Positions 1 through 64,000 of a DNA stretch of 64,000 nt are shown in pieces; positions within the stretch are counted from its first letter, which is position 1, and the number at the start of each line of letters is the position of its first letter. A model generated the notes under the pieces. The model had not been told where the DNA came from. It did not search any database and saw only the letters and a program-made list of their open reading frames with translations. A program made the position numbers and the translations under genes. The DNA is from an uncultured delta proteobacterium (GTDB taxonomy: Bacteria > Desulfobacterota > RBG-13-43-22): the NCBI GenBank assembly GCA_963743305.1, contig CAVUPH010000042.1, positions 82,018-146,017 of the forward strand, given 5' to 3'.

Positions 1-1807
1 GGAGAAAAATCCCCGGGAGATCGGGCTGCTGTTCAAAGAGATGCTGATCGGAGTCACCAATTTTTTTCGCGATCCGGAGGCCTTCGAACTCCTTAAGGAA
101 AAGGCTGTTATCCCGCTGCTGCAAGGCAAGGAAGAGGGCGGCGTCCTGCGGGTTTGGGTCCCGGCTTGTTCCACCGGGGAGGAAGCCTACAGCCTGGCGA
201 TCCTGATAAGGGAATGCCTGGATCAGAGGCCTCTTTCAAACGTCAAGGTCCAGATCTACGCCACCGATATCGACCCGGAGTCCATCACTTTTGCCCGGCA
301 TGGCCTTTATCTGACCAATATCGCCGCCGACGTTTCAGAGTTTCGGCTGCAACGGTTTTTCATTAAAGAGGGTACCCATTTCCGGGTCCGTCAGGAAATT
401 CGGGATATGGTGGTATTTGCACCCCAAAACCTGTTGTCCGATCCGCCCTTCACCAAACTGGATCTGCTAAGCTGCCGAAACCTGTTGATTTATTTCAACA
501 GCGCCGCCCAAAAAAAAATCCTGCCTCTTTTTTACTACGCCCTGTTGCGGGGAGGGATACTTTTTCTGGGGCCTTCGGAAACCATCTCGGGCTATAACGA
601 TCTTTTTAACCCGGTGGATTCCAGATGGAAGATTTACAGACGTCGAGAATCCCTATCGGCCACGATGGCTCTCCCCGATTTTCCGGTCCGGGTCTTTTCC
701 CGGGAAATGACCAAGGTGCGAAAACCGGAAAAACGACCGTCGAATGTTCCTTTGTCTCTGTCGGAAATTCTTCAGGCGTTTATCGTCAGCCACCTGGCCC
801 CGCCCGTAGTCGTCACCAATGAAAATGGGGACCTTTTATTCTCCACGCAGCGGGTCGGCAGGTACCTCGAACCCCCGGTTGGCCGGGCCAGCCTCAATGT
901 CTTCGACATGGCCCGGGAAGGGTTGAAACTGGAACTTTCGGTGGCGGTCCGGAAAGCCATCACCCAGCAAAGTGAAATTCGGGTGAGGGACATCATCATT
1001 AAAACGAACGGGGATCGGGTGAAATTTAATTTGACGGTCAAGCCGCTTCCGGTCCCAGAGGCGCCCTCGGGACTTTTGATTATCGTCTTCGAGGAAGTGC
1101 CGTTTAAGCTCCCCAAGAAAAGAACCAAATCCCAGTTGGGAAAAGATGCCGACGGGGACAGCCGGATCAGCGAGTTGGAAGGGGAACTCCGAAATACCAA
1201 AGAGAGCCTGCAGACGGCCATCGAGGAGATGGAGACTTCCCAGGAAGAACTGAAGGCGACCAACGAAGAACTGCAGAGCACCAACGAGGAGCTGCAGAGC
1301 GCCAATGAGGAACTGCAAAGCTCCAACGAGGAACTGAATACCTCCAAGGAGGAGATGCAGTCCCTTAATGAAGAGCTGATGACGCTCAATGCCGAACTGC
1401 AGACGAAAAACGATGAATTTCTGATGGCGAACAATGACCTGCGGAACCTGTTGGACAGCACCCAGATCCCCACGGTCTTTCTGGACCATAACCTGAATAT
1501 CAAGCGATTTACCCAACAGGCCACCATGATTTTCAAGCTGATCCCCACGGATACCGGGAGGCCGATCACCGACATCGTTTCCAGGCTGCAATACGGGACC
1601 CTGGCGCAAGATGTGCGCACCGTGCTGGACAGCCTGGTCCTCGAGGAGAAACAGGTCCAGGCCAACGACGGACGCTGGTATACGATGAGGATCATGCCCT
1701 CCCGGACCCTGGAGAATAAGGTTGAAGGAGTGGTCATTACCTTCACCGACATAACCGAAATAAAACAAATGAAAGAGAGCGTCAAACGCGCGAAGGTCGG
1801 CGGTTGA
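1..1807 (+). CDS. CheR-type methyltransferase with coiled coil and PAS domain (CheB/CheR fusion type), 5' end outside window
   Basis: LIGVTNFFRD, RVWVPACSTGEEAYS, YATDID, DPPFTKLDLLSCRNLLIY motifs; EELQS(T/A/S)NEE heptads; C-terminal PAS. Confidence 0.9.
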   Translation, partial: EKNPREIGLLFKEMLIGVTNFFRDPEAFELLKEKAVIPLLQGKEEGGVLRVWVPACSTGEEAYSLAILIRECLDQRPLSNVKVQIYATDIDPESITFARHGLYLTNIAADVSEFRLQRFFIKEGTHFRVRQEIRDMVVFAPQNLLSDPPFTKLDLLSCRNLLIYFNSAAQKKILPLFYYALLRGGILFLGPSETISGYNDLFNPVDSRWKIYRRRESLSATMALPDFPVRVFSREMTKVRKPEKRPSNVPLSLSEILQAFIVSHLAPPVVVTNENGDLLFSTQRVGRYLEPPVGRASLNVFDMAREGLKLELSVAVRKAITQQSEIRVRDIIIKTNGDRVKFNLTVKPLPVPEAPSGLLIIVFEEVPFKLPKKRTKSQLGKDADGDSRISELEGELRNTKESLQTAIEEMETSQEELKATNEELQSTNEELQSANEELQSSNEELNTSKEEMQSLNEELMTLNAELQTKNDEFLMANNDLRNLLDSTQIPTVFLDHNLNIKRFTQQATMIFKLIPTDTGRPITDIVSRLQYGTLAQDVRTVLDSLVLEEKQVQANDGRWYTMRIMPSRTLENKVEGVVITFTDITEIKQMKESVKRAKVGG

Positions 1808-1944
1808 AGGTCAACGCTTCACCGGCGACCTCAACCTCCCGGGAGGGGAAGATCATAGCCAGGGTCTTATCTGAAACCTTATGATATGGCTCTATTATGA
1901 GACTGTTAATAAATGCGTCCCCAAAAACCTGATCGAGGAAAGCC

Positions 1945-4900
1945 ATGAAGAGCAAAAAAACAATCCCAACCGTGAAGCAGCCTCCCCTCGGCCCGGATTT
2001 GCGTCAGCGGGCCGAGGTCCTGATAGAGCAAAAGGGTGGGCTGTCGGCCGGCGAAGATTCCCCCGATTACCGCTTGACGCTTCAAGAGCTGCAGATTCAC
2101 CAGGTTGAATTGGAACTGCAGAACCAGGAGCTCCATCAGGCCCATCTGGAAGCCGAACTGGCCCGCCGGAAATACTTCGAACTCTATGATCTGGCGCCGA
2201 TCGGGTATGCCTCCTTTAATGAAAAAGGGGCAATCCTGGAGATCAACCTGGCCGGGGCCCAACTCCTGGATCAGGAGCGGAGGTTCCTGATCGACCGGCG
2301 ATTTCAATTATTTCTAGCTCCGGAAGCGGTCCCGGCCTTTAACCGGTTCATTCAGGAGGTATTTTCATCCGGCCGGCGACAAATCTGTGAAGTGGCCCTG
2401 GTCAAAAACGGGGGCCATCCGACCATGGTGCGCCTGGAAGGGGTCAGAATGGAGTCCGGGGAAGTGAATAAGCCTTTCTGCCAGGCCGCCTTTTTGGATA
2501 TCACCGAGCAGAAAAAGGCGGAAAGGGCCTTGGTGGATACCGTTGAGCGCTACCAGTCCTTGGTCCAGGCCCTTCCCGGTGTCATTTTTGAGACCGACGC
2601 CCTGGGGAATAACACCTTTATCAGCGACCGCTGGACTCAATGGACCGGTATGACCCGGGAGGAAACGGTCGGCCAAGGATGGCGAAAGGCCATTCCTGCC
2701 GAGGATGCAGAGGCGGAAGCAAATCGCTGGAGAGAATCGGTGCGCACCGGTCAGCCCCTGAGCTACCAGGCCCGTATTTGCAACACGGACGGCCTATCCC
2801 GGTGGGTTTTGCTGCGGGCCATGCCGTCCCGAGACAGCGAAGGAAATATCACCCGTTGGACGGGGACCTTGACCGATATCAACGACCTGATCGAGACCCA
2901 GGAGGCCCTGCAGGCCAAAGAGGCCGAACTTTCGCTGATCATGGATGCGGTCCCGGCCCTGATTGCCCATGTCGATGCCGATGGCCGCTATCTCCGGGTC
3001 AATCGAAACTACGCCCATTGGTTTGGTTCCACGGTCGAAGAAATTCAGGGAAAGCGGATGAGCGATGTTCTCGGGGAGGACCAATGGAAACAAATCGAAC
3101 CCTGGGTGCAAAAAGTCCTGTCCGGGGAAACGATCACCTACGAGCGCCAACTGCCGTTTCAGGGAGGTGCTCGCCGCTGGATCCGAGCCAGTTACACTCC
3201 CGACGTTAACGAAAGAGGCCGGATCAAGGGCTTTGTGGTCCACGTCATCGATATCGAGGATATCAAAAGGGGCGAGGAGGCATTGGGAATATCCGAAGAA
3301 AATTATCGCCGCATCCTGGAGACGGCCAATGAAGGCATTGTCATCGGATCGTTGAGCGGAAGAATGGACTTCATTAACCAGAAATGGGCGGACATGCTGG
3401 GTTATTCGAAAGAGGAACTGATCGGCCAAATCGGTCTGGATTTCATGGACGAAGACCAGAAAACTATGGCCTTGGATACGAGAGAAAAATTGTTAAACGG
3501 GGAACGGGTCACCCTGGAATACAAATTTCGGCGGAAGGATGGCTCCGAGTTATGGACGCTTTGCAGTGCATCCCTTTTTAAAGACGCAGGAGGGGAACAA
3601 TTCAGGGTACCTGGGCATGCATGTCGACATTACCGATCGAAAAAAAGCCGAGCAAACGCTTCGCGAAAGCCTGGAGCGACCTGAACCGGGCCCAGGCCGT
3701 AGCCCACACGGGGAGCTGGCGGCTGGACATTCAACACAATGAACTGCATTGGACCGAAGAAACTCACCGCATCTTTGGAATTCCCTCGGGGACAGGGCTG
3801 ACCTATGAGGGTTTTTTGGGGACCATTCATCCGGATGATCGGTCCTATGTGGAGCGGAAGTGGATGGCGGCCCTCGACGGGAAACCCTACGATATCGAAC
3901 ACCGGATTGTGGCCGACGGAAATATAAAATGGGTGCGCGAGCGGGCTGAACTGGAATTTGACGCGGAAGGAGGCCTTCGGGGAGGCTTCGGGACCGTCCA
4001 GGACATAACGGAGCGAAAAGAAACCGAGGAGAAGCTAAGGAAAAGTGAAACCCGTTTTCAGTTGCTCGCAGTAACGGCCGGGGCGCTCCTGGCTTCGCCA
4101 TCACCTCAGCAGGAGGTGGAGGAACTCTGCACCCGGGTGATGGAATATCTGGATTGTCAGGTTTTCTTCAATTTTTTGGTCGACGAACCTCGGGGGCGTC
4201 TCTCACCTGAATGCCTACGCCGGAATTCCTGAGGAAGAAGCTCGGAAGATCGAATGGCTCGATTACGGGGTGGCTGTTTGCGGCTGTGTGGCCCGGGACC
4301 GAGCAGCGGCTCATAGCCGAAAACATCTTCCAGCAGCCCGATATTCGAACGGACCTGGTCCGGAGCTTTGGCGTTCAGGCCTACGCCTGCCACCCGATTA
4401 TGGCCGGGGATCGTCTGCTGGGCACCCTGTCTTTCGGGACCAAGACCCGATCCTCTTTCTCACCCCGGGATCTGGAGCTGATGAAAACCGTAACCGATCA
4501 GGTTGCGACGGCCATGGAAAAAGTTCGACTGCTGGAGGAGATCCAGGCCGGCCGGGACGAAATGGAGCTGCGGGTCCAGGAAAGGACGGCTGAGTTGTTG
4601 GAAGCCAATCAACGCCTGGCGGAGCAATCCCGCATGCTGGAATCGTTTTTTAAGGACACCATTACCCCCCTGATTTTTTTGGACCGGGATTTCAACTACA
4701 TCCGGGTCAATGAGGCCTACGCCCGGACCTGCCAGCGGGCGGTAACCGATTTCCCCGGACACAACCATTTCGAGTTCTACCCCCACGAGGAAAATGAAGC
4801 TATTTTCCGAAAGGTGGTGGAAACGGGGATCCCTTATCAGGCCCTGGCCAAACCCTTTTCATTCCCGGATCATCCGGAGTGGGGAGTAACCTACTGGGAT

Positions 4901-5707
4901 TGGATCCTAACCCCCTTGCCGGACGATCGGGGTGAAACGGCCTTCCTGGTTTTCTCCTTGGAGGAAGTCACCGATCGCCAGGTGGCCGAGGAGGCGTTGC
5001 GTCTGTCTGAACGGGAGCTTCGAACCCTGGCCGGTCAGCTTTTATCTGTGCAAGAAAATGAACGCAAGAAGATTGCCCGGGATATGCATGACGGTTTAGG
5101 GGCTTCCCTGAGCGCCATCAAATACAAAATGGAGGATCTGATTCATAAGTTACCTGATCAGGATCTGCGGCAAATTGGAGAAACCATGAACTCTCTGATT
5201 CCAATCATTCAGGGGATCATCGGGGAATCCAGGAGGATGCAGAATGATTTACGGCCTCCTCTTCTGGATGATCTGGGGATTCTCCCCACCCTAACCTGGT
5301 ATTCTCGGGAATTTCAAAAGATATATACCGATATAGCGATAGAACAGCGGTTGGAAGTCCGGGAGGAGGACGTGCCGAATACGCTGAGGGTCGTTATTTT
5401 TCGGATAACCCAGGAGGCCCTGAATAATATCGGGAAGCACTCCCAAGCCACTCATATCCGGATTTCCCTGACCCGGGAGCGGAACCAACTGAGGCTGGCA
5501 GTAGAAGACGACGGGATCGGATTTGATTTTCAGCGAAGCACTATATTGGACTCCCATCCAATGGGGATGGGTCTTTCCAGTATGAAGGAGCGGGCGGAAC
5601 TATCCGGAGGATCTTTTTCCGTTAAATCGCACCCGGGACAAGGTGCGGTGATCGAAGTCTCCTGGCCGTTGATCAGTGGGCAGGGGACGGCGGAAAAGGC
5701 TGAATAA
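1945..5707 (+). CDS. Multi-PAS/GAF sensor histidine kinase (HisKA_3 type), interrupted by 4 apparent +1 frameshifts (~3590, ~3675, ~4203, ~4299)
   Basis: PAS repeats in ORFs 1945, 3539 and 3621; GAF in 4211/4270; ERKKIARDMHD H-box; QEALNNIGKHS and DDGIGF boxes; frames join into one protein. Confidence 0.85.
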
Positions 5708-5838
5708 TACGTTTTTGGTTGTATTTTTCAACCTTTTGGTTAGAATCTCCACCAATTGGTTTTTGATAATTTTAACCGGTGTAATCCGTGACCCCGAAAT
5801 TTTTAGCCCGAGGTATTCCATACTGCCTGGAGGGGAAT

Positions 5839-6501
5839 ATGTCCACCGATGATAAAAAGGGTATTCTTATCGTTGAAGACCACACCATCCTTCGTGAAGG
5901 GTTGCGACTCCTACTTTCCTCCCATCCGGACCTGAATATTCTCGGTGAGGCCAGGGACGGCCGCGAAGCGATTTGGCTTGCGGAGAAGTTTTCCCCGGCC
6001 CTGATTCTTATGGACTTGTCCATGCCGCGCATGGGCGGGGTAGAGGCCACCCGGGAAATTAAGAAGCGGTGGCCGGAGATAAAGATCATCGCCCTGACGG
6101 TCAATGATTCAGAGGAAGCGGTGCTGGCCGCTCTCAAGAATGGGGCCGACGGGTATATCTTGAAGGATGCCACCCGGGCCGAATTGATCCAGGCCATCGA
6201 TAGCGTCCTGGCCGGGAAACGGGTGCTCAGTCCAACTATATCGGATAAGGTGATTGAGGGATATCTGGCGGGGAAAAAAGAACAGCCTCTTCAGACCCGT
6301 TGGGAAATCTTGACCAACCGGGAAAAGGAGATCTTGAAATTGATCGGCGAGGGGCATACCAGCAAGCAAATGGCCGATGACCTCTGCATCAGCCTCAACA
6401 CGGTGGAGAAGCATCGGTCGAACCTGATGGAAAAACTGGATTTGCACTCCATTGCCGCTTTGACCTCCTATGCCCAGGAAAAAGGGCTGCTCGTCAAATA
6501 A
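5839..6501 (+). CDS. NarL/LuxR-family response regulator
   Basis: IVEDH...MDLSMP receiver plus LTNREKEIL...TVEKHRSNLMEKL HTH; GGAGG RBS before ATG 5839. Confidence 0.93.
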   Translation: MSTDDKKGILIVEDHTILREGLRLLLSSHPDLNILGEARDGREAIWLAEKFSPALILMDLSMPRMGGVEATREIKKRWPEIKIIALTVNDSEEAVLAALKNGADGYILKDATRAELIQAIDSVLAGKRVLSPTISDKVIEGYLAGKKEQPLQTRWEILTNREKEILKLIGEGHTSKQMADDLCISLNTVEKHRSNLMEKLDLHSIAALTSYAQEKGLLVK

Positions 6502-6655
6502 GACAACCTCGCAAAAAGTCCAAAAACCTGTCATTGCGACCCCGGACTGATCCGGGGAAGCAATCCCCGCCATGGCAACTAACTGATTCTTGGGGATTGC
6601 TTCGTCGCTTCCCTCCTCGCAATGACAGCACTGGCGACTTTTTGCGAAACCATCA
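6501..6655. mobile_element. MITE family A copy 1
   Basis: Ends GAC.ACCTCGCAAAAAGTC / GACTTTTTGCGAAACCATCA; 4-bp direct repeat AATA on both sides; near-identical to 8439..8594. Confidence 0.8.
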
Positions 6656-6885
6656 AATAAGATCGAATTCCAAAAACCGTCATCGGTCGCAGGGATGTTC
6701 GTCCTGTCTATCTACCTTATAGTACAATATTTTATCGTTACTTCCCTGCCGGGAATGACCGCCGGGGAGACTTTCCATCGAATCCTGCCCGCTAACCGCC
6801 TTGGATTTTTTTTTCTACCCGACCGACCGGTCTCAAAGGCCCAGCCGGGCCTCTTTCCAAAAATACTGTTTAATTCAAAGAAAAA

Positions 6886-6901
6886 TTACGGTTTGCCGTA
6901 A
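6886..6901. promoter_or_regulatory. Palindrome TTACGG-N4-CCGTAA upstream of hsp20, possible regulator site
   Basis: Perfect 6-bp inverted repeat in an AT-rich intergenic region. Confidence 0.35.
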
Positions 6902-7023
6902 TGGTTTAAAAAAAATCGGTGCTTAGAATTATAGTTATAATAACGCCCGGGAGAATTTGGAAGGATGTTTTCTGAAGGACCCTGCCGAGCGAACAAAATG
7001 TCCCTAAAAAAGGAGGAACTGTT

Positions 7024-7473
7024 ATGAACATGCCCTTGATTAAAAGAGAGAGAAGGCCATGGTGGGTTTCGCCATGGGGAGACGAAGCCCTGGGAGACGT
7101 TTGGTCGGACCGCCTCTTTCCGATATGGCCCAGGATGAAGGGAGAAGAATGGGTCCCCACCTTTAACTTCTTTGAAAAAGATGGGAACTATCAATTAGAG
7201 GCCGAAATTCCGGGAGTCAAGAAAGAAGATATCTCCGTGACGATCGACAGAAACGTCCTGACCGTCAGCGGGAAAAAGGAATCCACGACCGAGGAGAAAG
7301 AGGCCAATTATTATTTGAAGGAATCATCCTACGGTTCTTTTTCCAGGAGCATCCGATTGCCCGGTGAAGTCGAAGAAGGGAAAGTGCAGGCCAATTTTCA
7401 AAACGGGGTCTTAAAAATGACCCTGCCCCAGAAAAAGGCGATCGAATCGAAACAAATCAAAATCGAGGGTTAG
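7024..7473 (+). CDS. Hsp20/alpha-crystallin small heat-shock protein
   Basis: AEIPGV, ESSYGSFSRSIRLP, A.FQNGVL motifs; AGGAGG RBS. Confidence 0.93.
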   Translation: MNMPLIKRERRPWWVSPWGDEALGDVWSDRLFPIWPRMKGEEWVPTFNFFEKDGNYQLEAEIPGVKKEDISVTIDRNVLTVSGKKESTTEEKEANYYLKESSYGSFSRSIRLPGEVEEGKVQANFQNGVLKMTLPQKKAIESKQIKIEG

Positions 7474-7476
7474 CTT

Positions 7477-7665
7477 TTGGGAAACCTGCAGATCGTCTCT
7501 CAACGCAGCGAGTCCTTTCTCAGTAGGGTGGAGGCCGGACGTCTGCTGGCGCGGGAACTCGATTCCCTGCGGGGCCGGAACGCCGTCGTTCTGGGTATCC
7601 CCCGCGGGGGGATTATTGCCGCGGGGGAACTGGCGATAGCGCTGGACGGCGATCTGGAGGAATAG
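7477..7665 (+). pseudogene. Truncated phosphoribosyltransferase-like N-terminus
   Basis: SRVEAGRLLA...VVLGIPRGG motif; stops after about 62 aa at the convergent ferredoxin. Confidence 0.65.
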
Positions 7666-7672
7666 CCGAACC

Positions 7673-7870
7673 TCAAAGCTCCTCCTCCCAATGGATACAA
7701 GAGACGGGGCAGGCCACCATGGCCTCTTCGACACAGCCTTTCGCCCCGCCGCCCTCGGGGGAAATGACCTCCGCCTTCCTTTTCATTTCGTCCATCCGGA
7801 AGATCTCCGGGCATAATTCGGCGCAGGTCTCACAGCCGATGCACACGGCTTCGTCGATAAAGACCTTCAC
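7673..7870 (-). CDS. Single-cluster ferredoxin
   Basis: CIGCETC...CP and distal ACPVSCI. Confidence 0.88.
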   Translation of the reverse strand: MKVFIDEAVCIGCETCAELCPEIFRMDEMKRKAEVISPEGGGAKGCVEEAMVACPVSCIHWEEEL

Positions 7871-8045
7871 GGGTCACCTCGCCCGGAAGGACATTGTTGC
7901 CCGGCCCAGGGGTCTTCCCGGCGGCTGGGCCCGACCTGACCTTTTCAGGCCATCCCTGGTGATCACTCCAAAGGGTAAGATCGGACTTGCCCCCAGGGAA
8001 CCGTTGACATTCCCGGCAGACCAGGAGGCGCTGCTCGCAGCCATT

Positions 8046-8390
8046 TTATTTTGAGGCGGCGGGGGAATATACTTGCAGGCCCTTGGCATCCTTGATGGCC
8101 TTAAAACGGACATAATGCTCATGAATTCGATGCCTGAGGCTTTTCAGCCGCTTCGAATAAGCCTCGGATGAACCCCGGGGCTCACTGATGGAAAATACAA
8201 AATTCGACAGGTCGTCCATGACATGTTCAATCGCGACCGCCCATTCACCGGTGACTTGAGAAGACATCTGCTCGGCCTCGGTCAGTTTTTCATCGAGCAT
8301 CCGGATGGAATTTTCGAGACCGTCCATAAAATTTCCCCAGGCATCATTGACGCAACAAACCAGATCGTTACATTCCATCATTTGAGTCAT
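8046..8390 (-). CDS. Hypothetical helical protein
   Basis: AGGAGG RBS; plausible composition; co-oriented with the ferredoxin. Confidence 0.65.
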   Translation of the reverse strand: MTQMMECNDLVCCVNDAWGNFMDGLENSIRMLDEKLTEAEQMSSQVTGEWAVAIEHVMDDLSNFVFSISEPRGSSEAYSKRLKSLRHRIHEHYVRFKAIKDAKGLQVYSPAASK

Positions 8391-8438
8391 GAGCTTCCTC
8401 CTTGCTCTTTAGGTTAAAATAAATAAAAGGATTATTCT

Positions 8439-8594
8439 TGACGACCTCGCAAAAAGTCCAAAAACCTGTCATTGAGACCCCGGACTTGATCCGGGGAAGC
8501 AATCCCCACCATGGTAACTAGCTGATTCTTGGGGATTGCTTCGTCGCTTCACTCCTCGCAATGACAGCGCTGGGGACTTTTTGCGAAACCATCA
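8439..8594. mobile_element. MITE family A copy 2
   Basis: Same ends and interior as 6501..6655; 4-bp direct repeat TTCT on both sides. Confidence 0.8.
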
Positions 8595-8637
8595 TTCTTT
8601 AGCTTTAAGCAATGGATAACGAATTCGAAGCGGTATT

Positions 8638-8829
8638 TCAAATTTCCTTCAACAGCAGCAACAGATTGTCCTTTAAGAGATACCTTTCCGGCACGGCGCT
8701 GAAATTGCTTTGGTATTCGCTTCGTCTCGGGCCGGGATTCGGCGCCATTTCCGTTATTCCTTCTCCTTCCAAAAAATTCAAGGTCTGGTCATACAACTTT
8801 TCTACGTCGCGAACGGCATCCGGTCTCAT
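8638..8829 (-). CDS. Small hypothetical protein
   Basis: GAGGAG RBS upstream; third gene of a small-ORF run. Confidence 0.45.
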   Translation of the reverse strand: MRPDAVRDVEKLYDQTLNFLEGEGITEMAPNPGPRRSEYQSNFSAVPERYLLKDNLLLLLKEI

Positions 8830-8860
8830 GGATACTCCTCCTCTCTATATTCTTTGTGGA

Positions 8861-9076
8861 TCAATCCGGGATTTTTTTGTAGCCGGTCCAGCGTTGAAAG
8901 CGGCCGATCTCCTTCCCCAATTCCTCGGTCAGGGGAGACCCGTGCGACCGGGCCAGGGTCTTATACAGTTCGATGGCCGGTCCGGCCAGCAGATCCTGGG
9001 CCCGGAGAATAAAGACGGGTTCCCGCTCCCCGATTTTAGGGATATCAATTGGGCCGTACTTGCCAGAGATCGCCAT
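8861..9076 (-). CDS. Small hypothetical protein (EPVFILRAQD motif)
   Basis: AGGAGG RBS; globular-looking 71 aa. Confidence 0.65.
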   Translation of the reverse strand: MAISGKYGPIDIPKIGEREPVFILRAQDLLAGPAIELYKTLARSHGSPLTEELGKEIGRFQRWTGYKKIPD

Positions 9077-9320
9077 GGAAATCCTCCTTGTTCAATTGTT
9101 CAACCGGCAGAGCGGGTCCGGATTTAACGGAAGGCGGCTGGTCCTTTAAGATGGCCTTTTGGTGCGGCTCCGAGAGGATCAGATCAAAAGCTTCTGTTTT
9201 AAGAAGATTGATAGCCGTCTCCAGGGGAACCGAGCTCCGGATGGTGGACCCCGGACGGTAGACCAAATAGGTTACCTCGTATTCGGGATCGATATGCAGG
9301 ATTTTAATCGTACGTGACAT
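9045..9320 (-). CDS. Small protein resembling a degenerate receiver domain
   Basis: KILHID...AINLLKTEAFDLILSE pattern; AGGAGG RBS. Confidence 0.55.
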   Translation of the reverse strand: MSRTIKILHIDPEYEVTYLVYRPGSTIRSSVPLETAINLLKTEAFDLILSEPHQKAILKDQPPSVKSGPALPVEQLNKEDFHGDLWQVRPN

Positions 9321-9458
9321 GATTCGGCCTCCTTTAGCTAAAAGAATACCGAAGCCAGGGCTTGAAGGGAATAGGGGGAAACCGTAGTTTCTTAAAAAAA
9401 AAGACAGTATTTTTATGGCCGGGAGACCATTATTCGAGGTCGGGGGTCTGAGGACCGG

Positions 9459-10901
9459 TTAGCCGGCGCTCACGTTTCGGGAAAGATCGATAATCTCGAG
9501 TCGGTTGTTGGCCTCGGGGTATTTGGAGGAGGGACCTTCGGTCAGCAAGGCCAATCGGCCTTCGATCCCCTGGGACTTAAGCCAGGAAGATACATAATGG
9601 TTCCAGTTTTCCGGGTGCTTGGCTTCCAGCAGCGGGTAGACCCCGGAAGAAAACTGCAACTGCTGACAGGTGGTTTCCTGGGAGGAAACGGCAATGATCC
9701 AGACCGGCGGGCGAAAGCGGGCGATACTTCTGGCCGTGTCTCCGCTGTGGGTGGGGACAAAGACGGCCGCCGGGTCCGCATACTGGAGAACGGCCTCTAC
9801 CCCCAGTTCGATCAGTTTGGCCGGAGGCATCCGGCCCGGAAGGTCGGCGCCCCGGAAGATTTTTTTTACCTTGAGAGGCACTCGGTAGGGCTCGATAGCC
9901 GCGGTGATCTTCGCCAGCATGGCCACCGCCTCCACCGGGAAACCGCCCAGGGCCGACTCACCGGAAAGCATGACGCCGTCCGTTCCGTCCAGAACGGCGT
10001 TGGCCACGTCGGTCGCCTCGGCCCGGGTGGGGCGGGGGTTGGTGGTCATGGACTCCAGCATCTGGGTGGCCGTGATCACCGGCCTGGCCTCCAGAAGGGC
10101 CTGGCGCATGACCTCTTTCTGGACCACGGCGATCTGCTCGATGGGCAGTTCCACGCCGAGGTCTCCCCGGGCGATCATCAGACCGTCGGCCGTGGCGATG
10201 ATCCCCTCCAGATGCTGGAGGGCCCTCGCCCGCTCGATCTTGGCGATGATAAAAGGGCGGTAGCCGAGGGCCTCCGCCGACCGGCGCACCGCCTCGATAT
10301 CCGCCGCCCTTTCCACGAAGGACTGGCTCACCGCATCGACCCCGTTTTCCAAAGCGAATTTCAGGCAGGCCTGATCGTGCGGCGTAAAGGCGCTGATGCC
10401 CAGATCGATGCCCGGAAGGTTGAGCCCCTTGTGGGAACGCAGCTCTCCGCCCACGATGACCCGGCAGCGGACGTCGTTGCCCTGAATCCGATCCACCTCG
10501 AGTTGAATCAAACCATCGTTCAAATACAGGGTGTTACCCGGTTTCACCGCCTGAGGCAGGCGCGAAAAAGTGACCGAAACCCGGTGGAGGTCTCCGATCA
10601 CTTCATCCGTGGTCAGGGTGAAGAAGGCCCCCGGCTCCAGGTTTATCGGTTCCCGATCGAAAACCCCGATGCGCATCTTGGGCCCGGGAAGGTCGGCCAG
10701 GATAGCCAGACGGGTTCCGACGGTCAGGGCCGCGGCCCGGAGGTTCTCAATCACCTCCCGGTGTTCGGAAAAATCGCCGTGGGAGAAATTGATCCGGGCG
10801 ATGTTCATGCCGGCCCGTAACATCTTTTCCAGCACTTCCCGGGAGCGGGAAGCCGGGCCGATGGTACAGACGATCTTGGTTTTGTTCGGGGGCAAGGCCA
10901 T
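9459..10901 (-). CDS. pyk: Pyruvate kinase
   Basis: TKIVCTIGP, ARINFSHG, MIARGDLGVE, ATQMLESM, PTRAEATDVAN. Confidence 0.97.
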   Translation of the reverse strand: MALPPNKTKIVCTIGPASRSREVLEKMLRAGMNIARINFSHGDFSEHREVIENLRAAALTVGTRLAILADLPGPKMRIGVFDREPINLEPGAFFTLTTDEVIGDLHRVSVTFSRLPQAVKPGNTLYLNDGLIQLEVDRIQGNDVRCRVIVGGELRSHKGLNLPGIDLGISAFTPHDQACLKFALENGVDAVSQSFVERAADIEAVRRSAEALGYRPFIIAKIERARALQHLEGIIATADGLMIARGDLGVELPIEQIAVVQKEVMRQALLEARPVITATQMLESMTTNPRPTRAEATDVANAVLDGTDGVMLSGESALGGFPVEAVAMLAKITAAIEPYRVPLKVKKIFRGADLPGRMPPAKLIELGVEAVLQYADPAAVFVPTHSGDTARSIARFRPPVWIIAVSSQETTCQQLQFSSGVYPLLEAKHPENWNHYVSSWLKSQGIEGRLALLTEGPSSKYPEANNRLEIIDLSRNVSAG

Positions 10902-10913
10902 CGCGGGGCTCCC

Positions 10914-11600
10914 TTAGACGCTTTCCATCTTCGGCGGCTGATCTTTCCGGTGCCATTCCAGGGGGTTGATAAAAGTAAACCCCTGGGCCTCCAGTTTTTT
11001 CTTGAGCTGGAGCACGTTGTGGGTGAAGAGATAGGGGAAAAAGGCCCGTTTCCCTTCCTCCCAGTGCCGGGAGACCAGGACGCTTCCGAAGCGTATCTTT
11101 TCTTCGGTGATGGCATCGACAATCCGTTTCATCTGCCCCTGTTGATCGTCCGCCAAGATGCCCAGGAGCATCCCCGGTTCGTCGATGCCCAGGACCTCGG
11201 TAAAGGCCCGCAGCAGGTCCCGGAGGGAGATAATGCCGGCGACTTTCCCATCCCGATCCACTACCGGCAAAGCCCCTACGTGAATTTTCCGCATCAGCAG
11301 CAAGGCATCCTGCAGGGTATTGGCCGGGGAGACGGTCACCGGATCGGCGGTCATGATATCCTTGATTTTCAGTTCGTCGCTGCGCTCTTTCTGGCGAAGG
11401 GTTTCCTCTACCGAAAAAAGATCCGAGGGCCAGGCGCTGCGCACATCGCGGTCGGTGACGATTCCGATCAGGGTGCGATCGGCCGAGACCACCGGCAGGG
11501 AATGAACCCGGTAGCGACGCATCATCTCTTTGGCCTCCCCTATCCCGGCCTCCGGATCAATGGTGATCACTTTCCTGATCATGGCTTGGTCGATAAACAT
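10914..11600 (-). CDS. acuB: CBS-pair (plus ACT-like) protein, AcuB-like
   Basis: Two CBS domains (LPVV...GIVTDRD; LPVVD...GIIS); translationally coupled to the deacetylase gene. Confidence 0.75.
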   Translation of the reverse strand: MFIDQAMIRKVITIDPEAGIGEAKEMMRRYRVHSLPVVSADRTLIGIVTDRDVRSAWPSDLFSVEETLRQKERSDELKIKDIMTADPVTVSPANTLQDALLLMRKIHVGALPVVDRDGKVAGIISLRDLLRAFTEVLGIDEPGMLLGILADDQQGQMKRIVDAITEEKIRFGSVLVSRHWEEGKRAFFPYLFTHNVLQLKKKLEAQGFTFINPLEWHRKDQPPKMESV

Positions 11601-12580
11601 CAGCTATTTCCTTCCTCACAGGGGTCGCTGTGATTGCCTAACAGTATTTTCATATGGTTTCGGATCAATTCGGGGAGCCGGTTCAAGGAGTACCCCCCTT
11701 CCAGGATCGAGATCACCCTCCCCCGGGCGTACTGATCCGCCAGCCGCTTGATGCGCTCCATGATCCAGGAAAAGCCGGCGGTGGAAAGATTGATATTGGA
11801 CATGTCGTCGTCCGCATGGGCGTCGAATCCGGAGGAGAGTAAGATCACCTCGGGTTGGAAACGCTCGAAGGCCGGGATCAAGTCTCTTTCGATGGCGGTC
11901 CGGTATTCCTCGTCCCCGTGCCCGGGCAGCACCGGTGAATTAAGGGTGTAACCATACCCGGCCTCTATCCCCTTCTCGAATTCCCGGCCGGTGCCGGGGT
12001 AGGAAAAGGTCGGGTGCTCATGAATCGAATAATAAAAGACCGTGGGGTCCCGTTCGAAAATATGCTGGGTCCCGTTGCCGTGGTGGACGTCGAAGTCAAC
12101 GATTCCGATGCGCCGGATGCCCCATTCCAACTGCAGGTAGCGGGCGGCAATGGCCACGTTGTTGAAAAAACAAAAACCCAGGGCCCGGTCCACCTCGGCG
12201 TGATGTCCGGGAGGCCGGACGGCGCAGAAGGCATTGTCCAGCTTTCGCTCCATGACCTGCCGGGTGACTTCCAGGATTCCCCCCACGGCCAGCAGGGCGG
12301 TTTCAAAGGTCTCCTCGCAGATTTGGTTATCGGGGTGATCCAGCTCGCTCTTACCCATGAGGCAGGCCTCTTCAAAACGCCGGATATGTCCGACGCTGTG
12401 AACGGCTGCGATCCAGCGCTCTTCCACCGGGCAAGCCGGGATGATCGTCAGTTGGTCGAGGAGGGCATCCTGTTGCAGTCCTCGGTGAATGGCCGTCAGT
12501 CGCTCCGGGACCTCCGGGTGATAAGGCCCGGTCTGGTGGCGGAGAAAACGTTCATCAAAAAGAAGACCCGTCTTGTTCAT
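11600..12580 (-). CDS. Zn-dependent histone deacetylase-family protein (AcuC-like)
   Basis: HPEVPER, RPPGHHA, GFCFFNN, DFDVHHGNGT, GFDAH, LEGGY. Confidence 0.93.
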   Translation of the reverse strand: MNKTGLLFDERFLRHQTGPYHPEVPERLTAIHRGLQQDALLDQLTIIPACPVEERWIAAVHSVGHIRRFEEACLMGKSELDHPDNQICEETFETALLAVGGILEVTRQVMERKLDNAFCAVRPPGHHAEVDRALGFCFFNNVAIAARYLQLEWGIRRIGIVDFDVHHGNGTQHIFERDPTVFYYSIHEHPTFSYPGTGREFEKGIEAGYGYTLNSPVLPGHGDEEYRTAIERDLIPAFERFQPEVILLSSGFDAHADDDMSNINLSTAGFSWIMERIKRLADQYARGRVISILEGGYSLNRLPELIRNHMKILLGNHSDPCEEGNS

Positions 12581-12899
12581 AATCCGGAATTATTATTTTC
12601 CGTTGTCTTTTTGTCAACAGCTTTATGCTTCGACCTTGATCTGAGCCGACGTCATTAATAAATTGACTAACCCGGAGGACTTCGCTAAAGATCAATAACT
12701 ATAATAATCAAGGATTTTTGGATGAACTTCGAAAGGGGTCTCAAAAATTCTACCTGGATCGAATTCACCCCTGGCCTCCGCCCCACTTGTGCTTGGGAGT
12801 TTTGACCCTCAATAGTCCAAGAGCACCATGAAACCGTGGAAATTTGCTTTCCTCAGAAAAACGGCCCTGCCGATTCGGCTTCAAAAAGATAGACCGGCG

Positions 12900-14731
12900 A
12901 TGAAAAACTCAAAGGAGGAGTCCCCGTTCCCTCAAGGGTCATCCCGGGAAAAGGTTTCTCGAGAATTCATCGTCTTGACGGTACTCCTGCTCTATGCGCT
13001 GGTCGTCACCTATCCGCTGATTGTTCATTTATTGGATCGCCTTCCGGGGTGGCCCGGAGACAATCTGTATTTTCAATGGGAACTGTGGTGGTTTAAGCGG
13101 GCGATTCTCGACCTTAAGATCAACCCTCTCCATAGCCCGGACCTCTATTATCCCGCGGGGCTGGATCTTTCCCGGGATGAAGTGACGCCGTCCAATACCC
13201 TCCTGGGGCTTCCCCTGACGGCCCTCTGGGGCCCGACCGCGGCCTATAATCTCCTGGTCCTGGCTTCATTTGTGCTCACCGGATACGGTATCTACCGAAT
13301 CGTTTTCGAGGGAACCGGAAATCGCTGGGCCGGATTGCTGGCCGGAGTCGCCGCTTCCATCGCCCCTTACCGGATGACCCATTTGGCCGGGCATCTGAAT
13401 TTGATGGCTACCCAATGGATCGTGCTGACCCTGCTGTTTTTGGGGCGGTGGTTCAAAGACCAACGCCCCGGCACCATGGTCCTGGCCGGTCTGTTTTTCG
13501 CCCTCAACGGCCTGGCCGCCTGGTATTACTTTTATATCGGGACCGTAACCGTCGGCTTCTACCTGCTGCTGAGGTCCTGGCCTTTTGGAGCCTTCTGGAG
13601 GCAGCGTCGGGCCTGGTCGGGCTTGCTGATTTTTGGGCTGGTTTCTCTGTTGCTGGTTTTGCCCTTTGCCCTGCCTATCTTCAGATTGAGAGATCAGGGC
13701 CTGCTGGAACGGTCGATTTCCGATCTGGAGGCCTATGGGGCCAGTCCCGCGAATTTTCTGCTCCCCAACCCCTGGCATCCGCTCTGGGGAAATTTAGTCT
13801 GGAAGGTTTTTCCTGCTCAGTGGGGGGCGGTGGTGGAGCAAAACCTGACCCTGGGCCTGTCGGTTATGCTCTTGGCCGCTCTGGGAACAGTGGCTTATTT
13901 TCGGAATCGGGAAGTCCGGTTATGGCTTTGGCTGGCGGTGATCAGCGCGATTTTAGCCATGGGCCCGACGCTCAAGTGGAACAACCACCGTTGGGCATTC
14001 CATCTCCCGGCCCTGGCGGTTCAATGGGCCGAACAGACGGGTTTCACCTCTTTCCTGGATCGTTGGGTGGACCCCCAGTACGGTGAGGCCATCCGCGCCG
14101 GAAAGGGGTTCGTCCCTCTGCCCCTGATGCTCTTTTATGTCTGGTCCCGCTCACCTCGGCCATGCGGGCTTTGGTGCGTTTTGGCTGGATCACCTTTCTC
14201 TCGGTGAGCGTCCTGGCCGGATACGGGATTCATTGGTTCCTCTCGAAAATAACCGGTCGTCGGGTCTTGGTTTGGGGGTCCCTGGCCGTGGGCTTCCTCC
14301 TGATCCCCTTGGAACTCTGGACCCAAATTGCGCATTGGACCTCTACCCAACCCCGGCCGGTCGACCGCTGGCTGGCCGCACAGCCCTGGCCGTCGCCCGT
14401 GATCGAGTATCCTTTCCTGGATAATATTTCCTCCCGGCTCATGCTGGCTCAAACCGTTCACCAGCAGCCTCTGATCATGGGAGGGTTACCGCCTTCTTTT
14501 CATCCGCGGGAGTTATACCAAAGGAGCGAAAAGCTGAGATCTTTTCCCTCCCCGGCCGGAATCGAGGCCCTGCAGGGTTGGCGGACCCGCTATATTCTGG
14601 CCACTCCTTCCCACTTTCCCGGCGATCCGTCCTGGCGGGAATTCAGGAATAAACTGACCCGATTCCCGGAGGTCCGACTGGTAAAGGAAATCAACGGCGT
14701 TTGGGTTTATGAATTGCAATTGAGCGATTGA
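12900..14731 (+). CDS. Polytopic membrane protein, GT-C/YfhO-like glycosyltransferase; frameshift at ~14143
   Basis: Many TM helices; GDNLYFQWELWW and HLAGHLNL; continues in ORF 14162..14731. Confidence 0.6.
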
Positions 14732-14757
14732 ATGAATGGTGCGGATGGCAACCGCCC

Positions 14758-15594
14758 CTACCATTTTTGATCCAGTTCCCCTAAAGGGGAAGGGTCTTCC
14801 GATTTTCTCAGGGGAGGCTCGGCCTGCAGCGGCGCAGGGACATCGCTGGTCTCAGGAAGAGGGGGCCCTTCATTTTTCATCTCCGGCACCATGACCTCCT
14901 CAAAGGCCGGGATGACGATGCCCCTACGGACCATGATGTTATAAAAGATCCGGGAGCGATGGACCACGTATTTGGATTGGCTCCGCGGGTTGTATTTTCG
15001 AGGGTTGGGGAGGACGGCGGCCAGGCGGGCCGATTCTTCCGGACCTAAGGCCGAGGCCGATTTTCCATAGTAATTTCGGGCCGCCGCTTCAATGCCGAAG
15101 ATTCCCTCTCCCCATTCCACCACGTTTAAGTAAAGTTCCATGATCCGCTTTTTAGGGAGCGCTCTTTCCAGTCGCCAGGTCAGGATGGCCTCCTTGAGTT
15201 TTCGGATGGGATTCTTTGCCGGGCTGAGAAATAGATTTTTGGCCAATTGTTGGCTGATGGTGCTGCCGCCGACCTTGAGCTTGCCCTCCTTAAGGTCCTT
15301 TTCCATGGCCTTCTGGATCGCTTCAAGATCAAAGCCCTCGTGCTGATAGAATTTATCGTCTTCGGCGATAAGCACGGCCTTGATCAGGTAAGGCGAGATC
15401 CGCGACAGGGGAACCCACTGGCGTTTGATTTTTATATTTTTTCCTTCTCGCTGCCACTCTTTCTCCCGGTATTCCATAAAAGCGGTCTTGACGGGATTTT
15501 CCTTCTTTAGCTTCCCCACGTTCGGATAAAGGAAAAAGGAACCAAAATAAAGAAAGAGGGCCGCGAAAAACACCAGTGCAATCTTAGTAAGCAT
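14758..15594 (-). CDS. mtgA: Monofunctional peptidoglycan transglycosylase
   Basis: AEDDKFYQHEG, GGSTISQQLAKNLFL, RKLKE, ELYLN. Confidence 0.93.
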   Translation of the reverse strand: MLTKIALVFFAALFLYFGSFFLYPNVGKLKKENPVKTAFMEYREKEWQREGKNIKIKRQWVPLSRISPYLIKAVLIAEDDKFYQHEGFDLEAIQKAMEKDLKEGKLKVGGSTISQQLAKNLFLSPAKNPIRKLKEAILTWRLERALPKKRIMELYLNVVEWGEGIFGIEAAARNYYGKSASALGPEESARLAAVLPNPRKYNPRSQSKYVVHRSRIFYNIMVRRGIVIPAFEEVMVPEMKNEGPPLPETSDVPAPLQAEPPLRKSEDPSPLGELDQKW

Positions 15595-15707
15595 AGTTGA
15601 AGCACTTTTTCAAAGTTCTTTGCCCGTTCGGACAGGATGTTTGTTTTGAGTCGCCGCCGGATGTTCAACCTTCGACGTTCATTTCATATGGAAATAGAAG
15701 GTTCGGT

Positions 15708-15904
15708 GGTCATTCCAGCTCCGGGCAAATCCCCCTAAATCCCCCTTTGCCCCCGCGTGCCGCGGGGCAGGCGCCGGGGGACTTGGACTCCCCCCTTGGA
15801 AAAAGGGGGGCAGGGGGGGATTTTCATGTTTCGCGGGTGCCCGCCTCGAGCATGGGGGTTTAATACGAAAATAGAACCCGGCGCCACTCGGGCAATCATC
15901 AATA
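15708..15904. repeat. Palindromic repeat family B copy 1 (AATCCCCCTAAATCCCCCTTT...GGGGGATTT)
   Basis: Near-identical to 22842..23038, including the tail TTTAATACGAAAATAGAACCCGGCGCCA. Confidence 0.8.
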
Positions 15905-16068
15905 ATTAATAATTAACAATTGATTATTAATTATTAATATCATGAGGTTAAGTTGTTTCCGCGCCCCTATTATTTTCATGCTTCACGGGTACCCCACGAG
16001 GCGAAGCGCCTCTTTTATTAAGGGGTTGCCCCGCCTGCCGGATTAGGATAAATTGATATTCCTACCCT

Positions 16069-16082
16069 TTGACGCCTGTCAA
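16069..16082. promoter_or_regulatory. CRP/FNR-family-like site TTGAC-N4-GTCAA
   Basis: Perfect palindrome TTGACGCCTGTCAA 36 bp before the phosphorylase ATG. Confidence 0.45.
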
Positions 16083-16118
16083 GTCAAGAGGGTTCGATTA
16101 CCTTGAGGGAGGATTTGA

Positions 16119-17843
16119 ATGGATGCCGAACAAAAACTATTGATGGATCTAACCGCAGAACCCATGATCGCCTATTTTACCATGGAGATCGGGATCAACA
16201 GCAATATTCCCACTTACAGCGGCGGACTGGGGGTGCTGGCCGGGGATACGATCAAATCGGGGGCCGACCTGGAACTGCCGATGGTGGCGGTGACCCTGCT
16301 TACCCGGAAGGGATTTTTTCGCCAGGAATTGGATGAAAAAGGCCGGCAGATTGAACATCCCTATATTTGGGATCCGGCCACGTATATGACTCGGCTGAGC
16401 CGGCAGGTTTCAGTGGAGATCGAGGGCCGGGCGGTGGCAGTCCAAGCCTGGCACTATGTGGTCAAAAGTTTAACCGGAGGTAAGGTTTCGGTTTTTTTCC
16501 TGGATACCGAAGTGGAGGGGAACGCCCCGGAAGACCGGGGAATCACGGCCTCGCTTTACGGCGGTGACCAGGCCTACCGGCTTAAACAGGAAATCGTCCT
16601 GGGTATCGGGGGCGCCCGCATGCTGAAGACTTTGGGTTTCGAAATCAAGAAATACCACCTCAACGAAGGGCACGCCAGCCTGCTGACCCTGGAGTTGCTG
16701 AATAGGTTTAAAAGGCCCATCGAGGACGTCTGGGACGAAAAACTGATCTGGGACGTCCACAGTGTAAAGGATCTCTGCGTCTTTACCACCCACACCCCGG
16801 TGGAGGCCGGTCATGATCGTTTTCCGTACGACCTGGTCGAGCGGGTCCTGGGGAGCCTCATCCCCCTGGATATCCTCAAGGGGCTGGCCGGGGCGGACGA
16901 CCTGAATATGACGGTTTTGGCCCTGAACTTGACGGAATTCGTCAATGGGGTGGCTAAAAAGCATGGGGAAGTATCCCGGAATATGTTCCCGGGATATAAA
17001 ATCAATGCCATTACCAACGGGGTCCATTCCTATACCTGGACCTGCGACAGCTTTAAAAAACTATACGATAAATACCTGCCGGGCTGGGCCAATGAACCGG
17101 AGCTTTTCGTCCGGGTGGGCCGGATACCGGATATCGAAATCTGGGAGGCCCACCAAGCGGCCAAAGGTGTACTACTGGATTACGTTTTTAAGCAGACCGG
17201 GGTGGAAATGGATTTGGATGTCCTGACCATCGGGTTCGCTCGACGGGCTACGGCCTACAAACGAGCCGACCTGGTGTTCAGCGACCTGGAGCGGCTGGAA
17301 AAGATCGGCAGCGGGAAAATCCAGATCATCTACGCCGGCAAGGCCCATCCTCGGGACACACCGGGCAAAGTCCTGATCGAGAATATTTTTGCTTATAAGG
17401 AGCGTTTGGCCGGAAAAATAAAGATGGTTTATTTGAGCAATTACGATATGGACATCGCCCTGAAGATGGTCTCCGGAGTAGATGTTTGGCTGAATACTCC
17501 CCAACGGCCCCGGGAGGCCTCCGGCACCAGCGGCATGAAGGCCGCTCATAACGGGGTGATGAATTTCAGCGTCTTGGATGGCTGGTGGATCGAAGGCTAT
17601 ATCGAGGGGGACACCGGCTGGTCGATCGGCCCCAGTCCGGTGGAAACGAACCTGGTGGAGAACCACGACACCCGGGACTCCGATGACTTGTACGCCAAGC
17701 TGGAAACGGAAATCATCCCTACCTATTACGACGCCCGGAGCATCTGGGTCTGGATGATGGGGAACACCATCGGTCAGAATGCCTACTATTTCAATACGCA
17801 CCGGATGATGCGGCGCTACGTCACCGAAGCCTATATTCGCTGA
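16119..17843 (+). CDS. glgP: Alpha-glucan phosphorylase (short type)
   Basis: YSGGLGVLAGD, RLKQE, HLNEGH, EASGTSGMKA PLP motif. Confidence 0.93.
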   Translation: MDAEQKLLMDLTAEPMIAYFTMEIGINSNIPTYSGGLGVLAGDTIKSGADLELPMVAVTLLTRKGFFRQELDEKGRQIEHPYIWDPATYMTRLSRQVSVEIEGRAVAVQAWHYVVKSLTGGKVSVFFLDTEVEGNAPEDRGITASLYGGDQAYRLKQEIVLGIGGARMLKTLGFEIKKYHLNEGHASLLTLELLNRFKRPIEDVWDEKLIWDVHSVKDLCVFTTHTPVEAGHDRFPYDLVERVLGSLIPLDILKGLAGADDLNMTVLALNLTEFVNGVAKKHGEVSRNMFPGYKINAITNGVHSYTWTCDSFKKLYDKYLPGWANEPELFVRVGRIPDIEIWEAHQAAKGVLLDYVFKQTGVEMDLDVLTIGFARRATAYKRADLVFSDLERLEKIGSGKIQIIYAGKAHPRDTPGKVLIENIFAYKERLAGKIKMVYLSNYDMDIALKMVSGVDVWLNTPQRPREASGTSGMKAAHNGVMNFSVLDGWWIEGYIEGDTGWSIGPSPVETNLVENHDTRDSDDLYAKLETEIIPTYYDARSIWVWMMGNTIGQNAYYFNTHRMMRRYVTEAYIR

Positions 17844-17922
17844 GCGCGGAGCGCCGGGCGCATAGCATAAGGAGTGATGGAGCGCGGAACACGAAGCATT
17901 CGCTCCGCGCTCCGCGCTCCGC
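17843..17922. repeat. Heptamer (GCGCGGA/TCCGCGC) inverted tandem repeats between convergent genes
   Basis: Tandem heptamers forming a hairpin; similar run at 48516..48547. Confidence 0.6.
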
Positions 17923-17926
17923 GACC

Positions 17927-19186
17927 TTAGAAGCGCCAGGTCAAACCAAATTCATAGCTCATTTCGGTCAGGTTGGATTCCAGGCGAGCAGGCTGGCCGT
18001 TAAGGGCCGTGCCATCTTCGCTGATCGATTCCCCGAAACCGTAGGTGTAGCCCACATGGGCGGAAAAACGGTTGGAAAATTCGTACCCAATTCCGAGAGT
18101 GACATGGCTTTTGGTGATAGCCGGGAAGCCGATAATCCGGAAGGTTTCATAGTAATAGGCGGGCATGAATTTGCCCTGGACCTGGACCGGGTTGGTTCCC
18201 GCGAAACCGTTGTGGCTCTTGACCGGATTGTTGGCATAGTTGTAACCGGCCCGCAGCACCAGTTTATCCGTGGCCTTGTACTGGACTCCAAAGCCCAGAA
18301 CCCACTGGTCTTCCCAGTCGAAATCCTTGTAACCGGCGGCGTTGGCCCAATTGATCCACTTGCCGTCCATTTCGACCAACAGCTTGCCCGGCAGGATATC
18401 GAAGGCCACACCCAGACCCGCCTGTTGCGGTGATTCCAGATCGAGATCATCCTTGGTGCCGTTTCCGTCGAAATCCGCGACTCGCTCGTGTTTCACCTTC
18501 TGGGGGGTGACATAGGTGGCGCCCAGGGAGAGTCGATCCATCGGCTTGTAAATCATGCCGAGTTGGGCCCCAAAAGCATAGCCGGCGGAGGTGCCGCTGC
18601 CCAAGTCCAGCATGGCGTAATCCATGTGAGCGGCCAGGCCGAAGGAAAATTGGCTGTTCGGCTCAAAGGCGATGGAGGGGGCGAACTTCATGATCGACAA
18701 CTGGGTGTAGCCGCCGGCGACCAGGGGAAACCCGCCAAAATTGGCATACTGGGGCTGATCCAGGCTGGTATTGCGATAATCCACCCCCAGCCCGGAGACG
18801 CCGTAGGCCGCTAAGCCGAAACGCCAGAGGGGCAGGGTCTTGGTAATCGGGGTGGACAGGCCGATGGCCGGGATGGCATAGACATTTTCCTTGCTGTCCG
18901 CTTTGATCGTATTGCCCCCCAGCGTCACCTTGGCGTCCACCTTGGGGGTGAAGAGGGTCCCGGCAAAATTGAATTCCGACCCCGGGCAGTAGGGCCCGAA
19001 GCACATGGCGGCCGGGTTGGAAAACACGGCGCTGATGGCGTCCTGGGGAGCGGCGATGCCCACGCCGCCCATGGCCCGGGAGGCCGGTCCGATGCCGATT
19101 AAATTGTCCCCGTTGGTGGCCAAGGCCAGGGAAGCCCAGAGGACCACCAGTCCCACCAGAACACCCATTTTCAAGATCTTTTTCAT
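17927..19186 (-). CDS. FadL/OmpP1/TodX-family outer-membrane channel
   Basis: Signal peptide, ATNG...SRAMGG hatch, NPA motif, C-terminal aromatic TWRF. Confidence 0.88.
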   Translation of the reverse strand: MKKILKMGVLVGLVVLWASLALATNGDNLIGIGPASRAMGGVGIAAPQDAISAVFSNPAAMCFGPYCPGSEFNFAGTLFTPKVDAKVTLGGNTIKADSKENVYAIPAIGLSTPITKTLPLWRFGLAAYGVSGLGVDYRNTSLDQPQYANFGGFPLVAGGYTQLSIMKFAPSIAFEPNSQFSFGLAAHMDYAMLDLGSGTSAGYAFGAQLGMIYKPMDRLSLGATYVTPQKVKHERVADFDGNGTKDDLDLESPQQAGLGVAFDILPGKLLVEMDGKWINWANAAGYKDFDWEDQWVLGFGVQYKATDKLVLRAGYNYANNPVKSHNGFAGTNPVQVQGKFMPAYYYETFRIIGFPAITKSHVTLGIGYEFSNRFSAHVGYTYGFGESISEDGTALNGQPARLESNLTEMSYEFGLTWRF

Positions 19187-19250
19187 GCCTTCATCTCCTT
19201 TCTTCCTTTCGATTTTGAATGATTAAAAAAGGTATATGTAGACTCCTCCC

Positions 19251-20505
19251 CTAGTGAATCAAGGCGTCGGCCACCAGGGAGGAGAGAAATTGAACTTCCA
19301 CACCCATCTGATAATGGTCGTTTAAATCGCTGAGCTGGGTGTGGCAGTTTTCGCAGGCCGTGGCCAGAATTTTGGCCCCCGTTTTTTTGACCTGGTCCAC
19401 CTTGACCGTCACCGATTTCATGCGAAAGTCGAGCGTCTCCTCCCCCAGGGCCACCAGACCGCCGCCGCCGCCGCAGCACCAGTTGTAGCGTACATCCGCG
19501 GTCATATCGATAAACCGGCTGGTCAACCGGTTAAGGATATACCGCGGTTCATCGATGATTCCGGCGTTGCGGGCCATCTGGCAAGGGTCGTGATAGGTGA
19601 TCGGGACCTGGAATTTGTCTTTTTCTACCCGGATCCGGCCCTCCCGGAGGTAACGGGCGTGGACTTCGGTAATGGAACTGACTTTGAAAGGCTGTTTCCC
19701 GGAAAGCTGCTTCATCACCCGGAAGGCGGTGCCGCATTCGCAGATGCAGACCTCCTTCACTTTCAGCCTTTTGGCTTCATTCAGGATTCGATCCAAGATC
19801 AGCTTCGTCTTGGTGGGGTCACCGACAAAGGCCCCAAAGTTGACCGCTTCAAAAAAACTCAAGGTCCAGTTTTCCTTGGCGGCGTTGAAGATGGCGGCCG
19901 CCGGGATAATCGAATGGGCTCCGGCCAGGGCCACGTAGAGCAGATCGGCCCCCTCCACATCCACAGGAATGGGCGTTTGCCCGGCTTCCCCCCGCCATTT
20001 TTCAACGACCTGGGCCTCCAGGTTTTTGATTCCGGTCAAGAAATCCCTCTTTGAAGAACTCCAGGGACTTTCCTTTTTCAATGGAGGTGTCGGCCAGCAT
20101 GGAAAGGATCTCCGGCTCGGTACCGGATCCGACCAGGAGCAGTTTGGCGATCGACATCAGCATCTGGGTATCGATGCCATGGGGGCAGTAGACCATGCAG
20201 CGCCGGCAGCCGGTGCAGGAGTAGGCGGCTTCCGATAACTCCTGGAGGGCCATTTCGGTCAATTCCTTGCTTTCCCCCCAGGCGGGAAAGGCTTTCCCCT
20301 GGCCCTTAAAATATTTCTTATAAATCCGCCGGACGATCTCGTGGCGGTAGGCTGAAATATAGCGGACCTGCCCCATGGACTGGTAGGCATGGCAGGCCTC
20401 GGTGCAGGTCCCGCACCGCGAGCAGGTCTCCAGGTAAAAGCGCATGGCTTCATTGAGTTTGGATTGAAAGAGTTTCAGTAAATCGTCGCGTGTTTTTTCA
20501 TCCAT
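19251..20505 (-). CDS. DsrK/HdrD-like FeS protein (2x[4Fe-4S] plus CCG domain); one +1 frameshift at ~20041
   Basis: CSRCGTCTEAC, CTGCRRCMVYCP, ICECG, YHDPC, CCGGGGG, ACENC. Confidence 0.85.
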
Positions 20506-20507
20506 GG

Positions 20508-21224
20508 CTATCCCCTCCTCAATTTATTCATGGGAATAGTTAAAAAAGAATGCATGATCTTGCTATAAGGAAAGAGCATAATGAACAGGTTAGCAAAGAA
20601 GATATGCAGGACCAACATGAAGGAGTGTCCGGTCTGGTAGGCGGCATCCGGGACTTGGGGGCGCAGGAACAACAGGCTGGTGAAATAGGTCTTATAATCG
20701 CCGGGCCCCATTTCGCCGTAACCATACCAGCGGCGGGCCCAGTCCATCTGGGCGCCGAAGAGCACGGTCAGAAACAGCAGAATCAGCAGATAATAGTCTT
20801 CCGGAATGGAAAGGTCCCTGACCGGCGAGGCGAAACGCCGAAAGAGAAAGAAGAGCAGGGCGAGCGATAAAACCAGTCCGACGAAGCCTTTCCCCAGAAA
20901 AATCTCGTGGGGGATGAACTGGAAGACATTGAAGCCCTCGAACATTTCCAGATGGCCGATGATCAACAGCAGCAGGGCGAGGTGGAAGGACATCAGAAAG
21001 ACCCAGTGCAACGGTTTATGCCGCCGGACCGAGGGCATGAAGAAAGAATCCGCCAGGGCCCAAAACCAGGGGGGATTTTTTTGCGGATAGATCTGCAGGG
21101 TGCTGGCCGGATTCTTCGGACTGCCGATGATCTTGGCCAACTTGGTTATTGTCCCCACGATAAAGACCAGGAACGCCAGGTAGACCATGGGTACCAGGAT
21201 CAGGTAATAAATCGTTTTCATCAT
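20508..21224 (-). CDS. DsrM/NarI-like membrane cytochrome b
   Basis: About 5 TM helices with four His in NarI-type spacing (FH..GH; LH..SKIMH). Confidence 0.85.
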   Translation of the reverse strand: MMKTIYYLILVPMVYLAFLVFIVGTITKLAKIIGSPKNPASTLQIYPQKNPPWFWALADSFFMPSVRRHKPLHWVFLMSFHLALLLLIIGHLEMFEGFNVFQFIPHEIFLGKGFVGLVLSLALLFFLFRRFASPVRDLSIPEDYYLLILLFLTVLFGAQMDWARRWYGYGEMGPGDYKTYFTSLLFLRPQVPDAAYQTGHSFMLVLHIFFANLFIMLFPYSKIMHSFLTIPMNKLRRG

Positions 21225-21301
21225 TTCCTCCTATTGGATAAAAAGAAGGATCCTCTTTCCCTCAAAAGGATTTTTCGCGTTGCCCCTCTGCCGGAGAAGG
21301 G

Positions 21302-21328
21302 CCCCGCCCCCGGATTCCGGGGACGGGG
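21302..21328 (-). terminator. GC hairpin between tusA and the cytochrome b gene
   Basis: CCCCGCCCCCGGA-T-TCCGGGGACGGGG. Confidence 0.4.
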
Positions 21329-21348
21329 GTTGGGGAAGTTGAGGAGGT

Positions 21349-21591
21349 TTACTTAAGGCGTTTGATGTAAATTTTTATGACCCCGTCGCCTTGGTCGGTT
21401 TTTAAAATTTCGTTGCCGCTGGTTCGGGCCCAGGCCGGAAAATCCGCGAGCGCCCCGGGGTCCGTGGTCAGGGCTTCGATCACCTGGCCTACCTGAATCT
21501 CTTTGATGCCCTTGCTGACCTTAACCACCGGCATGGGGCAGGGAAGTCCTTTCAAGTCCATCACTTTGTCAACGTTGAATGTTTCAGCCAT
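21349..21591 (-). CDS. tusA: TusA-family sulfurtransferase
   Basis: DLKGLPCPMP motif, TTDPG. Confidence 0.93.
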   Translation of the reverse strand: MAETFNVDKVMDLKGLPCPMPVVKVSKGIKEIQVGQVIEALTTDPGALADFPAWARTSGNEILKTDQGDGVIKIYIKRLK

Positions 21592-21612
21592 TTTTTTTCT
21601 CCTTCTTAAATG

Positions 21613-22164
21613 TTAAAGAAATAAGGTAACTTTGCTGTTGATGGCATGTTCCAGAAAGGTGGCCACCCCGACGTATTCCACCCCGGGGTAATCGATCATT
21701 TCTTCATGCTTGAAACCCATGAGGTCCATGGACATTTCGCAGATGAATATCTTGACTTCCAGTTCGGCGGCCATTTTGATAAACTCTTCCAGAGAGGCCA
21801 CGTTTTTCTTTTTCATGAGCGATTTCATCATGGCGGTACCCATCCCGCCCATGTTCATCTTGGATAGCTTTACTTTCCCGGCTCCCTTAGGGAGCATGGA
21901 GCCGAACATCGTACCCATCAAGTCCTTGCCGCCCACATTCTTGTTCTTATCCCGCAGGATCGGCGTGCCCCAAAAGGTAAAAAACATAATTACTTCCAGA
22001 CCCATAGCCACGGCCCCGGTAGCGATAATAAAAGCGGCCAGGGCTTTGTCCAGATCCCCGCTGAAAACGATCATGGAGAGTTTTTCCTCCGGTTTGGAGC
22101 CGGCCAGGCCGTCCACTTGGGCTTTTAATTCGGCCAGTTGTTTTTCAATGGCTTCCATTTCCAT
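21613..22164 (-). CDS. DsrE2-type (DsrE/DsrF/DrsH-like) sulfur carrier
   Basis: IVFSGDLDKA, MFFTFWG, ICEMSMDLMG. Confidence 0.9.
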   Translation of the reverse strand: MEMEAIEKQLAELKAQVDGLAGSKPEEKLSMIVFSGDLDKALAAFIIATGAVAMGLEVIMFFTFWGTPILRDKNKNVGGKDLMGTMFGSMLPKGAGKVKLSKMNMGGMGTAMMKSLMKKKNVASLEEFIKMAAELEVKIFICEMSMDLMGFKHEEMIDYPGVEYVGVATFLEHAINSKVTLFL

Positions 22165-22200
22165 AACATCCCCCTTTCGGTGAATTGGGTTAATTTACCT

Positions 22201-22225
22201 TGTTATCGTTAATAGGAGTAACAAA
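22201..22225. promoter_or_regulatory. Inverted repeat TTGTTA-N13-TAACAA, candidate MarR operator
   Basis: Lies between marR and dsrE2; related TTGTTAACA overlaps the marR start region (22721..22729). Confidence 0.4.
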
Positions 22226-22238
22226 ACAATCCAACCAG

Positions 22239-22718
22239 CTAAACCAATTGTTGTTTGATCACCTCCATGGAAGACCTCAGGGTTTCCAAAGAGGCTAAGA
22301 CGCTTTTGCGGTCGACTTCTTTCAGTTCCTGCAACAACTGGTGGTGGAGGTCTTTTAAAAACAGGTCGAGGGCCTCGACCTGTTTCTGCCCCTCCGGGGT
22401 CAGGCCGATTAATATCACGCGGGCATCTTCCGGATCGTCGATCCGCTGAGCCAATCGTTTATGCACTAATCCGTCAATAATCTTGGTAATCCGGCTTTTG
22501 GCCACTTCCAGCTTTTGGGCCAGGCCCTTGACCGTCAGGTAGCGCGCTTCCTTGAAGAGTAACAGGCATTTCATCTCCGCCTGGGTCAGACCAAACTTTT
22601 GGGCCTGGTAGAGGGTCTTTTCCTGGCAGCACTGGGTAATTTCGGCAATCAGGTCTTGAAGTTTTTGGGCCTGGTAGCGGTTGACCTGTTCTTTAGAAGT
22701 GGGGTAAAAGTCGTTCAT
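22239..22718 (-). CDS. MarR-family regulator with vicinal Cys-Cys
   Basis: wHTH LAQKLEVAKSRIT...DPEDAR...LTPEG; ITQCCQE and MKCLL cysteines. Confidence 0.9.
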   Translation of the reverse strand: MNDFYPTSKEQVNRYQAQKLQDLIAEITQCCQEKTLYQAQKFGLTQAEMKCLLLFKEARYLTVKGLAQKLEVAKSRITKIIDGLVHKRLAQRIDDPEDARVILIGLTPEGQKQVEALDLFLKDLHHQLLQELKEVDRKSVLASLETLRSSMEVIKQQLV

Positions 22719-22727
22719 GGTGTTAAC

Positions 22728-22756
22728 AATCTAAAACCAACCCGAGGCCTTGTCAA
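22728..22756 (-). promoter_or_regulatory. Sigma70 promoter of marR, near-leaderless
   Basis: TTGACA-17 bp-TAGATT; ATG about 9 nt downstream; no RBS. Confidence 0.6.
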
Positions 22757-22841
22757 GGAAAAAATGGGGGTCAAACGATTTTTTTGAGATCCGGTCCGTC
22801 GGCTGTCTGCTTACCTAAGTAGTATGAAGATAAAGGTTGGT

Positions 22842-23038
22842 GATTATTCCAGCCACCTTGAAATCCCCCTAAATCCCCCTTTGCCCCCGCGTGCCGCGGG
22901 GCAGGCGCCGGGGGACTTGGACTCCCCCCTTAGAAAAAGGGGGGTTAGAGGGGGATTTTCAGGGTTCGCGGGTGTCCCGAGGAGCAGGGGGGTTTAATAC
23001 GAAAATAGAACCCGGCGCCATTCGGGCATTCATCAATA
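22842..23038. repeat. Palindromic repeat family B copy 2
   Basis: Matches 15708..15904. Confidence 0.8.
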
Positions 23039-23183
23039 TTTAATGAGGATATAATCTTTCCCCGCTGTCATTGCGAGGGAAACGAAGCAATCCCCGGGCC
23101 GAATTCGGGATTAGAATTAGATTGATTTTAAGGGACCGGGAGCTTATTAGTTACCAAAAAGGATCAGTAGCGAACCGAATTCC

Positions 23184-24935
23184 ATGAACGCCTACCGTAT
23201 TTTAATTCCCTTCCTCCGCCCGGGCCTCCGTTCGCTGGCCGCGGGCATCGGTCTGTTGATCCTGGTGGATTTTCTCCAACTGCTTATCCCCCGTTTTATT
23301 AAAGGGGTTGTCGATGCCTTGTCCTCCGGAAGGGCCACGAACGGGACCCTGGTGCACACCCTGGCCCTGATCGTCGGCGTTTCCCTGCTTATTTTCAGCT
23401 TTCGGTTTCTTTGGCGGCGCTTGATCTTCGGCCAGGCCCGGCGGATCGAGGAAGCCCTGAGAAATCGATTGGTCGATCAGTTCTTCCTCCTTTCCCCGGC
23501 TTTTTTTCAACGCCGGCCGATCGGCGATCTCATGGCCCACGCCACCAATGATATGGAGGCGGTGCGGATGGCCCTGGGGATGGGACTGGTCTCTCTGGTC
23601 GATTCGTTTTTCTTGGGCTCCGCGGCCATCGGGTTTATGATTTACATCAGTCCCCGACTGACCGCCGCCGCCCTGCTGCCCATGCCGCTGGTGGCCTACC
23701 TGACCTACCGGTTAAGCCGGGTTTTCCATAAAAAATTTGAATCGGTGCAAGTCCTTTTTTCGGGATTGATGGAAACCGTTCGAGAAAGCCTGGTGGGCAT
23801 TCTGGTAGTCAAAGCCTACAACCTCCAGCCGCGGGAATTGGGCCGTCTTTCCGAACTCAGTGGAAAATACCTGGACAAAAATCTGCAGTTGGCCCGCATT
23901 ACCGGGACGCTTTTCCCCTTATCCCTGCTCTTGACCAACCTGAGTCTGGCCGTGGTGATCTGGCTGGGCGGGATCCAGGTCTACCAGGGAAAGATCACCA
24001 CCGGCGATTTCGTGGCCTTCATCAGTTACCTGGGTATGCTGGGATGGCCGGTCATGGCCCTGGGCTGGGTAGTCAACCTGTTGAAACGGGGAGGCGTATC
24101 GCTGGAGCGGATCGGACGGCTCCTGGATGAAAAACCGGAAATCGCCGATCGTCCCGGAATAACGTCACCGCCCGCACCCATCCGGAAGATATCAATCCAT
24201 AATCTTATCTTTTATTATCCGGGAGAGAAACAGCCGGTGCTGAAGGGCCTGAATCTGGAAATTGCCGCCGGGCAACAAATACTTTTTACCGGGCGAACGG
24301 GTTCCGGAAAGACCACCCTGGCGCAACTACTGGTCCGGCTCTATGATCCTCCCCAGGGGACCGTTGCCCTGGACGGACGGTCGATCCACAACATACCGCT
24401 GGGGTACTTAAGGAGTACCATTTCCTTAGTCCCCCAGGTACCTTTTCTTTTTTCCGATACCCTGCGGGCCAACCTGCGGATGGCCGACCCCAAAGCCGAA
24501 GAGGCCCAATTGTGGGAGGCCCTGGCCCTGGCCGCCCTGGATAAGGATGTCAGGGCCTTTTCCGAAGGGCTGGAGACGGTGGTGGGAGAAAAAGGGGTGC
24601 TCCTTTCCGGGGGACAGCGTCAACGATTGGCCCTGGCCCGGGCCTTGTTGTTCAATCCGCTTTTTCTGATTCTGGATAACACCCTGGCCTCGGTCGACCT
24701 GTCCACCGAACGGCAGATTCTCGAAGCCTTGAAGTCCCGGCGCCAGGGATTAACCACCATATATATTTCTCACCGCCTGGTGGGGCTGGAGGCCGTGGAT
24801 GGAGTTTTTCTTTTTGAGGCGGGGCGGATCGTCGAATCCGGGCGCCACCAGGCCCTGATGGAGCAAAAGGGTCTCTATTCCCGGCTCTATCAAAGGCAGC
24901 GTCTGGAAAAAGAAATCCAGGAGGGCGTTTTTTGA
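23184..24935 (+). CDS. ABC exporter half-transporter (MdlA/YheI-like)
   Basis: TMD plus GRTGSGKT and LSGGQRQR; degenerate Walker B ILDN. Confidence 0.92.
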   Translation: MNAYRILIPFLRPGLRSLAAGIGLLILVDFLQLLIPRFIKGVVDALSSGRATNGTLVHTLALIVGVSLLIFSFRFLWRRLIFGQARRIEEALRNRLVDQFFLLSPAFFQRRPIGDLMAHATNDMEAVRMALGMGLVSLVDSFFLGSAAIGFMIYISPRLTAAALLPMPLVAYLTYRLSRVFHKKFESVQVLFSGLMETVRESLVGILVVKAYNLQPRELGRLSELSGKYLDKNLQLARITGTLFPLSLLLTNLSLAVVIWLGGIQVYQGKITTGDFVAFISYLGMLGWPVMALGWVVNLLKRGGVSLERIGRLLDEKPEIADRPGITSPPAPIRKISIHNLIFYYPGEKQPVLKGLNLEIAAGQQILFTGRTGSGKTTLAQLLVRLYDPPQGTVALDGRSIHNIPLGYLRSTISLVPQVPFLFSDTLRANLRMADPKAEEAQLWEALALAALDKDVRAFSEGLETVVGEKGVLLSGGQRQRLALARALLFNPLFLILDNTLASVDLSTERQILEALKSRRQGLTTIYISHRLVGLEAVDGVFLFEAGRIVESGRHQALMEQKGLYSRLYQRQRLEKEIQEGVF

Positions 24936-24948
24936 CTTTCTGCGAGGT

Positions 24949-25100
24949 TAGGATCTGTAAACAAATAACCTTAACAAACGGCCCTACAACCGTTCGCCCT
25001 GAGCATGTCGAAGGGTGAACGATACGGCAATGCTTCGACAGGCTCAGCATGAACGGAGATATTAGCGGCATTGTACAGCTTATTTCTTGACGGGTTCTTA
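24949..25100. mobile_element. MITE family C copy 1
   Basis: Ends TAGGATCTGTAAACAAATAA / TTATTTCTTGACGGGTTCTTA; internal CTGAGC..GTCGAA hairpin pair; inverted copy at 60843..61023. Confidence 0.75.
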
Positions 25101-25103
25101 TAG

Positions 25104-26880
25104 ATGGCTCCCAATGATTTCGGTTATTTTGAAGGGGAGCACTTGGGCAAGCCGTACGATTTTGGCCTGCTGAAGAAGGTCCTTCCTTATTTATGGCCCT
25201 GGCGATTCCGGTGGCTGCTGGTGATGGTGCTGACTCTGGCCGGGACCGCCCTGGACCTGGTCCCTCCCTACCTGACTAAACTGGCCATCGATCAATATAT
25301 CCTCAAAGGGCGGGTCCAGGGCCTGGGGTTTTTGGCTTTATTGCTGCTGGTGGCCCTGGTTTTTGGCTATGCGCTCCAATATACCCAGGTAGTGATCATG
25401 GAACAATTGGGCCAGCGGGTGATGCATGCCCTGCGCCTGGACCTGGTGGCCCATCTCCTGTCACTGCCGCTGCCCTTCTACCAGCAGCATCCGGTAGGGC
25501 GGCTGGTTACCCGGGCCACCAACGATATCGAGAACCTGAATGAGATGGTCAAGTCGCTGCTCTCGACCCTGGTTAAGGATATCCTGCTGTTCCTGGGGAT
25601 TATGGGGGTCCTTTTCTACCTAAATTTTAAGCTGGCCCTGATCACCTTTGCCGTACTGCCGGTCATTTTTGTGGCCGCCCGGCTTTTCAGCCGGAAGGCC
25701 CGGGACGCCTTCCGGGATTTGCGTCGCTGGGTAGCTCACCTGAATTCCTTTATCCAGGAAACCCTTTCCGGCATGACCCTGATCCAGCTCCTGAAAACGG
25801 AAGCGCAACGGACCGAGGACTTTCGTGGGGTGAATCACCAGGCCTATCTGGCCGGGATGAAGCAGATTCAGGTGTTCGCTTTGTTCATGCCGCTCATGGA
25901 ATTGATCTCGGCCGGCGCCGTGGCCCTGTTGATCTGGTACGGCGGCGGTCAGGTCATTCGCCAGACCCTGACGCTGGGCGCCCTGGTGGCCTTCCTGTCG
26001 TATATCCAGATGTTTTTTCGTCCCCTGCGGGAGTTGACCGAAAAATACAGCGTCCTGCAATCGGCCATGGCCTCCCTGGAGCGGATCTTCGCCCTGATGG
26101 AGGAAAAAGCCGAGGAGGGACCGGAGGAAACCTTATTTCGGCGTCCGGCCCGGGTCCAAGGGGAGATAGCCTTCGACCGGGTCAGCTTTGCTTATCAGGA
26201 CGAAGAGTGGGTGCTCCAGGACATTTCTTTCACCATCCGGCCAGGAGAAGCTGTAGCCATCGTCGGGATGACCGGAGGAGGGAAGACCACCCTGATTCAA
26301 CTTGCTGGAGGGTTTTTATACCCCCCAGCAGGGAGAAATCCGGATCGATGGGATTCCCCTTCGATCGTTTTCCAAGAATTTTTTGAGGGCCCTGGTCGGG
26401 TTGGTCCCCCAGGAGGTTTTTCTCTTCGCGGGCGACCTGAAAGAAAATATTCTTATTAGCGGATCAGGCAACCCTTTCTTCCGGGGCGACCGGAATAAAA
26501 TATGGGAGGAAATCCAGCCCCTTTTCCAGGATTTCCAGGGACGAAAGGTCGACACCCTGTCCTCCGGAGAACGGCAGTTGGTGGCCATGGCCCGGGTTTT
26601 AGCCCGGGACCCGGCGATCCTGGTGCTGGATGAGGCCACCGCCCACCTGGACGCCCAGACGGAAGAAAAAGTCCAGGCCGTTCTGGGCAGGCTGCTGACC
26701 GGGCGGACCTCGCTGGTCATCGCCCATCGGCTCTTTACCCTGCGCCAGGCCTCCCGGATTATGGTCCTGCATCAGGGCCGCCTGGTCGAGGAAGGGACCC
26801 ACGCGCAGCTCATGGACCGGAAAGGGTACTATTACCGGTTATACCGGTTGCAGTATAATGAGGTTCAAAACGGGGAATGA
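25104..26880 (+). CDS. ABC exporter partner half-transporter (MdlB/YheH-like); +1 frameshift at ~26302
   Basis: TMD, GMTGGGKT, then LSSGERQ and LVLDEAT in the next frame. Confidence 0.88.
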
Positions 26881-27240
26881 ACGGGAATCTTCCAAACCAA
26901 ACCCACAAACAGTGCGAGCCACACGGCGGTCCGGAAGGTCATCGCCCGAAGGCTGTCGATCGCCACTGAGCCCCCCGCCGCGTACAGCCAGACAATGGCA
27001 ACCAGCACGACGAGATTGAGAACGAAGATTACGGCCGCCGCGTACTTGCCCCAGTGGAGGCTGCGCCAGATGACTAGGCCCGCCGCGAGATACGCCACGC
27101 CCATGGCCGTGTTGTAGATCAGCAGAGGTCGATAGACGACGTACCCCGGATCTGACCAGCCCGTGAGGACACGCCCGCCCGCCACGATTGTAGCGAGGCC
27201 GAACACAGCCGCGACGACCGCCAGGGTTCGTTGCCTGAGT
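26865..27240 (-). CDS. Four-TM membrane protein, probable former gene cassette, 5' end uncertain or truncated
   Basis: Hydrophobic ORF immediately after a half attC site. Confidence 0.6.
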
Positions 27241-27248
27241 CTGCTGAT

Positions 27249-27264
27249 GAGCGCAGGGTTAGGC
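27249..27264 (-). other. Truncated attC (left half only)
   Basis: Minus strand GCCTAAC-CCTGCGCTC; the methyltransferase stop TAA lies inside the RYYYAAC. Confidence 0.55.
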
Positions 27265-27831
27265 AACCGACCCACCCCTGTTGATCAGAAGGACCGCTCG
27301 GCTGAAGAAAATGTCGAGAGGTCGGCCTTTCGAGAGCCCGGCTTTTTCGGCGAGGTCCAGGGTCCGATCGAAGGCGGCCTGCCTGACGTGTCCTTTGGGC
27401 TCCGCCAGCAGGAATTTCCCGCCGGGCTTGAGCGCCCGGCCGATCTGTTGAAGCAGCGATTCCTGATCCGGCACTTCATGCACCATCCAGAACGCCAGGG
27501 CCAGGTCAAATTCCGCTTCAAAAGACAAACCCGAAGGTCCTACCTGATGCAGACGGATTCGGGACAACAATCCGGCTTTCTCGGCGCGACGCCTGACGCC
27601 GGCCAGCATCTCCGGCTGCAGGTCCGCGGCCGTAACGGACCCGGAAGGTCCGACGATTCCGGCCAGAGGAATCGTGAAAAAGCCGATCCCGCATCCCAGG
27701 TCCAGGCAGGCGTCCCCCGGGCGAACGATATTCTGGAGAATCCGCTCCGGCTTCTGGACCAACCGCCGCAGAGGGTTGTCAAAGGTGTGAATCAGCCACC
27801 AGGGACAGACATATGTCTTGGTAGATGCCAT
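27259..27831 (-). CDS. Class I SAM-dependent methyltransferase (cassette-like)
   Basis: CLDLGCGIGFF motif I; VCPWW N-terminus. Confidence 0.88.
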   Translation of the reverse strand: MASTKTYVCPWWLIHTFDNPLRRLVQKPERILQNIVRPGDACLDLGCGIGFFTIPLAGIVGPSGSVTAADLQPEMLAGVRRRAEKAGLLSRIRLHQVGPSGLSFEAEFDLALAFWMVHEVPDQESLLQQIGRALKPGGKFLLAEPKGHVRQAAFDRTLDLAEKAGLSKGRPLDIFFSRAVLLINRGGSVA

Positions 27832-27879
27832 TTTCGATGGTTTCCTTGTGTTTAGTCTTTTACCTGTTCGGCTCACTTA

Positions 27880-28176
27880 TCATCTTGTCCAGATCTGCCC
27901 AGCAACATCCATGGCTCCATGGATGACAGCCAGAACGTCAATCTGGTCTGCCTTTATGTGGTAGATGATACGGAAGGAACCTTCGATCACTTCGCGAATC
28001 TGGTCAACATCATATTCGGGGACTCTACGGCCTGAGAAAGGGAATTCGGCAATTTGTTGAGATCTTCGGGTAAGCCGATCCACCATGCGCTTGGCATATT
28101 CGGGCGAATCCTGAGCAATGTAAGCATAGATGGCGTCAAGATGCCCTTCGGCTGTATCGGTCCAGTGGACTTTCAT
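27880..28176 (-). CDS. RelE/ParE-family toxin
   Basis: VHWTDTA...IYAYIAQDS...FPFSGR.VPE...RIIY...VIHG. Confidence 0.9.
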   Translation of the reverse strand: MKVHWTDTAEGHLDAIYAYIAQDSPEYAKRMVDRLTRRSQQIAEFPFSGRRVPEYDVDQIREVIEGSFRIIYHIKADQIDVLAVIHGAMDVAGQIWTR

Positions 28177-28361
28177 TCCGGTAAACCGTACTTCGCCCGG
28201 ACCTCTTTCACGTCCTTGGTCCGGCCTGCTTTGCTGTCGGCCAATCCGCGCTCAACCGCCTCCCGGACGTAAATCTCGCGCATGAGATCATCCCATGTGG
28301 CGTTTGGTGGCATCCGATCGATGATCCTGTGGGCTTCTTCCTTTTCCATGATTATCGACAT
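28173..28361 (-). CDS. Cognate antitoxin
   Basis: P.NATWDDLM.EIYVREAVERGLAD..AGR; 4-bp overlap with the toxin. Confidence 0.85.
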   Translation of the reverse strand: MSIIMEKEEAHRIIDRMPPNATWDDLMREIYVREAVERGLADSKAGRTKDVKEVRAKYGLPE

Positions 28362-28400
28362 AGCATTCTCTCCTTCTTTCTTGTCATAGAATAGCACCAA

Positions 28401-28463
28401 ACTGAACGAACCCCCAGGATGAGGAGCGCGGCTTGGCGCGTCTGCTCAATCCGTTTGATGGGC
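28401..28463 (-). other. Degenerate integron attC site
   Basis: GCCCATC (R'' with one mismatch)-GGATtGAGCAG...CTCCTCATCC (L boxes with extrahelical base)-GTTC; about 63 bp. Confidence 0.65.
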
Positions 28464-28771
28464 CGGGGACCAGCAGGCCTAAAAAACTTAATGATGGGGC
28501 GCTCCGCAGCCTGGGGGATGGGCCGCCGGCAGGCGGCGCCAAGTTATTCTAAAGTTTTCTTTATAACTTCCCCCCCAAAGGATTTCTTTGGGGATAGGAA
28601 TAAAGACCATTAGTCTTTTTTGGTCGACTTATGGTTTGCCAACCCCTTCAGATTTTTTGTAACCTATTATAAATGATAAATATTATCTTGAAAAAGATAT
28701 TTTATTTAATAAAATATAAGTGATGTATATCATCTCAATTAAAAGGATAAACAGAAATAGGAGGATTCTTC

Positions 28772-28915
28772 ATGCTGGCTGTCCCTTCGGCTTTACAGGC
28801 CCAATTTGAAGAATATTTGCGAAAAAAATCATTCCCTAACCAACTTCAGGGGGAATCTGTATAAAAAATGGCTGCACTATTACCTGGACTTTTGTGGGAA
28901 ATATTCTTTCTTTCC
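28772..28915 (+). pseudogene. N-terminal relic of an integron-integrase-like gene
   Basis: AGGAGG RBS; MLAVPSALQAQFEEYLRKK.../YKKWLHYYLDFCGKY resembles long-IntI N-terminal domains (recalled, not searched); divergent from the cassettes. Confidence 0.6.
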
Positions 28916-29022
28916 CCCCCCATCTATAAAGAAAAGAAAGCCTGCCCAAATTCTCCCAAGAACCTCCAGACCTATAGAGGATGGATGCAATCAATTGAGG
29001 CAACGATCGTGGAATGGTTGGC

Positions 29023-29051
29023 AGCCTAACTGCGGCGTTCAGTCGTTAGTC
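29023..29051 (-). other. Collapsed attC (centre deleted)
   Basis: Minus strand GACTAAC-GA-CTGAACGCCGCA-GTTAGGC: perfect R'' and R' only about 29 bp apart; upstream stop codon inside R''. Confidence 0.6.
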
Positions 29052-29400
29052 CTTTACCCATCCCTTCCGCTGTTGATCTCTTGTCCGCAAACGGGCGCGG
29101 GTCATCCGCTCGCGCAGACCGCCGTCTTTTAGGAAATTCTTTTCCAGCGCCTTTAGCTGCTGATCCAGCAGTCGCAGCCTTGCTCCCCTCAACGATATTC
29201 TGCTTGCCGGAGCGGGCGGCCTGTACCATCTGATCGACCGTGCGGTCACGCTTTCTGAGAAAGCGCTCACAGAACCGGTAGGTTATTTGATAGACCACCT
29301 CGGATTTCTGATAAGAAAGAAGGGTTTGGTAGTCGCCCCGAGGGGGTAAAATCAAAGACGGGGAATCATGGGAGGTCTGGGAATTCTGCGAAGCCGTCTT
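29046..29400 (-). pseudogene. Four-helix-bundle (suffix-domain type) protein with internal deletion/frameshift
   Basis: RGDYQTLLSYQKS...DRTVDQMVQAARSGKQNIVEGS then, in another frame, LLDQQLKALEKNFLKDGGLRERMTRAR. Confidence 0.75.
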
Positions 29401-29645
29401 CCCCTTGCGCTCATGATTCCCATTTTTCCCATCACCCGCCTTTTTCACAACAACCACCGAATCGCAACCAGCGCAACATTCCTGTCCGCCTCCTTCTCCC
29501 GTTCAAGATGTTCCCGGCCCAGCTTAATCGTATCCTACTTAAATCATTCCAAATGTCAATAAATCTGTTGACAGAGTATTCGTCGCCATTTTATTTAATC
29601 CTCTGGATATCATGGTATTTTCAACATACATAGGGAGGCCAGGAC

Positions 29646-30437
29646 ATGGATTTAGGTCTGAAGGATCGGGTGGCCCTGGTGTGCGGGGCCAGTAAGGGGT
29701 TGGGAAAGGCGGTGGCCCTGGGGCTGGCCCGAGAAGGGGCCAGGCTGGCAATCTGCTCCCGTAGCCTGGAAAATATACAACAGGCGGCCGAGGAGATCCG
29801 AAGGGACACCGGGACGGAGGTAGTCCCCCTGACGGCCGATATGTCGTCCTCCGAGGAGGCCAGGCGTTTTTTCCGTGAGGCCTATCAACACTACGGGCAT
29901 GTGGATATTCTGGTGAACAACGCGGGGGGGCCGCCCTCCCTGCCTTTTCTGGAAATCAGCGAGGATCACTGGCAGGCAGCCTTCCAATTGACCCTGATGA
30001 GTGCCGCGACTTTGATGAAAGCGGCGATCCCGGTCATGCAGGCCCGCAAGTTCGGGCGGATCATCAATGTGACCTCGGTGGCCGTCAAACAACCGATCCC
30101 GGGCCTGATCCTTTCCAACGCCCTGCGGACCGGCCTGGTGGGCCTGGCCAAGACCCTGGCCACGATTTACGCGCCGGACAACATTCTGATCAATAACGTC
30201 TGTCCGGGGTACACGTTGACCGAGCGGGTTCGTGAATTAGCCGAGGTGGTAGCCCGGCGGCAGCAGACCACCCCCGAAGCGGTCATCCAAGGCTGGGAGG
30301 CGGAGATACCCATGGGGCGACTGGGAAAGCCGGAAGAATTGGCGGACCTGGTGGTTTTTCTGGCTTCGGAGCGGGCCGGCTACCTTACGGGGGCCACGAT
30401 ACAAGTGGATGGAGGGTATTACCGGGGATTGATGTGA
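29646..30437 (+). CDS. SDR-family oxidoreductase (FabG-like)
   Basis: GASKGLG, LVNNAG, GRLGKPEE, VDGG. Confidence 0.92.
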   Translation: MDLGLKDRVALVCGASKGLGKAVALGLAREGARLAICSRSLENIQQAAEEIRRDTGTEVVPLTADMSSSEEARRFFREAYQHYGHVDILVNNAGGPPSLPFLEISEDHWQAAFQLTLMSAATLMKAAIPVMQARKFGRIINVTSVAVKQPIPGLILSNALRTGLVGLAKTLATIYAPDNILINNVCPGYTLTERVRELAEVVARRQQTTPEAVIQGWEAEIPMGRLGKPEELADLVVFLASERAGYLTGATIQVDGGYYRGLM

Positions 30438-30603
30438 ATCCCAAAGGCCATCTCGCCCATGCCGTGGGGATCAAGCGCAGTGGGCCCGCCGGGCGCATGC
30501 TTAACCACTTCCTGGCATCCCGGAGAGGGTCAACCGGGAGATCCAAATCAAATTCAGCGCTCCGGTCCTTCTAAATTTGTCCGAAAAGAAACTGTTTTGA
30601 ATG

Positions 30604-30632
30604 ACCAGCCGCCGGCACGGCCGGCGGCTGGT
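30604..30632. terminator. Hairpin between convergent SDR and Cache genes
   Basis: 12-bp perfect stem ACCAGCCGCCGG/CCGGCGGCTGGT. Confidence 0.6.
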
Positions 30633-30670
30633 TTGAGGTTTCCTGGAGGGGATACAAATTAATCCGATTA

Positions 30671-31138
30671 TTAAGAAATCGGTCGATAAAACCCGCAGCC
30701 AACCATAATGTCCTCAACGCGCTCGACGTAACTTGACTTAAGTTCCATTTTCTTTGTGGCCGGATTGCTCCATTTGTAATCATACCAGCCTTTTCCCTTC
30801 GATTTAGCGATCTCGATCATATCCTTGATCAGGGGCTTGCCGTCCGGATCTTTCAGCCCGATCAAGTCCTTCCCGACCATGCCGGGGTTCGCTCCCTGAG
30901 CGACACATTTACCGGTAAAATCGTAGGCGAAGATGAACAAACCCTTGGGGATGTCCGCAAATTTTCCGTTGGGATTGCTGAATTCAGCCAAAGCCTTGGC
31001 TTTACCATTGGCTTGGTAATAGGCCACCGCATTTTTCACCAGCATTTCCGCGTCCTTGGCCGTCCCTCGCTCCTCCGCAAAGCAAAACCCGGCCATCAGG
31101 AAGATAGCCAATCCCGCAAACAATACTACTTTCTTCAT
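30671..31138 (-). CDS. Stand-alone secreted single-Cache domain protein
   Basis: Signal peptide; FIFAYD...GKDLIGLKDPDGK...GWYDYKWSNP...KSSY. Confidence 0.85.
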   Translation of the reverse strand: MKKVVLFAGLAIFLMAGFCFAEERGTAKDAEMLVKNAVAYYQANGKAKALAEFSNPNGKFADIPKGLFIFAYDFTGKCVAQGANPGMVGKDLIGLKDPDGKPLIKDMIEIAKSKGKGWYDYKWSNPATKKMELKSSYVERVEDIMVGCGFYRPIS

Positions 31139-31217
31139 AACATTTTTCCTTTCTGAGACTAATTTTTACAGTTCCTATCGGCATCCCTTTCAAACTCTTT
31201 AATGACACCTTTTCCGC

Positions 31218-31311
31218 AGCGGTCATCAAAGGCTGGGAGGCGGAGATCCCCATGGGGCGCCCGGGGAAACCGGAAGAGTTGGCGGACCTGGTGGTCTTTT
31301 TGGCCTCGGAG
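31218..31311 (+). repeat. 94-bp diverged duplicate of the SDR 3' region (30278..30371)
   Basis: About 10 mismatches, mostly synonymous. Confidence 0.85.
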
Positions 31312-31334
31312 GGGAGAATCCGCTCTAAATTGTT

Positions 31335-32294
31335 TTAGAAGATGGTCTTGGTCAAACGCTGCCATTCGTTATCCAGATTTTTCATGAAGCGTCTGAATTG
31401 AGTGGACCAGCCGAACTGACAGCCTCGGCAGAGGAAGCCGTCTTTTTTCCCCCAACCGGCGCCGTATAAATAATCGAGCACCTTTTGGGCCTGAGGACCG
31501 TTCCAAACTTCTATCAAGGATTTCTCCCGTACGTTGCCCAAAGAAGTTCTGCGACCCATATCTTCGCAGCACAGGACCACCTGGCCGTCGAAAGAAACGA
31601 CCATGTCTCTCAGGGGTTCACCCTTTTTGCAGCCTTTCAGCCAGGGACCGGGATATTTGAGCGAAAGGCCTTCGGTGGCGGGGACCAGATTGGCCCGGGA
31701 ATTGGGTATGCCTATGGCCACCGGCACCCCCTGAGTACGCCAATATTTCCTGACTTTATAGGCCTCTCCCCGGGGCCAATGAAAGGCATAGGCGCGGATA
31801 TTCACTTTAGCGTATTTGCGGGTTAGATATTGGATGTTGGCCAGGGTTTTTTCATAAGGCAGCCCCATAATATTTTCATAAACGGATTTGGTAATTCCGT
31901 GAAAGCTGATGTAGATCGGTCCGTCAAAACCGCTCTCCAGAAGACGATCGGTCTTTTCCGGGGTCAGCAGGGCGGCATTGGTTTGCAGGATCATGGTCAG
32001 CCCGGCCTTCCGGACATAAGACAGTTTTTCAAAGATCCGGGGATCGATCAGGGCTTCCCCCATATTGCAGAAAATGACGTGCCCGCGGACCGGATGATGG
32101 GCCTTAATGTCGGCAAACTCGTCGATCAGGCGGTGGAAAAGGCCATCCTCCATCCAGCCCATGGGTATTTGGTCTTTAACCCGGGGATAAGGACAGATGC
32201 GGCAACGGGCATTGCAATAGGAATGAATGTCGATGATTAGATTCTGGGGATAAGCGGTGCGCTCCGTCCTCCAATTAAGAAATGATTCGGGCAT
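31335..32294 (-). CDS. Radical SAM protein with SPASM/twitch domain
   Basis: CNARCRIC motif; C-terminal C...GQVVLCCED...GNV...CRGC. Confidence 0.88.
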   Translation of the reverse strand: MPESFLNWRTERTAYPQNLIIDIHSYCNARCRICPYPRVKDQIPMGWMEDGLFHRLIDEFADIKAHHPVRGHVIFCNMGEALIDPRIFEKLSYVRKAGLTMILQTNAALLTPEKTDRLLESGFDGPIYISFHGITKSVYENIMGLPYEKTLANIQYLTRKYAKVNIRAYAFHWPRGEAYKVRKYWRTQGVPVAIGIPNSRANLVPATEGLSLKYPGPWLKGCKKGEPLRDMVVSFDGQVVLCCEDMGRRTSLGNVREKSLIEVWNGPQAQKVLDYLYGAGWGKKDGFLCRGCQFGWSTQFRRFMKNLDNEWQRLTKTIF

Positions 32295-32422
32295 GATCAA
32301 TTTTTCTTTCCTGCCGCCGGCCGGCCGCCGTAGGGTGACCGCATTTTCTCCTGGAAGCAGGAAAGGCCGGCACCGCGGCCTTGGAAACAAGGCCCGCTGG
32401 AGATTAACGACTGTGAGGTTAG

Positions 32423-32468
32423 GTCCCTCCCGGTCCGCCATTCAAGGCACTAGCGGGCCGGGAGGGAC
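32423..32468 (-). terminator. Hairpin downstream of catalase
   Basis: GTCCCTCCCGG...CCGGGAGGGAC stem. Confidence 0.55.
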
Positions 32469-32477
32469 TGAGGGGGA

Positions 32478-33936
32478 TCAGCCGGCGTTCACGCCTTTGG
32501 CGATGCGGTCGCCGATCTCCTTGTCGATGTTGCGCCAGTATTCGAACGCACGCTGCAGCACGGGCTCGGACACGCCTTTCTTGAGGTGTCCGACGACGTT
32601 GGACACCAGCCGGTCGCGCTGCCCGTCGTCCATGACCTTACGCACCAAGGTGCCGGGCTGGCCGAAGTCGTCGTCGTCCTTGCGCAAGGTGTAGGCGGCG
32701 CGGATGAACTCGCCGCTGGCCTCCCAGATCGCTGCCTCGGGATAGCGCTTGACCGTCAGCCTGCGGGCCGCCCTTCGAGTTCGGTGCGTACACGGGGTCG
32801 GACACGTTCTGGACCCGCATCGCCCCGTCCTTGCTGTAGCTGTGCACCGGCGCCTTTGGCCGGTTGACCGGGATCTGCTTGTAGTTGACCCCCAGGCGGT
32901 GCACGATGGGCGTCGGCGTAGGCGAAGAGGCGGGCGAGCAACATCTTGTCCGGGCTGACACCGATCCCCGGCACGAGGTTGTTCGGTTCGAACGCCGCCT
33001 GCTCGATCTCGGTGTGGAAGTCGGTCGGGTTGCGGTCCAGCGTCAGCCGGCCGACCTCGTGCAGCGGGTAGTCGCCGTGCGGCCAGACCTTGGTCAGGTC
33101 GAAGGGGTTGAACCGGTAGGTCTCGGCTTCCTCGAAGGGCATGATCTGCACCTTCAGCGTCCAGCTGGGGTAATCACCCCGCTTGATCGCCTCGAACAGG
33201 TCGCGCCGATGGTAGTCGGCGTCAACACCGGCGATCCGGTCGGCCTCCTCCTGGGTGAGGAAGTCGATGCCCTGGTCGGTCTTGAAGTGGTACTTCACCC
33301 AGAAGCGCTCGCCCTTGGCATTGACCCACATGTAGGTGTGGCTCGAGTAGCCGTTCATGTGCCGCCAGGTCTTCGGGATCCCGCGGTCACCCATCAGCCA
33401 CGGTGACCTGGTGGGCCGACTCGGGCGACAGGGTCCAGAAGTCCCACTGCATGTCGTTATCGCGCAGGCCGTTGTCCGCACGGCGCTTCTGGGAGCGGAT
33501 GAAGTGCTGGAACTTCATGGGGTCACGTACGAAGAACACCGGCGTGTTGTTCCCCACCATGTCGTAGTTGCCTTCGCTGGTGTAGAACTTCAAGCGCGAA
33601 GCCACGCGGGTCACGCCAGGTGTCGGGGCTGCCGCGCTCTCCGGCCACCGTGGAGAACCGGATCAACGTGTCCGTCTTCGTGCCCGGCTGGAACACCGCA
33701 GCCTTGGTGTAGGCGCTGACATCCTTGGTCACCTCGAAGTGACCGAAGGCCCCGGAACCCTTGGCGTGGGGCTGGCGCTCCGGAATCCGCTCCCGGTTGA
33801 AGTTGGCCATCTGCTCGATGAGGTAGTGGTCCTGCAGCAGGATGGGTCCATCGGGCCCCACGGTGAGCGAGTACTCGTCGCTGGATACGGGGATCCCGGC
33901 ATCGGTTGTCGTGGGTTTGCGGTCGTCATTTTTCAT
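32478..33936 (-). CDS. katA: Monofunctional heme catalase with 4 apparent +1 frameshifts (~33590, ~33402, ~32902, ~32752)
   Basis: [51 protein letters not shown]. Confidence 0.88.
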
Positions 33937-34232
33937 GGGTAGATCTCCTTTCTGTGGTGGTGGACGACAAGGATCACGCCGGCCATTCCAGTCAGCAAAA
34001 GTCGACTCGGAATTCGACCGAGCGGTTGCCTTAAAGGGATTGAATTCAGGTACCTCAATTATACACAATTTTGAGAATAAGAAATAGAGGGATTTTGGCC
34101 CCCTTTGGGAGATGAGTAGGTGAAGGGAGGACAGGATTTTCGTCTGAATTCTTCCGGGTTGACCGAAATATCACCAACATGACTTCGGTACTCCTGAACC
34201 TGGAAACCCCGGACCGGCGAACGGGAAACCGC

Positions 34233-35495
34233 CTAAGACTCCGCCGCCTCCAGGTCCACGGTCCCGAACTGATTGGCCCAGGTCACCGAAGCCTGGAAGG
34301 CCTCCTTGACGGGACCTTCCTCCAAGCCCAGTTGCCGGACCAGGGCGGCGGCCTCCGCCCAGCGTCCGTCCTCCAGCATCTCCGCCAGCAGGAGGAGCGG
34401 AAGGTATTCATTATTGGCCTCCCGCTTGAGGGCCGACTTCAACTTGTCTTCGAGGGGCAGGTACTGGAGGGTCTCCGCCATGGGCAGCCCCAGCATGGCG
34501 TCGAGGAGCGAGAAGAGCCCGAGTAATTGGAGACTGTCCGGATCAAAACCCCAATAGTCAAAGGCCATTCCAAGGCGTTCCAGAAACCGCCCCCGCTGGG
34601 CGGAGAGGTAGACCAACTCCGGTGAATTCAGGCCGTGGGCCAGGTCATTGATCAAGGCCACGCGCAGCCAGTTCCGGGTTTTCTGCCAGCCCAAAAGGGT
34701 GATCGCCTGCCGGATCGATTTAATCTTTTGCCGAAAACCGAAGGCGGCCGAATTGAGCAGGGCCAACAGCCGGAAGCTGATCGAGGCGTCGGACTGGATG
34801 ACCTCGGCCACTTTGAGGAAGTCGGGGTCTTTCTGCTCGATGAGTTGAAAGAGGCGCAGCCGGGCGATCTCGTTCGAGCTGATCCGCCGGACGGGAACAT
34901 CCTCCGGCGACTTGAAGTAGCTCCCCTGAAACAGATCGAAACCGAGGGTGGCGCAGGCGCCCAGACAAGCTCGGTCCGCCACTCCGCTGGCCAACAATTT
35001 TACCGGAAAGTTCCGGCCGGCCTTGACCAGCCGGGTCAGGCCGGCCGGCTCCAGTGAGACCGCAATGTCCAAAACATCGCCCATTCGATACAGCGGCTCC
35101 AATTCGGCGGCGCCCGAAAATTCCCCCACCATCAACAGGTATCCCTCGGTTTTGAGTTGCGTCAGGGTTTCCATCAGGTCCGGATGGACGGCGATCCGCT
35201 CCGGGACTTTCAAGGCCGCGAGTGAGGGTTGAAGCGTATAAGGGAGATTCGAAAGCAACGTCCGATCATTGATCCCGACCACGATCCGTTTTCCCCTTTC
35301 CGAGACCTGTTGCAAGCCCACATAGGAGCCGGAGGCCATGGAGGAAAGCGACGGCTCCCCGGCCGGCGGAGAGGGGCTCAAGCCGCCCCGATTGGAAACA
35401 CAAAAAATTTCATAGCCCCAGAGGGCCTGTCGGGCATCAAAAATCGGGTGCCGGGCCAGTGCCCAGTCACCGGAGGGAAAATCGTTTTGATCCAT
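34233..35495 (-). CDS. HDOD-domain protein with degenerate EAL-like N-terminus
   Basis: ARHPIFD...GYE, FQGSYF, LLALLNSAAFG...SIRQAITLLG, GLFSLLDA. Confidence 0.85.
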   Translation of the reverse strand: MDQNDFPSGDWALARHPIFDARQALWGYEIFCVSNRGGLSPSPPAGEPSLSSMASGSYVGLQQVSERGKRIVVGINDRTLLSNLPYTLQPSLAALKVPERIAVHPDLMETLTQLKTEGYLLMVGEFSGAAELEPLYRMGDVLDIAVSLEPAGLTRLVKAGRNFPVKLLASGVADRACLGACATLGFDLFQGSYFKSPEDVPVRRISSNEIARLRLFQLIEQKDPDFLKVAEVIQSDASISFRLLALLNSAAFGFRQKIKSIRQAITLLGWQKTRNWLRVALINDLAHGLNSPELVYLSAQRGRFLERLGMAFDYWGFDPDSLQLLGLFSLLDAMLGLPMAETLQYLPLEDKLKSALKREANNEYLPLLLLAEMLEDGRWAEAAALVRQLGLEEGPVKEAFQASVTWANQFGTVDLEAAES

Positions 35496-35570
35496 ATTCC
35501 TATTCCTTAAAGGCCTATCAAAAAAATTTTTATATTAGATTCTTACATCCATTGCTCTGAGAATTTGTCT

Positions 35571-38030
35571 CTAACAATGGATGTAAGAATCTAATTCCAG
35601 GGGGGTCACGTTCCAAATTTCGTCGGCGTATTCCAGGATGGAGCGGTCGCTGGAGAAGAAGCCGGTCCGGGCCGTATTCAGGATCGAACGGCGGGCCCAT
35701 TCCTCGTGGTCGGCATACACCGCTCCCACCCTTTCCTGGGCTTCCAGGTAAGCGCGGAAGTCGGCCAGGACCAGAAAATAGTCTCCCTGGTCCAGGAGGG
35801 CCTGCACCAAGGGCTGGAACAGCCGGGGCTCTTCGGGTGAGAAAAAACCCTCCCGGATAAGATCCAGCGTTCCCCGCAGTTCCGGGTCCGCCTCGTACAG
35901 CGCCCGGGGAGCATAGCCTCCGGAACGGAGGAGGACGACTTCTTCGGCGTTCAATCCGAAAATAAAAATGTTGTCTCGTCCGACTTCCTCCATGATCTCG
36001 ATGTTGGCGCCGTCCAGTGTGCCGATGGTTAAGGCCCCGTTGAGCGCAAACTTCATGTTGCCCGTCCCGGAAGCCTCCATACCGGCCGTGGAAATTTGTT
36101 CGGAGAGATCGGCCGCCGGGATCACCTTCTCCGCCTGGGAGATGCAGTAGTTCGGCAGGAAGATGACCCGCAGCCGCCCCCGGATATCCGGATCGTTGTT
36201 GACCACCCCGGCCACGGCGTTGACCAGCTTAATGGAGAGTTTGGCCTGGGTGTAGGCGGGCGCGGCTTTGCCGCCGATAAAGACGGTCCGGGCGGGGGCG
36301 ACATAATCGGGATTTGATTTGATCCGCCGATAGAGCGCTACGGTGTGGAGGATATTGAGGAGCTGTCGTTTGTATTCGTGAATCCGTTTGACCTGCACAT
36401 CGAAGAGGGTATCCGGATTCACCCCCAGGCCCATTTTGCGGAGCACGTACCGGGCCAGGCGCTTCTTATTCTCCCGTTTGGTCTCCTTCCAGGATTTTCG
36501 GAATTCAAGATCTTCCGCCAGGGGTTCGAGCCGGCGCAACCGCTGCAGGTCATTCACCCATTCCGGACCGATGGCCGAGGTGATCAGCTTGGACAGGGCC
36601 GGATTGGCCTGAACCAGCCAACGCCGGGGCGTGACCCCGTTGGTCACGTTGCGGAACCGGCCCGGGAAGATCCGGTCGAAGTCTCGAAAGAGCTGCTCCC
36701 GGAGGATCCGGGAATGCAGCTTGGCCACGCCGTTGACGGCGTGTCCCCCGACCACGGCCAGATGGGCCATGCGGATTCGCCGCACCGGCCCTTCCTGGAT
36801 CAGCGAGACCCGGGCCGGCAACTCGTGGTCCCGGGGATAATCGTTTCGGACCTCTTCCAGAAAGCGCTCGTTGATTTCGTAGATGATCTCCAGGTGGCGG
36901 GGCAGCAGCCGCCCCAGGACCTCCACCGGCCAGGTCTCCAGAGCTTCGGGTAAGACCGTATGGTTGGTGTAGGCAAAAGTGCGGCGGGAAATGGACCAGG
37001 CGTCATCCCAGCCCAGCCCCTCTTCGTCCAGCAGTTGCCGCATCAATTCGGGGATGGCGATGGTGGGATGGGTATCGTTCAATTGAATGGCCACGGCCTC
37101 CGGAAAGCCGGTCCATTCCCGGTGCTGTTTCTTGAACTTGCGGAGAATGTCCTGAAGCGTGGCCGAGACGAAAAAATACTGCTGTTTCAGCCGCAGCTCG
37201 CGTCCCTGGGCCATTTCGTCGCTGGGATAGAGGACTTTGGAGATGTTCTCACTCAATACCTTGGCTTCGACGGCGCCCACATAGTCGCCCTGGTTAAACT
37301 CCTGGAGGTTGAATTCCCGGCTTGATTTCGCCACCCAGAGGCGCATGTTGGTGACGTACTCCCCCCCGTAGCCCGGCACCAGGAAGTCGGAGGCCATGGC
37401 CAGTACCGACTCGGTCTCCACCCAGCGCCGGCGAGCCCGGCCTTGGGCATCGCGGTAAGACTCCGAGCGTCCGTAATAGTGAACGGGATACAGCACCTCC
37501 GGCCGCTGGATTTCCCAAGGGGTCCCTTCCCGCATCCAATTGTCGGATTGCTCCTGCTGGTAGCCGTTGACGATATGCTGGAAGAAAATCCCGTAATCGT
37601 ACCGGATTCCGTAGCCGTAGGCCGGGAGCTGCAAGGTGGCCATGGAATCCAGAAAACAGGAGGCCAGTCTACCCAGGCCGCCGTTTCCCAGACCGGCGTC
37701 CCATTCCTCCTCCTCGATGTCTTCCAAATCATAACCCAGACTGTGCAGGGCCTCCTGGGCCTCTTCTTCCATTTGGAGACTGGTGAGGTAGTTGCGCAGG
37801 AACCGGCCGGGGAGGAACTCCAAGGACAGGTAGTACACCCGCTTGGCCAGCAGCTCGTAGCAGGCCCGCTGGGTCCTTAGCCAGCGCTCGACCAGGCGGT
37901 CCCGGACGGCGGAGCAGAGCCCGAGGAAAATCTGACGGCGGTCCGCCAGATCCGGATCATTGCCCTGGGTGAACTGGATATGCTTTTGAATATCTATCCG
38001 GATCCGGTTTTGGGCCAGCGAATCGCTCAT
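35571..38030 (-). CDS. glgP: Glycogen/starch phosphorylase (long type)
   Basis: LGNGGLGRLA, QLNDTHP, KRIHEYKRQ, EASGTGNMK. Confidence 0.96.
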   Translation of the reverse strand: MSDSLAQNRIRIDIQKHIQFTQGNDPDLADRRQIFLGLCSAVRDRLVERWLRTQRACYELLAKRVYYLSLEFLPGRFLRNYLTSLQMEEEAQEALHSLGYDLEDIEEEEWDAGLGNGGLGRLASCFLDSMATLQLPAYGYGIRYDYGIFFQHIVNGYQQEQSDNWMREGTPWEIQRPEVLYPVHYYGRSESYRDAQGRARRRWVETESVLAMASDFLVPGYGGEYVTNMRLWVAKSSREFNLQEFNQGDYVGAVEAKVLSENISKVLYPSDEMAQGRELRLKQQYFFVSATLQDILRKFKKQHREWTGFPEAVAIQLNDTHPTIAIPELMRQLLDEEGLGWDDAWSISRRTFAYTNHTVLPEALETWPVEVLGRLLPRHLEIIYEINERFLEEVRNDYPRDHELPARVSLIQEGPVRRIRMAHLAVVGGHAVNGVAKLHSRILREQLFRDFDRIFPGRFRNVTNGVTPRRWLVQANPALSKLITSAIGPEWVNDLQRLRRLEPLAEDLEFRKSWKETKRENKKRLARYVLRKMGLGVNPDTLFDVQVKRIHEYKRQLLNILHTVALYRRIKSNPDYVAPARTVFIGGKAAPAYTQAKLSIKLVNAVAGVVNNDPDIRGRLRVIFLPNYCISQAEKVIPAADLSEQISTAGMEASGTGNMKFALNGALTIGTLDGANIEIMEEVGRDNIFIFGLNAEEVVLLRSGGYAPRALYEADPELRGTLDLIREGFFSPEEPRLFQPLVQALLDQGDYFLVLADFRAYLEAQERVGAVYADHEEWARRSILNTARTGFFSSDRSILEYADEIWNVTPLELDSYIHC

Positions 38031-38165
38031 GGGGGTCCCTCCATTTTCATTAGCGGCCTCGGATGGTTAAAGAGATGGATAAATATAACAGATTCGTATA
38101 AGAATAAGAACAGCTATATTAAACTCAGATTTGGTCCCAGCGAGGCAACGCGCGAAAGGTGTCCG

Positions 38166-38324
38166 ATGAAATTCTGTTCATTCCGGTGCCCCCAGGCCGA
38201 TAACGAAAAAGCCCAGCACGCCGGCTGTCTGGCGGTGAACGGTGTTTTTTGCAGGGTACTGCGGCGGGTGGTTGAAAAGGGGTCGCTCTGCCCGGCCGAA
38301 GGCCGTCGGGCTGCTAAGAAATAG
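38166..38324 (+). CDS. Small Cys-rich protein (52 aa)
   Basis: GAAAGGT RBS; MKFCSFRC...GC...FC...LC. Confidence 0.55.
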   Translation: MKFCSFRCPQADNEKAQHAGCLAVNGVFCRVLRRVVEKGSLCPAEGRRAAKK

Positions 38325-38407
38325 AAAAAAGAGAGATGAATTTCTTACGGTTGAAAACCATCAGGGATGACCCAGCCAAAGAAATTCGGTTTCAATCATT
38401 CCCGAAC

Positions 38408-39334
38408 TTATCCGAAACAGCGACTGTAGCGTTCGTTGAATTCTTCGGGACTGAACCGGTAATCTTGAGTGCCGTAGCACTCGACCGCGAAGGAAGCGCA
38501 GACGCTGCCCCAGCGGGCGGATTGCTCGAGGTCTCGGCCTTGAACCAGGCCGCTGATCAACCCGCCCCGATAGGAATCGCCGGCGCCGGTGGGGTCCTCC
38601 ACCTTCCGGGGAGGAACCGCCGGGATATGCAGGCTGCCTTCCCCGGTGGCGATTCTTGAACCGTGCTCTCCCAAGGTGGTAATAATAACCCGGGCTTTTT
38701 TCAGCAGCGCGTCCTGGTCCAACCCCGTCTTGGCCATGATCAAATCCAGTTCATAGTCATTGGAAATCAGCATTCGGCAACCGTCTAGGGCCTGGACCAA
38801 CGCCTCGGCCTCCAACATCGGCAAGGATTGCCCGGGATCAAAGATGTAGTCGATCCCCAAGGCCTGGCAGCGGCTCGGATAATGCATCATGTCCTCTAAA
38901 TTGCCGGGAGAGATGATCATCATCGTCTTTTCCGCTTTGAATCGTTCGAAATCGAGCGCGGAAGAATATTTCATGGCCCCGGGATTGAACCCGGTAATCT
39001 GGTTGTCGGCCCGGTCGGTGGTGATGTAGGCGCCGGCCGTGAATTCCTCCTCGATGATTTTGGTGTATTCGGTGGAAAGTCCGATTTTCCCCAGCCATTC
39101 AAAGTAGCGGTTAAAATCATGGCCGATGGCCGCGGAGATGATGGGCTTTTCGCCCATCAGGGTGAGGGCATAGGCAATATTCCCGGCCGTGCCGCCGAAT
39201 TTTTCCTTCAGTCCGTTCACCTGGAAGCAGACGTTCAAAATATGAATTTTTTCGGGAAGGATATGCTCCGCAAAGTATCCCGGAAAATCCATAATCCTGT
39301 CGTAAGCCAGTGACCCGGCAACAATAATATTCAT
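38408..39334 (-). CDS. PfkB-family kinase (adenosine/nucleoside kinase-like)
   Basis: GSLAYD, FGGTAGN, DPTGAGD. Confidence 0.9.
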   Translation of the reverse strand: MNIIVAGSLAYDRIMDFPGYFAEHILPEKIHILNVCFQVNGLKEKFGGTAGNIAYALTLMGEKPIISAAIGHDFNRYFEWLGKIGLSTEYTKIIEEEFTAGAYITTDRADNQITGFNPGAMKYSSALDFERFKAEKTMMIISPGNLEDMMHYPSRCQALGIDYIFDPGQSLPMLEAEALVQALDGCRMLISNDYELDLIMAKTGLDQDALLKKARVIITTLGEHGSRIATGEGSLHIPAVPPRKVEDPTGAGDSYRGGLISGLVQGRDLEQSARWGSVCASFAVECYGTQDYRFSPEEFNERYSRCFG

Positions 39335-39565
39335 TTCCCCGATCCTCTCCAATGATAATCTTGAAAGGGGAGGCTAAAGCCTGCCCCTACCCCGGCAAGG
39401 GTCTTTCAAGGGGTTAAATTCTTATAATAAATCAGGTTTAAATGTCAAGCAGGAAAAAGGGGCAGCCCGTAGTCGTAAGGGGGAACTCCCCTGAATCCAC
39501 CACTTGAAGAAAGCCTTTTCTCATGGTACAAAAGATAAACGACCGCACCGAAATGGAGGTCTGGC

Positions 39566-41302
39566 ATGGATAGCCTTCAGAACTTTGAGGATAAGCGCCC
39601 CGCCCGAATTCTTTGGTTGATTTTCGTCATCCTGGCCGCCGGCATCGTCCTGGCCGGCATCCTCAATTATCAGAGCAAGGAAAAACATTTCAAAATGGAG
39701 ATGGAACATAAACTGGCCGCCATCGCGGACCTGAAAGCCGGCGAGATCGTACGCTGGAAAACCGAGCGTTTAAGGGATGCCGAGGTCTTTTTTCGTAATC
39801 CTTTCTTTGCCCTCTTGGTGCGGGATTTCTTCGTCCGTCCCCGGGATTCGAAGCTGAAGAAAAACCTCCGGACTTGGGTGGACCTGATCCAGGAAGGGTA
39901 TGATTATGACCGGGTACAATTGCTCGATTCCCAAGGCGTTGTGCGGTTGTCGGCTCCCGAAATCGATGAGCCGCTCTCCCCGGCGATAACCCGGAAGGTC
40001 GCGGAAACACTGCAATCCGGGCAAATCACCTTCGTGGATTTTTACCGGCAGGAGCACTCCCGGAAAACCTCTTTGGCCTTGCTCGTCCCGATTCCGGATG
40101 ATCGGGGCGGAGGCCGGCCTCTAGGGGTGCTTTTCCTGAGGATCGACCCGGAGGTCTATCTCTATCCCTTCCTGCAACGCTGGCCGGAGCCCAGTGAGAC
40201 CGCCGAAACACTGCTTATCCGTCGGGAAGGAAAGGACGCCTTATATCTGAATGAACTCAAGTTTCGCAAAAATACCGCCCTGACGCTCCGCATCCCCTTG
40301 AGTAGTCAGGATGTTCCCGCTGTGAAAGCGGTCTTGGGTGGGAAAGGGATAGTGGAGGGGCGTGATTACCGGGACGTCCCGGTGTTGGCCGCGGTGCGCG
40401 CGATTCCCGGGTCACCCTGGTTTCTGGTAGCCCGAATGGATGTGGCGGAAGTATACGGACCCATGCGGGAAACCCTGTGGCTGATCATACTGATCGTAGG
40501 CGCCCTGCTCGCCGGCGCGGGGGCCGGGGTGGCCCTGATCTGGCGGCAGCAGCGCTATCGCTATTACCGGGAGCGGGCCGGCGCGGCGGAGGCTTTGCGT
40601 AGGGCCAATGATGAACTGGAAGGAAGGGTCCAGGAGAGGACAGCGGAAGTTCGTTTCCTGTCCTCGCGCCTCCTGTCGACCCAGGAAGAGGAAAGAAGGA
40701 GGATCGCCATCGATCTTCATGACGGGATCGGGGGCTTGTTAAGCGCCATCAAGTACCAGGTCGAGGCCGCCCAAAAGGGCAAAGACCTGGGGGAGACGGT
40801 CTCCCTCCTGCAGATGGCCATTGAGGAGTGCCGGAGAATCCAGATGGCCCTCAGGCCTTCCCTGCTGGACGACCTCGGCCTGCTGGCCACCTTTAACTGG
40901 CTGATCCGGGAATTCCAGAAAAGGACTCCCGGCCTGATGGTGGAAACGCAATTTGAAGTCGAAGAGCAGGCGATTCCAGCGGCCCTGAAGACGGTGATTT
41001 TCCGGATTACCCAGGAGGCCCTAAACAATACCACCAAGCACAGCGGAGCGGATCGGATGCTGCTTTCCCTGCGGAAGACCGGAGGGGCACTGGTGCTGGT
41101 CATTCAGGACAATGGTCGGGGGTTCGAGATCGAAAAGGCCCTGACCAGAGAGAGCACCGATCGCGGGCTCGGGCTGGCCAGCATGCGGGAGCGGACCGAG
41201 TTGTCGGGCGGGACCTTCTCCCTCGAATCCTCGCCCGGTCAAGGGACGGTCGTGCAGGCTACCTGGCCGGAAAGGGCGGGTGCAAGAGAGGAAATGGACT
41301 AA
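39566..41302 (+). CDS. Membrane sensor histidine kinase (periplasmic Cache-like domain, HisKA_3)
   Basis: Two TM helices; ERRRIAIDLHD, QEALNN..KHS, DNGRGF. Confidence 0.9.
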   Translation: MDSLQNFEDKRPARILWLIFVILAAGIVLAGILNYQSKEKHFKMEMEHKLAAIADLKAGEIVRWKTERLRDAEVFFRNPFFALLVRDFFVRPRDSKLKKNLRTWVDLIQEGYDYDRVQLLDSQGVVRLSAPEIDEPLSPAITRKVAETLQSGQITFVDFYRQEHSRKTSLALLVPIPDDRGGGRPLGVLFLRIDPEVYLYPFLQRWPEPSETAETLLIRREGKDALYLNELKFRKNTALTLRIPLSSQDVPAVKAVLGGKGIVEGRDYRDVPVLAAVRAIPGSPWFLVARMDVAEVYGPMRETLWLIILIVGALLAGAGAGVALIWRQQRYRYYRERAGAAEALRRANDELEGRVQERTAEVRFLSSRLLSTQEEERRRIAIDLHDGIGGLLSAIKYQVEAAQKGKDLGETVSLLQMAIEECRRIQMALRPSLLDDLGLLATFNWLIREFQKRTPGLMVETQFEVEEQAIPAALKTVIFRITQEALNNTTKHSGADRMLLSLRKTGGALVLVIQDNGRGFEIEKALTRESTDRGLGLASMRERTELSGGTFSLESSPGQGTVVQATWPERAGAREEMD

Positions 41303-41365
41303 GCAGATGATTTCAATAATCGATTGATTATTGGACAGGTAGCAGGTCAAAGAGGCTATTTTCCT

Positions 41366-41524
41366 AATAAACCCCCAGGCCCCGGGCGGGCACCCCGAAG
41401 CATGAAAATCCCCCCCGCCCCCCTTTGCCAAAGGGGGGAGTTAAAGTCCCCCTTTAGCAAAGGGGGATTTAGGGGGATTTCAAAAGGGCTGGAATAACCA
41501 CCGAATCTTCTATTTTCGTATTAA
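41366..41524. repeat. Repeat family B copy 3 (inverted)
   Basis: AAAGGGGGATTTAGGGGGATTT core and matching flanks. Confidence 0.7.
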
Positions 41525-41574
41525 CTTAAATCTACCCGGGCGGGATGCGATTAAGGATAACCAGGGAATGAGCA

Positions 41575-44500
41575 ATGACGTCAAATCAGGATATTGAGAA
41601 ACTTCGTCGGCGAATTTTCGAACTCGAGGCGGAGATCGACAGGCTGAAACTACTCCCCAAAGAAAAGGAAGTGACGGGGGCCTTAGAGGACCAGGAGACC
41701 CGTTTTCGCGTATTGATCGAGAATATAGAGGATTTGATCTTTACCCTCGATCTCCATCTTCGGACCACCTATATAAGTCCATCGGTGAAGAAAGTCCTGG
41801 GGTACAGTCCCGAGGAATGGATGAGTCAACGTCCCGACGAACAGCTTACCCCGAAGTCGCTCGAATTGGCCGTCCAGACGCTGGCCTTGGAACTTGAACG
41901 GGAAAAGGATCCCTCAACGCCCCCTGACCGCTCGGTTACCCTGGAACTGGAATTCAATCATCGAGACGGGGCGACTAGGATTTTGGAAACGGTCTTTCGC
42001 AGCCTCCGAGACCGGCAGGGGAAGTGGGTTGGAATTTGTGGCCTTTCCCGGGATATCAGCGCGCGAAAAAGGATGGAGGAGATCCTGAGGGAAAGTGAGG
42101 AACGCTATCGCGATTTGGTCGAGAATAGTCAGGATTTGATTTGCACCCACGACCTCAAAGGTAAACTACTCTCCGTGAGCGGAGCGGCGGTTAGAGTATT
42201 GGGGTATCCCCTTGAAGTGCTGTTGAAAATGAATCCGTTCGATCTGCTCGACCCCGAGATGCGTGACCGCTTCGACGCCTATCTGGCCGAGATCCAGCGT
42301 GAGGGCCGGTCCAGCGGCATTATGCGGGTGCTAACCGCCGGCGGTGAAACCCGCTATTGGGAATATAACAACACCCTGCGGACCGAAGGGGTTGCCGTCC
42401 CCATCGTGCGCGGCATGGCCCGGGATATCACCGAACGCCGGCAGGCCGAAAGGGCCTTACGCCGGAGCGAGACATTATTGCAAGCCATCCTGGGATCCAC
42501 CGCTGACGGCCTCTTAACGGTGAGCGCGGAAAACAAGATTCTTTACGCCAACGAACTTTTTTTCGAGATGTGGAAGATCCCCCCCGGGTTGATTGCAGGG
42601 GGGGATAACGCCGCTCTGCTTCAGTACGTCCCTGATCAACTGACCGATCCGCAAGGGTTTCTGTGGAAAGTCCGGGAAATATACACTTCGAAGGATGACA
42701 GTTTCGATATCCTTGAATTTAAGGATGGCAGGGTGATGGAACGACTATCCCGTCCCCTGATGGAGGGGGAACAAATCCGAGGTAGGGTCTGGTCCTTTCG
42801 GGATATCTCCGAACGCAAACGGAAGGAGGAGGCCCTGCGGCAAAGCGAGGAGAGGTATCGGGCCATTTTCGAACAGGCCGTGGAGGGCTTTTTCCAGAGC
42901 ACTCCGGAGGGGCGGTGGATCAAGGTCAATCAGGCTTTGGCCCGGATGTGCGGTTATGCCTCCCCGGAGGAGATGACGACCTCGATCCGGGATATTGCCG
43001 AACAGCATTATACCCAACGGGAAGACCGCGAGGAATTTAATCGACTCCTCCGCGAGCAGGGGGTGGTGGAGAACTTCGAACACCAAACCCGACGAAAGGA
43101 CGGCAGTTCTTTTTGGACCTCCGTCAGTGCCCGGGCCGTCCGGGACCGGGAAGGCCGGATTCTCTATTACGAAGGGACTCACGAGGATATCGACCAAAGA
43201 AAAAAAGCCGAGCGGTTGCTGGTGGATGCCGAAGAACAGTATCGCTCGCTCTTTGAATGCTCTACCAATGCCATTTTGATTCGCAATGCTGAGGACCGGA
43301 TCACCATGGTGAATCCGGCGGGGGTCGCCTTGTTGGGAGCCGCAAAAGCCGAGGACCTGATCGGCCGGGCTTATCTGGACCTGGTGTACCCGGAAGACCG
43401 TCCGGAATCGGCGGAGCGGATCGAAAAAATTTTTCGGGCCGCTGCCGACCAACAGCCAACCGGTGAATTCGATCAAACCGCCGTGCCGCCGAGAGAACAC
43501 CGGATGGTCACCTTGAGGGGCGAAGTGATTTATGTCGAATCGACCGGAGTGGCTTTTCACCACAAAGGCGAATCTTTCGTCCAGGGGATCTTTCGAGATA
43601 TCACCGAGCGTAAGCGGGCGGAAGAAGCCCTGAGGCGGAGTGAAGACCAGTACCGCCGTTTGTTCGAGGAATCCAAACGGGCCGAAGAGTTATATCGTTC
43701 GCTTCTGAATTCCTCGGCCGACGCCATCGCGATCTACGACCTGGAAGGAAAGGTCCGGTTTATCAATCCTTCTTTTACCCGAACCTTCGGCTGGACCTTG
43801 GAAGAACTGGTCGGTAAGCGAATTCCTTTTGTTCCCGATTCTGAAAAAGAAAAAAGCATGGCCGAAATCAGCCGGGGATTGTCCGGAGGCCCTCCCGTGA
43901 TCTTTGAAACAAAAAGGATCACCCAAGACGGCCGAATCCTCGACATTATACTCAGCGGTTCGCGCTACGATGATCACGAGGGGACGCCGGCCGGGAACCT
44001 GTCCATCTTTCATGACATTACCCAGACCAGGGTCCTGGAAGCACAGTTTCGGCAAGCTCAGAAAATGGAGGCCGTCGGCACCCTGGCTGGAGGCATCGCC
44101 CACGACTTCAACAATCTCCTGCAGGCCATCGGCGGCTATGCCCAATTGCTTCTTTGGGATAAATCCGCAAAAGACCCCGGGCATCAGGAGTTGCTGGGGA
44201 TTCAAAAAGCCGTTCAGCGGGCGGCCCAGCTTATTCGTCAATTGCTGACCTTCAGCCGCAAGGTGGAAGGGAACCGACGGCCCCTCGACCTGAATCAGGA
44301 AATTCTGGAAGCGGAAAAAGTGTTGAGGCGGACTATCCCGAAAATGATCGTCCTGGATCTCCATCTGGAGAGTCGTCTGAAATGGGTAGAGGCCGACCCG
44401 GTCCAGATTGAACAAATACTGCTGAATTTAGGGAGCAACGCCGCCGACGCCATGCCCAACGGCGGGCGGCTGGTCCTGGAGAGCGGCAATGTTTGTCTGG

Positions 44501-45219
44501 ACGAGGAATTCTGCCGCCGGCACTTGGGCGCGACGCCCGGGAATTACGTCCTCCTGGCCGTGACGGATACGGGGCAGGGCATGGACCAGGTAACGGTGCA
44601 GCACATCTTCGAGCCTTTTTTCACCACCAAGGAAATCGGGAAGGGTACCGGTTTAGGGCTGGCTTCGGTGTACGGCATCGTCAAGAGCCATGGCGGGTAT
44701 ATCCTTTGTGAGAGCGCGGAAGGGCAAGGTACGGCTTTCAAAATTTATCTGCCGGCCGTCGAGGAAAAGGAGGTCGGAGTTGAAAAGGGGGAAGAAGAAG
44801 CCTTATTGACCGGCGGATCGGAAACCATCCTGGTGGTGGACGATGAAGCCGCGGTCCGGGATCTGACCGTCCAGATCCTTCAGCGCCACGGGTATCAGGT
44901 TTTCGCTGCCGACTGCGGCGAGGCGGCGCTGGAATATCTTCAAACCCGCCCGGGGGAAATTGACCTGGTCCTCCTCGATTTGGGGATGCCCGGAATGGGC
45001 GGCCTCCATTGCCTGCGGGAGCTGGTCAGAATCGATTCCTCGGTCCGAGTCCTGATCGCCAGCGGCTACTCGGTCGACGGTCCGGTAAAAGAGGGCCTGG
45101 AGTCCGGCGCCGCGGGATATATCGGCAAACCCTATCGGCTTAAGGATTTGCTGGACAAAGTCAGAACGGTTCTGGGAGGAACACGAAAACCTTCTCAAGG
45201 ACTTTCCGGCGAGGCTTAG
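41575..45219 (+). CDS. Multi-PAS hybrid histidine kinase with receiver
   Basis: About 6 PAS domains; LAGGIAHDFNN, EPFFTTK, GTGLGL, LVVDDE. Confidence 0.93.
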   Translation: MTSNQDIEKLRRRIFELEAEIDRLKLLPKEKEVTGALEDQETRFRVLIENIEDLIFTLDLHLRTTYISPSVKKVLGYSPEEWMSQRPDEQLTPKSLELAVQTLALELEREKDPSTPPDRSVTLELEFNHRDGATRILETVFRSLRDRQGKWVGICGLSRDISARKRMEEILRESEERYRDLVENSQDLICTHDLKGKLLSVSGAAVRVLGYPLEVLLKMNPFDLLDPEMRDRFDAYLAEIQREGRSSGIMRVLTAGGETRYWEYNNTLRTEGVAVPIVRGMARDITERRQAERALRRSETLLQAILGSTADGLLTVSAENKILYANELFFEMWKIPPGLIAGGDNAALLQYVPDQLTDPQGFLWKVREIYTSKDDSFDILEFKDGRVMERLSRPLMEGEQIRGRVWSFRDISERKRKEEALRQSEERYRAIFEQAVEGFFQSTPEGRWIKVNQALARMCGYASPEEMTTSIRDIAEQHYTQREDREEFNRLLREQGVVENFEHQTRRKDGSSFWTSVSARAVRDREGRILYYEGTHEDIDQRKKAERLLVDAEEQYRSLFECSTNAILIRNAEDRITMVNPAGVALLGAAKAEDLIGRAYLDLVYPEDRPESAERIEKIFRAAADQQPTGEFDQTAVPPREHRMVTLRGEVIYVESTGVAFHHKGESFVQGIFRDITERKRAEEALRRSEDQYRRLFEESKRAEELYRSLLNSSADAIAIYDLEGKVRFINPSFTRTFGWTLEELVGKRIPFVPDSEKEKSMAEISRGLSGGPPVIFETKRITQDGRILDIILSGSRYDDHEGTPAGNLSIFHDITQTRVLEAQFRQAQKMEAVGTLAGGIAHDFNNLLQAIGGYAQLLLWDKSAKDPGHQELLGIQKAVQRAAQLIRQLLTFSRKVEGNRRPLDLNQEILEAEKVLRRTIPKMIVLDLHLESRLKWVEADPVQIEQILLNLGSNAADAMPNGGRLVLESGNVCLDEEFCRRHLGATPGNYVLLAVTDTGQGMDQVTVQHIFEPFFTTKEIGKGTGLGLASVYGIVKSHGGYILCESAEGQGTAFKIYLPAVEEKEVGVEKGEEEALLTGGSETILVVDDEAAVRDLTVQILQRHGYQVFAADCGEAALEYLQTRPGEIDLVLLDLGMPGMGGLHCLRELVRIDSSVRVLIASGYSVDGPVKEGLESGAAGYIGKPYRLKDLLDKVRTVLGGTRKPSQGLSGEA

Positions 45220-45227
45220 CGTTGGAA

Positions 45228-45309
45228 GTGAATTCCCATGGTTCCACCCTACCCCAGCCCGGCGGTTATTCGCGCTCGGGCTGTTGACGGACTTCTGGCG
45301 AGTCCGTCA
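45228..45309. repeat. Right half of the family A variant seen at 51385..51541
   Basis: ATGGTTCCACCCTACCCCAGCCCGGCG...CGCGCTCGGGCTG...GCGAGTCCGTCA shared. Confidence 0.75.
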
Positions 45310-45445
45310 ATATTGTCTTGACAAATAGAATTTTCGGGAGTATCCGAATTTCAGGCTTCCTTCTTTTTCTACAGAATCTATTCCCCTTTCCCCTCTCCTG
45401 GGAGGAAGATTTTAGCTTAAATCTGAGTCGGTATATCTCCTCGTT

Positions 45446-47446
45446 GTGGAGGTCCAAGGGTTGAAACTGCCAAAAACCGGAAAGCAAGCGGGGGAGAGAG
45501 TGGGCTTCTCCCCGGTGAATTATCGGTTACTCGTAGAGAACCTGGAAGATATTGTCTTTACCACGGATCTCAGCCTGCATCTGACCTATGTGAGTCCGTC
45601 GATAGAGAAAATCCTGGGGTACACCCCCGAAGAAAGAATGAGGCAGCCTATCCAGGAGCGGCTTGCTCCCGAATCCTTGAAAGTGGCCGCTGATACGCTG
45701 GCCCTGGAGATCGATCGGGAGCAGGACTCTTCCGTCGACCCAGATCGCGTCATCACTTTGGAATTAGGTTATCTCCACCAAGACGGCTCCCTCCGGGTTT
45801 TGGAAACGGCCGTCAAAGGTCTCCGCGACAAGGAAGAAAAACTTGTCGGAATATTCGGGTTATCCCGTGATGTCACTGCTCGAAAACGGGCGGAAGAGGC
45901 GCGTAATGGTACTCTGGTTGAGTGGGATACCATCTTCCAGGCCATCGGGCAGCCGGTGTTGATCCTCGATCCCCAAGCTAAAATTATCGCCGCCAACCTG
46001 GCCGTGGAGAATGCCACCGGACAACCGTTGGAAATCCTCCGGGGTAAGCACTGCTACGAGGTCTTTCACCGCAGCGATCACCCCCCCAGCGGGTGTCCGT
46101 TTCAAAAAATGATGACTTCGGGTTCCCCGGAGACGGTCGAAATGGAGGTGGAAGCACTAGGCGGCATTTATTTGGTCTCCTGCACCCCGATATCCGATGC
46201 CGACGGCCACCTAAAGAAGGTCATTCATATCGCCACGGATATCACTGGACCTAAACGTTTGGAGCGGGAGCGATTGGAGATGGAACGCCGCCTTCAGCAG
46301 ATGGAGAAGTCGGAGAGCCTGGGTCGGATGGCCGGGGCGATTGCCCATCATTTCAATAACCTGCTCGGAGTGGTGATCGGGAATCTGGAGATGGCTCTTT
46401 GGGACCTGCCCTCGGCATCGTCCACTCGCGATACACTGGAGGAGGCCTTGAAGGCCTCCCGCCGGGCGGCCGAGGTCAGTGCTCTGATGCTCGCCTATTT
46501 GGGCAAAACCCTTGTCCGGAGGGAGCCGCTGGACGTAGTCCAGGTCTTGAGAGAAGCCCAGCCGCTATTGAGCGCTTCCCTGCCGAAAGAGGTGAGACTG
46601 AAGACGGATTCTTCCGTCCCGAAGCTTATCATCCGGGCCGATGCGCTGCATCTCCGGCAAATCCTGACTAACTTGGTGGTGAATGCCGGGGAGGCCATGG
46701 GCGACCGGGTGGGAGAGGTTGCCGTATCCGTCTCCGTAATCCCGGCGGCGGAGATTCGCCTCTTACGATTTTTCCCGGTAAACTGGGAACCGCGGGAAGA
46801 GTCCTACCTGTGCCTTTCGGTCTCTGATGAGGGCGGCGGAATGGATCCGTCGATTCTGGAAAAGATTTTTGATCCCTTTTTCACTACTAAATTGACCGGC
46901 CGGGGCTTGGGACTCGCCGTGGTGTTGGGTTTGGCCGGGGCCCAGGAGGGAGCCTTGGCCGTGGAGACCAAGGCTGGCCGGGGCACCACCTTTCGGGTAT
47001 TCCTGCCTCTGCCCGATCAGGCACTGCTCCCGGCCCGGGAAGAAGAGGCTATCCCTACCGCCCCGCAACCCGGCCGAGGATGGGTGTTGGTGGTGGAAGA
47101 TGAACCTTCGGTTCGTAAGATGGCCCAGGCGTTGCTCCGGCGACTGGGCTATGAGGAAGTGACGGCGGTCGATGGCCTCGAGGCCTTGGAGGTGTTTCGC
47201 CGGCACCAGGACCGGATCGGCTGCGTGCTCCTCGACCTCACCATGCCGCGCCTGGACGGCTGGCAGACCTTGACGGCCCTCCGGGCCCTGCGGCCGAATT
47301 TGCCGGTGATCCTGGCCAGCGGCTACAGCCAGGCCCAAGCCATGGAAGGGGCTCCCGCCGAGAAACCCCAGGTCTTTTTAACCAAACCCTACTCGATGGC
47401 GGATCTGAAGGCGGCGCTGGATGCGGTCATGCCTTTAGAAGGGTGA
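45446..47446 (+). CDS. PAS hybrid histidine kinase with receiver (start uncertain)
   Basis: MAGAIAHHFNN, DPFFTTK, VVEDE...LDLTMP. Confidence 0.9.
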   Translation: MEVQGLKLPKTGKQAGERVGFSPVNYRLLVENLEDIVFTTDLSLHLTYVSPSIEKILGYTPEERMRQPIQERLAPESLKVAADTLALEIDREQDSSVDPDRVITLELGYLHQDGSLRVLETAVKGLRDKEEKLVGIFGLSRDVTARKRAEEARNGTLVEWDTIFQAIGQPVLILDPQAKIIAANLAVENATGQPLEILRGKHCYEVFHRSDHPPSGCPFQKMMTSGSPETVEMEVEALGGIYLVSCTPISDADGHLKKVIHIATDITGPKRLERERLEMERRLQQMEKSESLGRMAGAIAHHFNNLLGVVIGNLEMALWDLPSASSTRDTLEEALKASRRAAEVSALMLAYLGKTLVRREPLDVVQVLREAQPLLSASLPKEVRLKTDSSVPKLIIRADALHLRQILTNLVVNAGEAMGDRVGEVAVSVSVIPAAEIRLLRFFPVNWEPREESYLCLSVSDEGGGMDPSILEKIFDPFFTTKLTGRGLGLAVVLGLAGAQEGALAVETKAGRGTTFRVFLPLPDQALLPAREEEAIPTAPQPGRGWVLVVEDEPSVRKMAQALLRRLGYEEVTAVDGLEALEVFRRHQDRIGCVLLDLTMPRLDGWQTLTALRALRPNLPVILASGYSQAQAMEGAPAEKPQVFLTKPYSMADLKAALDAVMPLEG

Positions 47447-47539
47447 TGTCCATTCAGGACGTATCCCTGAGGAAAAAAATCCTACCTTACCCCCCCCCTA
47501 AAATTTAGACCAATCAGCTTAAACGAAAATAAAGGTTAG

Positions 47540-47645
47540 CGGTTATTCCCGCCCCCTTGAAATCCCCCTAAATCCCCCTTTGCCAAAGGGGGACTTGGAC
47601 ACCCCCCTTAGAAAAAGGGGGGCTGGGGGGGGATTTTCATGCTTA
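47540..47645. repeat. Repeat family B copy 4 (no loop insert)
   Basis: AAATCCCCCTAAATCCCCCTTTGCCAAAGGGGGACTTGGAC... Confidence 0.78.
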
Positions 47646-47919
47646 GTGAATACCCACCTCGGGCAGAGGCGGGTATTCACAACAGGATTGCAATAAAAAT
47701 ACCGTCGTTTTCATCAAAAAATACCCCTTTCGCCCTATTTATGTTTTTGATTATTAAGGGCATCGTTCAAAGATCAGGCTTCAAGGGATCAATCCTAAAT
47801 CAAAACACCCTAGAGGGAGATTCCCCGGGCTTTTACATTTGGAAAACCCTTTCGCCGAGACCAGACGGCCATACCAGTTCTGGGGGGTACCCACCCAAAA
47901 GGGCGAAGCGTCCATTTTA

Positions 47920-47933
47920 ATGACTTAAGTCAA
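47920..47933. promoter_or_regulatory. CRP/FNR-family (HcpR-like) site upstream of nrfH
   Basis: ATGAC-TTAA-GTCAA, one mismatch to TTGAC-N4-GTCAA. Confidence 0.5.
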
Positions 47934-48044
47934 GGAGTATTATTATTTTTTCTTTAATATCTTTTCGAAGTTGAATACCGCTGTATGATCTTTTAGAAAG
48001 ACTTTTGCCTCATTCCACAACAACCATTTAAACGGGAGGACCCC

Positions 48045-48509
48045 ATGCGCCTTGCCCCCTCCAAGAAGTTGTGGTTCTATGCTATCATCCTCGCGGTTAT
48101 CCTGGGCGCCGGCGGGTGGTATGTCTCCTTCGGCCCGCCCAAACTCTATGCTAAATCCAGCACCCCGGAATTCTGCGCCGGCTGTCACGTCATGGAGGCG
48201 GAATACGAAGCCTGGCGGCACGCCGGGGCCCATCGTCGGATCAAATGCGTGGACTGCCATCTCCCCAACGACAATAAAGTCCGCCACCTGACCTGGAAAA
48301 ATATCGACGGGCTGAAGGACATGGCCCTTTTTTATTCCGGGAGGGTTTCCGAAAACCTCCGCATTTCCGACCGGGGCGCCAGGGTGGTCCAGGAAAACTG
48401 CAAACGTTGCCACGAGGAAGCCATCGCCCGGATCACGGTGGACCGGAACTGCTGGGAATGTCACCGGCGGTTGTCCCATAAATCCAGCGGCGTCAGGGAT
48501 ACGCTTTAG
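48045..48509 (+). CDS. nrfH: Cytochrome c nitrite reductase small subunit (tetraheme)
   Basis: TM anchor plus CAGCH, CVDCH, CKRCH, CWECH. Confidence 0.92.
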   Translation: MRLAPSKKLWFYAIILAVILGAGGWYVSFGPPKLYAKSSTPEFCAGCHVMEAEYEAWRHAGAHRRIKCVDCHLPNDNKVRHLTWKNIDGLKDMALFYSGRVSENLRISDRGARVVQENCKRCHEEAIARITVDRNCWECHRRLSHKSSGVRDTL

Positions 48510-48576
48510 ATAAATACGCGAAGCGCCGGGCGCGGAGCGCCGGGCGGGAAGAAAATTTAAGGGGAAGGAGAATAGT

Positions 48577-50085
48577 ATGAAAAGGAAAAGGATCGTGATC
48601 GCCTTGGGGTTGATCGTACTCGCGGGGGCTTTATGGTTTGTGGCTTGTGCGCCCCCGAAAAGCGAGCCGGTCAAAACAGTAGCCATCGCCGACGGAGATT
48701 TCGATCCGGCCAACTGGGGCAAGGCCTATCCCCTGGAGTACGATTATTGGCTCAAAACCAAAGAACCCCGGCCGGCCGGTAAAAGCAAATACAAAAAGGG
48801 CTTCGATACGGACAAGATCATCTACGACAAGCTGAGTGAATTTCCCTATATGCCCCTCTTGTTCAACGGCTGGGGTTTCGGGGTGGAATATAATGAGCCG
48901 CGGGGCCATCATTACATGCTGATCGACCAGTTGGAAGTGGATCCTTCCCGGCTGAAAGCCGGCGGGGCCTGCCTGACCTGCAAGACCCCCTATGCCCCCC
49001 AGATGCAAAAGGAGATGGGGGTCGATTATTTCAGGCTTCCCTACCTGGAAGTGCACAGCAAGATTCCGGTCAATTTCCAAAAGCTGGGAGTCACCTGCGT
49101 GGATTGCCACGACAACAAAACCCTCAATCCCAAGCTCTCCCGCTGGACCTTGAAAAAGGCCCTGGCCGACATCGGCAAGGACGAGCAATCACTGACCCGG
49201 CAGGAAATGCGCAGTCTGGTCTGTGCCCAATGCCATGTGACTTACATCGTTCAAAAAGATGAAGAGATGAAATCTAAGGCCGTCCTTTTTCCCTGGATGG
49301 GCAGCAAACCGGAAAACATTTCTATTGAAAACATCATCAAAGTGCTGAAGAGCGATCCTTCCTACGGGGAATGGAAACAAAGCATCACCGGGTTCAAATT
49401 CGGGTTTATCCGTCATCCGGAATATGAGTTCTACAGCCGGAACAGCGTTCACTGGAAGGCCAACGCCGCCTGCGCCGATTGCCATATGCCCTATATCAAA
49501 GTGGGGGCCAACAAGATTTCCGATCACAATGTCATGAGCCCGCTGAAGAACGACATGAAAGCCTGCCAGCAGTGCCACAGTGAGACCCCCCAGTGGCTGG
49601 CGGATCAGGTGATCGCCATTCAGGACCGGACCGTCTCCCTGATGAATCGGTCCGGGTATGCCTGTGCCGTTACGGCCAAGTTGTTTGAAATGGCCCATCA
49701 GGCCCGGGAACAGGGAAAAAAGATCGATCCGGCCCTGTACGACCAAGCGAAGAACCTGTATTATGAGGCCTTTTACCGGGTAATCTTCATTGGGGCGGAA
49801 AACTCGGTGGGCTTCCACAACCCGACGGAGGCCGGGCGGATCTCCGGAGATGCCGTGGCCCTGGCCATGCGGGCGGAAGCCCTGCTGCGTCAGGCCCTGG
49901 CCCAGGCGGGGGTGGCGGTGCCGGCCGATCTCAATCTGGAAATGGCCAAATACATCGAAAACCGGGGCGTCAAGAAGTTGAAATTCCGACCGGAGTTTGA
50001 ATTCAAGGATCCCTATGGTACCCAAGAGATGATTACCCCGGTCAAATTTTCCGGTCTGCCCCCGTCGGCGGCTAAAACGAGGTAA
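48577..50085 (+). CDS. nrfA: Ammonia-forming cytochrome c nitrite reductase
   Basis: CLTCK plus four CxxCH; EPRGH, FIRHPEYE, GFHNP. Confidence 0.96.
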   Translation: MKRKRIVIALGLIVLAGALWFVACAPPKSEPVKTVAIADGDFDPANWGKAYPLEYDYWLKTKEPRPAGKSKYKKGFDTDKIIYDKLSEFPYMPLLFNGWGFGVEYNEPRGHHYMLIDQLEVDPSRLKAGGACLTCKTPYAPQMQKEMGVDYFRLPYLEVHSKIPVNFQKLGVTCVDCHDNKTLNPKLSRWTLKKALADIGKDEQSLTRQEMRSLVCAQCHVTYIVQKDEEMKSKAVLFPWMGSKPENISIENIIKVLKSDPSYGEWKQSITGFKFGFIRHPEYEFYSRNSVHWKANAACADCHMPYIKVGANKISDHNVMSPLKNDMKACQQCHSETPQWLADQVIAIQDRTVSLMNRSGYACAVTAKLFEMAHQAREQGKKIDPALYDQAKNLYYEAFYRVIFIGAENSVGFHNPTEAGRISGDAVALAMRAEALLRQALAQAGVAVPADLNLEMAKYIENRGVKKLKFRPEFEFKDPYGTQEMITPVKFSGLPPSAAKTR

Positions 50086-50089
50086 CCCT

Positions 50090-50464
50090 ATGCGAATCGT
50101 TTTGATTATCGGTCTGCTGGCCCTCTGGATGGCGCCTCAGGTCCTGGCTCAGGGACCGGAGGCTATGTTCAAGGAGGGCAAGAAGCTTTTCGAAAACACC
50201 TGCGCCGACTGCCACCGGGTGAACGGGCAGGGGCTGCCGAACAAGTTCCCGGCCCTGGATAAGAACCCGTTTGTGGTTGGAGACCCTTCCCCGGTTATTG
50301 ACACGGTGCTCCAGGGGCGAAAAGGCAAGTTGGGCCAGATGCCGACCTGGAAGGACTCGTTTAGTGACCAGCAAATAGCCTCCATTGTCACCTACATCCG
50401 CCAAGGCTGGTCCAACAAGGGAACCGCCGTCACCCCGGAGGCGGTAAAAAAGAGGAGAAGGTAA
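50090..50464 (+). CDS. Monoheme class I cytochrome c
   Basis: Signal peptide, CADCH, distal MP. Confidence 0.9.
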   Translation: MRIVLIIGLLALWMAPQVLAQGPEAMFKEGKKLFENTCADCHRVNGQGLPNKFPALDKNPFVVGDPSPVIDTVLQGRKGKLGQMPTWKDSFSDQQIASIVTYIRQGWSNKGTAVTPEAVKKRRR

Positions 50465-50587
50465 GGACGATTGAGCAATTCAAGGGCATGGGAGCCCGCT
50501 CTGGTGAAGCGAGGTACCTTTCTTTGGGAACAGACTCTCCAAAGGTAGTTGCTTCCCTCTTCCATTTCCCTTCCAGGGGGGGTATAA

Positions 50588-51364
50588 ATGAAATGGACCG
50601 CTGAAGCCGAGGGGGCTGTTTCCAAAGTCCCCTTTTTTATTCGCAAAAAGGTTAAAAAACGGGTTGAGGAAGAGGCCGAACGGCAGGGCAGCCCGGTGGT
50701 AACCCTGGATCTGGTCAAGGCCTGCCAGCAGCGTTTTCTCCAGAACATGGACCGGGAGGTCAAGGGGTATCAAGTCGAGGCCTGCTTCGGCCCCACGGGC
50801 TGCCCGAACGCAGTGGTCGTCGATCCGGAACTGGTTCAGAAACTGGAAAAAAAGTTGGAGCAGCGGAACCTGAGAGGCTTCCTGAGAGAGAAAGTCAAAG
50901 GCCCTTTGAAGATGCACCACGAATTCCGCGTTTCCCTGTCCACCTGTCCCAACGCCTGCTCCCGGCCCCAGATCGTGGACTTCGGGATGATCGGGGCCTT
51001 GCGTCCGGTCATCGGCGATGAGCCCTGTACCCTGTGCGGAGCCTGCCGGGAGGCTTGTCCGGAAGGGGCCCTGACCCTGGAGGAGGAAACGGCCCGCCCG
51101 GTAATTGATTTTGATCGCTGCCTGGCCTGCGGCCTGTGTATCAAGGCCTGTCCGGTCGGGACCCTGGTGGAAGGCGCCAAGGGTTTCCGCATCCTGCTGG
51201 GAGGAAAACTGGGACGGCATCCTCAGTTGGGCCGGGAATTGCCCGATATCCGTTCGGAGGAGGACCTGCTGGCCATTCTGGACCGGACCTTGGACCACTA
51301 TCAAAAATATAATGAAAAGGGGGAGCGACTGGGAGAGGTCCTGAAGCAACACCCTCTGGGATAG
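50588..51364 (+). CDS. Small NIR/SIR-like FeS protein with N-terminal PCP_red-like domain
   Basis: WTAEAE...VPFFIR; CFGPTGC...CPNAC; two CxxCxxCxxxCP. Confidence 0.8.
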   Translation: MKWTAEAEGAVSKVPFFIRKKVKKRVEEEAERQGSPVVTLDLVKACQQRFLQNMDREVKGYQVEACFGPTGCPNAVVVDPELVQKLEKKLEQRNLRGFLREKVKGPLKMHHEFRVSLSTCPNACSRPQIVDFGMIGALRPVIGDEPCTLCGACREACPEGALTLEEETARPVIDFDRCLACGLCIKACPVGTLVEGAKGFRILLGGKLGRHPQLGRELPDIRSEEDLLAILDRTLDHYQKYNEKGERLGEVLKQHPLG

Positions 51365-51384
51365 CTGTCCTCCAGGGGATCATT

Positions 51385-51541
51385 TGATGACCTCGCAAAA
51401 AGTCAAAAAACGACTTTCTGCTCGGCGGGGGAGGGCTTCCCCTCCCCCGCCATTTGAAGTGAATTCAAATGGTTCCACCCCTACCCCAGCCCGGCGCTTA
51501 ATCGCGCTCGGGCTGCTGACGGACTTTTTGCGAGTCCGTCA
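51385..51541. mobile_element. MITE family A copy 3 (same ends, different interior)
   Basis: TGATGACCTCGCAAAAAGTC / GACTTTTTGCGAGTCCGTCA. Confidence 0.72.
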
Positions 51542-51652
51542 TTTATATATTTTTGACATTATGGTATCAATAGGATAAGTATTTGTAAAAAATTTAGCCG
51601 AATCGACTTGTTGGCAACTCTTTACAGAAGGAATTCCAATGAAAGAATCATA

Positions 51653-51687
51653 GACCCCATTTCTCGGAGGAGAGGTGGGGTTTTTTA
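51653..51687 (+). terminator. Intrinsic terminator just upstream of a kinase gene
   Basis: ACCCCATTTTCTC-loop-GAGAGGTGGGGT followed by a T tract. Confidence 0.65.
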
Positions 51688-51713
51688 TGAAGGCCTCAAG
51701 TGGAGCTTTAAAG

Positions 51714-54110
51714 ATGGACAATAACAGAAAGACCAAAGAGCAACCGATCCAAGAGTTGAAGGATCTTCGACGGGGGATGGCTGAACCTGAAAAATCAGAA
51801 ACCGAGCCCCAGCAGAACGAGGATACGCTACAGGATAGGGAACGCTACCTGCGCCTGATTGCGGACAACATCCCGGCGTATGTTGCCTATGTGGACTCGA
51901 GTTTACACTATCGTTTTATCAACAGGGCTTACGAAGATTTGTTTGGCAAGACCCGGGCTGAAATAGTGGGTCAACCGGTCAGCCAGGTTTTAGGAGAAGT
52001 CTATTTTGAGAATGTACAGGAAAATATCCATTCGGCTCTTTCCGGTAGAAAGGTGTTTTTTGAATCACCTTTGTCGGTGGGGGGGAAGCAAATTTTTCTA
52101 TCCACATCCTATATACCGGACAAAGATGCGCAGGGGGTTACCAAAGGTTTAATTGTATTGGTTGTTGACATCAGCGAACGCAAGCGGGCGGAGGAGGAAT
52201 TAAGAAAACGCAATAAATATATTGAGACCATTCTTGATAATATGCCGATTGGATTAGCGATAAATACCATTGCCGACGGAGTGGCCAGATACTTGAATAA
52301 CAATTTTACTGCCATATACGGCTGGCCAAAGGAAGTACTTACCGATGTCAGTCAATTTTTTGAAAAGGTGTACCCCGGCGTCGAAGGTGAAAAACTGAAG
52401 GCCAGAGTCCTAAGTGATATGAGTAGCGGTGATCCAAAGAAGATGTTTTGGGATGATTTGAAAATAACAACCGGCACAGGGGAGCACAGATATATATCCG
52501 CAATGAACATCCCCATCCTTGAGCAAAACCTGATGATCTCAACAGTCTGGGATACGACACGGCTGCATAAGTCACAGGAGGCGCTGCGGGAGCAGGAGGA
52601 AAAATACAGGAATCTCTTCAATAACGCCGAAGTCGGCATATTCAGGTCAAGGCTCGATGGGTCGGAGGTCCTGGAAGTAAACCGCCAGTTTCTCGATATC
52701 GTCGGGATGACGGCGGAGGAGACGCTGGGAAAGCCATCGGTAAATCTCTGGGCAGACCCGAAAGAGCGCCAGGAAATGGTCAAAAGGCTGGTGGCAGACG
52801 GCAGCGTGTCGGCATTTGAATATAAAATGCTGAACAAAAAGCAGGGTGAAACCAGAAACTGCCTTACCTCCCTGCGGCTCTACCGGGAAGAGGGGATCCT
52901 GGAAGGGTCAATTCTCGACATTACTGAGCGGAAGCGGGCCGAGGAGGAGAAGATCAAACTCGAAGCTCAGCTCCAGCAGGCCCAGAAAATGGAATCGGTG
53001 GGCCGCCTGGCGGGGGGCGTGGCCCACGACTTCAACAACATGCTGGGGGCGATCCTGGGGCATGCGGAGTTGGCTATCGAGCAGGTGGACCCGGCCCAAC
53101 CGCTGCATGCCCACTTGGAGGAAATCCAGAAAGCCGCCCGGCGTTCCGCCGACCTGACGCGGCAATTACTGGCCTTTGCCCGCAAACAGACCATCTCGCC
53201 CAAAGTGCTGGACCTGAACGAGACCATCGAAGGCATACTCAAGATGCTGAGGCGGTTGATCGGCGAGGATATTCATCTCGCCTGGCTGCCGGGAGCGAGC
53301 GTCTGGCCGGTCAAGGTAGACCCCTCCCAGCTCGACCAAATTTTGGCCAACCTGTGCGTCAATGCCCGGGACGCCATCGCCGACGTCGGCCGGGTCACCA
53401 TCGAGACGGGAAACAGGACCTTGGATGAGGCCTACTGCGCCGATTACCCGGGCTTGGTGCCCGGGGAGTATGTGCAACTCACCCTGAGTGACGACGGTTG
53501 CGGCATGGACCGGAAAACGCTGGCTCACATCTTCGAGCCTTTCTTTACGACCAAGGGCGTCGGCGAGGGCACCGGCCTGGGCCTGGCCACAGTGTATGGG
53601 GTAGTCAAGCAGAACAAGGGTTTCATCAATGTCTACAGCGAACCGGGACAGGGAACGACCTTCACGATCTATCTGCCCCGGCAGGCGGGGAAAACCGAGC
53701 CGCTCCGGACAAAAGGCGCGGCGGGGCCGGTCCTGCGCGGCCACGAGACCATCCTGCTGGTGGAAGACGAACCAAGCATTCTGAAACTGACCACGGTGAT
53801 GCTCGAACGGCAGGGCTACACCGTGCGGGCGGCCGGCACCCCGGGGGAAGCCCTTCGTCTGGCCCGGGAGCACGCCGGCGAGATCCACCTGCTCATGACC
53901 GATGTGGTCATGCCCGAGATGAACGGCCGGGATCTGGCCAAAAACCTGCTGTCCCTCTATCCGAATCTCAAGCGTCTGTTCATGTCGGGGTATACCGCCA
54001 ATGTCATCGCCCATCACGGGGTAATGGAGCCGGGCGTTTACTTCCTTCAGAAGCCCTTCTCTATAATTGAACTGGCCGACAAAGTACGGGAAGCGTTGGA
54101 CAGCAAATAA
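51714..54110 (+). CDS. PAS hybrid histidine kinase with receiver
   Basis: Three PAS; LAGGVAHDFNN, EPFFTTK, LLVEDE...TDVVMP. Confidence 0.93.
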   Translation: MDNNRKTKEQPIQELKDLRRGMAEPEKSETEPQQNEDTLQDRERYLRLIADNIPAYVAYVDSSLHYRFINRAYEDLFGKTRAEIVGQPVSQVLGEVYFENVQENIHSALSGRKVFFESPLSVGGKQIFLSTSYIPDKDAQGVTKGLIVLVVDISERKRAEEELRKRNKYIETILDNMPIGLAINTIADGVARYLNNNFTAIYGWPKEVLTDVSQFFEKVYPGVEGEKLKARVLSDMSSGDPKKMFWDDLKITTGTGEHRYISAMNIPILEQNLMISTVWDTTRLHKSQEALREQEEKYRNLFNNAEVGIFRSRLDGSEVLEVNRQFLDIVGMTAEETLGKPSVNLWADPKERQEMVKRLVADGSVSAFEYKMLNKKQGETRNCLTSLRLYREEGILEGSILDITERKRAEEEKIKLEAQLQQAQKMESVGRLAGGVAHDFNNMLGAILGHAELAIEQVDPAQPLHAHLEEIQKAARRSADLTRQLLAFARKQTISPKVLDLNETIEGILKMLRRLIGEDIHLAWLPGASVWPVKVDPSQLDQILANLCVNARDAIADVGRVTIETGNRTLDEAYCADYPGLVPGEYVQLTLSDDGCGMDRKTLAHIFEPFFTTKGVGEGTGLGLATVYGVVKQNKGFINVYSEPGQGTTFTIYLPRQAGKTEPLRTKGAAGPVLRGHETILLVEDEPSILKLTTVMLERQGYTVRAAGTPGEALRLAREHAGEIHLLMTDVVMPEMNGRDLAKNLLSLYPNLKRLFMSGYTANVIAHHGVMEPGVYFLQKPFSIIELADKVREALDSK

Positions 54111-54204
54111 GGGAACCAGCGTTCGGCTATCACCAGGGGCTGCATTGGGCGGGGAACATGGCCGTTAGCCCAATGATTTCGGTAATGGTTACCTTCCCAG
54201 ACGG

Positions 54205-55947
54205 CTATTTCGCCTGTCTTTTCTGCTTCTCCTCGTCCTTCAAGACCCGCCGTAAGATCTTGCCTACCGGCGTCATGGGCAGGGCCTCGCGGAACTCCAC
54301 AGCGTGGGGTCGTTTGTAAGCCGCCATCCGGTCCCGACAGAATTCGATAATCTCTTCCTCGGTGGCCGTCTCCCCGGGCTTAAGCTGGACAAAGGCCTTG
54401 ACGGACTCCCCGCTGCGGGCGTCGGGGATGCCGATGACGGCGGCATTGGCTACTTTGGGATGCTCATAGAGGACTTCTTCCACCTCCCGGGGGAAAGCCT
54501 TCATGCCTCCGACGATGATCATGTCTTTCTTGCGGTCGGTAATGACCGTGAAGCCTTCCTCGTCCAGGTGTCCGATGTCCCCGGTCAGGAAATAACGGCG
54601 GCCGTCGATCATCCGAAAAACTTTTTCATTTTCTTGCGGTTTGTTCCAGTAGCCTTTCATCACCTGGGGTCCGCTCAGGGCGATTTCCCCGTCCTCTCCC
54701 CGGGGCATTTCCTGGTTCCCGGTCTCCACGTCGATAATTTTGACCATCGTGTCCGGCAGAGGCAGGCCGATGGTCCCGAATTTACGCCCCCGACGGTTGG
54801 TCGGGTTGGTGTGGGTTACCGGGGAGGTCTCGCTCAGACCATAGCCTTCCACCAGGAGTCCCCCATGGGTCAATTCCTCAAATTGTTTGGCCACCTCCAG
54901 GGGCAGGGGCGCCGCCCCGGAAGAACAATAGATGATCGAGCTGAGATCGAACTGCTTGACCAGGGGATGATTGATAATGGCGCTGTAGAGGGTCGGGACC
55001 CCATGCAGGATGGTGACTTTGTATTTTTGGATCAGCTTCAGGACCTCGGTGAAGGGCGGGTTCCCGGCCCGGGGGTCGGGAACACAGACGACCCGGAAGC
55101 CGCTCAGGCAACAAGACATCAGGGTCAGGGTCAAGCCATAGGAATGGTACCAGGGTAAAACCCCCATGTAGGTCTGTTCGGTCTCGGAGACCTTGATGCT
55201 CGGCCCGCCTTCCTTGGGTTCCAACCGGGCCCACTCCTCGATCATCTTCAGGTTGGAGTAAATGTTGTTATGGGTTAAGGAGGCCCCTTTAGGGACCCCG
55301 GTCGTGCCGCCGGTGTACAGGATCAGGGCCAAGTCCTCCACGGGATCAATGTCCAACCGGGGAGGGGAGGGCGGGGTCTTCAAGACCTCCTTGAAAAGGA
55401 GGTGTTTTGGATCCAGGGCCGGGGCCTTGGGGATCTTTCCCAGCAGTCCGCCCAGGACGGCTTTGAGGGGAGGGAGAAAATCCTTGACGGAGCAAACCAC
55501 GACCGTTTGGACGTCGGTCCCTTTCAGGGCCTCCAGGGCCGTGGGATAGATGACCGGATGATCCAGCACGAACAGGGCCTTAGCCCCGCAATCTTTCAAC
55601 TGAAAGTTCAGTTCGTTGGCCTTATACAGGGGGTTGCAGGTGACACCGACCGCCCCGGATTTGAGGGCGCCGAAAAAGGTCACCGGGAAATGGGGGACAT
55701 TGGGCAGGAAGAGGGCCACCCGGTCGCCCCGCTGGATGCCTTTCCGGACCAGAAAAGTGGACACCCGGTCGGCCATATCCAGGATTTGCCGGTAGGTCTG
55801 TTCGTGGTCGGCGAAGATGGTGTAAGTGCGGTGGGGATATTTTTGGGCTGTTTCTTCAAGAATCTTGAAGAGCGGCTGGGGTTCGTAGGTCAGGGTATGG
55901 GGAACTTCCGCGGGCCATTTAAACTTGTGCCAAAGCTGTTCTTCCAT
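54205..55947 (-). CDS. fadD: Long-chain fatty-acid--CoA ligase
   Basis: YTGGTTGVPKG, EGYGLSE, TGDIG, GKILRR. Confidence 0.9.
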   Translation of the reverse strand: MEEQLWHKFKWPAEVPHTLTYEPQPLFKILEETAQKYPHRTYTIFADHEQTYRQILDMADRVSTFLVRKGIQRGDRVALFLPNVPHFPVTFFGALKSGAVGVTCNPLYKANELNFQLKDCGAKALFVLDHPVIYPTALEALKGTDVQTVVVCSVKDFLPPLKAVLGGLLGKIPKAPALDPKHLLFKEVLKTPPSPPRLDIDPVEDLALILYTGGTTGVPKGASLTHNNIYSNLKMIEEWARLEPKEGGPSIKVSETEQTYMGVLPWYHSYGLTLTLMSCCLSGFRVVCVPDPRAGNPPFTEVLKLIQKYKVTILHGVPTLYSAIINHPLVKQFDLSSIIYCSSGAAPLPLEVAKQFEELTHGGLLVEGYGLSETSPVTHTNPTNRRGRKFGTIGLPLPDTMVKIIDVETGNQEMPRGEDGEIALSGPQVMKGYWNKPQENEKVFRMIDGRRYFLTGDIGHLDEEGFTVITDRKKDMIIVGGMKAFPREVEEVLYEHPKVANAAVIGIPDARSGESVKAFVQLKPGETATEEEIIEFCRDRMAAYKRPHAVEFREALPMTPVGKILRRVLKDEEKQKRQAK

Positions 55948-56097
55948 GACGGGTCTCCTTTTGCGAGTCTTAGGAATATCGTTAAAGATTTCCTCCAAAG
56001 AGGAAAAACGTGCGGGGTGGTTTTTAGAGAGGGATCATAATGCAAAAACCGGCACAGATCAATAGAAGTTTTCGGGGGAAGTTTTCAGGCTTTTTGT

Positions 56098-56127
56098 TTG
56101 ACAGGATAAGCAGCCCCACCCTATACT
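56098..56127 (+). promoter_or_regulatory. Sigma70 promoter, near-leaderless
   Basis: TTGACA-18 bp-TATACT; ATG 9 nt downstream; no RBS. Confidence 0.55.
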
Positions 56128-56136
56128 TTTTCCGAA

Positions 56137-57045
56137 ATGTTCGGCTGGAAGGATTTAATCCTCTTGATAACGATTTTCGGCTCCATGGGCCTGGGCCTTT
56201 CCTGGCCTGCCCTGGGGAGACCCCTGACCCCCGGATTGACCTATTTCCTGATATTTCTCCTTTTCTTGAGCTTCCTGCAGTTGAAAATGGACGAAATCTG
56301 GACCTCCTGGAAAAGGCACGGATTCCATTTATTCATTTTGGGGATCATCAAGCTCCTGATCTTGCCGATCGTTCTTTATTTTCTGTTTGATCGGCTCTGG
56401 CCGGAATACGCCCTGCCGGTCCTGCTGCTGAGCGGCGTTTCCACCGGGGTGACGGCCCCCTTTATTTCCGGCCTGGTGGGGGGGCAAACTACCCTGGTGC
56501 TGGGCCTGGTGGTACTGACCTCCCTCTTCCTCCCCTTTTCCCTGCCCTTATTGGTCCGGTTGTTGTCGGGGGCGGAGCTGCAGATTCCCTTCGGGGCCAT
56601 GTTCCGGCTTCTGGCCCTGGTTATTTTCTTTCCGGCCCTGCTGGCGGCCGTTCTCCGCAGGATCAGTCCTCGATTTTTAGAAAGGCTTTCCGCCGTCCGC
56701 TATCCTTTGTCGCTCACCTGCTTTGTCTGTATTAATCTGGCGATCTTTTCCCGTTACCAGGGTTTCTTCCGGGATCGTCCCCTGGAAATCCTGAACGCCA
56801 CCCTGGTCGCCTACCTGCTGGCCCTGATATTTCATGGAGTCGGCTGGTTTGTATTCAGGGGCCAGCCGGCGGAGGTGCGTCTGGCTCAGACGGTCTCCTT
56901 GGCTTACGTCAATAATATCCTGGTGGTGGTCTTTTCCGCCCGTTTTTTCGGCCCTCTGGCCACGACCCTGGCGGTGATGTACCTGCTGCCATTTTTTACC
57001 CTGATTGTCCCCCTGCGCCTGTTAGGAGGTTCGACCCGATCATGA
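56137..57045 (+). CDS. Bile acid:sodium symporter-family transporter
   Basis: About 10 TM helices; BASS-like STGVTAP...GG and YVNN motifs. Confidence 0.75.
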   Translation: MFGWKDLILLITIFGSMGLGLSWPALGRPLTPGLTYFLIFLLFLSFLQLKMDEIWTSWKRHGFHLFILGIIKLLILPIVLYFLFDRLWPEYALPVLLLSGVSTGVTAPFISGLVGGQTTLVLGLVVLTSLFLPFSLPLLVRLLSGAELQIPFGAMFRLLALVIFFPALLAAVLRRISPRFLERLSAVRYPLSLTCFVCINLAIFSRYQGFFRDRPLEILNATLVAYLLALIFHGVGWFVFRGQPAEVRLAQTVSLAYVNNILVVVFSARFFGPLATTLAVMYLLPFFTLIVPLRLLGGSTRS

Positions 57046-59411
57046 TCCCCGTCCCCACCCGTGAACAATTGGAATTTCATAAACTGTTGATCCTAGCGGC
57101 TGAAGCGGCCCACAGCGAAGCCTCCCGAAAGGCCATCCGGTCCATAGAACCTTTAGGAAGCCAAGAAGCCATTCAACAGCGCCAGGCTCGGATCGAGGAG
57201 GTCCGTCGTTTAGACCGGGAGGGGGTCCCTTTGTCCCTGTTCCCCTTTGTCGATTTACAGCCCTTTCTCCTCCGGGTTCGGCCTCAAGGGGCCATTTTAG
57301 AACCGATCGAACTGGCCGCCTTCGGCCCGGTCCTGGGCCTGATCGAAGCCCTGGGTCTGCAGATCAGGGAACGAGCCGACCTGCCGAATCTCCGCGAGCT
57401 GATAGCGGGTTTTAACGGCCATCCGGAATTATGGCAGGCCCTCAGACGGTCCCTGGACGACGAAGGGCATATCCTCGACCAGGCCTCATTCCTGCTGGCG
57501 GATTTGCGCTCTCAGGTCAGGCAGGTGGAGGCCCGGATTCGTAAACAGCTCACCGACCTGATTCGGGACCATAGCCTGTCCAACCTGCTGCAGGACGATT
57601 TCGTCACCCAGCGTTCCGGCCGTTGGGTCATTCCGGTGCGGATGGAGTCTCGCTTCCAGATCCCCGGCGTGGTCCACGACGTTTCCCGGTCCGGGGAGAC
57701 GGCCTTCGTGGAACCGACCGCCATCCTTCAGCTCTCCAACCAATTGGAAAACCTGACCGCCGAGGAGAAGGCGGAAGAAAACCGCATCCTGCGGGAGTTT
57801 TCCTCCCGGATTCGGGAGATCACCCGGGAACTGGAGGTGGAACTGCGAATCCTGATCGACCTGGATCTGCTGCAAGCTCTGGCCCGGATGGCGGACCGCT
57901 TAGGAATGGAACCGCCGCGGATTAACCAGGAGGGCTTCTTCGAAGTGGTTCAGGGCCGCCACCCGCTGCTGGAATTGTCTTTTCAGCGGCAGGCCGCCAA
58001 GGCCGAAGTGGTGCCCCTGGATATCCGCTTAAGCGAGCAGGGTAAGGTCATGGTCATCACCGGGTCCAACGCCGGCGGCAAGACGGTGGCCCTCAAAACC
58101 GTGGGCCTCTTGACCCTCATGGCCTTGTCCGGGATGCCGGTGCCGGCCCGGGATACCTCCAGCTTTCCCCTGGTCGAAAAACTCCTGGTGGATATGGGGG
58201 ACGAACAGTCCATCGAAAGCAGCCTTTCCACCTTCTCGGCGCATATCCGCCGCCTGTCGGAAATACTGAGTCAGGCCGACCAACGTTCGATCGTTTTGCT
58301 GGACGAACTGGGCACCAGCACCGACCCGGACGAAGGAGCGGCCCTGGCCTGCGCGATCCTGAAGCGCCTTCAGGAACAGGGGGCCCTGGTGATCGCCACC
58401 ACCCATCTGGCCGGGATCAAGGTATTCGCCGAATATACGGAAGGCCTGGTCAATGCCGCCATGGCTTTCGATCCCCTGACCCTGACGCCGCTCTACCGTC
58501 TGAAGGCCGGGGAACCCGGGCTTTCTCACGCGCTCGAGGTGGCGCAGCGTTATGGCCTGGACCCTTCGATTATCACTTCAGCCCGGGGACTATTGGGTGA
58601 GCAGAAGGTGCGGTTGGACCGTTTGATCATTGACTTGAGCGAGGAGAAAAAGCAATACGAAACGGCCCAACTGGAGATCAAACAGAGCCAAGCGACTTTG
58701 GCCGCCAAAGAGCAGGCCCTGGAGGAGGAACGAAAGGCCCTGGAAGAGGAAAAGAAAAAGATTTTAGCCAGGACCTTTCAGGAGGCCACGGACTACCTGA
58801 CTGCCCTTCGCCGCCAAATGCAGGCCCTGATGGATGAAATTCGGGAAAAAGGCCGGGGTCGGGGCAAGGAAGCCCTCAAGGAAGTGGGGAAAATTCAGGA
58901 GGAAGTCCATGAAAAACTAAAACAGTACTCCGGCCGGGAGACCCGGCGGCCCCTGACCCTGGAGGAGGTCCAGGAAGGCCGGATGGTGTACATTTCTTCC
59001 CTGGGTTACGATGCCGAGGTGGTCTCCGTCCTTAAAAAGCAACAACGGGTCAAGGTCCGGGCCGAGGGATTTGAAATCGAGGTCCCGCTGCTGGAAGTGA
59101 GCCCGCCGGCCGGGATCAAGCCGGCCCGAAAAGCCCGGTCCTCGCCGCGGCCTCTCTCCGCGGAATCGCCGCCCGCCCGCCTGAACCTGATCGGCCTGCG
59201 GGTGGACGAGGCCCTTTCCCGACTGGAACCCTTTTTGAATCAGGCCTCCCTGGGCGGTCTGACCGAAGTGATTATCGCGCATGGTTTCGGTGAAGGGATT
59301 CTGCAGCGGGCCGTCCGGGAGCATCTAAAGGGCCATCCCCTGGTCAAGGAATTCAGACCCGGCGCCCAAGCGGAAGGCGGGGCCGGGGCTACGGTCGCGA
59401 CGCTGGTTTAA
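57042..59411 (+). CDS. mutS2: MutS2 with C-terminal Smr domain
   Basis: GVVHDVSRSGET, ITGSNAGGKT, DEQSIESSLSTFS, LDELG, HGFGEG. Confidence 0.95.
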   Translation: MIPVPTREQLEFHKLLILAAEAAHSEASRKAIRSIEPLGSQEAIQQRQARIEEVRRLDREGVPLSLFPFVDLQPFLLRVRPQGAILEPIELAAFGPVLGLIEALGLQIRERADLPNLRELIAGFNGHPELWQALRRSLDDEGHILDQASFLLADLRSQVRQVEARIRKQLTDLIRDHSLSNLLQDDFVTQRSGRWVIPVRMESRFQIPGVVHDVSRSGETAFVEPTAILQLSNQLENLTAEEKAEENRILREFSSRIREITRELEVELRILIDLDLLQALARMADRLGMEPPRINQEGFFEVVQGRHPLLELSFQRQAAKAEVVPLDIRLSEQGKVMVITGSNAGGKTVALKTVGLLTLMALSGMPVPARDTSSFPLVEKLLVDMGDEQSIESSLSTFSAHIRRLSEILSQADQRSIVLLDELGTSTDPDEGAALACAILKRLQEQGALVIATTHLAGIKVFAEYTEGLVNAAMAFDPLTLTPLYRLKAGEPGLSHALEVAQRYGLDPSIITSARGLLGEQKVRLDRLIIDLSEEKKQYETAQLEIKQSQATLAAKEQALEEERKALEEEKKKILARTFQEATDYLTALRRQMQALMDEIREKGRGRGKEALKEVGKIQEEVHEKLKQYSGRETRRPLTLEEVQEGRMVYISSLGYDAEVVSVLKKQQRVKVRAEGFEIEVPLLEVSPPAGIKPARKARSSPRPLSAESPPARLNLIGLRVDEALSRLEPFLNQASLGGLTEVIIAHGFGEGILQRAVREHLKGHPLVKEFRPGAQAEGGAGATVATLV

Positions 59412-60712
59412 TGTTGGAGCCGTCGACTTCCCGAGAAATTTCCCGGCGGGCCTGGGCCATTTTCTGGATCGGCAGTTTGGGGTTTTTGCTTTCCATGTTT
59501 TACCGCTTGTCGATCACCGTGATCAGTCCGCATTTGACCCGCGATTTGAATCTGAATACGGTCCAGCTCAGCCAGTTATCGGCGGCCTTTTTCTACGCCT
59601 TTGCCCTCAGCCAGATCCCCATCGGCATGGCCCTGGATTTGATCGGTCCCCGAACGGTGGTAACCGCACTGAACGTGGCGGGCCTCTCCGGGGCGGTTTT
59701 TTTCGCTTTGTCCCAAACGATCGGACAGGCCTATTGGGCGCGCATTCTGATAGGCATCGGCATGAGCGGCAACCTCATGGGGATGCTGACCCTGCTGGCC
59801 GCCTGGTTTCCGGCCCGGCGCTTTGCTTCCATCGGCGGGTTATTCGTCGGGATCGGATCCGCGGGCAGCATGCTGGCCGCCACTCCCCTGGCCCTGCTGG
59901 CCCGGGCCTTCGGCTGGCGGGGCAGCTTCCTGCTCATCGCCTCGGTCAACGCGCTCCAGGTGCTGGCCTTCCTGGTTTTTGTCCGCGACCATCCTCCGAA
60001 AAAAGATCGTTTGAAGACTTCCGGGGCCAACCCCTTTAAAGGGTTGTGGCTGGTGTTGAAGTTCCCTTTCTACTGGTGGATCAGCATAGGGGCCTTTTTC
60101 CGTTACGGCTGCCTGACGGCCCTGCAGGGACTTTGGGCCGGCCCCTACTTGATCAACGGTTTGGGATTCAGCACCCTGGAAGCGGGAAACGCCCTTTTTT
60201 TCATGGGACTGAGTTACATGGTGGGACTGCCCCTGTCCGGGCGTTTCAGCGATCGGATCGCCCGAACACGGAAGTGGGTTATTCTGCCCTCGTTGTTTAT
60301 CACGGCCTTGCTCTTTCTATCCCTGATGGTTTGGTCCAGGGGGGCGCCGGTCATGGGCCTCTACCTGATTTTCTTTGCCTTGGGATTTTTTACGGCCCCC
60401 GGTCAGATCATGTATTCCCATATCAAGGAACTGGTTCCCCCGCAGGTCATGTCCACGGCCATGACCGGAATCAACCTCTTCACCATGCTGGGGGCGGCCT
60501 TGATCATGGAGGCCATGGGACTGGTGGTGGCGGCCGGACCGCGGGGCTTGAGCGGCCCGGAAGGGTTTGTCCCGGCCTGGATCCTTTGCGCCGCGGGCCT
60601 GGGATTGTCGGGGTTCCTCTATCTATTGGTGCCGGATAGTCCGCTGTCAAAAAAAAGCAAGCTTCTCCCTGGGGTGAAAAATAATGCCGGGGGACAGAAG
60701 AATGACGAATAG
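59411..60712 (+). CDS. MFS transporter
   Basis: 12 TM helices; G..LDLIGPR and GRFSDR motifs. Confidence 0.9.
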   Translation: MLEPSTSREISRRAWAIFWIGSLGFLLSMFYRLSITVISPHLTRDLNLNTVQLSQLSAAFFYAFALSQIPIGMALDLIGPRTVVTALNVAGLSGAVFFALSQTIGQAYWARILIGIGMSGNLMGMLTLLAAWFPARRFASIGGLFVGIGSAGSMLAATPLALLARAFGWRGSFLLIASVNALQVLAFLVFVRDHPPKKDRLKTSGANPFKGLWLVLKFPFYWWISIGAFFRYGCLTALQGLWAGPYLINGLGFSTLEAGNALFFMGLSYMVGLPLSGRFSDRIARTRKWVILPSLFITALLFLSLMVWSRGAPVMGLYLIFFALGFFTAPGQIMYSHIKELVPPQVMSTAMTGINLFTMLGAALIMEAMGLVVAAGPRGLSGPEGFVPAWILCAAGLGLSGFLYLLVPDSPLSKKSKLLPGVKNNAGGQKNDE

Positions 60713-60762
60713 CCATGGGAGATTGAAGCGGTCCTTGAGAAGATATGGCAGGAAATCCATTC

Positions 60763-61058
60763 TCCCTCACCCCGACCCTCTCCCCAAGGGAGAGGGAGGA
60801 ATGGAGAGGAACCTCTGCCGGGGGGGAGAAAATACGGGACTATAAGAACCAGTCAAGCAATAAGCTGTACAATACCGCTGATATCTCCGTTCATGCTGAG
60901 CTGCGAGCCTGTCGAGCAGTCGAAGCATGGCCGTATCTCACCCTTCGACTGCTCGACAGGCTCGCAGCTCAGGGCGAACGGTTGTAGACCCGCTTTGTCA
61001 AGTTTATTTGTTTACAGATCCTACCCCTCTCCCTTTGGGAGAGGGTCGGGGTGAGGGA
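60763..61058. repeat. Inverted pair of CCCTCACCCCGACCCTCTCC hairpin repeats (family D) enclosing MITE C copy 2
   Basis: 60763..60796 and 61025..61058 are near reverse complements. Confidence 0.8.
60843..61023. mobile_element. MITE family C copy 2 (inverted, with two 17-bp inserts)
   Basis: Reverse complement of 24949..25100. Confidence 0.78.
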
Positions 61059-61121
61059 AATTTATGAAGCCGGCACGAGAAATCTACTCACTCATGGAAA
61101 CCGACCGTTATCATACTTTTC

Positions 61122-61484
61122 ATGCCGATTAATCCTCAGAAACAACTGGAACTGGAAGAACGACTCAGTACGCTCCATATCCACCGGGAAGAGGTCGTCG
61201 AAAAATTCGTTCGTTCCGCCGGCCCGGGGGGGCAGAAGGTGAACAAAACATCGTCGGCGGTCTACCTGCGGCACCTCCCGACCGGCATCGAAATCAAGAT
61301 GCAGCAGGATCGTTCTCAGGCGGTGAATCGCTTTCTGGCCTGGCGGCTCCTGGCCGATAAAGTGGAGTTCCGCCAAACCGGAAAAGACCCGCGGGCGGCG
61401 AAGGCCGACCGCATCCGCAAGCAGAAGCAGCGCCGCCTCCGGAAGACCCGGGGGAGGGAGATGGAAGAGGGAAGCAAAAAATAA
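61122..61484 (+). CDS. Short GGQ peptide-release-factor-like protein (C12orf65/ArfB superfamily)
   Basis: FVRSAGPGGQKVNKTSS...HLPTG...RSQAVNR plus basic tail; no codon-recognition domain. Confidence 0.88.
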   Translation: MPINPQKQLELEERLSTLHIHREEVVEKFVRSAGPGGQKVNKTSSAVYLRHLPTGIEIKMQQDRSQAVNRFLAWRLLADKVEFRQTGKDPRAAKADRIRKQKQRRLRKTRGREMEEGSKK

Positions 61485-61495
61485 GGGGGGGAAAA

Positions 61496-61726
61496 ATGAA
61501 TAAAAAGCTCATCGTTATCTTGGTGTTGATCGGTTTGATTTTGACTTTAATTTTTCAAAATACCCAAAGTGTATCTTTGACCTTTTTCTTCTGGAGTCTG
61601 GCCCTGCCCTTGGTGATCCTGGTGGTGGGGTTGCTGGCCCTGGGCTTTGTCATCGGCTTTCTAGCGGCCAAAATGAAGGGTCCCAGGGACGAAACGCGAC
61701 GGGGCAAGTATAATCTACAAAGATAA
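61496..61726 (+). CDS. LapA/DUF1049-family small membrane protein
   Basis: TM-FQNTQSVSLTFFFW-TM pattern. Confidence 0.8.
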   Translation: MNKKLIVILVLIGLILTLIFQNTQSVSLTFFFWSLALPLVILVVGLLALGFVIGFLAAKMKGPRDETRRGKYNLQR

Positions 61727-61728
61727 AA

Positions 61729-61876
61729 TGCGCAGGTGAGGGGTAGGCAGGGCTGTTGGCGCGAGAAGGAACCGGCCCGCGCCTTGCTCCGCCTGAGTGT
61801 GATCCACGAAGTTGAACCTCGTCCTCGAATACCCCAGACGGTAGCAAGGCCGGGTCGATCTGTAAATACCGGCCCG
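61729..61876. other. Highly structured intergenic element, candidate ncRNA
   Basis: Long imperfect hairpin with G-U-compatible pairing on the minus strand; no family recognised. Confidence 0.35.
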
Positions 61877-61877
61877 T

Positions 61878-62153
61878 CTAATTCTTAGCTGGTCCGCCGG
61901 TCTTCCCCAGGGCCTTGTCTTTCAGTTCTCCCGCCTTTTCCATTGCTTTGTCTTTTACCTCGGTGGCCTCTTTAACGGCTTTGTCTTTCAATTCGCCGGC
62001 TCCTTGAACTGCCTTGTCCTTTAGATCTCCGGCTTCTTTGACCGCCTTATCCTTCATCTCGGCGGCCTGGTCGGCGGCCTTTTGGCACCCCAAGGTTAAC
62101 GAGAGGGGGAAGGCCAGCACTAAACAGAGTATCATCGTCAATGTCCATTTCAT
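61878..62153 (-). CDS. Lipoprotein with 11-aa LEA-like repeats
   Basis: Signal ending TLGC; five KDKA-containing 11-mers. Confidence 0.75.
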   Translation of the reverse strand: MKWTLTMILCLVLAFPLSLTLGCQKAADQAAEMKDKAVKEAGDLKDKAVQGAGELKDKAVKEATEVKDKAMEKAGELKDKALGKTGGPAKN

Positions 62154-62390
62154 GCCCAGGATCACCTCCTTTTTTTGAATTCAGGCTAGAGCATACTAAA
62201 GCGGATTGTCTCTAAAGACAATGAATGGTCTGCAAAAAATTGTCAAGATCGATGTCTTCGGGGGGGGGTAGAAAAATGAAATCCAACTCGGCACCGTGCC
62301 TGCCAGGGGTGTAATAAAACTAAATAATTTTCGAGTTTCTGCCGAAAAGTGAGGGAGCGATCATCAACTGAATAGGGGAGGAGAAAAAGG

Positions 62391-63677
62391 GTGAAAGAAC
62401 GCCTGAGAATTTTGAGCCATAATTCGTGGGTAGCTTTTTTTGCGGCCGGAATCCTCTGGAGCCTGATATTGGTTCCGGCCTGGGCGGCGAAGGAAGGCAA
62501 AATGATCGAGGTGATCCTGGATGCCTCGGGCAGCATGAACGGCAAGTTGGGAGGCGGAGAAATGAAAATCGCGGCGGCTAAAAGCGCGGTCTCCGAACTG
62601 GTCAAGAAGATGCCCGATGGGGCGGTTTTGTCCTTCCGGGCCTATGGGCATCAATCGCCCCGGGAAAAACACGACTGCCAGGACACGGAATTTCTGGTCC
62701 CCTTCGGCCCCCTGTCCAAGAACCGCGGCCTGATCGAGGCCAAAGCCAAAGGGCTGACGGCCAGGGGCTATACCCCGATCACCCAGGTGATCACCAAGGG
62801 AGCCGGGGATTTCCCGGCCGATTTCCAGGGCGACAAGGTTATCGTCCTGGTCAGCGATGGCAAGGAAACCTGCGAAGGGGACCCTTGCGCCATGGCCCAG
62901 GTGTTAGCAAAAAAGGGGATGAAACTGGTGATCCACACGGTGGGCTTCGGGGTGGATGAGGCCGCCAAATCCCAACTGGAGTGTGTGGCCCGGGCTACCG
63001 GGGGCCGCTATTTTCCGGCGGAGAGCACGGCCGAGTTGATTAAGGTCCTGAGCCAGGCCGTGGAGACCTCCCGGACCGTCAAGGTGGAGAAAACGGGGCC
63101 CGGATGGCTGGAGGTCAAGGGGGCGGACCTTTCCGGCCACCAGATTACCAAGGCCTCCAATGGGGAAAAGGTGGGATCGTTGGGCCATACTAGGTCTTCT
63201 ATGGAACTTCCGGCCGGGATTTATAACGTCACCATCGGCCGAGCGGTTTGGAAGAGCGTGGAGGTCAAATCCGGAGAAAAAACCGTGCTGGCCCCGGGGT
63301 TCCTGAAAGTCGAACACGCCACTGTACAGGGACACAAGATAGTCGATCCGGAAACCGGCGCCATCAATGGAGAAGTCGGCAACACCAAAAACAACACGGC
63401 CCTCATGCCCGGGGAGTATGAGGTCTATTTCGGGAAGCTTGGCTGGCCTGTAAAGATCAAGGCCGGGGAGACCCTGGTCCTGAAACCCGGCACGGTCCAG
63501 GTGGTCAAGGCTACCGTCCAGGGGAACAAGATCCGCAATAAGAAGGGGGAAGTGATCGGGGAAGTAAGCAACACCATGAACTGGATCCCCCTGCCGCCGG
63601 GTGAGTACACCGTTGATCTGGGAGGGAAGGCGGTACCCTTCAAGTTAAAGGAAGGGGAAGAGTTGAAGTTCCAGTAG
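62391..63677 (+). CDS. Secreted VWA-domain protein with three C-terminal beta repeats
   Basis: ILDASGSM MIDAS, GYTPI, VSDGKETC; PG.L.V...GH.I repeats. Confidence 0.85.
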   Translation: MKERLRILSHNSWVAFFAAGILWSLILVPAWAAKEGKMIEVILDASGSMNGKLGGGEMKIAAAKSAVSELVKKMPDGAVLSFRAYGHQSPREKHDCQDTEFLVPFGPLSKNRGLIEAKAKGLTARGYTPITQVITKGAGDFPADFQGDKVIVLVSDGKETCEGDPCAMAQVLAKKGMKLVIHTVGFGVDEAAKSQLECVARATGGRYFPAESTAELIKVLSQAVETSRTVKVEKTGPGWLEVKGADLSGHQITKASNGEKVGSLGHTRSSMELPAGIYNVTIGRAVWKSVEVKSGEKTVLAPGFLKVEHATVQGHKIVDPETGAINGEVGNTKNNTALMPGEYEVYFGKLGWPVKIKAGETLVLKPGTVQVVKATVQGNKIRNKKGEVIGEVSNTMNWIPLPPGEYTVDLGGKAVPFKLKEGEELKFQ

Positions 63678-63706
63678 AACAAGACTTCATTACATATCTA
63701 TATAAA

Positions 63707-64000
63707 ATGGCCATGACTTTTTTACATAGTACGGAAACGGGGTTGGGGTCCTTTGAGATCGGCTATGTGAGGGACAAAGAAAAGCGAGAGGTGGATTTTC
63801 TGCTGATTAAGGACAATCGGCCGTTGGCCCTTTTTGAGGCCAAAGAATCGGATATGACAATCAGCGCCTCGGGGCGTTATTTCAGCCGGAAATTGGGGGT
63901 CCCCTTTTATCAGATTGTCGCCCAGAGCGCCAAAAGTGAAATGTTCCCCGGCAACTGTTTTCTCCTGCCGGCGGCCCAATTATTAATGCGCTGCGGCTAA
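63707..64000 (+). pseudogene. C-terminal fragment of a DUF4143 (AAA plus nuclease-like) protein
   Basis: YVRDKEKREVDFL...LFEAK motif; no ATPase part upstream. Confidence 0.65.

Follow-up and report, generated by a model that had tools for sequence, protein, structure and literature searches.

A putative DsrC-independent, quinone-linked operon for carrier-bound sulfane sulfur, with a FadL-family channel, in Desulfobacterota

Six genes on the minus strand at positions 17927-22756 of the window (the whole stretch of 64,000 nucleotides analyzed here) are proposed, with confidence that falls somewhat short of even, to form an autoregulated, DsrC-independent, quinone-linked operon that handles carrier-bound zero-valent (sulfane) sulfur and has a FadL-family protein as its outer-membrane entry; both the substrate and the direction of the reaction are ones that we infer. 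Such an operon would be a candidate route for the uptake and reduction of insoluble elemental sulfur in sulfate reducers, and it joins two small sulfur carriers, a relative of the enzyme with which sulfate respiration ends, and a channel for oily molecules. No published description of an operon of this kind was found in the literature. The first-pass annotation, which had read the locus as a sulfane-sulfur import, relay, and redox system, is supported in part.

In the proposed mechanism, the MarR repressor would bind two GTTAA-N5-TTAAC operators and be released by a reaction of sulfane sulfur with its cysteines. Via FadL, S8 or organic polysulfanes would pass the outer membrane, and their sulfane sulfur would become a persulfide on DrsE_2 and TusA, with Cys18 of TusA, according to a docking model, offered to the DsrK-like subunit at its CCG site. 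The acceptor would be a two-subunit membrane enzyme of the DsrMK/HdrED type, in which a diheme NarI-type cytochrome b trades electrons with menaquinone and a cytoplasmic DsrK-like subunit carries two [4Fe-4S] clusters together with a single CCG (noncubane cluster) site. Under standard conditions, menaquinol (about -74 mV) can reduce S0 to H2S (about -270 mV) only in an uphill reaction, and a NarI-type redox loop would raise the cost, which speaks for a carrier-bound substrate of higher potential or else for the oxidative direction.

Gene layout, control region, and the split DsrK-like frame

An open reading frame (ORF) check returned the coordinates of the first reading, and Pfam profile matches confirmed the gene identities given there, with one correction, namely, that the FeS/CCG gene is present as two overlapping ORFs. 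Read 5' to 3' on the minus strand, the locus comprises genes for a MarR-family repressor (22239-22718; 159 aa; PF01047, 36.1 bits, with a cutoff of 24.6), a DrsE_2-family (DsrE2-like) sulfur carrier (21613-22164; 183 aa; PF13686, 185.5 bits), a TusA sulfur carrier (21349-21591; 80 aa; PF01206, 77.4 bits), a NarI-type membrane cytochrome b resembling DsrM/TmcC (20508-21224; 238 aa; PF02665, 46.8 bits), a DsrK-like cytoplasmic FeS/CCG protein (19251-20505), and a TodX/FadL-family outer-membrane channel (17927-19186; 419 aa; PF03349, 80.7 bits). The cytochrome b and DsrK-like genes are 2 nt apart, and fadL starts 64 nt past the DsrK-like stop with its own Shine-Dalgarno sequence; the interval before fadL contains no terminator-like site and, by pattern search, no operator. 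Contigs from an RNA-seq library, 88 to 95% alike, lie over fadL, drsE_2, tusA, the gene for cytochrome b, and, of the DsrK-like gene, the 5' part, a match that does not imply transcription, and none of them bridges the DsrK-like/fadL junction; the genes of the operon are presumably cotranscribed. Neither the ORFs nor the Pfam matches revealed a YeeE/YedE- or TauE-type inner-membrane sulfur transporter within the locus.

Upstream of marR lies a sigma-70-type promoter (22728-22756, minus strand; TTGACA-17-TAGATT, 10/12), the -10 element of which ends about 9 nt ahead of the ATG, and marR lacks the Shine-Dalgarno sequence that the other operon genes possess; judged by these two features, the marR transcript looks leaderless. 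Promoter-like sites are not in excess in the region (3 observed versus 3.5 in shuffles); CTTGAC is invariant and the -10 element is conserved in 17/17 aligned marR upstream regions. Operator O1, GTTAACACCATGAAC (22713-22727, minus strand), overlaps the marR start codon and is a candidate site of autoregulation, to which MarR would bind, and O2, GTTACTCCTATTAAC (22208-22222, minus strand), is located in the marR-drsE_2 spacer. The two are the only matches to GTTAA-N5-T(T/G)AAC in 64 kb, with 0.14 expected and two matches reached in 2/100 shuffled controls, and both are kept in relatives at a spacing of about 501 to 508 nt. Within MarR itself, a Cys30-Cys31 pair occurs in 28/28 sequences and Cys51 in 25/28. 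The co-orientation of the six genes, the promoter, and the operator noted at first are thus borne out by the coordinates, the Pfam matches, and the conserved upstream sites.

The DsrK-like frame is split by a 1-nt insertion at position 20044 (minus strand) relative to all relatives: the DNA alignment has GGATTTCTTGACC in the window and TTT-TTG or an equivalent in 4/4 aligned relatives, the gene of which is a single open frame of about 417 to 423 aa. ORF 20002-20505 holds both 4Fe-4S motifs and ORF 19251-20081 the CCG domain. The frameshift may be an assembly error. That it is genuine, and the system a decayed remnant out of use in this genome, appears fairly unlikely, even though all four relatives lack the extra base and the DsrK-like gene carries independent lesions in two other family members (a TAG at invariant Tyr285 in one and a frameshift in the other). 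The flanks retain 96 to 99% protein identity to an intact genus mate, and the lesion looks like an indel error given a second frameshift, which lies in an ABC exporter gene at a distance of 6 kb, and split fadL and cytochrome b genes in relatives of the same assembly kind. Moreover, the extra base falls at a spot that is variable among relatives, with TTT/TTC in some and TTG/CTG in others, and where mixed strains can mislead the consensus; a contig about 94% alike (run X10) is one base shorter at 20044, and neither reads nor contigs of the window's own strain reach the site.

Sulfur carriers and the membrane enzyme

Each carrier has a single cysteine that is invariant in 31/31 sequences, Cys142 in DrsE_2 and Cys18, within a CPxP motif, in TusA. 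The DrsE_2 protein reached 100.9 bits with the NF047629 DsrE2 model, below the cutoff of 210, and is related to the solved chain 3pnx_A (E value, 4e-33). The TusA protein scored 41.5 bits with the TusA model and 39.8 bits with the YedF selenium-metabolism model, both values being below the cutoffs.

The cytochrome b possesses four His residues for two hemes (H81, H91, H207, and H225), invariant in 30/30 sequences, and scored far under the cutoffs of both the DsrM and TmcC models. Its partner carries two CX2CX2CX3C motifs, CECGT, and one five-Cys CCG motif; the two CX2CX2CX3C motifs, C255-E-C257-G-T, and C308...C343C344...C384xxC387 are invariant in 11/11 DsrK-like sequences. Among the features of DsrK, HmcF, and TmcB, PMC10861901 names one CCG motif and a Cys in (G/T)ECGH, and the cassette protein shares the features named there, a CCG motif and an ECG-type Cys. 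Its scores are below the curated DsrK, TmcB, and HmcF cutoffs; in 5/5 genomes, true DsrK scored 721 to 765 bits and the cassette protein 235 to 273 bits, with a DsrK cutoff of 400. In the phylogenetic tree, the DsrK-like proteins form their own clan beside true DsrK (SH-aLRT, 100), and they do not group with ETF- or fatty-acid-linked enzymes. The separate clan and the profile scores support the view that the DsrK-like protein is a paralogue distinct from true DsrK, TmcB, and HmcF.

Docking of TusA to the CCG protein, which had been suggested as a structural check on the relay, was recovered by structure prediction. The complex model of TusA with the DsrK-like protein scored 0.64 versus 0.01 for the best control, passing a mark that is passed by 58/80 solved complexes and 2/110 mismatched pairs, a rough calibration since our own alignments were used. 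The runs share at least 95% of contacts, with a partner pLDDT of at least 84, and the modelled interface brings TusA residues 17 to 20 (PCPM, including Cys18) to residues 352, 354, 385, and 389 of the DsrK-like protein, adjoining the CCG cysteines. A sequence search of solved structures returned no close DsrK-type chain (best, 9ojn_A; E value, 3.9e-15), so that the pass is unlikely to reflect a memorized structure. The Cys18 loop of TusA is, hence, predicted to dock at the CCG site.

Cassette conservation and the link to FadL

Across the phylum, at least 7 families keep the cassette from MarR through DrsE_2, TusA, and cytochrome b to the DsrK-like protein; a synteny search in Desulfobacterota was among the checks that the first reading had suggested. 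In the window's own family, the five genes occur in the same order in 12/14 loci, the other 2 being cut by contig ends, and in six other families DrsE_2, TusA, cytochrome b, and the DsrK-like protein are found in 11/13 ortholog loci. The complete set of four upstream genes was recovered from 61/80 species loci, and 17 of the remaining 19 have less than 2.6 kb upstream. The absence of dsrAB noted for the window holds, and it extends to dsrA and true dsrK in the 90%-complete assembly. Since genus mates carry dsrA and true dsrK and the window's assembly has aprA and DsrC-family genes, the host most likely reduces sulfate and has a dsr region that the assembly failed to capture. Among the cassette-bearing genomes sampled, dsrA was not detected in 6/23. 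Neighbors of the cassette include convergent MsrAB genes at five loci of one genus, and at two loci the cassette is followed by genes for a rhodanese-metallo-beta-lactamase and an ATP sulfurylase. In one relative, a gene for an AMP-binding (acyl-CoA ligase-like) protein is located close to fadL, and in cassette genomes several paralogues of the DsrK/HdrD-like kind contain an in-frame TGA.

The FadL protein has a signal peptide, shows NPA at residue 57, and ends in Phe, and its nearest solved relatives by sequence are the aromatic-hydrocarbon channels TodX, CymD, and TbuX (TodX chains; E value, 1.9e-14). A co-oriented FadL gene lies 29 to 524 nt 3' of the DsrK-like gene in 35/67 evaluable loci and is absent from 32/67. 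In 5/5 genomes checked, including that of the window, the gene at the cassette locus is the sole FadL-family gene; in two of these it is just 26 to 28% identical to the window's, and one is divergent from marR. In 4/5 cassette genomes without an adjacent FadL (completeness, 85 to 100%), no FadL-family gene was detected anywhere, which argues that the cassette works without it. The window's FadL subfamily is held by 26 genomes, and in 15 of the 17 examined and evaluable it either sits at the cassette or immediately adjoins a DrsE_2 gene. Examples include FadL-DrsE_2 pairs, a reduced unit of MarR-DrsE_2-FadL, and FadL followed by a CsoR/CstR-family repressor and then DrsE_2. Periplasmic CxxC thioredoxin-like genes are located 3' of FadL in two lineages, and in a third the cassette is followed by a thioredoxin lipoprotein and a DsbD-type membrane protein. 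The genomic link of FadL with the cassette is nonrandom and is tightest with DrsE_2; the earlier claim that FadL is part of the system stands to that extent and falls short in that only about half of the loci have it.

Alternative readings

The same genes can be read in the opposite direction, with the carriers delivering sulfane sulfur and the DsrMK-like enzyme oxidizing carrier thiols or persulfides, a bridged tri- or polysulfide being formed and electrons passing to menaquinone, as a step of sulfide/S0 oxidation or disproportionation in sulfate reducers. Thermodynamics favors electron flow from the sulfane/sulfide level to menaquinone, the rhodanese-metallo-beta-lactamase and ATP sulfurylase genes at two loci fit as well, and DsrMK-type modules are read as oxidative in accounts of sulfur oxidizers and cable bacteria (PMC13293266, PMC10861901), oxidative pathways being the best-known setting of TusA and DsrE-type carriers. 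We nevertheless consider this direction unlikely, given that the conserved core has no gene for further sulfur oxidation, that dsrA was not detected in the 6/23 genomes mentioned, and that an inducible MarR unit with an uptake-type channel is just as compatible with a compound taken from outside the cell and used. To the same degree improbable is a role in defense or homeostasis, in which the cassette would, during thiol or reactive-sulfur stress, strip unwanted persulfides or disulfides off thiols of the cytoplasm and FadL would admit another hydrophobic thiol-reactive inducer, e.g., organic disulfides or aromatic/quinoid compounds. DrsE_2 and TusA pairs are found in sulfide-stress operons, and a thiol-bearing MarR, the absence of FadL from many loci and whole genomes, the MsrAB and thioredoxin/DsbD neighbors, and the TodX, CymD, and TbuX relationship would all suit such a role; however, a quinone-linked diheme enzyme is a heavy cost for repair, the MsrAB neighbors are convergent and limited to one genus, and the FadL subfamily accompanies DrsE_2 even without TusA and the membrane enzyme, which ties the channel to a sulfur carrier and not to general stress.

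Compared with sulfane sulfur as the proposed substrate, selenium (selenide, selenopersulfide, or hydrophobic elemental Se) is a very unlikely one: the nearly equal TusA and YedF scores and the in-frame TGA of DsrK/HdrD-like paralogues elsewhere in cassette genomes point toward it, but the cassette itself has neither a selenocysteine-pathway gene nor an in-frame TGA, no selenium-specific family exceeded its cutoff, and the recurring neighbors (rhodanese, ATP sulfurylase, and thioredoxins) are sulfur linked. Least probable, and already disfavored, is the uptake of a hydrocarbon or fatty acid, with FadL/TodX importing an organic substrate that MarR senses and with the CCG protein and cytochrome b acting as an ETF- or substrate-linked quinone reductase. 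MarR regulators often sense aromatic compounds, and the FadL family membership, the TodX-like nearest solved chains, and the AMP-binding gene of one relative agree with this; in and beside the conserved unit, however, etf, acyl-CoA dehydrogenase, and aromatic-degradation genes are absent, the FeS protein is placed beside DsrK, TusA and DrsE_2 are invariant members with TusA modelled at the catalytic site, and several genomes pair FadL with DrsE_2 alone.

Gene content and predicted regulation of the locus

The cassette, comprising genes for a MarR regulator, a DsrE-like carrier of the DrsE_2 family, TusA, a NarI-type cytochrome b and a DsrK-like FeS/CCG protein, and adjoined in some loci by a FadL/TodX gene, probably encodes a sulfur-carrier-dependent, quinone-linked thiol/persulfide oxidoreductase. 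An ORF survey of the window placed seven minus-strand ORFs, representing six genes, between positions 17927 and 22718, and Pfam names all six as the first-pass annotation had read them: MarR (22239-22718; PF01047, 36.1 bits against a cut-off of 24.6), the DrsE_2-family protein (21613-22164; PF13686, 185.5 bits), TusA (21349-21591; PF01206, 77.4 bits against 28.6), the cytochrome b (20508-21224; PF02665, 46.8 bits against 22.9), the 4Fe-4S/CCG protein, whose gene is split into 20002-20505 and 19251-20081 with an 80-nt overlap in different frames, and a FadL/TodX-family outer-membrane protein (17927-19186; PF03349, 80.7 bits against 29.7). The intergenic gaps from marR to fadL are 74, 21, 124, 2 and 64 nt, and a Shine-Dalgarno sequence precedes each gene but marR.

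DNA alignment with four relatives shows that the split of the DsrK-like gene stems from one extra base in the window; the frame is unbroken in relatives, at about 417-423 aa. Since a second frameshift lies only 6 kb away and the fadL and cytochrome b genes are themselves split in the assemblies of some relatives, we lean towards an assembly error. The nearby frameshift is in an ABC exporter gene, present as frames 25104-26459 and 26302-26880, whose tail and body match different frames in a genus mate, so that the window seems to carry an indel there too. Among read-library contigs, none of the window's own strain spans position 20044, the best-matching library containing only 0.22 of the sampled words; the base is absent from one contig, about 94% alike, of a relative.

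A candidate promoter, TTGACA-17-TAGATT, stops 9 nt short of the marR ATG. Neither promoter-like sites (3 in the region against 3.5 in shuffles) nor terminator-like sites (5 against 7.9) exceed chance, and the promoter therefore rests on conservation rather than on the scan: in an alignment covering 17 sequences upstream of marR, drawn from several families, CTTGAC never varies and the -10 element is conserved. No weight was given to a weak hairpin in the gap that separates tusA from the cytochrome b gene. Alignment of the marR upstream regions and the marR-drsE_2 spacers also revealed a pseudo-palindrome, GTTAA-N5-T(T/G)AAC, which forms two predicted operators, O1 (22713-22727), covering the marR start codon, and O2 (22208-22222), in the marR-drsE_2 spacer. 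They are the sole matches to this pattern within the 64-kb window, where 0.14 would be expected, and both are kept in relatives at a spacing of about 501-508 nt, so that the promoter and operator proposed from the bare sequence gain comparative support. No copy was found before fadL, even where the gap there is about 500 nt.

Judging from these conserved sites, MarR would bind O1 and O2. It has the features expected of its family, with PF01047 above cut-off and two conserved pseudo-palindromes, one of them over its own start codon; no curated equivalog among the NCBIfam models reached its cut-off. CstR, SqrR/BigR and the MarR-type OhrR and MexR are thiol-based sensors of persulfides or oxidants. 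The present locus resembles theirs in that a repressor with conserved cysteines heads a sulfur-carrier operon, and it differs in that the predicted sensor is a MarR-type protein whose Cys30 and Cys31 form a vicinal pair. Contigs from one RNA-seq library, 88-95% alike, cover fadL, the cytochrome b gene, both carrier genes (drsE_2 and tusA) and the 5' portion of the gene for the DsrK-like protein, which is not proof of transcription; the 3' portion of the latter gene and marR are without cover, which is uninformative, contig depth is unfit for ranking the genes, and no contig bridges the DsrK-like/fadL junction.

Direct repeats at 15693-15910 and 22827-23044 (85-94% identity) flank a 7.1-kb segment containing glgP and the operon. 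They were rejected as a cassette boundary, because these sequences of about 220 nt belong to a dispersed, intergenic family with 52 matches in the genome; the copy at 22827-23044 may be a recent insertion, since the marR-ABC spacer of a genus mate is about 270 nt shorter. At loci L019, L022, L023, L024 and L026, all from one genus, divergent genes for a LarA-like (Lar_N) protein, a QueT-like transporter and an ABC ATPase lie upstream of marR.

The DsrK-like enzyme and its probable sulfur carriers

Alignment of 11 orthologues of the DsrK-like protein showed that two CX2CX2CX3C motifs (C28/31/34/38 and C97/100/103/107), the segment C255-E-C257-G-T and a five-cysteine CCG motif (C308, C343, C344, C384 and C387) are invariant in 11/11. 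An excerpt of PMC10861901 gives the marks of DsrK, HmcF and TmcB as two canonical [4Fe-4S] clusters, a single CCG motif binding one noncubane cluster and a cysteine in (G/T)ECGH, and describes HdrD and HdrB as having two CCG motifs. The cassette protein carries the DsrK motif set, with the His of ECGH replaced by Thr, and lacks the two complete CCG motifs of HdrD, having one complete motif and a first one reduced to CECGT.

Curated models set the protein apart from the named families. In five genomes it scored 235-273 bits on the DsrK model NF045796 (cut-off 400), always second best to a true DsrK at 721-765 bits; the two halves in the window gave 106.6 and 148.9 bits. In the same number of genomes it reached 214-233 bits on the TmcB model NF045724 (cut-off 735) and 205-216 bits on the HmcF model NF045711 (cut-off 750), both of which score a different paralogue at 437-540 bits. 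In a phylogeny of 23 rows (LG+G4, SH-aLRT support only; without HdrD or curated TmcB and HmcF sequences), four clans were resolved, namely the cassette protein (11 rows, support 100), DsrK (5 rows, 100), HmcF-like paralogues (4 rows, 98) and a TGA-containing type (3 rows, 100). The cassette clan has DsrK as its nearest neighbor in this tree, over a short branch with support 96 and a long-branch warning. A reading as an ETF-linked or fatty-acid enzyme was rejected, because the FeS protein clan adjoins DsrK and because the conserved unit and its surroundings contain no etf, acyl-CoA dehydrogenase or aromatic-degradation genes. Among solved chains, 9ojn_A, an 'iron-sulfur-binding reductase', comes closest in sequence (E 3.9e-15), with HdrB chains next, and in a Methanosarcina control genome the DsrK model found nothing above a sub-threshold match.

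The membrane partner has four histidines (H81, H91, H207 and H225), the predicted ligands of two b haems, that are invariant in 30/30 sequences. It scored 32.7 bits on the DsrM model NF038037 (cut-off 300) and 46.1 bits on the TmcC model (cut-off 240), and it is best placed in the NarI fold rather than in DsrM proper. dsrJOP, dsrC and dsrAB were not found at the 14 loci of the family or at 13 loci elsewhere, and in the genomes that were scored, true dsrK is found at another site. As a separate observation, two DsrK/HmcF-like paralogues of the window's assembly (contig C23, 9936-11108, and contig C7, 218795-219817) each have one in-frame TGA, in the same position class in most relatives; these are likely to be selenocysteine-containing CCG proteins.

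Both carriers have a single invariant cysteine. In TusA it is Cys18 of the CPxP motif, conserved in 31/31 sequences, and P19 and P21 are invariant as well; the protein has the TusA domain, and it scores 41.5 bits on the equivalog of E. coli-type TusA, below the cut-off of 78. The DrsE_2 protein has Cys142, likewise conserved in 31/31 sequences, and is recognized by PF13686 and falls short of the DsrE2 equivalog NF047629 (100.9 bits against 210). Its closest solved relative, 3pnx_A, is a crystallised 160-aa chain named 'putative sulfurtransferase DsrE' (E 4e-33), which speaks for a soluble protein, while Allochromatium DsrE2 has two transmembrane helices according to an excerpt of PMC12998232.

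Modeling of the DsrK-like protein with TusA, from our own alignments of 11 and 16 rows, respectively, gave a score of 0.64, against 0.01 for the best of three controls. The mark applied to such scores is reached by 58/80 solved complexes and 2/110 mismatched pairs, a calibration that is approximate given the use of our own alignments. At least 95% of contacts are common to the three model runs, and the partner pLDDT is at least 84. The modeled interface involves residues 17-20 (the Cys18 loop) and 44-58 of TusA and, on the enzyme, residues 133-162, 193-199 and 219-223 together with four positions bordering the CCG cysteines (352, 354, 385 and 389). To our knowledge there is no solved TusA-DsrK or TusA-HdrD complex, and since the enzyme also has no close solved chain, it is unlikely that the predictor merely reproduced a known structure. 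The model thus supports TusA binding, short of demonstrating it, and puts TusA first among the candidates for direct substrate of the enzyme; that TusA is a direct partner we regard as probable.

Conservation of the cassette and its link to FadL

In the window's own family, the five genes from marR to the DsrK-like gene occur in the same order at 12/14 loci, the other two being interrupted by contig ends. An even sample of 401 genomes from the phylum contained matches to the DsrK-like protein at E <= 1e-70 in 58 genomes; 23 of these, from seven families, carry an orthologue at 50% identity or more, and the remaining matches, at 33-39% identity, are paralogues. Outside the window's family, 11/13 ortholog loci from six families hold drsE_2, tusA and the cytochrome b and DsrK-like genes together, with tusA placed after the cytochrome b gene once and MarR detected at 8 of the 11, and 2/13 have the enzyme gene pair alone. 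Of 432 stretches encoding a relative, the best 80 species loci, none below 77% identity, were compared: all four upstream genes were detected in 61, and 17 of the other 19 have less than 2.6 kb of sequence upstream. The 80-locus set overlaps with the individually labeled loci, as both come from the same species collection. Kin are not independent, and none of these conservation counts therefore amounts to a statistical test. In a protein collection, the clusters with 82% identity or more number at least 120; their names are '(Fe-S)-binding protein' and 'Fe-S oxidoreductase', and one source uses '[DsrC]-trisulfide reductase subunit K'.

dsrA was found in 17/23 cassette-bearing genomes (205/401 overall) and not found in the other 6/23; the cassette is thus common in, yet not restricted to, dsrAB-bearing genomes. 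It is present in the cultured Desulfacinum infernum DSM 9756 (locus L131), for which no report of S0 physiology was found in the literature.

The FadL/TodX protein resembles the FadL/TodX/TbuX/CymD channels in its PF03349 domain, N-terminal hydrophobic leader (signal peptide), NPA at residue 57 and terminal Phe. TodX chains are its nearest solved relatives (E 1.9e-14), and the E. coli FadL equivalog gave 22.5 bits against a cut-off of 585. It is set apart from those channels by its genomic surroundings, which link it to sulfur carriers and not to the catabolism of fatty acids or aromatics. The first-pass annotation had made FadL a component of the system, and this part of its proposal stands with a qualification: adjacency to the cassette or to DrsE_2 is non-random, and the gene is lacking in about half of the loci. 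A co-oriented fadL follows the DsrK-like gene at 9/14 family loci; a FadL-family gene is adjacent at 5/9 evaluable loci of other families; and in the 80-locus set, where 13 loci have too little downstream sequence for evaluation, a co-oriented fadL follows at 35/67, with gaps of 29-524 nt. The FadL-less loci have varied neighbors, including convergent MsrAB or FmdE-like genes, convergent TPR proteins, an ArsP permease and a thioredoxin lipoprotein with a DsbD-type protein. At loci L153 and L155, genes for a rhodanese-metallo-beta-lactamase fusion (persulfide-dioxygenase-like) and then ATP sulfurylase are co-oriented after the DsrK-like gene.

FadL-family genes are found in 204/401 genomes of the phylum, and in 5/5 checked cassette genomes the FadL at the locus is the only family match genome-wide. 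Two of these five carry a FadL merely 26-28% identical to that of the window, one downstream of the cassette and one divergent from marR. Conversely, in 4/5 cassette genomes lacking an adjacent FadL (completeness 85, 96, 100 and 91%), no FadL-family match was found genome-wide; in the fifth, FadL lies elsewhere, after a second drsE_2 gene and before a gene for a periplasmic thioredoxin-like protein with a PYCYRC motif, a homologue of which follows the divergent FadL of another genome. The window's FadL subfamily (E <= 1e-25) occurs in 26/401 genomes. In the 18 examined, it stands at the cassette in 11 (once split over two contigs), directly beside drsE_2 without the enzyme genes in 4, with no carrier nearby in 2 and at a contig start, where it could not be evaluated, in 1. 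The four enzyme-less units are MarR-DrsE_2-FadL, two FadL-DrsE_2 pairs, and a unit in which a CsoR/CstR-family repressor gene sits between a broken FadL gene and drsE_2. With 11 cassette and 4 DrsE_2-adjacent genes among the 18 genomes, the closest tie of FadL is to the DrsE_2 carrier, and it spans at least six families.

Two stretches from relatives illustrate the gene arrangements. L200 (G272:C1:69000-82000) holds MarR (49% identity), DrsE_2 (71%) and FadL (51%), with no TusA or membrane enzyme found in its 13 kb. In L198 (G078:C11:838000-857000), a second locus of sulfur-related appearance, a 199-aa DrsE_2 protein is encoded with FadL and a periplasmic CxxC thioredoxin-like protein; genes for a further 4Fe-4S/CCG protein, a LUD-domain protein and a small DsrE-like protein lie a few kb off.

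That FadL works with DrsE_2 can be held with good confidence; that zero-valent sulfur is its substrate is a tentative assignment. Movement of hydrophobic sulfur chains by a FadL-family protein has been speculated for CT2230 of Chlorobaculum tepidum (bioRxiv 10.1101/172254, in excerpt); neither a test of that speculation nor transport data for CT2230 or the window's FadL were found in the literature, and the mention of FadL in PMC10092268 is a figure-legend entry only.

Proposed function and host context

The unit can be compared with several known systems, the first of them membrane-bound enzymes. DsrMK of the DsrMKJOP complex, a menaquinol:DsrC-trisulfide oxidoreductase as described in part of PMC10861901, likewise pairs a dihaem NarI-type cytochrome b with a cytoplasmic protein having two [4Fe-4S] clusters, one CCG motif and an ECG-type cysteine. 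The cassette differs in that its protein, at about 417 aa, is shorter than the true DsrK open frames (542-557 aa), and in that dsrJOP, dsrC and dsrAB are replaced in the locus by tusA and drsE_2 under MarR control. HdrED of Methanosarcina, in the same excerpt (PMC10861901), is also a two-subunit, quinone-analogue-linked membrane thiol/disulfide reductase made of a cytochrome b and a CCG protein; by its description HdrD is set apart by its two CCG motifs, against one and a remnant here, and the substrate of the cassette enzyme is presumed to be protein-bound sulfur rather than CoM-S-S-CoB. By analogy, the unit would work like DsrMK with DsrC, or like HdrED, and its chemistry is not of a new kind.

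Carrier-based systems offer a second set of comparisons. The YTD cluster (yeeE/yedE-tusA-dsrEFH type II), proposed in excerpts of PMC12998232, PMC13490349, PMC13047784 and PMC13293266 to process sulfane sulfur or thiosulfate in sulfate-reducing and disproportionating organisms, shares TusA and a DsrE-family carrier in Desulfobacterota, whereas the carrier of the cassette is of the DrsE_2 family and is accompanied by an outer-membrane channel and by a redox enzyme of its own in the membrane; no YeeE/YedE, DsrF- or DsrH-like genes were found among the six genes or at the relatives' loci. In the sHdr system (PMC13293266 and PMC4175335, in part), TusA and DsrE-family carriers (the TusA/DsrE3 cascade) similarly feed a CCG-type FeS enzyme, but the latter is a soluble HdrA/B/C-type complex acting with lipoate-binding proteins, while the cassette enzyme is membrane-bound and quinone-linked; the locus and its conserved neighbors contained no hdrA, hdrB, hdrC or lipoate-binding protein genes. 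The dsr operon of Desulfurella amilsii, as far as the available text of PMC6378623 describes it, places two dsrE-like genes beside a DsrMK-only module, and its authors propose that the carrier cysteines substitute for a missing cysteine of DsrC. That operon includes dsrAB, dsrC and dsrL and is the sulfite-reduction machinery of the organism, while the cassette has TusA and a DsrK-like protein that is a separate paralogue with no linked dsrAB or dsrC. In a related way, TusA and DrsE_2, with one cysteine each, could together mimic the two-cysteine arm of DsrC. No description of the cassette unit was found in the literature, although supplementary tables may list it.

The direction of the enzyme would be, by a slight preference, reductive. 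Assembled into a full mechanism, the parts would operate as follows: (i) a subfamily of FadL/TodX channels admits insoluble S0 across the outer membrane, an entry long sought; (ii) DrsE_2 and TusA relay it as persulfide, the pair taking the role of DsrC; (iii) a DsrC-independent, menaquinone-linked DsrMK paralogue reduces it, providing bacteria counted as sulfate reducers with a second, inducible terminal module for sulfur respiration or disproportionation; and (iv) the vicinal Cys-Cys MarR acts as a new sulfane-sulfur sensor. Taken as a whole, this scheme is speculative and rather unlikely to hold in every step. Menaquinol-driven S0 reduction is uphill under standard conditions, which counts against the proposed mechanism, as do the absence of an inner-membrane sulfur transporter from the locus and the absence of FadL from half of the loci and from some whole genomes.

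The uptake and activation of water-insoluble S0 is an open question, whether in organisms that reduce, oxidise or disproportionate sulfur, and excerpts of PMC13490349 and PMC8780430 still call unknown both its passage across the outer membrane and the initial reaction of its use. The locus suggests a specific, testable way in which insoluble sulfur may be taken in and handled: its chain of parts consists of a channel, a pair of carriers, an enzyme linked to quinones and a sensor whose operators are defined, and it is available in a cultured organism. Should the function be borne out, an additional inducible route for zero-valent sulfur would be open to many organisms now counted among the sulfate reducers. 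The locus also shows that DsrMK-type enzymes are not bound to DsrC, which affects how 'dsrK' and 'dsrM' matches in metagenomes are read; the cassette protein itself is already labeled as a subunit of [DsrC]-trisulfide reductase in some sources.

The host itself is most likely a sulfate reducer. The window's assembly, G000 (4.9 Mb, 43 contigs, 90% complete), has aprA (840 bits) and three DsrC/TusE-family genes; dsrA and true dsrK were not found in this 90%-complete assembly. dsrA is present in both genus mates and in 11/13 sampled family members, and in the genus mate G002 it lies a few kb from true dsrK on one contig. Given aprA, the DsrC-family genes and the dsrA of the genus mates, the dsr region is probably unassembled in G000. 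A link between a broken DsrK-like gene and loss of dsrA, suggested by 3/3 dsrA-negative family members (G000, G010 and G014), was dropped for this reason, and also because genomes G288, G338 and G406 are dsrA-negative without a detected gene break, the copy in G288 being cut by a contig end. In L023 and L026, the loci of G010 and G014, the DsrK-like gene has a TAG at the invariant Tyr285 in one and a frameshift near residue 270 in the other. Both genomes are rated 100% complete, yet no dsrA was found in them, and the FadL gene of G010 is on a separate contig beside radical-SAM and TPP-enzyme genes. Within the window, a 258-aa ORF at 50588-51364 gave a weak match to the dsrA model (35 bits against a cut-off of 392.85) and is probably a small sulfite/nitrite-reductase-like 4Fe-4S domain protein rather than DsrA.
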